Below, piece by piece: positions 1-24,000 of a stretch of DNA of 24,000 nt. Where the stretch lies: contig NZ_VCYH01000012.1 in assembly GCF_030464345.1 (NCBI RefSeq), forward strand, positions 30,094 through 54,093. The letters are read 5' to 3'. The position numbers were made by a program, and so were the translations under genes. Every line of letters begins with the position of its first letter. Position 1 is the first letter of the stretch. Under the pieces are notes generated by a model, which saw only the letters and a program-made list of their open reading frames with translations, was not told the origin of the DNA and searched no databases. The stretch comes from Methanoculleus frigidifontis. GTDB taxonomy: Archaea > Halobacteriota > Methanomicrobia > Methanomicrobiales > Methanoculleaceae.

Positions 1-210
1 ATACAACGTCTGGATGAGGTTGATGAGCATCTTCTTGCCGGTGAACTCGTGGACGTAGATGAGAAACCCGAGCGGGATGGCGATCGCGGTCGCAATGATC
101 GTCGCCGAGAGTGAGATGATGAGACTGCGTGCGGCTATCTCCATCACGGCCGGATCGAGGGTGACGATCAGCTCGACGGCCTGGAAGAATGCCTCGATGA
201 TCTCGTTCAT
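1..210 (-). CDS. tupB: ABC transporter permease, N-terminal 70 codons (TupB-like), truncated by the left window edge
   Basis: Hand translation of the minus strand from ATG (complement of 208-210) gives MNEIIEAFFQAVELIVTLDPAVMEIAARSLIISLSATIIATAIAIPLGFLIYVHEFTGKKMLINLIQTLY, open to position 1. It has a hydrophobic TM segment and lies 64 nt downstream of tupA on the same strand. It is absent from the ORF track because it is truncated. Confidence 0.7.
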   Translation of the reverse strand, partial: MNEIIEAFFQAVELIVTLDPAVMEIAARSLIISLSATIIATAIAIPLGFLIYVHEFTGKKMLINLIQTLY

Positions 211-242
211 GGGTGTCCTGCACTACTGCGTTTGGCCTGCGA

Positions 243-262
243 TCGAAAAAAAGGGGAGGGTT
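243..262 (-). terminator. oligo-T tract (T7 on the mRNA strand) between tupA stop and tupB start; possible partial intra-operon terminator
   Basis: The plus strand reads gatcgaaaaaaaggggaggg (A-run 246-252), so the mRNA sense is ccctcccctttttttcgatc, starting about 12 nt after the tupA stop. Archaeal termination uses oligo-T tracts. Confidence 0.35.
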
Positions 263-274
263 TCACGTCTCTGA

Positions 275-1231
275 TCAGGCGAGCGGGGTTGCGCACTCGC
301 CTGCCGGGACACCGATCGTCTCTGCCTTGCCGGACGCGCAGAAGAAGAGCGGCTGGCCGTACTCCGCGACGCCGAAGACCTCGATCTGCTGCTGGACGTC
401 ATCGGAGACCATGTAGTTGATCCAGTCCTGTGCGATGCTGGTGTTGACACCCGCGTGCATTGCCGGGTTGATCTCCATCACGCTGTAGACGTTGAGGAGG
501 ATCGCTCCCGAGTCGACGAGCGCCACGAGGTCGAGGTCGCCCTTATACGCGAGGAACGTGCCGATGTCGGAGAGGGTGTAGGCCTGCTTCTCGTTCGTCA
601 TCACCAGGGTGTCTCCCATGCCCTTGCCTGCCTCGATGTACCAGGCGCCGGAGTTCTGGATGTCTTCGGTGTAGTTGTACCCGGCGGACTTCCAGATCGC
701 CTTCTCCTTGGAGTGGGTTCCGGAGTTGTCGCCGCGGGAGATGAAGGCCACGCCGTCGGTGCCGTTCGTGCCGAGCGCGTAGATCGTCTGGAACGCCTCT
801 TCGGGCTGCATGCCCGCAATACCGGCCGGGTCGGACTCGGGGCCGACGATCACGAAGTAGTTGTAGGCGATGACCCGGCGGTTCAGGCCGTAGCCGTCGG
901 CGAGGAAGACGTCTTCACGGGCGCGGTCGTGTACCATCAGGATATCGACGTCGCCACGCTGGCCGTACTCGATTGCTTTGCCGGTTCCGGCGGATACGAT
1001 CTGCACGACGGCGTTGTGCTCCTTCTCGAATCCCGGGACGAGGGAGTCGAGCAGCCCGGTGTCGTAGAGGCTGGTCGTGGTCGCGATGCGAAGTGTCTGC
1101 GGGGGTTCGGCTGTCGTCGTCCCCGTCTGCGTACATCCGCAGACGAGGAGTGCTGCAACCAGGACCGCCGCAACAAGGAATGTGCTACGCTTATCCATGA
1201 CAGGAGGGTTTGTGCGGCCGTAAATAGACAT
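275..1231 (-). CDS. tupA: tungstate ABC transporter substrate-binding protein (TupA family), secreted or lipid-anchored
   Basis: 318-aa ORF. N-terminal hydrophobic signal ends in LLVCGC. It carries the TupA hallmark RIATTTSLYDTGLL (TTTS motif) and SRGDNSGTHSKE. The alternative start ATG at 1198 (MDKRSTFLV...) is equally possible. Confidence 0.85.
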   Translation of the reverse strand: MSIYGRTNPPVMDKRSTFLVAAVLVAALLVCGCTQTGTTTAEPPQTLRIATTTSLYDTGLLDSLVPGFEKEHNAVVQIVSAGTGKAIEYGQRGDVDILMVHDRAREDVFLADGYGLNRRVIAYNYFVIVGPESDPAGIAGMQPEEAFQTIYALGTNGTDGVAFISRGDNSGTHSKEKAIWKSAGYNYTEDIQNSGAWYIEAGKGMGDTLVMTNEKQAYTLSDIGTFLAYKGDLDLVALVDSGAILLNVYSVMEINPAMHAGVNTSIAQDWINYMVSDDVQQQIEVFGVAEYGQPLFFCASGKAETIGVPAGECATPLA

Positions 1232-1256
1232 TTCGAAACTTGTTGAAGTAAGCTAC

Positions 1257-1276
1257 ATCAATATACTCCTATTGAT
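1257..1276. promoter_or_regulatory. perfect inverted repeat ATCAATA-N6-TATTGAT in the divergent tupA/nitroreductase promoter region
   Basis: Read directly: ATCAATA (1257-1263), tactcc, TATTGAT (1270-1276). It overlaps the only A/T-rich TATA-like element about 26-34 nt upstream of the tupA ATG at 1231. Confidence 0.45.
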
Positions 1277-1368
1277 TTGCCGGAAAAGTAAGGTATATGT
1301 AGCCGCACGTGTCCGCGTTCCCATTCGACGGTATCTTTTTACGCCCCGGCGTCCAGCACCGGTGCGAG

Positions 1369-2388
1369 ATGACAGACCCGCACCGTGATGTCTGGAACCT
1401 GCACGAGAGCGACTACCCGCGGTCGGGAAGCGTGGACGAACAACTCCGGTTTCTCCTCGGCTACGCAATCCTGGCGCCGTCGAGCCACAACAGCCAGCCG
1501 TGGAGGTTTCGCATCGAAGGTGGAGCCGTCCTGCTCTTCGCCGACCCGGGCCGTGCCCTCCCGGTCGTCGACCCGGCGGGCAGGGAGCTCGTCATCAGCT
1601 GCGGTGCGGCGCTCGAGCATCTCCTGATCGCGCTCTGGCACTTCGGGCACGCAGGCAGGCTCGCCGTCTTCCCGGAGCCGGCAAGCCCGGTGCTGCTCGC
1701 CCACGTCGAGCCCGGGGAGCCTGCAGACGCCCCGGAGAGCGTCCACCGGTGCTTTGCCGCCATCACCCGGCGGCGGACAAACCGGAGGGCGTACCGGGAC
1801 GAACCCCTCCCTGCCGACGTTCTCGACGAGATCACGACTGCCACTGCCGGCGTCCGGCTCCACGTCGCGGCCGACGACGTCGAACAGGGAGGAATCGCCG
1901 GGCTGGTCGCGGAAGCAGACCGGATCCAGCAGGCGGACGCTGCCTACCGGCGGGAGCTCGCGTCGTGGATGCGGTCGAACGCGAACCCGGGAAGTGACGG
2001 CATCCCCGGCTACGCCCTCGGGATGGGGACGGCAGCGTCGCTCGTCGGTCCGCTGCTCGTCAGTCTGGTCGATATGGGCGACCGGCAGGCCGCCGGGGAT
2101 GCGGAGACGACGTTTCGTGCCCCGGCCCTCGTGCTGCTCGAGACCGCGGCGGACGACCCGGTTGCCTGGCTCTCTGCCGGCCGGGCGCTCGCCCGTCTCC
2201 TGCTCCTCGCCCGGAGCCGCGGCGTCTGGGCGTCCTACCTGAACCCGGCGGTGGAAGTGCCCGAGATCCGGGAGCGGCTCCGGCAGGTCGCCGGCGTCTC
2301 CGGGCATCCGCAGGTGCTGATCCGGCTCGGCTACGCGGAGGACGTCCCCCCGACTCCGCGGCGGACGGTCGATGAGGTTCTCGAGTGA
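1369..2388 (+). CDS. nitroreductase-family FMN oxidoreductase (Acg-like, double nitroreductase fold)
   Basis: The ORF carries the nitroreductase signature APSSHNSQPWRF and is about 340 aa long. The track start at 1309 is a GTG only about 12 nt from the TATA-like aaggtatatg (1290-1298). ATG 1369 (MTDPHRDVWNL) fits promoter spacing better. Confidence 0.8.
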   Translation: MTDPHRDVWNLHESDYPRSGSVDEQLRFLLGYAILAPSSHNSQPWRFRIEGGAVLLFADPGRALPVVDPAGRELVISCGAALEHLLIALWHFGHAGRLAVFPEPASPVLLAHVEPGEPADAPESVHRCFAAITRRRTNRRAYRDEPLPADVLDEITTATAGVRLHVAADDVEQGGIAGLVAEADRIQQADAAYRRELASWMRSNANPGSDGIPGYALGMGTAASLVGPLLVSLVDMGDRQAAGDAETTFRAPALVLLETAADDPVAWLSAGRALARLLLLARSRGVWASYLNPAVEVPEIRERLRQVAGVSGHPQVLIRLGYAEDVPPTPRRTVDEVLE

Positions 2389-2457
2389 GAGAACACTTGT
2401 CAGGTTCGGCGGTTTCATGCCGGTGGGCGTACAACCTCTCCCACCAGGCAGTATACC

Positions 2458-2634
2458 ATGAAGACGTTCACCGTAGACCTGACAGGAGATATTGAGGTCG
2501 AGACCGACCAGCAGTGCGATGCAGAGGTTCTTGCCGACCGCATTCTCGATGAGATCAGAGCGATCTTCGCCGGCCACGGCGCCGTCAAGGAGAGTTCGAT
2601 CGCCGTCGCAGCGATCCGGGAAAAGCCGGAGTAG
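2458..2634 (+). CDS. small acidic hypothetical protein, 58 aa (below the ORF-track size cut-off)
   Basis: Hand translation gives MKTFTVDLTGDIEVETDQQCDAEVLADRILDEIRAIFAGHGAVKESSIAVAAIREKPE, ending at TAG 2632-2634. 43 of 58 codons end in G/C, matching local coding bias. It fills an otherwise empty 337-nt gap. No strong SD or TATA was seen. Confidence 0.45.
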   Translation: MKTFTVDLTGDIEVETDQQCDAEVLADRILDEIRAIFAGHGAVKESSIAVAAIREKPE

Positions 2635-2725
2635 GATCCGGCCGCAACAGCGGGTTATCCTGATCCCGTTTCTACACGTTTTTCCCGCATTGCCGCCAAC
2701 GTTTTCTTTCGGAAGTGACTGAAGG

Positions 2726-3355
2726 ATGAAGATTACTGCAGTTGTGGGAAGCCCGCGGGGGATGCGGAGCAGGACGAGAAAACTTGCCGGCTTCGTGCTT
2801 GCCGGGGCCGAAGAAGCGGGAGGCATGGTCGATATTATCGACCTTGCAGACCTGCAGATCGTCCCCTGCACCGCCTGTGAGAGCTGCAGCCTGGACGGCA
2901 TGTGCGTCTTTGCCGACGACTTCTCCGCCGCGTACGACCGGATGCTGGACGCCGACGGGCTGGTGCTCGCATCGCCGGTCTACGTCGACAACATTAGCGG
3001 GCAGATGAAGGTCTTCATCGATCGGCTGGCGGACGCGATGCACTACCAGACCTTCGCCGGGAAGTACGGCTGTAGCGTCGCGACCACCCGGGTTTCTGGG
3101 GGCGACGCGGTTACGGGCTACCTGAACCACGTGCTCAATTATTTCGGGGTGACGGCAATAGAAGGGATGAGCGTCGCACTCGGTGACGATCCGGAGGCGC
3201 TCGACCGGGCGGAAGCGGCGGCACGCGACCTCGGGCGGCGGCTCGTCCGTGCCGTCAGGGAGCGGCCGCGGTACCCCGACCAGGAGGCCGGGATGGCGGA
3301 GAGGCGCGAGTGCTTCGCATCGATCGTGCGGGAGGGCTGGATCCGGGATGAGTGA
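2726..3355 (+). CDS. iron-sulfur flavoprotein (Isf-like, NADPH-dependent FMN reductase/flavodoxin fold)
   Basis: The N-terminus MKITAVVGSPR is typical of FMN reductases. It has the compact Cys motif CTACESCSLDGMC (C-x2-C-x2-C-x5-C) characteristic of methanogen Isf 4Fe-4S sites. GAAGG lies 3 nt upstream of the ATG. Confidence 0.8.
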   Translation: MKITAVVGSPRGMRSRTRKLAGFVLAGAEEAGGMVDIIDLADLQIVPCTACESCSLDGMCVFADDFSAAYDRMLDADGLVLASPVYVDNISGQMKVFIDRLADAMHYQTFAGKYGCSVATTRVSGGDAVTGYLNHVLNYFGVTAIEGMSVALGDDPEALDRAEAAARDLGRRLVRAVRERPRYPDQEAGMAERRECFASIVREGWIRDE

Positions 3356-3431
3356 GGGCGTGGATATCGATTTCACAACTATTAATACTTTTCAGATCTG
3401 AACAAAACTCTATTAGAGTTGTTTGCGCATT

Positions 3432-6400
3432 ATGACGAAAATTCTCCTCGTTGACGACGAACCCGCGCTTTTAGAGGTTGGAAAACTTTTCATCGAACGG
3501 AGCGGCGCTATCTCCGTCGACACCGCCCCGGGCGGAGCCGAGGCGCTGGAGAAACTCTCGTCATGCTGCTACGATTGCATCGTCTCCGACTACGACATGC
3601 CCGGTATGGACGGCATTGATCTCTTAAAAGCGGTTCGCAAGAGCGATCCGGGTATTCCGTTCATTATCTTCACCGGAAAGGGGCGGGAAGAGGTGGTGAT
3701 CGACGCCATCAACCACGGCGCCGATTTTTACCTCCAGAAGGGCGGCCACCCGAAGGCGCAGTTCGCCGAGCTTGTGCATAAAATCCGGCAGGGCGTCCGG
3801 CGCAGGATCACGGAGAAGCGGAATGCACATTTAAAGAGCGTGCTGCACGCGATACGGGACGTCCACCACCTGGTCGCCTCGGAGCGGGATGCAGCGTCTC
3901 TGATGCGCAAGGTTGCGGGGCTGCTTGTTGAGGCCCGCGGGTACAGGCACGTCTGGATCCTGCTCCTCGACGGCGAGGGGAGGGTGCAGACTGCCGTGGA
4001 AGCCGGGATCGGCGATACATTCAGGACGTTCGTCGCGATGCTCGACAGAGGCGAATTTCCTCCCTGTACCCGCGAAGCGATCGGCCGCAGGGGCGTCGTC
4101 ACGGTCACGAACCCTGCGGCCACCTGCCGGGACTGCCCGCTCGTGCATAGCCACCCTTCCATCAGCACCATGACGACGCCGATCGAGGGCGGCGGAAGGC
4201 TGCTCGGCATCTTCTCGGCGACCCTGCCGCGGGAGTTCGCGGCCGATGAGGAGGAACAAACCCTCTTCTGCGAACTCGGGGATGACCTCGGGTTTGCACT
4301 GCAGGCGAACGAGGCGGTTATCCGGCGGGAGCGTGCCGAAGCTGCACTGAAAGAGTCGGAAGCCCTCTACCGGGCAGTCTTCGAGACCACGGGCACCGCC
4401 ATGGCGATCTTGGAGGATGACCGGACGATCGCTTACGCCAACCGGGAGATGCTGCGCTTCACCGGCTACTCCCGCGAGGAGCTCGAGGGAAAAGTGGCGT
4501 GGACGTCCTTCATACCGGAGGACGACCTCGACCGGATGAAGGAGTATCACCGCCTCCGGCGGTGCATGCCCGGGGAGGCGCCGCAGGCGTACGAGTTCCT
4601 CTTTCTAAACCGGCAGGGGGAGCGGCGGCCGGGCTTCCTCATGGCGTCTATGATCCCGGGCACCGGGCGCAGCGTCGTCTCCGTGCTGGACATTACCGGG
4701 CTGAAAGAGGCAGAAACCGCACTGCACGAATCCGAGGAGAAGTTCCGGCTGCTCTCCGAGTCGTCGCTCGTCGGGATCTACGTGATCCGGGACGGTCGGT
4801 TCGTATACGTCAATCCTGCCATGAGCGCCATCTTCGGCTACTCTCAGGAGGAGGTTTTGGGGCTCTCCCCCTACGACCTCGTCCACCCCGACGACCGGGC
4901 GAGCGTCAGCGAGAATATCGCACGGCGGCTGGCCGGCGAGGCCGGCATGAAGTACGCGTTCCGGGGGATTACGAAAGCCGGTGAGGTGCGGTGGTTTGAG
5001 GTCTTCGGCAGCGTCACCGTCTACGACGGCCGGACTGCCGTCTTCGGGACGCTGATCGACGTCACTGCACACCGGGAGACGCGGCTTGCCCTCGAAGAGA
5101 GCGAGCGGAAGTACCGGTCGTTCGTCAACAATACCACCTCCGGTATCGTGGTCGCCCAGGACGGCAGGATCCGGTACGCGAATCCCGTGATAACAGACCA
5201 CCTGGGGCGGGAGCCGGACGGCTCCGATGCCCTGTCGTTCGACCGCTATCTCCACCCGGACGACCTGGAGCACGTCGCCGGGATGCACCGGCGGAGGCTG
5301 GCGGGCGAGGAGGTTCCGGAGAACTACGTGATCCGGGTGATCGACCGCGATGGCAACACCCGGATGATGGCCATGAACGTCTCGGTGATCGCCTGGGAGG
5401 GGCGCCCTGCGACGCTGAACTTCCTGACCGACGTCACCCGCGAGTTTGCGCTCCAGGAAGCGCAGCAGGAGGCCGAGGCAAACTACCGGACGCTCATGGA
5501 GAACGCCCCCGTCGGGATCGTCGTCCTCTACCGGGGAAGCGTCGTCTATGCCAACCGGAGCGTCCTCGCCCTTCTCGGTGCCGGGGTACCTGACGAGCTC
5601 GCCGCCCGCGGCCTCCTGGAATTCGTGCATCCCGCCCACCGGGAGGCTGCACGGGCTCTTTTTGCAGAGAATTACGCCGGGGAACGGCAGTCCGGATTTT
5701 CGCACGTGACGATGCTCGGCCTCGACGGGCGGGAGATCGAAGCCGATGTGGGCACGGTCCCGATAACCTACCGGGGAGATGCGGCGGTTTGCATCCTTAT
5801 CCGCGACGTGACTGAGCAGAAGCAGAACGAACGGAGCTACCGGGAGAGCAGGCAGCAGCTTGCCCTGGCTCTCGACAGCGCCAACATGGGTGTCTGGGCG
5901 GTCGACCTTGCCAGCGGCAGGCAGTCGATGAACGCCCGGGCTGCAGGCATCGCCGGCTATTCGCCGGGCGATTTTTCGGGAAGGGAGGAAGAGTGGCGCT
6001 CGCTCGTCCATCCGGACGATCTTGGCGGAGTTACGGAGGCGATCCAGAGCCACCTCGGCGGGGTCTCCCCCTTCTACGACGCCGAGTACCGGCTCCGCCA
6101 TAAGGACGGCAGATATGTCTGGATCCACAGTGCAGGACGCATCGCCAAGAGAGACCGTGACGGAACTCCCCTCCTCATCACCGGGGTGATGCACGACATC
6201 ACCGGGAAGAAGGAGGCGGCCGAGGCGCTGCACAGGAGCCGGGAAGACCTGCTGATCAAGACGACGGCGCTGGACGTCTCGGCGACCGCGGTCACGATGA
6301 TGGAGCCGGACGGCACGATCTTTTATGCCAACGACGCCTTTGCCCGGATGTGGGGCTATGCCGGCAGGGACGAGGTGATCGGCACCGCCTGTATCCTGCT

Positions 6401-7253
6401 CCGGCAGGCAGACCTGCGCTATCCGGAAGAGGTGCGGACGTTCTGGGAGACGGGATCGTTCGTCGGGGTGCTGGAGTTTGCGCGCAGCGACGCATCACCC
6501 GTCACCCTCCACGTCTCGGCGGCGGTCTTCAGGGATGAAGGGGGCGAACCGCTCAGTCTCATCGCCTCCATGATCGATATCAGCGAGCTCGAGACGTACC
6601 GGCGGAGCCTTGAGCGGACGAACGAGAAACTGAATATCCTCTCCGACATCACCCGGCACGACATCCTCAACCAGCTCGCGGCGATCCGGGGCTACCTCTC
6701 GTTCGTCCGCACCGACTACCCGGACGACCCTGCCGGATACGTCGCAAAGGTCGAGCGGGCTGCCGAGACGATCGAGCACCAGATCTCCTTCACCCGCGAC
6801 TACCAGCATATGGGTGTCGCCGCCCCGGAGTGGCAGCGGGTCGACCGCCTGGTCGAGGAGGCGCTGGCGGAGTTTGATTTCGGGCCTATCGAGGTTCTGG
6901 TTTCCACCGGGCCGCTCGAGGTCTATGCAGACCCGCTCTTGCGGAAAGTGATCGCCAATCTGCTCGACAACGCCCTCCGGCACGGCGGCGCTGTTACCCG
7001 GATCACGATCTCGTTCACCCGGGCGCACGACGGCGGAACCCTTCTCTTCGAGGACGACGGAGCAGGAATCCCCGACGCGATGAAAGAGCGGATCTTCCTG
7101 CGCGGGGTTGGCAGGAATACCGGGTACGGGCTGTTTCTCGTGCGGGAGATCCTGGAGATCACCGGCATCTCCATCAGGGAGACCGGAACAGAAGGCGCCG
7201 GGGCACGATTTGAGATAGCCGTTCCGGGCGCTGTCTGCCGGACGGCCCGGTGA
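3432..7253 (+). CDS. hybrid sensor: receiver (REC) + GAF + six PAS domains + histidine kinase (H-box/HATPase)
   Basis: REC motifs are LLVDDE, VSDYDMPGMDG and YLQKG. A GAF-like region contains CRDCP. There are six repeats of the PAS pattern, each ending in a DITxxK/E-type linker. The H-box is ITRHDILNQL, the N-box LLDNALRHG, G1 EDDGAGIP and G2 GYGLFLV. The track start 3423 is TTG; ATG 3432 (MTKILLVDDE) is preferred. Confidence 0.9.
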   Translation: MTKILLVDDEPALLEVGKLFIERSGAISVDTAPGGAEALEKLSSCCYDCIVSDYDMPGMDGIDLLKAVRKSDPGIPFIIFTGKGREEVVIDAINHGADFYLQKGGHPKAQFAELVHKIRQGVRRRITEKRNAHLKSVLHAIRDVHHLVASERDAASLMRKVAGLLVEARGYRHVWILLLDGEGRVQTAVEAGIGDTFRTFVAMLDRGEFPPCTREAIGRRGVVTVTNPAATCRDCPLVHSHPSISTMTTPIEGGGRLLGIFSATLPREFAADEEEQTLFCELGDDLGFALQANEAVIRRERAEAALKESEALYRAVFETTGTAMAILEDDRTIAYANREMLRFTGYSREELEGKVAWTSFIPEDDLDRMKEYHRLRRCMPGEAPQAYEFLFLNRQGERRPGFLMASMIPGTGRSVVSVLDITGLKEAETALHESEEKFRLLSESSLVGIYVIRDGRFVYVNPAMSAIFGYSQEEVLGLSPYDLVHPDDRASVSENIARRLAGEAGMKYAFRGITKAGEVRWFEVFGSVTVYDGRTAVFGTLIDVTAHRETRLALEESERKYRSFVNNTTSGIVVAQDGRIRYANPVITDHLGREPDGSDALSFDRYLHPDDLEHVAGMHRRRLAGEEVPENYVIRVIDRDGNTRMMAMNVSVIAWEGRPATLNFLTDVTREFALQEAQQEAEANYRTLMENAPVGIVVLYRGSVVYANRSVLALLGAGVPDELAARGLLEFVHPAHREAARALFAENYAGERQSGFSHVTMLGLDGREIEADVGTVPITYRGDAAVCILIRDVTEQKQNERSYRESRQQLALALDSANMGVWAVDLASGRQSMNARAAGIAGYSPGDFSGREEEWRSLVHPDDLGGVTEAIQSHLGGVSPFYDAEYRLRHKDGRYVWIHSAGRIAKRDRDGTPLLITGVMHDITGKKEAAEALHRSREDLLIKTTALDVSATAVTMMEPDGTIFYANDAFARMWGYAGRDEVIGTACILLRQADLRYPEEVRTFWETGSFVGVLEFARSDASPVTLHVSAAVFRDEGGEPLSLIASMIDISELETYRRSLERTNEKLNILSDITRHDILNQLAAIRGYLSFVRTDYPDDPAGYVAKVERAAETIEHQISFTRDYQHMGVAAPEWQRVDRLVEEALAEFDFGPIEVLVSTGPLEVYADPLLRKVIANLLDNALRHGGAVTRITISFTRAHDGGTLLFEDDGAGIPDAMKERIFLRGVGRNTGYGLFLVREILEITGISIRETGTEGAGARFEIAVPGAVCRTAR

Positions 7254-7296
7254 GGGGGCGCAGGATTTTCTCTCCGGGAGACCCACCTTTGGGTAC

Positions 7297-8199
7297 GTGA
7301 ACGGCACCCTCGATCCGGATCTGAACGGCCTTGAGAAGCGGCTCATCGCCGCCGTCAGGCGGGACGGCGCCACGCCCGAAGCGATCGCCCTCTTTCGGGA
7401 GTTGATTCTCATGCACTATCGAAAGTGGGGCCGCGACCTTCCCTGGCGGCGGACGGCCGACCCGTACCGGATCATCGTCGCGGAGATGATGCTCCAGCAG
7501 ACGCAGGTCGACCGGGTGGTCCCGAAGTACAACGCGTTCCTCGAGCGGTTCCCGGAAGCCGACGCCCTTGCCCTTTCGCCGCTGAAGAACGTCCTCGCGG
7601 CGTGGCAGGGGCTCGGCTACAACCGCCGGGCGATCGCACTGCAGAAGACGGCGCAGCGGATTGTGGACGACTTCGGCGGCACGGTTCCGGCGGATGTCGA
7701 TACTCTCACAACCTTCCCGGGGATCGGCCGGGCGACCGCCTCCGCCGTCTGCGCCTACGCCTTCGACATGCCGGTGGTCTACGTCGAGACAAACATCCGC
7801 CGGGTCTTCATCCACGTCTTCTTCCCCGGCCGCGAGGGCGTCCCCGATGCGGAGATCCTGCCGCTCGTCGAGCGGACGCTATATCAGGAGAGCCCGCGGG
7901 AGTGGTACAATGCGCTGATGGACTACGGATCCGTCCTCAAGCAGCGGACGGAAAACCCGAACCGGAGGAGCGCGGCCTATGCGGTGCAGAGTCGGTTTGC
8001 GGGGTCGGACCGGCAGATCCGGGGTGCTATTCTCCGCTCCCTCCTCGAGCAGGGCTCGCTCGACGCGGCGACGCTTGCGGCCTCTCTTGGGGAGGATGCC
8101 GATCGGGTGGCAAGGATCGTGGCGGCGCTCGAACGGGAAGGGTTCCTGGCCGTCCAGGAGGGCCGGATCGTTCCTGCCGGGGACGGGCCGTCGCGGTAG
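7297..8199 (+). CDS. HhH-GPD DNA glycosylase, MutY-like (A/G-specific adenine glycosylase family), no Fe-S cluster loop, winged-helix-like C-terminus
   Basis: It aligns by eye to the E. coli MutY core: YRKWGRDLPWR, AEMMLQQTQV, GLGYNRRA, FPGIGRATASAV and VETNIRRV. The whole protein has a single Cys. GTG start at 7297; the first ATG (7411) would remove the conserved N-terminal helix. Confidence 0.8.
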   Translation: MNGTLDPDLNGLEKRLIAAVRRDGATPEAIALFRELILMHYRKWGRDLPWRRTADPYRIIVAEMMLQQTQVDRVVPKYNAFLERFPEADALALSPLKNVLAAWQGLGYNRRAIALQKTAQRIVDDFGGTVPADVDTLTTFPGIGRATASAVCAYAFDMPVVYVETNIRRVFIHVFFPGREGVPDAEILPLVERTLYQESPREWYNALMDYGSVLKQRTENPNRRSAAYAVQSRFAGSDRQIRGAILRSLLEQGSLDAATLAASLGEDADRVARIVAALEREGFLAVQEGRIVPAGDGPSR

Positions 8200-8350
8200 C
8201 CCTGCGGTGACCTGTGTTTCCTTATTTACTGGGAAAATATATTTCTTTTCAAGAAAAAAATGTTTCAAGACCTCTCAAAAAAGAGAATGCTTTAAATAAT
8301 CCCTGGAAAAAATATCTCCCTGTTGTCTGCGTCGCACCGGGTGCGGCAGC

Positions 8351-10231
8351 GTGAACGTAACAGGGATGGTTCTTGCAATGAGGAGCAGGGTTTTTGCAGT
8401 ATGTATGCTGGTCTGCGCCGTCTGCATCGTCGGCGGAGCAGCGGCGGCAGCCCCCGATATCGAGTGGTCGTACAAGTTCGGCGGCAGCGGGACCGACTAC
8501 TGGCCGGATGTCGCGGCGACCGCCGACGGCGGGTCGATCTTCGCAGGGCAGTCAAACTCACAGGATGGGAATATCACCGATCCGATCGGCGGATACGATA
8601 TCGTCCTGCTGAAGCAGGACGCGGACGGCGAGATCGAGTGGCAGAAGAATCTCGGCGGAACACAGAACGAAGCTTCCGGCCGGGTGCGCCAGACTTCCGA
8701 CGGCGGTTTTATTCTTACGGGAACGACAAAGTCGAACGATAACGATGTGAGCGGACTGCACGGCACCTACTATGATATGTGGGTGGCCAAACTCTCCGGG
8801 AGCGGCGGCATCGAGTGGCAGACGTGCCTCGGCGGGAGCCATACCGAGGATGGCATGGATATCCGGCAGACGAGCGACGGCGGGTATATCGTCGCCGGCA
8901 ACACACGCTCGACCGACGGCGACGTGACCGATCGGGTCGGCGGCACCTACGATGCCTGGGTCGTGAAGCTGAACAGCACCGGCGGCATCGAATGGCAGAC
9001 CTGCGTCGGGCGCGATGGAGAGGGCGAGATGGCAAACAGCGTCGTGCAGGCGAGCGACGGGGACTATATCATTGCAGGAAGCTCGAACATCGACAGCCAG
9101 TGGGACGGCCTCGTCGCCAGGCTGAACAGCACCGGCGGCATTGTCTGGGAGAGCTACTTCGGCGGCACCGCCGACGACGGATTCATGGGCGGCCCAGACG
9201 ATGCCGAACTTTCGGGTGTAACTCTGGACGACGACGGAAACGCCATCGTCGTCGGGACGATAACCCTCGAAGAGGAGGGGATATCCGACCACAACGATGT
9301 CTATCTGGTCAAGGTGGACGGTGCGACGGGTGCGGTTGTCCGGGAGATGACCTTCGGCGGGAGCCGGACGGAGTACGGCGTGAGTATCGACCGCACGTCC
9401 GACGGCGGCTATATCGTCGGGGGGACGACAGGTTCCGTCGACGGCGATGTGAGTGGTGTTCACGGCGACTACCCGCCCGCGGGTGATTACTGGATCGTGA
9501 AGCTCGACAGCAGTTTCACCATCGAGTGGCAGAAGTGCGTCGGCGGCACCGGCTCCGACTGCTACCCGAGAGTCGCGCAGACGACCGATGGCGGGTTCGT
9601 CTGCGCCGGCCACACCCGATCGACGGACGGCGACGTGCCGCCGCTCACCTACGGCGGCAACTTTATCTTCTGGATCGTCAAGCTCGCCCCCGAGGGGCTC
9701 CCCGCCCCGCCGGTCTGTGCAAGCCCTGCGGCATCTCCAGACACCATCCCAACCGACACTGACGGCTCGGCCGGGTGGGGCGAGAGCGCCGCCCTCTCGG
9801 TGAACGTCACCGGCGGGAGCACCATCACCTCGGTCGTTGTCGACCTCTCGCCGATCGGCGGGTCGGCATCCGCCGCAATGATTGCGTCGGGCAGCGTCTG
9901 GTCGCTCGCCACCAACGCCTCGACTGCCTCGCCGTTCTCGGGCGGGGCGTACCAGCCGGTCAACCTGACCGTGACCGCCACCGACGCCGCTGCACAGACG
10001 AACACGACCGTCATCGCCCTGACGGTGATCGCCAACGGCGACGTGAACGAGGACGGCAGCGTGACTCTCCCCGACGCCCAGTACCTCGCCCGGTCGGTTC
10101 TCGGCATCCCTGGCTACACGATGCACTCCAACGTCGCCGACGTCTCGGGCGACGGTGCCGCCTCGCTCTACGACGCCGTCTACCTCGCCCGGCACGTCAT
10201 CGGGGTATCCGGCTACGGGACGCTCCACTAA
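8351..10231 (+). CDS. secreted 7-blade beta-propeller repeat protein (SBBP-like repeats) + Ig-like spacer + type-I dockerin
   Basis: The signal peptide is MRSRVFAVCMLVCAVCIVGGAAAAA. There are seven repeats of about 58 aa and two C-terminal Ca-binding dockerin segments. The start is ambiguous: GTG 8351, ATG 8366 or ATG 8378. Confidence 0.85.
   Translation: MNVTGMVLAMRSRVFAVCMLVCAVCIVGGAAAAAPDIEWSYKFGGSGTDYWPDVAATADGGSIFAGQSNSQDGNITDPIGGYDIVLLKQDADGEIEWQKNLGGTQNEASGRVRQTSDGGFILTGTTKSNDNDVSGLHGTYYDMWVAKLSGSGGIEWQTCLGGSHTEDGMDIRQTSDGGYIVAGNTRSTDGDVTDRVGGTYDAWVVKLNSTGGIEWQTCVGRDGEGEMANSVVQASDGDYIIAGSSNIDSQWDGLVARLNSTGGIVWESYFGGTADDGFMGGPDDAELSGVTLDDDGNAIVVGTITLEEEGISDHNDVYLVKVDGATGAVVREMTFGGSRTEYGVSIDRTSDGGYIVGGTTGSVDGDVSGVHGDYPPAGDYWIVKLDSSFTIEWQKCVGGTGSDCYPRVAQTTDGGFVCAGHTRSTDGDVPPLTYGGNFIFWIVKLAPEGLPAPPVCASPAASPDTIPTDTDGSAGWGESAALSVNVTGGSTITSVVVDLSPIGGSASAAMIASGSVWSLATNASTASPFSGGAYQPVNLTVTATDAAAQTNTTVIALTVIANGDVNEDGSVTLPDAQYLARSVLGIPGYTMHSNVADVSGDGAASLYDAVYLARHVIGVSGYGTLH
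8459..9697 (+). repeat. seven tandem ~58-aa (~174-nt) intragenic repeats (propeller blades)
   Basis: The recurring pattern is IEWQ.C.GG....G..I.QTSDGGYI.AG.T.S.DGDV....G..D.W..KL...G. Blades begin at IEWSY, IEWQKN, IEWQTCLG, IEWQTCVG, IVWESY, VVREMT and IEWQKCVG. DNA-level similarity is visible, e.g. ggcggcatcgagtggcagac near 8806 and ggcggcatcgaatggcagac near 8980. Confidence 0.8.
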
Positions 10232-10280
10232 CAGAACCCTTCCATACTTTTATCGCCGCGGCCGCCGGAGTTCACGTATT

Positions 10281-11180
10281 GTGAAGATCGGCTATCCCTG
10301 CATCAACCGGAGCATCGCCTGCCGCGGCAACCGGACGTTCCGGCTGGCTTCGTACTCGGAGGAGCGGCTCTTTGCGACGGTCGCAGAGAACCTCCGCTGC
10401 CTTGCAGCGATGCTCCGCTATAACATTGAACATACCCTGCTCTTCTTCCGGATCACCTCCGACCTCGTCCCGTTCGCCTCCCACCCGGTTTGCGCCGCCG
10501 ACTGGCGGGGGCGGTTTGCGGCCGATCTTGCGGCCGTCGGCGAGTACGTCCGGGAGACCGGGACCCGGATCTCGATGCACCCGGACCAGTTCGTCGTCAT
10601 CAACGCCCGGGATTCCGACATAGTCGAACGGAGCGTCGCCGAGCTTTGCTACCATGCCGACCTGCTGGACGCGATGGGGCTTGATACCACCGCGAAGATC
10701 CAGATCCACGTCGGCGGGGTCTACGGCGAGAAGGAACGGAGCCTGGAGCGGTTCGTCCGGGCGTACACGACCCTGGACGAGACTATCCTGCGGCGGCTGG
10801 TCATCGAGAACGACGACCGGCGCTACACCCTCGCCGACTGCCTCCGGGTCCACGACGAGACCGGCGTGCCGGTGCTCTTCGACCGGTTCCACCACGAGGT
10901 GCACTCCTCCGGCGAGAGCCCGCGCGATGCGGTCATCAGCGCTGCCGGGACCTGGCGGGCTGTCGACGGCGTCCCGATGGTCGACTACAGCTCGCAGCAG
11001 CCGGGCGGGCGGCGGGGAAACCACGCAGAGACGATCGACCCGGACAACTTCCGGGCGTTCCTCGCCGAGTCGGCGCCGGTCGACTGCGACATCATGCTCG
11101 AGATAAAGGATAAAGAGAAGAGCGCTCTCCTGGCCGCAGCCATCGCGGCCACGGATCCCCGGTTCGCCGCCCCTAGGTGA
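10281..11180 (+). CDS. uvdE: UV DNA damage endonuclease (UvdE family)
   Basis: The sequence has KIGYPCINRSI, FFRITSDLVPFASH, ISMHPDQF, IQIHVGG, LVIENDD, FDRFHH and MLEIKDKE, typical UvdE TIM-barrel blocks. GTG 10281 is the only start upstream of the conserved N-terminus that does not overlap the preceding gene. Confidence 0.85.
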   Translation: MKIGYPCINRSIACRGNRTFRLASYSEERLFATVAENLRCLAAMLRYNIEHTLLFFRITSDLVPFASHPVCAADWRGRFAADLAAVGEYVRETGTRISMHPDQFVVINARDSDIVERSVAELCYHADLLDAMGLDTTAKIQIHVGGVYGEKERSLERFVRAYTTLDETILRRLVIENDDRRYTLADCLRVHDETGVPVLFDRFHHEVHSSGESPRDAVISAAGTWRAVDGVPMVDYSSQQPGGRRGNHAETIDPDNFRAFLAESAPVDCDIMLEIKDKEKSALLAAAIAATDPRFAAPR

Positions 11181-11598
11181 CCGTGACCTCCAGGCTCGGC
11201 GGCACCAGCGCCGCGTCGATGGCGTGGCAGATCCCGTTCGTGCAGAAGGCGTCCGCCTCGACGATCGGGACGCTGTTGACCGTCACGCCCCTGTCCGAGG
11301 AGCGCACCGTCAGTTCCGTCCCGAGGAGCGACCTGACCATCGAGACATTTTTGAGGGCGTCCAGCGTCCATGTCCCGGGCACGATGTGGTAGATCAGGAT
11401 GATGGCGACCTTGTCCGGGTCGGCGCCGATCTCCCGCATCCGCTCCTCCGGGACGCGTGCAAAGGCGCTGTCTGTCGGCACGAAGACGGTATAGGGCCCT
11501 TCGTTCCGCAGGCGGTTCTCAAGCTCGGCGTCGCGTGCCAGTTTCAAAAACGTGGAAAACCCTTCCGAGTCCTCCAGTGTTGCAAAGATGTTCTTCAT
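11173..11598 (-). CDS. single-domain fasciclin (FAS1) protein, paralog 1 (141 aa), no signal peptide
   Basis: Starts MKNIFATLEDSEGF. H1 is GPYTVFVPTDSAF, the middle block is YHIV and H2 is CTNGICHAID. An SD-like GGAAGGGGGG lies upstream of the ATG (complement of 11596-11598). The 277-aa track ORF is an artefactual upstream extension. Confidence 0.85.
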   Translation of the reverse strand: MKNIFATLEDSEGFSTFLKLARDAELENRLRNEGPYTVFVPTDSAFARVPEERMREIGADPDKVAIILIYHIVPGTWTLDALKNVSMVRSLLGTELTVRSSDRGVTVNSVPIVEADAFCTNGICHAIDAALVPPSLEVTVT

Positions 11599-11644
11599 CT
11601 CATCTTCCCCCCTTCCGGATAGCTGCCCGGTACCGGCGGGGGCG

Positions 11645-11652
11645 TATATATA
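11645..11652 (-). promoter_or_regulatory. TATA box candidate for FAS1 paralog 1
   Basis: tatatata sits directly after the stop of paralog 2, about 47-54 nt upstream of the ATG at 11598. Confidence 0.5.
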
Positions 11653-11653
11653 C

Positions 11654-12088
11654 CTACGCCAGCACCTCCGCCATCTGCGGCATGAGCACGGACTCGATGA
11701 TATGCACCACGCCGTTGTCGCACTCGATGTCGGCCCGCGCGATCCGTGCGTCGTTGACGACAATATCCTCCCCGATGCGGGATATGTCGAGCTCGGCACC
11801 CTGCATCGTCTTGATCGTCGGGTTGCGCATCGAAGGAACCTCGCTTGCAAAGAGCTCGCCGACCACGACGTGCCACCGCAGCATGTCGGCGAGCCGTTCC
11901 GGAGTCTCTTTGAGGGCCTGCAACGCCTCTGCAGGGAGGCTCCTGACCGCCTCATCGCCTGGGACGAAGACGGTGAACGGCCCGCGGTTCCGGAGCATGT
12001 CTTCAAGCCCGGCGATCCGCACGAGGCTCAGAAATTCGCTTACGTTCTCCTCTGTTTCAAGCGTCTCAAGAATTGATGCCATGTCCAT
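11654..12088 (-). CDS. single-domain fasciclin (FAS1) protein, paralog 2 (144 aa), no signal peptide
   Basis: H1 is GPFTVFVPGDEAV, the middle block is WHVV and H2 is CDNGVVHIIE. GGAGG lies upstream. The second ATG at 12082 (MASILETLE) aligns better with the other paralogs. Confidence 0.85.
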   Translation of the reverse strand: MDMASILETLETEENVSEFLSLVRIAGLEDMLRNRGPFTVFVPGDEAVRSLPAEALQALKETPERLADMLRWHVVVGELFASEVPSMRNPTIKTMQGAELDISRIGEDIVVNDARIARADIECDNGVVHIIESVLMPQMAEVLA

Positions 12089-12126
12089 ACTCCTCCAATA
12101 AACGGCTGCCTTCAGCTGCCGCTCCC

Positions 12127-12138
12127 ATATATACTTTT
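12127..12138 (-). promoter_or_regulatory. TATA box candidate for FAS1 paralog 2
   Basis: The mRNA sense reads aaaagtatatat, about 40-50 nt upstream of the ATG. Confidence 0.5.
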
Positions 12139-12212
12139 GTGACTTACGGCAGAATCAGCCCCGGATGCCCGATCGGTCTGCAGATCGTACCGTTCCCGCA
12201 GCCGTCAGACCC

Positions 12213-12638
12213 TCACCAGCGAGGCGCGACAGCCTCCGTCGTCGCCGGGATCAGCACCCGGTTGATGGCGTGGACGACCCCGTTGGTGCACGCGATATCC
12301 GCCTCAGTCACCTCCGCCCCGCCAACCCGGATACGCCCTCCGGCGGCATCGATCGCGAGATCGTCCTCGTGCAGCGTCTCGATCGTCCCGGAAAGATCGC
12401 CGGAAAGCAGCCTGCCCGAGAGGATATGGTGCTTCAGGACCTCGGCGAGCCGGGGCGGCTCCTGCATCAGGTCATCGAGCTGCTCCTGCGGGAACCTGCC
12501 GAACGCCTCGTCGGTCGGGGCAAAGACGGTCAGCGGCCGCTGGCGTGCGAGGACGCTTCCAAGCCCTGCCCGGTTCACGGCGGCGAGGAAGACGGTGAAC
12601 CTGCCGTCCTCCCGTGCCGTCTCGAGGATGTTCTTCAT
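12213..12638 (-). CDS. single-domain fasciclin (FAS1) protein, paralog 3 (141 aa), no signal peptide
   Basis: Starts MKNILETARED. H1 is RPLTVFAPTDEAF, the middle block is HHIL and H2 is CTNGVVHAIN. It lies only 18 nt downstream of paralog 4 with a G-rich SD, so the two are probably co-transcribed. Confidence 0.85.
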   Translation of the reverse strand: MKNILETAREDGRFTVFLAAVNRAGLGSVLARQRPLTVFAPTDEAFGRFPQEQLDDLMQEPPRLAEVLKHHILSGRLLSGDLSGTIETLHEDDLAIDAAGGRIRVGGAEVTEADIACTNGVVHAINRVLIPATTEAVAPRW

Positions 12639-12656
12639 CGCTGTCTCTCCCCCCCT

Positions 12657-13061
12657 TCACCGGGCGGCCGTCTCCACAGCCGCCGGCCTGATAAGGTAGT
12701 CGACGATATGGATGACGCCGTTCGTGGCGGCGATATCCGCCTGGATGATGCGGGCATCCTCCACGGTGAGCTGGCCGGCGTCCGGCGACCAGGCGACGGC
12801 GATCGCATCGCCGCCGACGGTGCCGATCCGCATCGTTCCCTGCTGCCGGATATCGGCCGTGCTTATCCGTGCCCGGACGACATGGTTCTGCATGGCCGGA
12901 CGGAACCGGCCGGAGACCTTGCCGAATGCCTCGTTCGTCGGGGCGAAGACGGTGAACGGCCCTTCGCCGCTCAGCAGATCCTGCAGCCCGGCAGCCCGGA
13001 CGGCGTCGACGAACCGTGTCAGTTCTGCAGCCTCACGGGCAGTTTCGTAGATGTTCTTCAT
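12657..13061 (-). CDS. single-domain fasciclin (FAS1) protein, paralog 4 (134 aa, shortest), no signal peptide
   Basis: Starts MKNIYETAREAA. H1 is GPFTVFAPTNEAF and H2 is ATNGVIHIVD. The segment between H1 and the YH block is shortened (NHVV). GGAGAAG/GGAAGGAG lies upstream. Confidence 0.8.
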   Translation of the reverse strand: MKNIYETAREAAELTRFVDAVRAAGLQDLLSGEGPFTVFAPTNEAFGKVSGRFRPAMQNHVVRARISTADIRQQGTMRIGTVGGDAIAVAWSPDAGQLTVEDARIIQADIAATNGVIHIVDYLIRPAAVETAAR

Positions 13062-13086
13062 GGACTTCTCCTTCCCAGGGGAGGGC

Positions 13087-13094
13087 GTATATCT
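13087..13094 (-). promoter_or_regulatory. TATA box candidate for FAS1 paralogs 4 and 3
   Basis: The mRNA sense reads agatatac, about 26-33 nt upstream of the ATG at 13061. It is the only A/T-rich element in the 57-nt spacer. Confidence 0.4.
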
Positions 13095-13118
13095 GTTGCG
13101 GTCACCCGGGAACGTGCC

Positions 13119-13559
13119 TCATATCCACTTTGCCGTCCGTGCCTCGGCGGCTCTCGGGATGAGCAGGGCGTCGATGACGTGGATATACCCGTTCGAACAC
13201 TCGATGTCGGGCTGGACGATCGTCGCGGTGTTCACCTGGATCGCCCCGCCGGCCTCGCTGATATCGATGTGGTCGCCGAGCAGCGTCTTGATCGACTCCG
13301 CTACCCGCAGGTCGTTGGAAACGAACTTCCCGGCAATGACATGATAGGAGAGTATATCGGTCATGTTCCGCCGGTTTGCCATGATCTCGTTGAAGACCGC
13401 CTCGGAGACTCCGGTTATCGCCTCATCCATCGGCGCAAAAAGCGTATACGGCCCCTCATGCGCGAGCGTCTGTTCCATCCCCGCTTCCCGGATGACCCCG
13501 AGAAGTTTCGTAAATCTCCCGTCGGCCTCTGCAGTCTCGATGATATTCTTCATCTCCAT
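13119..13559 (-). CDS. single-domain fasciclin (FAS1) protein, paralog 5 (146 aa), no signal peptide
   Basis: Starts MEMKNIIETAEADGRF. H1 is GPYTLFAPMDEAI, the middle block is YHVI and H2 is CSNGYIHVID. An alternative ATG is at 13553. Confidence 0.85.
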   Translation of the reverse strand: MEMKNIIETAEADGRFTKLLGVIREAGMEQTLAHEGPYTLFAPMDEAITGVSEAVFNEIMANRRNMTDILSYHVIAGKFVSNDLRVAESIKTLLGDHIDISEAGGAIQVNTATIVQPDIECSNGYIHVIDALLIPRAAEARTAKWI

Positions 13560-13594
13560 ACCCCCGGACGTGACGCTCTCTCTTCTGTCATCTT

Positions 13595-13603
13595 CTATAT
13601 AAG
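13595..13603 (-). promoter_or_regulatory. TATA box candidate for FAS1 paralog 5
   Basis: The mRNA sense reads cttatatag, about 40 nt upstream of the ATG at 13559. Confidence 0.5.
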
Positions 13604-13630
13604 GGCTTGTGAGACGCCAGGCCGGGCGGC

Positions 13631-14059
13631 CTACCGGGGCAGGATCTGGGCCGCGGACTGTGTGAGCAGCACGGTGTCGATGGCGTGGCAGACGCCGTTT
13701 CCTGCCTCGATATCGGCGGCGACGACGTGCGCATCGTTCACCATCACCCGGTCGGCTGACGCCTCTATCCTGAGATCCGCACCCTGCAACGTGGCGACCG
13801 CCGATCGCTCCATAAGGTCGTTTGCGGTCAGCCGCTCCGGGACGATGTGATAGGTCAGCAGGTCGGCCGCACGCTGCCGGCTGTGGACGATATCGTGCAT
13901 GACCTGCTCCGGGATGCCGCCGAACGCGGCATCGGTCGGGGCAAAGAGGGTGAACGGTCCCGCCCCCTGCAGGATGCTCTCAATCTCCGCCGCCCGGACG
14001 AGTTCGAGCAGGCGTGAAAATCTGCCCTCATCCTGCAGCGTATCGATGATGTTCTGCAT
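13631..14059 (-). CDS. single-domain fasciclin (FAS1) protein, paralog 6 (142 aa), no signal peptide
   Basis: Starts MQNIIDTLQDEGRF. H1 is GPFTLFAPTDAAF, the middle block is YHIV and H2 is AGNGVCHAID. GGAGG lies 7 nt upstream of the ATG. Confidence 0.85.
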   Translation of the reverse strand: MQNIIDTLQDEGRFSRLLELVRAAEIESILQGAGPFTLFAPTDAAFGGIPEQVMHDIVHSRQRAADLLTYHIVPERLTANDLMERSAVATLQGADLRIEASADRVMVNDAHVVAADIEAGNGVCHAIDTVLLTQSAAQILPR

Positions 14060-14072
14060 CGCACACCTCCGG

Positions 14073-14079
14073 AAAAAAA
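14073..14079 (-). terminator. T7 tract between FAS1 paralogs 7 and 6
   Basis: The mRNA sense reads ctcatttttttccggagg within the 42-nt spacer. It could attenuate read-through from paralog 7 into paralog 6. Confidence 0.3.
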
Positions 14080-14101
14080 TGAGATCCAGATGTCCCCGGC
14101 C

Positions 14102-14530
14102 TCACCGCGGTATCGGAATTTCTGCCTTCTTTGGAACCAGTACCGTGTCGATGATGTGGCAGACGCCGTTGGTGCACTCGATGTCCGCCTGCGTGACCCG
14201 GGCATCGTTCACCCGCACCGTCCCCTGCGACGCGTCGATGGAGAGGTCTTCGCCCTCCAGCGTCTGGACCGAGTTCTGCTGCATGATATCCTGCGCCATC
14301 ATCTTCCCGGAGACCACGTGGTACTTCAGGATCGACTGCAGCAGGTCTTTGTCCTTGAGCGCGCTCTGCAGCTGGTCTCTCGAGAGCTTGTTGAAGGCGC
14401 TGTTCGTCGGGGCGAAGACCGTGAACGGCCCCTGTGAACTCAGGGTGTCGGTCAGCCCGGCGGCGTCGATCGCTTTGAGGAGCGTGTTGAACCGCCCATC
14501 ATCCTTTGCCGTCTCAATGATATTCTTCAT
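14102..14530 (-). CDS. single-domain fasciclin (FAS1) protein, paralog 7 (142 aa), no signal peptide
   Basis: Starts MKNIIETAKDDGRF. H1 is GPFTVFAPTNSAF, the middle block is YHVV and H2 is CTNGVCHIID. AGGAGGG lies upstream. Confidence 0.85.
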   Translation of the reverse strand: MKNIIETAKDDGRFNTLLKAIDAAGLTDTLSSQGPFTVFAPTNSAFNKLSRDQLQSALKDKDLLQSILKYHVVSGKMMAQDIMQQNSVQTLEGEDLSIDASQGTVRVNDARVTQADIECTNGVCHIIDTVLVPKKAEIPIPR

Positions 14531-14572
14531 TGCTCATTCCCTCCTGGGGCGGTCCGGTTCCTCTGCCGCTCA

Positions 14573-14587
14573 GATATTTAAAAATTT
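14573..14587 (-). promoter_or_regulatory. TATA box candidate for FAS1 paralog 7 (and possibly 6)
   Basis: The mRNA sense reads aaatttttaaatatc, about 45-55 nt upstream of the ATG at 14530. Confidence 0.5.
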
Positions 14588-14617
14588 GTATACGCCGAGT
14601 AACTGCTCCGTGCTCGC

Positions 14618-14663
14618 CGATACGCCCGATTTGGCAGACGGCTTGTCGGACAGGCGCGTATCG
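14618..14663. other. composite inverted repeat (potential RNA stem-loop) in the 197-nt spacer downstream of FAS1 paralog 8
   Basis: CGATACGC (14618-14625) pairs with GCGTATCG (14656-14663). An inner pair is CCGA (14626-14629) with TCGG (14646-14649). Confidence 0.3.
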
Positions 14664-14727
14664 ATACAGAGAGAAGAGTGTGGGTGTTTCTTCCCACAAC
14701 GCACCCTTCCGGCCGGCAGTCTGTATC

Positions 14728-15174
14728 TCACTGGCCGGTCTTGGCGTAGGCCTCGTAGGCCTGTGAGAGGGTTGCGAATGGCACTTTGTCGATGACGTGG
14801 ATGATCCCGTTGTCGGCCCCGATGTCCTGGTCGATGACCTTTCCGGTCTCGATCTGGTAGCCTTCGTCGGTCTTCATCACCTCGAGGTTCACCCCCTCGA
14901 CGGTCTGGATGATCTTCTTCTCCGCAAGGTCGTCGATCGAGTACTTGTGCTCGCCGATCTGCATAAAGTCGAAGAGGTGCCAGAGCATCTGTTTGTCGTT
15001 TAAGATCATCGACCGGTTCGGCTCCGGGATCTCGTCCCAGGCCGAATCGACCGGCACGATGAGCGTCATCGGTCCCGCGCTCTTGAGCATCTCCTCCTTG
15101 TCGATCGACTGGACGACCTCCAGGAACTTCCCGAACCGCCCGTCATTCTTCAGGGTCTCGAAGATATTTGCCAT
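14728..15174 (-). CDS. single-domain fasciclin (FAS1) protein, paralog 8 (148 aa, most divergent), no signal peptide
   Basis: Starts MANIFETLKNDGRF. H1 is degenerate (GPMTLIVPVDSAW) and H2 is ADNGIIHVID. Its codons are visibly more A/T-rich than the other copies. GGAGG lies upstream. Confidence 0.8.
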   Translation of the reverse strand: MANIFETLKNDGRFGKFLEVVQSIDKEEMLKSAGPMTLIVPVDSAWDEIPEPNRSMILNDKQMLWHLFDFMQIGEHKYSIDDLAEKKIIQTVEGVNLEVMKTDEGYQIETGKVIDQDIGADNGIIHVIDKVPFATLSQAYEAYAKTGQ

Positions 15175-15215
15175 ACCATGTACCTCCGTTTGTTACGGGC
15201 GTTCCTGCGACTCGC

Positions 15216-15226
15216 TAATATATATT
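15216..15226 (-). promoter_or_regulatory. TATA box candidate for FAS1 paralog 8
   Basis: The mRNA sense reads aatatatatta, about 45-50 nt upstream of the ATG at 15174. A second A/T block lies at 15229-15239. Confidence 0.5.
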
Positions 15227-15256
15227 CCTTATTATAATTGTAAAGCCATGGAACTG

Positions 15257-15290
15257 CCCCTCCGGGCGGGGGTTTTGGGGCGAAAAAATG
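15257..15290 (-). terminator. oligo-T terminator candidate after the DUF447 gene
   Basis: The mRNA sense after the TAA stop reads ggttcattttttcgccccaaaacccccgcccggagggg. The T6 run (complement of 15283-15288) starts 6 nt past the stop and is followed by a short CCCC/GGGG hairpin. Confidence 0.45.
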
Positions 15291-15294
15291 AACC

Positions 15295-15870
15295 TTATTC
15301 CGGAGCTTGCTTTGCGATATAGCCCTGCAGAAGGTCGAGCGCCTCCCACTCCCGCCGGCCGCCGCACTTCCGGACGAGGGATGCGTGGTGGTCGATCAGG
15401 CGCCGGAGATGGGGGTCGCCGGTCCGCACGTAGCGGGTGGCGTGGACGGTGGCGTCGATGATGCTCGCAAAGCCCCGGTTCACCGGGTGCAGCCGGAGGT
15501 CTTCGACCGCCTCGCGGAGCAGGGTGAGCCTGACGACGTGCGCCTCCTGCGTCGAGCGCTCGACCTCGGCGGCAAAAGCGATCCAGGCCTCCGCGTCCAC
15601 GAGGCGCTGCACCGACGTCCCGTCGACCGCTTCTGTGCGGAACGCCTCCGCCGGAAGGTCCTCAAACGCCGTCCTGACCCAGACGACCGGGTCGTAGACG
15701 AAGTTCGCCACGATCCAGCCGTCCCGCAGGACGTTCTCCGCGGTGTGGCTGCCCCGGAAGAGGACCATCCGGGGAACGGCGTCCCGGCAGATGATCCCTA
15801 TCGGCGCCGCGTTGCCGCTGGTGGTGGCGATCACCTCGTTGATCCCCTCGCCTAGCAGTCCCACTGCCAC
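15295..15870 (-). CDS. DUF447-family FMN-binding split-barrel protein (H4MPT-biosynthesis-associated family)
   Basis: The conserved body is GINEVIATTSGNAAPIGI..., about 190 aa. The only plausible starts are GTG at 15870 or 15864, overlapping the CitG-like stop (15852). The 290-aa track ORF is an Arg-rich upstream artefact. Confidence 0.75.
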   Translation of the reverse strand: MAVGLLGEGINEVIATTSGNAAPIGIICRDAVPRMVLFRGSHTAENVLRDGWIVANFVYDPVVWVRTAFEDLPAEAFRTEAVDGTSVQRLVDAEAWIAFAAEVERSTQEAHVVRLTLLREAVEDLRLHPVNRGFASIIDATVHATRYVRTGDPHLRRLIDHHASLVRKCGGRREWEALDLLQGYIAKQAPE

Positions 15871-16673
15871 CCCTCCCCGAGCGCGACGTAGATCCCGGCG
15901 ATGGTGATGTCGGCGATCGATCCCGGGTTGATCCCGCCTGCGATGCACTCGTCGTCGAGGTCGGCGATCGTCCGGGCTCCGGCGACGACCTCGCGTGCGT
16001 GCTCCCGCGTCTGCAGCGCCACGGCCTGGCCGTGCTTCTTTGCGATGAAGGTGTCGGGCTCTGCGGCGAGGAGGTTCATGAACGCGGCGACGATCGCCTG
16101 CCGCCCGCCCCCGTGCTCGTGGAGGAGGTCGGCGGCTCTGCGGGTCAGGGCGTAGCCGTTCGTCCACTCCCGGGCGACCATATCGTTCATCGCCGAATAC
16201 GCCATGATGTCGAGCAGCGTCATCCCGCGCTCGCGGATGGCGGCGACGGATGCCGGGTCATTGACATCGAGGCCGTCGCCGTCCGGCATCCGGACCTGCG
16301 TGAGCCCGAACGCGGCGTAGAAGTCGACGGCGTCCTCGACATCGGTCTCCCGGACGGCGGCGAGCGCTCCTGCGATATCTCCGCCGGCCAGCAGGGGGAA
16401 GAGCAGGATGTAGGCGCCGAAGTGGGTGTTGCCGCCGGCGTGACCGCTGGTCAGACGAACGGCCTCCCTGATGAGAGCGCCGAGCCGTCCTCCCTCCCGT
16501 TCGGCCCGCTCGAAGGCCGGGCGGACAAAGATCGTGGAGGCGAGAAAGTGCTCGAGCCGGGTGTCGGCGTAGTCGTGGCAGCGGTCGACGTTGCCGGGCT
16601 TCGGGTAGGCCGTCACCTCCAGCATCATCGCGAGCTGGGCGCGTTCAGTCCGTGTCGGCGGCAGATGCTCCAT
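15852..16673 (-). CDS. triphosphoribosyl-dephospho-CoA synthase (CitG) family protein, methanogen/H4MPT-associated type
   Basis: The sequence LEVTAYPKPGNVDR...HFLAS...GGNTHFGAYILL...IAKKHG matches CitG-family blocks. It overlaps the upstream gene by 29 nt; an alternative ATG is at 16628. Confidence 0.75.
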   Translation of the reverse strand: MEHLPPTRTERAQLAMMLEVTAYPKPGNVDRCHDYADTRLEHFLASTIFVRPAFERAEREGGRLGALIREAVRLTSGHAGGNTHFGAYILLFPLLAGGDIAGALAAVRETDVEDAVDFYAAFGLTQVRMPDGDGLDVNDPASVAAIRERGMTLLDIMAYSAMNDMVAREWTNGYALTRRAADLLHEHGGGRQAIVAAFMNLLAAEPDTFIAKKHGQAVALQTREHAREVVAGARTIADLDDECIAGGINPGSIADITIAGIYVALGEGWQWDC

Positions 16674-17781
16674 TAAACAACCTGTGCATCAGTTTATCGG
16701 CGAGGCGGTGTTTGTAGCGCATGTAGTCCTGGATGGAGATCCCCATCTTCTGGAGCGTCATGTTCCGGAACATGCAGGGCGAACTCGCCTTGCAGCACCA
16801 GGCGAGGCTGCCGAAGCAGGTGTTTTTTCCCTCGGCGAGCGGCGTGCCCATCACGGCCTCCTGCTTCATCTTCAGGTAGTCGTCGCGGCTCATCCCGATC
16901 TTCTCCAGTGTCGGGAGGAGCGGGCAGTTCTTCACCGGCATGCAGCAGAAGGTCAGCGCCCTGATGTCGCCGCCGCGGCAGAGTTGTTTCGGGGCGTTGT
17001 ACCAGCCGGTCTCCTCGGCTGAGCGGGTGATGGCCGCATCGAGCCCGGAGAGCGTCCAGGGATCGGATTTTCGGGCGAGGGAGACGAGATCGGCACCCCG
17101 GGCGAACATATCCATGGCTTTGTCGAAGCTGGTTATTCCGTTATTGGCGATGAGGGTCAGGGGGCAGACATTCCGGATCTGGCGGAGTTTTGCGTGGCCG
17201 AAGTCCATCAGGTCGATATGGAGGATATCGGCGCCGGCCTTCCAGAGTGCGACCGCGAGGGCGCGGTCGTCGGCAGTGACGCCGGCGCGGATCTTGACCG
17301 AGACCGTGACGCCGGCGCTTTTCAGTTCCCGGACCGTCTCGACCAGCCGGGCAGGGTGGTGGAGCAGGTATTCGCCGCACCCGGCCTCGACCATCGCGGG
17401 CTGGCGGCAGTGCGCGTCGATCTCGTAGACCACGCTCTCCTCGAGCGCCTCGGCGATCTCGCGGTAGGCCGCGGGTGTGCTGCCGCGGAGGTTGATCCCG
17501 GTGACGACGTCGCTCTTCTCCAGAAGCTTGACCTGCCGGGCCAGCTCCTCGACCGGGTCGTCGTATATGAACTCTTTCCTGCCTTCGGCTGCCATCTGCG
17601 CACTCGCCTCGAGCGTCGGGCGGTCGATGGAGTATCCGCCGATGAACGCGGCCCCGATATGCGGCGCACGCTCGAGCACATAGGCGGCGTCCACGATGCC
17701 GGCCATGGATGCGATGGCTATCGGTGTTTTGACAATTCGATCGTTTATGAGGAGCTCAAAACGATCATAGGCTTCCATCAT
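16645..17781 (-). CDS. DUS/DHOD-like TIM-barrel protein with C-terminal duplicated 4-Cys module (378 aa), function unassigned
   Basis: The barrel part contains IDAHCRQPAMVEAGCGEYLL, which resembles the dihydrouridine synthase GCP...G.GaaLL block, plus VKIR. The C-terminus has two copies of C-x(7-10)-CC-x5-C followed by an amphipathic helix. The start is taken at ATG ATG (17776-17781); the track extension to 17886 is Pro/Gly/Arg-rich noise. Confidence 0.7.
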   Translation of the reverse strand: MMEAYDRFELLINDRIVKTPIAIASMAGIVDAAYVLERAPHIGAAFIGGYSIDRPTLEASAQMAAEGRKEFIYDDPVEELARQVKLLEKSDVVTGINLRGSTPAAYREIAEALEESVVYEIDAHCRQPAMVEAGCGEYLLHHPARLVETVRELKSAGVTVSVKIRAGVTADDRALAVALWKAGADILHIDLMDFGHAKLRQIRNVCPLTLIANNGITSFDKAMDMFARGADLVSLARKSDPWTLSGLDAAITRSAEETGWYNAPKQLCRGGDIRALTFCCMPVKNCPLLPTLEKIGMSRDDYLKMKQEAVMGTPLAEGKNTCFGSLAWCCKASSPCMFRNMTLQKMGISIQDYMRYKHRLADKLMHRLFNGASAADTD

Positions 17782-17894
17782 GATTCCTGTACTTTTCGTG
17801 CTGGAAGGGGAAATTGTTTTGCGTCCACCCCTCCCCGGGCACGAACCCGGCGCGGGACGGGACGGCGCCGATGCGGTGGGGGACAATCGGTAAG

Positions 17895-17905
17895 TATTTT
17901 AAATT
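17895..17905 (+). promoter_or_regulatory. TATA box candidate for the cfb operon (near-leaderless cfbA)
   Basis: tattttaaatt is centred about 29 nt upstream of the cfbA ATG (17929). It is the only strong A/T-rich element in the 147-nt divergent spacer. Confidence 0.55.
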
Positions 17906-17928
17906 CCTATCGTAGTACCTTGTGCTAT

Positions 17929-18336
17929 ATGGCTACAAAAGGAATGTTACTGGTCGGACACGGGAGCAAACTTCCCCACAACAAGGAGCTCATCGAGACG
18001 ACGGCCGCGATGATCGCCGAGCGCTCCGATGAATACCTGGTCAAGTCCGGGTTCATGAGCATCAACACCCCCTCGGTCGAGGAGCAGCTCGAGGCCTTCC
18101 GCAGTGAGGATATCGATATGCTCGTCGTGGTGCCGCTCTTCCTTGCCAAGGGCATCCACATCAACAAGGACATCCCCGGGATCCTCGGGCTCGCCGAGGG
18201 CACCCGGAAGGGCACCTTCCGGCTGAACGGCAAAGAGGTTCCGCTCTACTACGCAAGCCCCATCGGCAGCGACCCGCTGCTCGCCGAGCTGATGCTGAAG
18301 AACGCGAAAGAAGTCGTCGCCGAACTCGCCGACTAA
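17929..18336 (+). CDS. cfbA: small CbiX-type chelatase; in this context sirohydrochlorin nickelochelatase
   Basis: MATKGMLLVGHGSKLPHNKE...VVVPLFLAKGIHINKDIP is the CbiX(S) signature. It lies immediately upstream of cfbE/D/B. The track ORF 17194-18336 has an artefactual N-terminal extension. Confidence 0.85.
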   Translation: MATKGMLLVGHGSKLPHNKELIETTAAMIAERSDEYLVKSGFMSINTPSVEEQLEAFRSEDIDMLVVVPLFLAKGIHINKDIPGILGLAEGTRKGTFRLNGKEVPLYYASPIGSDPLLAELMLKNAKEVVAELAD

Positions 18337-18341
18337 TCAGT

Positions 18342-19502
18342 ATGCGGCTGCTGGTGCTGGACACCATCCACGGGGGGGCGGAGATCGCCGCGGCTCTGCG
18401 CTCCCGCGGCCACGAAGTCGACGCAGTGGACGTCTACCGGGGAGAGGGGGGGATCTCGGTCAGTGAAGCGCTTGCCCGGGAGTACGACTGCGTTACTGCG
18501 CCCGTCCACCTCGACCCGGACCACCCCCTGCTCCGGCCGGACGCGGTCTCCCACCACGAGGCGGTGGGGATGCTTCTCCGCGATGCGGTGCCGTCGCCGA
18601 TGATCGAGGTCACCGGCGCCCGCGGCAAGACGACGACTGCCCACGCCCTCGCCCACCTGATGCCGGGCGCAGGCATCCTCCACACCTCGGCCGGGACGCG
18701 GCGCTGCCCGGACGGCGAGGTTCTCTGGCGGCGGAGCATCACCCCGGCCTCGGTCATCCCGGCCGCAGAAGCGGCCGGCGGCTGGCTGATCGCCGAGGAG
18801 TCGCTCGGGGTGACCGCCGCCGGCGACGTTGCGGTGCTGACGAGCGCCGACGATTACCGTATCGCTGCCGGGAAGAAGAGCGCCCTCGCCGAGAAGTGCC
18901 GCTCGCTTTCCCGGGCGAAGACCGTCGTCGTCCCGCCCGGGGTCACGCTCCCCGGCGCCGTCCGGGCGGAGGAGGCGGTCTCGTTTGCGGGCATGATCTG
19001 CCGCTACGACTGCTGCGGGATCGCGGGAGCGTTTGCAAATCCCCTCTGCACCCTCGCCGGCTACAAAACGCCCCTGATGATGGCGGCGGCGACCGCCTGC
19101 GTCCTCGGGATCGATCCGGCCCCGCTCGCGGACTTCGCCGCCCTGCCCGGCCGGATGGCCTCGCGGGTCGAGGATGGCGTCCTGATCGTCGACAACGCAA
19201 ACAGCGGCACGAACGTGGCGACGACGGTCGAGGCCGCCCGCTACGCCCGCAGCCTCTCCGGGGAAGAGCGTATCACCCTGGTGATCGGGGTGCTTTCCCA
19301 GACCGTCTGCGAGGGGTTCCCGGCGGCGGAGGTCGAGCGGGCCGTCGCGCTCGTCCGGCCGGACCGGGTCGTCTACACCGGCAGCGACTGGACGGCGAGC
19401 GGGAGATCCCACACCGCCGCCGACCTTGCCGAAGGGCTCGCCCTCGCCCGGTCGCTCACGGACGACGGGAGCATCGTGCTCGCAGTGAAGACATGGAGAT
19501 AG
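18342..19502 (+). CDS. cfbE: Mur-ligase-like coenzyme F430 synthetase
   Basis: It has the Mur ligase P-loop VTGARGKTTTAH, is 386 aa long and starts 5 nt after cfbA. Confidence 0.8.
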   Translation: MRLLVLDTIHGGAEIAAALRSRGHEVDAVDVYRGEGGISVSEALAREYDCVTAPVHLDPDHPLLRPDAVSHHEAVGMLLRDAVPSPMIEVTGARGKTTTAHALAHLMPGAGILHTSAGTRRCPDGEVLWRRSITPASVIPAAEAAGGWLIAEESLGVTAAGDVAVLTSADDYRIAAGKKSALAEKCRSLSRAKTVVVPPGVTLPGAVRAEEAVSFAGMICRYDCCGIAGAFANPLCTLAGYKTPLMMAAATACVLGIDPAPLADFAALPGRMASRVEDGVLIVDNANSGTNVATTVEAARYARSLSGEERITLVIGVLSQTVCEGFPAAEVERAVALVRPDRVVYTGSDWTASGRSHTAADLAEGLALARSLTDDGSIVLAVKTWR

Positions 19503-19508
19503 AGACGT

Positions 19509-20573
19509 ATGCACTACATTCAACCAAGGCCGAGTTCGATCGTGGCCGCGCTCTACACGGCGCGTGACCTCGGGGTGGACGTCGCCGTCCTCCACGGGCC
19601 GTCCGGCTGCTCGTTCAAGCACGCCCGGCTGCTCGAGGAGGACGGGATGCGCGTCCTGACGACGTCGCTTGCAGACAACGAGTTCATCTTCGGCGGCCAG
19701 GAACCGCTCGAGCGGGTGCTCCGCCACGCGGAAGCGACGTTCTCGCCCCGCCGCATGGCGGTCGTCGGCACCTGCGTCGCGATGATCATCGGCGAGGATA
19801 TGCAGTCGGCGGTCCGCGACTCCGGGATCGCTACCCCGACGATCGCGGTCGACATCCACGCCGGCTACCGGGAGAACATCGACGGCGTCATCGCCGCGCT
19901 CGAACCCGCGGCTGCGGCGGGCTGGATCAGCGCCGACGAGCTCGAACGCCAGCGCCACCTCCTCGGCAAGGCGAACGAGGTCGAGCGGCTCCGGGGAGCA
20001 GCCTGTAAGGACTATATCGCGCCGTCCCGCGGCGACCTGAAACACGTCGCTGCCGGAAAATTGCTCGAACTCGCCAGCTCCGGCGCCCGGGGCGTCGCGA
20101 TCATGAACGCCAAGAAGGAGACCGCCTACATGTTCGCCGACGAGCTCCTCGCGCTCCATGACGCCTGCCCGGAGGCGAACGTCACCTACATCGCGAACCT
20201 CGAGCAGCGGGGGCTCCCGAAGGTCAGGGAGGACGCGAGCCGGATCCTTGCCGGGATGCGGGAGCGGGGCGTGAACCCCGAGCTCCTCGGCGCCCTCGAC
20301 GAGTACGGGGCGCTCGGTGACGCTCTCGGCGAACGGCTCCGCGAACTCTCCCCTGACTTCGTCCTCCTCGTCGGCGTCCCGCACGCCATCCCGCCGGAGT
20401 ACACCGCCGGGATAGAGGTCTTCTCGGTCACCAACGGCCCCCGGCAGGTGGAGCCTCTCCGGGAGATCGGCCACGCTCACGTGGTGGTCGAAGTCGACCT
20501 GCACCCCAAGACCCTCGGCGTCCGCGCGATCGTCGAGAGCGAATTCGGCGCCGTGCTGCGGAGCATGGCATGA
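19509..20573 (+). CDS. cfbD: nitrogenase NifD/K-like component of Ni-sirohydrochlorin a,c-diamide reductive cyclase
   Basis: The sequence reads MHYIQPRPSSIVAALYTARDLGVDVAVLHGPSGCSFKHARLLE and has an oxidoreductase/nitrogenase component 1 fold pattern. It starts 6 nt after cfbE. Confidence 0.8.
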   Translation: MHYIQPRPSSIVAALYTARDLGVDVAVLHGPSGCSFKHARLLEEDGMRVLTTSLADNEFIFGGQEPLERVLRHAEATFSPRRMAVVGTCVAMIIGEDMQSAVRDSGIATPTIAVDIHAGYRENIDGVIAALEPAAAAGWISADELERQRHLLGKANEVERLRGAACKDYIAPSRGDLKHVAAGKLLELASSGARGVAIMNAKKETAYMFADELLALHDACPEANVTYIANLEQRGLPKVREDASRILAGMRERGVNPELLGALDEYGALGDALGERLRELSPDFVLLVGVPHAIPPEYTAGIEVFSVTNGPRQVEPLREIGHAHVVVEVDLHPKTLGVRAIVESEFGAVLRSMA

Positions 20574-21943
20574 AGACATTCCTCGTCTCCGGCGACCGTT
20601 CCGGGAGCGGCAAGACGAGCATCACCCTGGCGCTCTCGGCCCTCCTTGCGCGGGAGCGGCGGGTGCAGACCTTCAAGGTCGGGATGGACTACATCGACCC
20701 CTCTTACCTCGCCGGGGTGACCGGCCGGCCGTGCCGGAACCTGGACGGCTACGTGATGAGCCCTGAAGAGATCCGGATGGTCTTCGACCATGGCTGCCGG
20801 GACGCGGATCTCGGGATCGTCGAGGGCGTCCGGGGGCTCTACGAGGGCGCCGAGGCCCTCACCGACCTCGGGAGCACCGCCGGTGTCGCAAAACGCCTCG
20901 ACCTTCCGGTCATCCTGGTCGTCAACGCCCGGAGCATCACCCGGAGCGCCGCGGCGCTCGTGAAGGGCTTTATGGCCTTCGACCCGGAGGTGCGGATCAC
21001 AGGCGTCATCCTGAACAACCTCACCGGCACCCGCCACCGCGAGAAAGCCGTGACCGCGATCGAGCATTACTGCGGCGTCCCGGTCGTCGGCACGATCCCC
21101 CGCACCCCGGAGATGGAGCTTGCGATGCGTCACCTCGGGCTCGTCCCCTACCGCGAGGGTTCCGGAAACGAGGACTTCCACCAGCGGATCGCGGCGATCA
21201 CCGAGAAGATCGGCGAGCACGTCGACCTCGACCGTCTCCTCGGGCTTGCGGACGACTACACGCCGCCGGAAGCGCTTGACCCCTTCTTCGCCGCGCCGGA
21301 GCCGGACACCCGCATCGGCGTCGCCCTCGACGAGGCCTTCAACTTCTACTACGCCGAGCTCTTCGACGTTCTCCGGGCGCAGGGTGCCGAGCCGGTCCCC
21401 TTCTCGCCGATCCACGACCGCCTTCCCGAGGCGGACGGCTACGTCCTCGGCGGCGGCTACCCCGAGCTCTTCGGTCCCGAGCTCGAGGCGAACGCACCCC
21501 TGCGGGAGGCTTTGTGCGAGGAATCCCGCCGCGGGACTCCCATCTACGCCGAGTGCGGCGGGCTGATCTACCTCACCGAGCGGATGGTGCTCGCGCCCGG
21601 GTTCCACGGCGCCGAACGGCAGGAGGTCTACGAGACGGCCGGGGTTTTTGCGGGCGAGACCCGGATGCCCTCCCGCCGGATGCTCGGCTACGTCGTGGGG
21701 GCGAGCAGTGCGGACTGCCCGCTCGGGGCCGCGGCCTTCAAGGGGCACGAGTTCCACTACAGCGACGTACGGCTCGCGGACGGGGTGCGCTACGCCTACC
21801 GCCTCTCCCGGGGCGGCGGGATCGCGGACGGTCGTGACGGGGCGGTGCGTGACCGGACGCTCGCGAGCTACGTCCACCTCCACCCGGTCGCGAGCCGGGG
21901 GATGTTCGCGCATTTCGTCGATCAGTGCCGCATCCGGAGCTGA
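20570..21943 (+). CDS. cfbB: CbiA/CobB-like amidotransferase, Ni-sirohydrochlorin a,c-diamide synthase
   Basis: It has the N-terminal P-loop SGDRSGSGKTSITLAL, a C-terminal GATase with YAECGGLIYL and HEFHYS, and an ATGA overlap with cfbD. Confidence 0.85.
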   Translation: MKTFLVSGDRSGSGKTSITLALSALLARERRVQTFKVGMDYIDPSYLAGVTGRPCRNLDGYVMSPEEIRMVFDHGCRDADLGIVEGVRGLYEGAEALTDLGSTAGVAKRLDLPVILVVNARSITRSAAALVKGFMAFDPEVRITGVILNNLTGTRHREKAVTAIEHYCGVPVVGTIPRTPEMELAMRHLGLVPYREGSGNEDFHQRIAAITEKIGEHVDLDRLLGLADDYTPPEALDPFFAAPEPDTRIGVALDEAFNFYYAELFDVLRAQGAEPVPFSPIHDRLPEADGYVLGGGYPELFGPELEANAPLREALCEESRRGTPIYAECGGLIYLTERMVLAPGFHGAERQEVYETAGVFAGETRMPSRRMLGYVVGASSADCPLGAAAFKGHEFHYSDVRLADGVRYAYRLSRGGGIADGRDGAVRDRTLASYVHLHPVASRGMFAHFVDQCRIRS

Positions 21944-22031
21944 ATCCTCCGGCTCTACGCTCTTTCTGCCGTAATTTTGGTATCGGTGATGAAGCGGAAC
22001 TATTGTAAAGAGCAGGTGCCAAAATCAGTAT

Positions 22032-22898
22032 ATGATCATTTATCTTGACGGCCGGTACGTTCCCGAGGAGGAGGCGAAGGTCTCGGTCTTCGATCACGGA
22101 CTGCTCTATGGAGACGGTGTTTTCGAGGGGATCCGCGCCTACAACGGAAAGATCTTCCAGCTCGAGGCGCACCTCGAGCGGCTCTACGACTCGGCAAAGA
22201 CGCTTGATCTTGCGGTCCCGATCTCCCGGGAGGAGATGGCCGGGGTCATCAGGGAGACGCTGCGGAAGAACAACCTGACCGACGCCTACATCCGCCCGAT
22301 CGTCACCCGCGGCAGGGGCGACCTCGGCCTCGACCCCCGGAAGTGCCCGAAGGCGACGGTCATCGTCATCGCGGTCGAGTGGGGCGCGATGTACGGCGAC
22401 CTCTACGAGAAGGGCCTCTCGGCGGTGACGGTCTCGGTCCGGAGGACGCCGGCGGAGGCGATGCCCCCGAACGTCAAGAGCCTCAATTACTTAAACAACA
22501 TCCTCGCCAAGATCGAGGCGAACTACAAGGGCGGCGACGAGGCGATCTTCTTCGACACGAACGGCTACGTCTCGGAGGGCTCCGGTGACAACATCTTCGT
22601 TGTGAAGAACGGCGAGATCGTCACCCCGCCGACCCTGAACAACCTGCGCGGGATCACCCGGCTCGTCGTTCTGGACCTCGCCCGCTCGCTCGGGATCACC
22701 GTCCGCGAGCAGAACCTCGGCTACTACGATCTCTACTCCGCCGACGAGGTCTTCGTGACCGGAACGGCGGCGGAAGTCGCCCCGATCCGCGTGATCGACG
22801 GCCGTATCATCGGCACCGGCAAGCCCGGACCGGTCACCCGCCAGCTGATGGCCGGCTTCAAGCGCGTGACCGAGACACAAGGCACCCCGATAGCCTGA
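22032..22898 (+). CDS. ilvE: branched-chain amino acid aminotransferase (fold type IV PLP enzyme)
   Basis: The sequence contains [32 protein letters not shown] (PLP lysine context), EGSGDNIF and GITR. Confidence 0.9.
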
Positions 22899-22971
22899 TC
22901 GGCGGGCAGAAATATCCGCAACAAAACTTTTTTATCTGTATCCGTCGAAGTTATATGGCACACCTGTGCGC

Positions 22972-23044
22972 GCTGCTATAGTGTAGGGGCCAATCATGTC
23001 GGCCTTTCACGCCGACGACTGGGGTTCAAATCCCCATAGCAGCA
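22972..23044 (+). tRNA. tRNA-Glu (anticodon UUC), 73 nt, CCA not encoded
   Basis: Hand-folded cloverleaf. Acceptor stem GCTGCTA/TAGCAGC has 7 bp. Anticodon stem TCGGC/GCCGA has loop CTTTCAC (U33, TTC, A37). T arm is TGGGG-TTCAAAT-CCCCA. The discriminator is A. The D arm has 3 pairs plus one mismatch. Confidence 0.9.
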
Positions 23045-23223
23045 CTCCCGTTTTTGAAAACAGCCGCGGATGAGGGCTCGATTCCTGGAATAACCTGTCT
23101 GATAATAGCATCAACAAATCCAGATACGTTATTCACGTTGTTTTTCAGGTAGTGATACGTCTCTTTTGATATCGTGAGGCTTAATATAAGGCGTTTACGC
23201 TCCAAATTCGTCCCGATTGCCAT
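23026..23223 (-). CDS. small ribbon-helix-helix (CopG/Arc-like) DNA-binding protein, 65 aa
   Basis: The sequence is MAIGTNLERKRLILSLTISKETYHYLKNNVNNVSGFVDAIIRQV: a basic beta-strand, helix A, an N-x-S-G turn and helix B. GAGG lies 14 nt upstream. The start is taken at ATG 23223 because the 81-aa track start lies inside the palindrome array. The last 19 nt overlap the tRNA 3-prime end. Confidence 0.55.
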   Translation of the reverse strand: MAIGTNLERKRLILSLTISKETYHYLKNNVNNVSGFVDAIIRQVIPGIEPSSAAVFKNGSAAMGI

Positions 23224-23250
23224 TTGCTCATTTTTCCTCGATTCTCTTCT

Positions 23251-23284
23251 ACTGTACGTACAGTTGCGCAACTGTGCGGACAGT
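23251..23284. promoter_or_regulatory. operator-like array: ACTGT-N4-ACAGT-N6-ACTGT-N4-ACAGT
   Basis: Read directly: ACTGT (23251-55), ACGT, ACAGT (23260-64), TGCGCA, ACTGT (23271-75), GCGG, ACAGT (23280-84). It includes the perfect palindromes ACTGTACGTACAGT and ACAGTTGCGCAACTGT. It lies 28-61 nt upstream of the RHH ATG and just downstream of a TATA-like ccctataac. Confidence 0.6.
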
Positions 23285-23430
23285 TATAGGGAGACATTAG
23301 AGCTCGTGTCATAAAATGGGGGTGTAACATGCGTTATTTTTGATGCGTTCGATTATATGGGGATTTCATACTGTCGCCAAGTTCGGCCAAGTCTGTAGAT
23401 GGATGGTAACTCTATTACCGGAATTGCCGA

Positions 23431-24000
23431 TCAATCCACCCAGAAATCGTGGACGGCAATAGTCAAGTCTGGCAGCGGAAATACGAGTGGACGATACGCG
23501 AGGCGGATGTTGTTACCGGCGGTTTACTGCCTGACGAGAACCGCATGATGCGACTTGAAGTTATTGAGGACGATGACGAGCCGTTTGTTTGGATTTGCCC
23601 TCCGATATTCTTTCAACACCTCCTGGATGTCTTCCTGTTTGGAGCGCTCCCGGAACGTGATGATGGACGTGCCGTTGACGGCAAAAATTGCGAAGGTATT
23701 GACCCGGATCTTTGCGGTATTCTTCATGAGCGGCGGGTGGTCGAACGACCACATCCGCTGGGTATTGGCGGTCGTCTGCAAAGAATACTCGTCCAGGAAC
23801 CCAAGCACCGTGTGCTTGCTCATCCGCGGGAATTTTTTTGAGCAGCCTCTTTGCATCCGCAGGTCTGCGATAATCTTGTGGATAAGGTTTCCTGTAGCAC
23901 ATGCCGAACGACTTCTGTGAGGGTCGTTTTCTCGAAGAATCCGGCCCTGATTGCTGACATATAAGTTTTGCTTAACCCATTTTGTATAGCACGCATCCAA
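23431..24000 (-). pseudogene. IS630-family (DDE) transposase, frameshifted/decayed, 5-prime part beyond the right edge
   Basis: The ORF 23524-24000 contains VLGFLDEYSLQ...RVNTFAIFAVNG...KRLVIVLNNFKSHH, which is IS630 DDE_3-like, with N where the second catalytic D is expected. It stops right after HH. A different frame continues NNIRLAYRPLVFPLPDLTIAVHDFWVD, a remnant of the L.YLPPYSPDLNPIE..W block, to the TGA at 23431. Confidence 0.55.

Follow-up and report, generated by a model that had tools for sequence, protein, structure and literature searches.

Eight consecutive open reading frames of 134-148 aa on the minus strand of Methanoculleus DNA, at positions 11173-15174 of the window (the whole 24-kb stretch that was analysed), each encode a single FAS1 domain. 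We interpret them, with a probability of roughly 45%, as a lineage-expanded cytoplasmic set of stand-alone FAS1 proteins that may have diversified as clamp or adaptor modules, by analogy with CupS of cyanobacteria. The tandem, same-strand organization described in the earlier note holds at these positions. From the first gene of the array to the last, the copies are c8 (14728..15174, 148 aa, 73 bits against the Pfam Fasciclin model), c7 (14102..14530, 142 aa, 147 bits), c6 (13631..14059, 142 aa, 116.5 bits), c5 (13119..13559, 146 aa, 113.7 bits), c4 (12657..13061, 134 aa, 90.5 bits), c3 (12213..12638, 141 aa, 116.5 bits), c2 (11654..12088, 144 aa, 113.9 bits) and c1 (11173..11598, 141 aa, 108.5 bits). 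Alternative starts at 13553 in c5 and 12082 in c2 would give proteins of 144 and 142 aa, respectively, and the 3′ end of c1 overlaps that of a convergent UvdE gene by 8 nt. All eight proteins, which are acidic and of approximately 15 kDa, match PF02469 over nearly the full length of its 123 positions (73-147 bits, with a cut-off of 22; E 3e-20 to 5e-43), the domain beginning at residues 1-4, which confirms their identity as FAS1 proteins; no other Pfam family was matched.

The position of the domain agrees with the previous claim that there is no room for a signal peptide, as does the upstream sequence. Reading c2-c8 in frame up to the next stop (1-140 codons) reveals no ATG, GTG or TTG, and c1 can, as had been noted, be extended upstream only by reading through c2 in a different frame, which yields an Arg/Ser-rich stretch. 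None of c1-c8 has a signal of any class, an N-terminal hydrophobic segment or a C-terminal anchor, and array orthologs from six other genomes always start at the same MKNI/MANI position, without a hydrophobic extension. These properties count against export without a signal peptide (through vesicles, lysis or moonlighting), by which the array proteins would act as extracellular adhesion or aggregation factors, the classical role of FAS1. A classical signal is in use for export in the genus, given that a Methanoculleus-type contig (L174) encodes a separate FAS1 protein of 194 aa that bears a lipobox-like signal, MQTNCALFITVLAIGAAVLICGC, and five N-X-S/T sequons, whereas the array copies have 0-1 sequon each. 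We know of no unconventional export pathway established in methanogens. Export would, on the other hand, agree with the upregulation of Methanoculleus fasciclin-domain genes when syntrophic flocs are shaken or stirred (PMC12008871), which its authors interpret as adhesion-related, and with the detection of a fasciclin protein of Methanosaeta concilii in the EPS of granular sludge, although that EPS extract also contained Mcr and further cytoplasmic enzymes (PMC6367495). For the adaptor reading, the agitation response counts in favour as a case of regulated expression, while its interpretation as adhesion and the EPS detection count against. In Methanotrichaceae a signal-less copy and one with a possible short lipobox-like leader form a tandem pair, and the database name of such proteins is “surface protein with fasciclin repeats”, but these names are automatic COG labels. 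On balance, we regard export as decidedly unlikely.

Most of the interest previously claimed for the array came from the assumption that every characterised FAS1 protein is extracellular, which does not hold. CupS (Tll0220 / Sll1735-type; PDB 2MXA and 6TJV chain Q), the small subunit of cyanobacterial NDH-1MS, is signal-less and lies on the cytoplasmic face of the complex, and the phycobilisome linkers LRC6 and LR9 in the PDB also carry FAS1. Single-domain FAS1 proteins predicted to lack a signal are widespread in many bacterial and archaeal phyla, as was already known. The nearest relatives of c7 beyond the genus (132-137 aa, 54-62% identity, no signal) belong to Methanofollis, Methanotrichaceae, Bathyarchaeia, Thermoprotei, Armatimonadota, CPR bacteria and cyanobacteria. 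The Methanoculleus array is thus a real but only moderately unusual family expansion.

CupS resembles the array proteins in being a stand-alone FAS1 protein of approximately 15 kDa without a signal peptide, with the domain starting from residue 1-2. Residue 1 aligns to residue 1, with 41-42% identity to c7, and in a Foldseek comparison the AF2 model of c7 (pLDDT 83.6) matches CupS in NDH-1MS with a TM of 0.87, an rmsd of 1.2 Å and 41% identity. Inside the cell CupS caps CupA, and its lid closes upon binding (PMC6981117). The array proteins would similarly remain in the cytoplasm, where the helical lid (alpha1-alpha3) would shut against the beta-sheet onto the helices of a partner, and paralogs with differing surface residues and C-terminal tails may serve different partners or conditions. 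The likeness has its limits: one gene encodes CupS, the function of which is bound up with CupA and NdhF3/NdhD3, whereas the arrays comprise 4-9 paralogs that have diverged, bear an additional C-terminal tail and in many cases have a Cys pair at H2. Neither the window nor the surroundings of the related loci that were examined contain cup or ndh genes. In a neighbour scan of 24 signal-less FAS1 loci, no gene family was universally adjacent, which counts against the adaptor reading. To our knowledge methanogens have neither CupA nor NDH-1MS, so these cannot be the partners. Group-specific conserved positions amount to only eight sites, three of them in the C-terminal tail, and these do not suffice to delineate a binding surface.

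Other FAS1 systems share single features with the array. Fdp of Rhodobacter sphaeroides (PDB 1W7D/1W7E, 137 residues), also a single-FAS1 prokaryotic protein, is the stand-alone solved structure closest by sequence (E 5e-31, 44% identity to c7), but it is reported as adhesion-related and is one gene rather than an array. The single-FAS1 proteins MPB70/MPT70 and MPB83 of Mycobacterium (PDB 1NYO; E 3.5e-16 to c7) are secreted or lipid-anchored via an N-terminal signal or LAGC lipobox, neither of which is present in the array proteins. The best fold match to the c7 model is FAS1-4 of TGFBIp/periostin (PDB 2VXP, 5NV6, 5YJH; TM 0.86-0.90, rmsd 1.5 Å, 36-39% identity), with which the array has the H1 and H2 motifs in common; there, however, four tandem domains make up a single secreted chain, which binds integrins and extracellular matrix, as opposed to one domain per signal-less gene product. 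In red-algal LRC6 and LR9 (PDB 5Y6P, 6KGX, 7EZX), FAS1 is a protein-docking module within a cell compartment, and the c7 model gives a TM of 0.81-0.87 to LRC6 and to LR9 of 5Y6P, and 0.63 to LR9 of 6KGX. Unlike the array proteins, these carry FAS1 within longer linkers (253-362 aa) of a eukaryotic plastid, unrelated to methanogen biology.

AstaP of green algae (PDB 8C18, 22IY, 9WM8) is a single FAS1 that clamps its ligand between a helical jaw and the beta-sheet (TM 0.76-0.78 and 29-34% identity to the c7 model; TM 0.78 for AstaPo1). It is the model for a rival in which the array proteins are cytoplasmic carriers or chaperones of hydrophobic or tetrapyrrole-type small molecules, held in the tunnel between lid and sheet, with paralogs tuned by ligand. 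AstaP accommodates a long hydrophobic ligand within its one FAS1 domain, and many FAS1 proteins retain the tunnel, but SynAstaP, its homolog from a cyanobacterium, has a nearly identical tunnel and yet binds no carotenoid (PMC10147662), so that the presence of a tunnel is no predictor of ligand binding. AstaP also differs from the array in its signal peptide, glycosylation and flanking tails, and its carotenoid binding is a derived trait. Gene neighbourhoods point both ways. In five unrelated lineages (L085, L039, L011, L043 and L165), a gene of the SOUL haem-binding family adjoins one for a single-FAS1 protein, and the two products agree in export status in three of these; yet this adjacency occurs in only ~5 of ~65 loci, and the window has no SOUL gene. 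ALAD, a tetrapyrrole-biosynthesis gene, lies within ~2.3 kb in L088, and the Methanoculleus array itself adjoins cofactor-biosynthesis genes (a Dus-like/CitG/DUF447 operon and the cfb F430 cluster), but this synteny may be mere conserved gene order within one family. We consider a carrier function unlikely.

Pairwise identity among c1-c8 is 22-46% (mean 35%), in line with the by-eye estimate that most pairs are well under half identical, and at the DNA level the copies share no repeat of more than 75% identity. Every copy has one or more collinear orthologs in other Methanoculleus genomes, and dN/dS ranges over the copies from 0.09 to 0.42, all well below 1. Judging from these comparisons, the paralogs are ancient, predate speciation and are under purifying selection, as the earlier note had proposed in describing an old, maintained family. 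Recent amplification is ruled out by the same identities, collinearity and dN/dS values and by the lack of repeats. A comparison of synteny across Methanoculleus shows that the array occupies the same site in each genome, downstream of the Dus-like/CitG/DUF447 operon, and numbers 4-9 copies (4, 4, 4+PAS, 5+PAS, 6, 8 and 9 by locus). The 5′ end of the array, from c8, is constant among these genomes, while the middle and the 3′ end vary.

A GGAGG-like Shine-Dalgarno sequence is present for all eight copies, and in five a TATA-like box precedes the ATG by 37-54 nt, which bears out the claim of an SD for each and a TATA box for most. The boxes, all on the minus strand, are AATATATA for c8 (15219..15226, 45-52 nt upstream), TTTAAATA for c7 (14575..14582, 45-52 nt), CTTATATA for c5 (13596..13603, 37-44 nt), AGTATATA for c2 (12128..12135, 40-47 nt) and TATATATA for c1 (11645..11652, 47-54 nt). 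A search of the whole window with the pattern WTTATATA, allowing one mismatch, gave 17 matches versus 2.6 expected. Because c6 starts 42 nt downstream of the end of c7 and has no TATA-like box, it is probably co-transcribed with c7, as is c3 with c4, given a spacing of 18 nt. Judging from the promoter-like boxes, the array would comprise some five or six transcription units. Such separate promoters favour differential over stoichiometric expression, and this is one argument against the idea that the paralogs co-assemble inside the cell as a hetero-oligomer, for instance via their C-terminal tails, rather than each bind a partner of its own. The variable composition of the array, with entire orthogroups lost, also fits poorly with an assembly of fixed stoichiometry, and according to a 2018 review, interactions of FAS1 with FAS1 were still unreported by then, which counts against the adaptor reading as well. 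All array copies do carry an extra C-terminal tail of 8-15 aa (P-x-x-[AVL]-E-...; in the c8 group the conserved VPFxTLSQAYEAY) that is lacking in single-copy relatives of 132-133 aa and is enriched in group-specific positions, and several copies, four at minimum, always occur together. Even so, we find co-assembly highly improbable.

The individual copies differ in conservation, and some might be taken as the products of birth-and-death duplication, largely redundant and drifting to loss without paralog-specific function, a view to which the labile copy number also lends itself. The fastest-evolving is c4 (dN/dS 0.42), which has NH instead of YH and an ortholog only in L089. Its shortness, remarked on before for the H1-YH segment, is due to the in-frame loss of 11 codons from helix alpha5 relative to that ortholog (145 aa), seen as an 11-residue alignment gap. 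Relaxed values are also found for c3 (0.38), the ortholog of which is likewise confined to L089 (77% identity), and for c6 (0.34), with orthologs in L089 (77%) and L091 (61%) and none in L001 and L005. Nevertheless, eight intact frames, each with its Shine-Dalgarno sequence and a dN/dS well under 1, and paralogs that are older than speciation and still collinear argue against redundancy, and divergence to 22-46% identity without pseudogenes is unlike the outcome of neutral decay. Redundancy is thus very unlikely. Orthologs of c5 (dN/dS 0.21-0.29) occur in L089 (79%), L001 (56%) and L005 (58%), and in L174 and L175, which have 4-copy arrays, the second gene clusters with it; c2 (0.31) has orthologs in L001 (59%) and L091 (47%); and c1 (0.19), with the Cys pair C-T-N-G-I-C-H, has them in L001 (70%), L005 (73%) and L091 (65%), plus L174 and L175. 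The most conserved copy is c7 (0.09-0.19; orthologs at 93/78/77/70% identity), which has the Cys pair C-T-N-G-V-C-H and is most similar to single-copy signal-less FAS1 proteins of other orders.

The first gene, c8, has an altered H1, GPMTLIVPVDSAW, and DF where the YH dyad is expected (DFMQI), kept throughout the genus; a YH-type block is therefore not common to all eight copies as had been stated, c4 being the other exception. The H1 was formerly read as degenerate, but this is not decay: with a dN/dS of 0.21-0.32, orthologs at 54-84% identity in M. chikugoensis, M. bourgensis, M. sediminis, M. oceani, M. thermophilus and other Methanoculleus, and next-best matches beyond these at only ~30%, c8 is by sequence comparison a conserved, re-specialised subfamily, genus-wide and essentially confined to Methanoculleus. 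Its GC content is the lowest of the array (0.575), as noted before, but barely under those of c5 (0.583) and c7 (0.597). The AF2 model of c8 (pLDDT 84.9) has a complete FAS1 topology plus a C-terminal helix. One of the c8 orthologs lies on a Methanoculleus contig of 2.48 Mb.

Eight consecutive minus-strand genes, numbered from c8 (the first) to c1 (the last), make up the array: c8 (14728-15174, 148 aa), c7 (14102-14530, 142 aa), c6 (13631-14059, 142 aa), c5 (13119-13559, 146 aa), c4 (12657-13061, 134 aa), c3 (12213-12638, 141 aa), c2 (11654-12088, 144 aa) and c1 (11173-11598, 141 aa), as listed in the ORF table. All match the Pfam Fasciclin model (PF02469) almost end to end, from position 2 to 120-123 of its 123; the scores are 73-147 bits (the cut-off is 22), and no other Pfam domain was found in any of them. 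By profile, c1-c8 belong to the FAS1 family, and the near-complete model coverage bears out the earlier note's description of eight stand-alone FAS1 ORFs of 134-148 aa. The AlphaFold2 models of two copies, c7 (pLDDT 83.6) and c8 (pLDDT 84.9), have a complete predicted FAS1 topology with helix α1 beginning at residue 4, and the c7 model superimposes on solved FAS1 domains with a TM score of 0.86-0.90 (rmsd 1.2-1.6 Å), which places these copies in the family by fold also. A Methanoculleus sp. FWC-SCC1 protein with 100% identity to c8 is annotated by NCBI as a “fasciclin domain-containing protein”. NCBIfam holds no family for the eight proteins (there was a single sub-threshold chance match), PADLOC defence-system models did not match them at E<=0.01, and an Rfam scan of the window returned only a tRNA (22972-23044), with no RNA match in the array. 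Pairwise identities are 22-46% (mean 35%, with c8 as the outlier), in agreement with the estimate by eye that most pairs are well under half identical. The proteins are acidic to near-neutral (pI 4.4-6.1), and all eight lack an N-terminal hydrophobic segment, signal peptide or anchor. Upstream of c2-c8 there is no in-frame ATG, GTG or TTG as far as the preceding stop, and the only in-frame extension of c1 is an Arg/Ser-rich, wrong-frame read-through of c2, so there is indeed no room for a signal peptide.

The H1 (GP[FYLM]T[VL]F.P) and H2 (NG..H.I[DEN]) blocks of FAS1 are kept in all copies, as had been claimed; the claim does not hold for the YH block, a dyad found in six of the eight (as YH, WH or HH) and replaced by NH in c4 and by FM in c8. 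The shortness of c4 was correctly noticed, and results from the in-frame loss of 11 codons, as comparison with its own ortholog shows. c8 does have the lowest GC (0.575), although this hardly differs from c5 and c7, and the idea that it is degenerate has to be dropped: by its sequence, it founds a Methanoculleus-specific subfamily with signature motifs conserved genus-wide, at 54-84% identity across named species, with next-best matches at about 30%. With these three small corrections (YH in c8 and c4, c4 length and c8 GC), the descriptive part of the earlier note is accurate, and the array is real at 11173-15174. The nearest c8 relatives beyond the genus (P0161-P0188, about 30% identical) are proteins of about 169 aa that start with MANIFETARAE and have some 35 additional residues inserted between β-strands.

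Nearly all Cys residues of the array proteins lie at two positions of the H2 β-turn. Both are filled, as C-x-N-G-x-C-H, in 15 of 40 Methanoculleus array proteins (in the window, c7, at residues 119-125, and c1), only the first in 12 and only the second in four. This observation also covers L001, L005, L089, L091, L174, L175, L003 and L088 (L-numbers denote other genome or metagenome loci bearing FAS1 genes). Methanofollis has the pair too; the signal-less relatives from Armatimonadota lack it, as do those from cyanobacteria, which have Ser or Ala in its place. It is likely to be a cross-strand pair beside the invariant His, and this methanogen-specific feature could serve as a redox or metal site or switch. 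All eight window copies also carry 8-15 extra residues after the domain, of the form P-x-x-[AVL]-E-... (residues 134-142 in c7 and 131-148 in c8). In the c8 group this tail reads VPFxTLSQAYEAY and is modelled as a low-confidence helix; single-copy signal-less relatives of 132-133 aa lack a tail. That the copies form a hetero-oligomer by way of these tails strikes us as very unlikely. The tail, specific to array proteins, and the frequent putative Cys pair are new features of the family.

A FAS1 array lies directly downstream of a DUF447 gene in all Methanoculleus-type genomes and contigs that were examined, with four to nine copies: four in the Methanoculleus-type metagenome contig L174 (whose c8 ortholog is shared with a 2.48-Mb Methanoculleus contig), in GCA_900101055 (L175) and in a Methanomicrobiaceae MAG (L005), five in M. 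taiwanensis (L001), six in GCA_963680175 (L089), eight in the window (Methanoculleus sp. FWC-SCC1) and nine in the metagenome contig L091. The sampled genomes that resemble M. marisnigri and M. bourgensis have the four-copy core. This presence of 4-9 diverged signal-less paralogs at one conserved site is new. In neighbour-joining trees (without support values) and identity matrices, the window copies group with their collinear orthologs and not with one another. Orthogroup c8 is present in all genomes compared, c7 in four of the six other fully compared genomes (it is missing from the four-copy L174 and L175), c5 and c1 in most, c2 and c6 in two genomes each, and c3 and c4 in the closest relative only; one orthogroup of the other genomes is not represented in the window. 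At its 5' end, where c8 adjoins DUF447, the array is constant in every genome, and the middle, the 3' end and the right-hand flank are variable. Between orthologs, dN/dS is 0.09-0.42, with the smallest values in c7 and the largest in c4, c3 and c6. Birth and death of largely redundant copies is an account to which we give little credence. Similarity between copies at the DNA level is 60-79% and confined to motifs (at most 75% over a whole repeat and at most 79% in blocks of 26-28 nt), ruling out recent duplication, gene conversion and cassette switching. Recent strain-specific amplification and pseudogenisation are refuted by the collinear orthologs, the dN/dS values and the weakness of the inter-copy repeats taken together, and the suggestion of an old, maintained family stands. 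Proteins whose listed Pfam matches are all to PAS-family domains are encoded inside two arrays, at 11283-12845 in L001 (520 aa, with one more Pfam entry beyond those listed) and at 12153-13106 in L005 (317 aa), where they occupy the array position of c4 and c3. Signalling genes also occur beside single FAS1 copies: the one in Methanofollis (L003) is flanked by STAS/SpoIIE/HATPase_c_2, and the one in L088 by a response regulator and a PAS histidine kinase.

Upstream of the array, on the same strand, are a Dus-like gene, a CitG-like gene and the DUF447 gene, and farther away a cfb (coenzyme F430) cluster. A GGAGG-like ribosome-binding site precedes every copy, as first reported, and the statement that most copies have a TATA box of their own holds for five: TATA-like boxes (WTTATATA with at most one mismatch, 17 matches in the window versus 2.6 expected) are found 37-54 nt upstream of c1, c2, c5, c7 and c8. 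Given these five boxes and the short gaps that separate c3 (18 nt) and c6 (42 nt) from the preceding gene, the array likely comprises about five or six transcription units. A scan for sigma-70 promoters and intrinsic terminators, models inapplicable to archaea, gave no excess over shuffled sequences. The large antisense ORF that spans the array (12165-13850, plus strand) is most likely a high-GC artefact.

The most similar proteins beyond the genus are 132-137 aa long, 54-62% identical, and begin with MKNI[VIL]ET. A profile HMM made from the eight copies was searched against ORFs from 79 loci in genomes and 80 in metagenomes; many relatives have their ATG at HMM position 1, where upstream extension is impossible. 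Signal-less relatives are found in archaea (Methanofollis, Methanotrichaceae, Methanomethylovorans, Bathyarchaeia and Thermoprotei) and bacteria (Armatimonadota, several CPR phyla, cyanobacteria and some Gammaproteobacteria), and the locus is not the anomaly that it was taken to be. The array is a well-defined gene-family expansion within an already known class rather than a new type of system. Small arrays of this class also exist in cyanobacteria, since a Microcoleus MAG (L015, 830-2666) has three tandem signal-less single-FAS1 genes (138, 134 and 136 aa). Signal peptides or lipoboxes are clear in the relatives from Proteobacteria, planctomycetes, acidobacteria and Methanoregulaceae. The locus scans favour signal-less forms (one query pattern was the N-terminal MKNIIETA) and allow no frequency to be derived; a search of 1.84 billion cluster representatives, giving 33,618 clusters of which the best 150 were all multi-domain proteins, is no unbiased estimate of that frequency either.

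Methanoculleus appears to export FAS1 by a classical signal, because a 194-aa FAS1 protein encoded about 6 kb from the L174 array (17371-17955, minus strand) has a lipobox-like signal (MQTNCALFITVLAIGAAVLICGC, …LICGC). With five N-X-S/T sequons, versus 0-1 in array proteins, it is a predicted classically exported paralog beside the signal-less battery. In Methanotrichaceae, a second FAS1 gene follows a signal-less 133-aa FAS1 gene in tandem (L086, 2710-3198; L085, 8508-8957). Its longest reading, from a TTG start, has a short hydrophobic lipobox-like N-terminus (LYALLISTMLLVGMC…), so this tandem may be a signal-less and exported pair. For the array proteins themselves, unconventional export with a role in adhesion is unlikely. 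Two findings alone speak for it: agitation induces fasciclin-domain genes of Methanoculleus (PMC12008871), and a fasciclin was detected once in an EPS proteome, from a sample that also contained cytoplasmic enzymes (PMC6367495). The term “fasciclin” is absent from the supplements of the agitation paper, so the induced genes may or may not be array members.

A 2018 review framed FAS1 as an extracellular adhesion domain. The secreted or lipid-anchored MPB70/MPB83 type has an N-terminal signal or lipobox, and the array proteins, which have none, fall outside it. That a cytoplasmic stand-alone FAS1 protein fits no known role was an overstatement, as CupS (Tll0220) is intracellular, signal-less and 41% identical to c7. 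In a PDB sequence search CupS aligns with the array proteins residue 1 to residue 1, and its complex-bound form superimposes on the c7 model with a TM score of 0.87 and an rmsd of 1.2 Å. In cyanobacterial NDH-1MS, the 16-kDa subunit CupS forms a cap over CupA on the cytoplasmic side, and its helical lid shuts on the β-sheet upon binding the helical lobes of CupA (PMC6981117). No cupA, ndhF3 or ndhD3 gene is found in the window, and no such gene is a recurrent neighbour in a set of 24 signal-less loci. The array proteins thus share only the architectural class of CupS, without its defining gene association, and are not its orthologs. PDB comparison also finds FAS1 domains in LRC6 and LR9, which are phycobilisome linkers of red algae, and in the carotenoid-binding AstaP, whose FAS1 jaw, equivalent to that of CupS, encloses the carotenoid; SynAstaP, a homolog with a near-identical tunnel, binds none (PMC10147662). 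AstaP-type ligand binding is therefore not predictable from sequence, and AstaPo1 is only 34% identical to c7. CupS and AstaP are the sole mechanistic precedents for the architecture of the array proteins.

We infer that the array proteins stay in the cytoplasm and work there as small binding modules. By analogy with CupS they may clamp protein partners, with partners or conditions specific to each paralog, a reading to which we assign a probability of roughly 45%. It is favoured because CupS is the most similar signal-less protein of known function, and because the ligand binding of AstaP is derived, with SynAstaP lacking it despite a tunnel that is nearly the same; carriage of small ligands by the array proteins is a possible but doubtful alternative. 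Group-specific conservation analysis yielded only eight sites, too few to define a surface, and no characterisation paper on archaeal FAS1 proteins was found in the literature. Among 107 neighbour ORFs from the 24 signal-less loci, compared with Pfam, there is no universal partner. The sole notable recurrent neighbour is a gene of the SOUL haem-binding family (PF04832), which directly adjoins a gene for a single FAS1 domain in five lineages that are not related: Methanotrichaceae (L085, 7028-8402), Bathyarchaeota (L039, 969-2264), Nomurabacteria (L011, 9161-10399), Saccharibacteria (L043, 10001-11019) and an activated-sludge contig (L165, 140-1269). L039 and L043 encode two signal-less proteins and L165 two with signal peptides, whereas the SOUL protein of L085 and of L011 is anchored in the membrane by its N-terminus. 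There is no SOUL gene in the window.

The SOUL adjacency in other anaerobes and CPR bacteria, the placement of the array beside genes of cofactor biosynthesis, the Cys pair and the CupS precedent suggest a broader and quite improbable scenario. Signal-less FAS1 proteins would constitute an ancient, unrecognised intracellular clamp system, most expanded in Methanoculleus with its 4-9 paralogs that differ in expression, each paralog carrying or handing over a distinct hydrophobic or tetrapyrrole-type cofactor, or docking on a distinct membrane-bound energy-converting complex. If this were true, intracellular binding, and not adhesion, would be an original role of the FAS1 fold. Single-domain FAS1 proteins without a signal have a wide phylogenetic distribution and form a maintained multigene battery in one methanogen genus, and the locus would be a clear archaeal addition to the few intracellular FAS1 proteins (CupS and the phycobilisome linkers). 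The label “uncharacterized surface protein with fasciclin repeats” is probably wrong for the signal-less class; identification of partners or ligands could provide a function for thousands of entries so named.

Downstream of the array, the convergent UvdE gene (plus strand) overlaps the 3' end of c1 with its own 3' end by 8 nt (11173-11180). UvdE is the right-hand neighbour in most Methanoculleus genomes but not all: in L089 its place is taken by a 2179-aa DUF2341/Big_2/PEGA protein, and in L091 AHSA1, MarR and Lon are found between the array and UvdE. A 520-aa ORF elsewhere in the window (1342-2901, minus strand) has no Pfam match at E<=1e-4. Genes farther out than UvdE encode a secreted protein with a dockerin, an HhH-GPD glycosylase and a large sensor protein of response-regulator/GAF/PAS/HATPase type. 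Dockerins are unusual in a methanogen; this one is a C-terminal type-I dockerin (E 1.5e-7) in a 626-aa protein (8351-10231, plus strand) that has an N-terminal hydrophobic leader and repeated units of the form (S/T)DGG(Y/F)I..G.T.S.DGD(V/I)…IEWQ.
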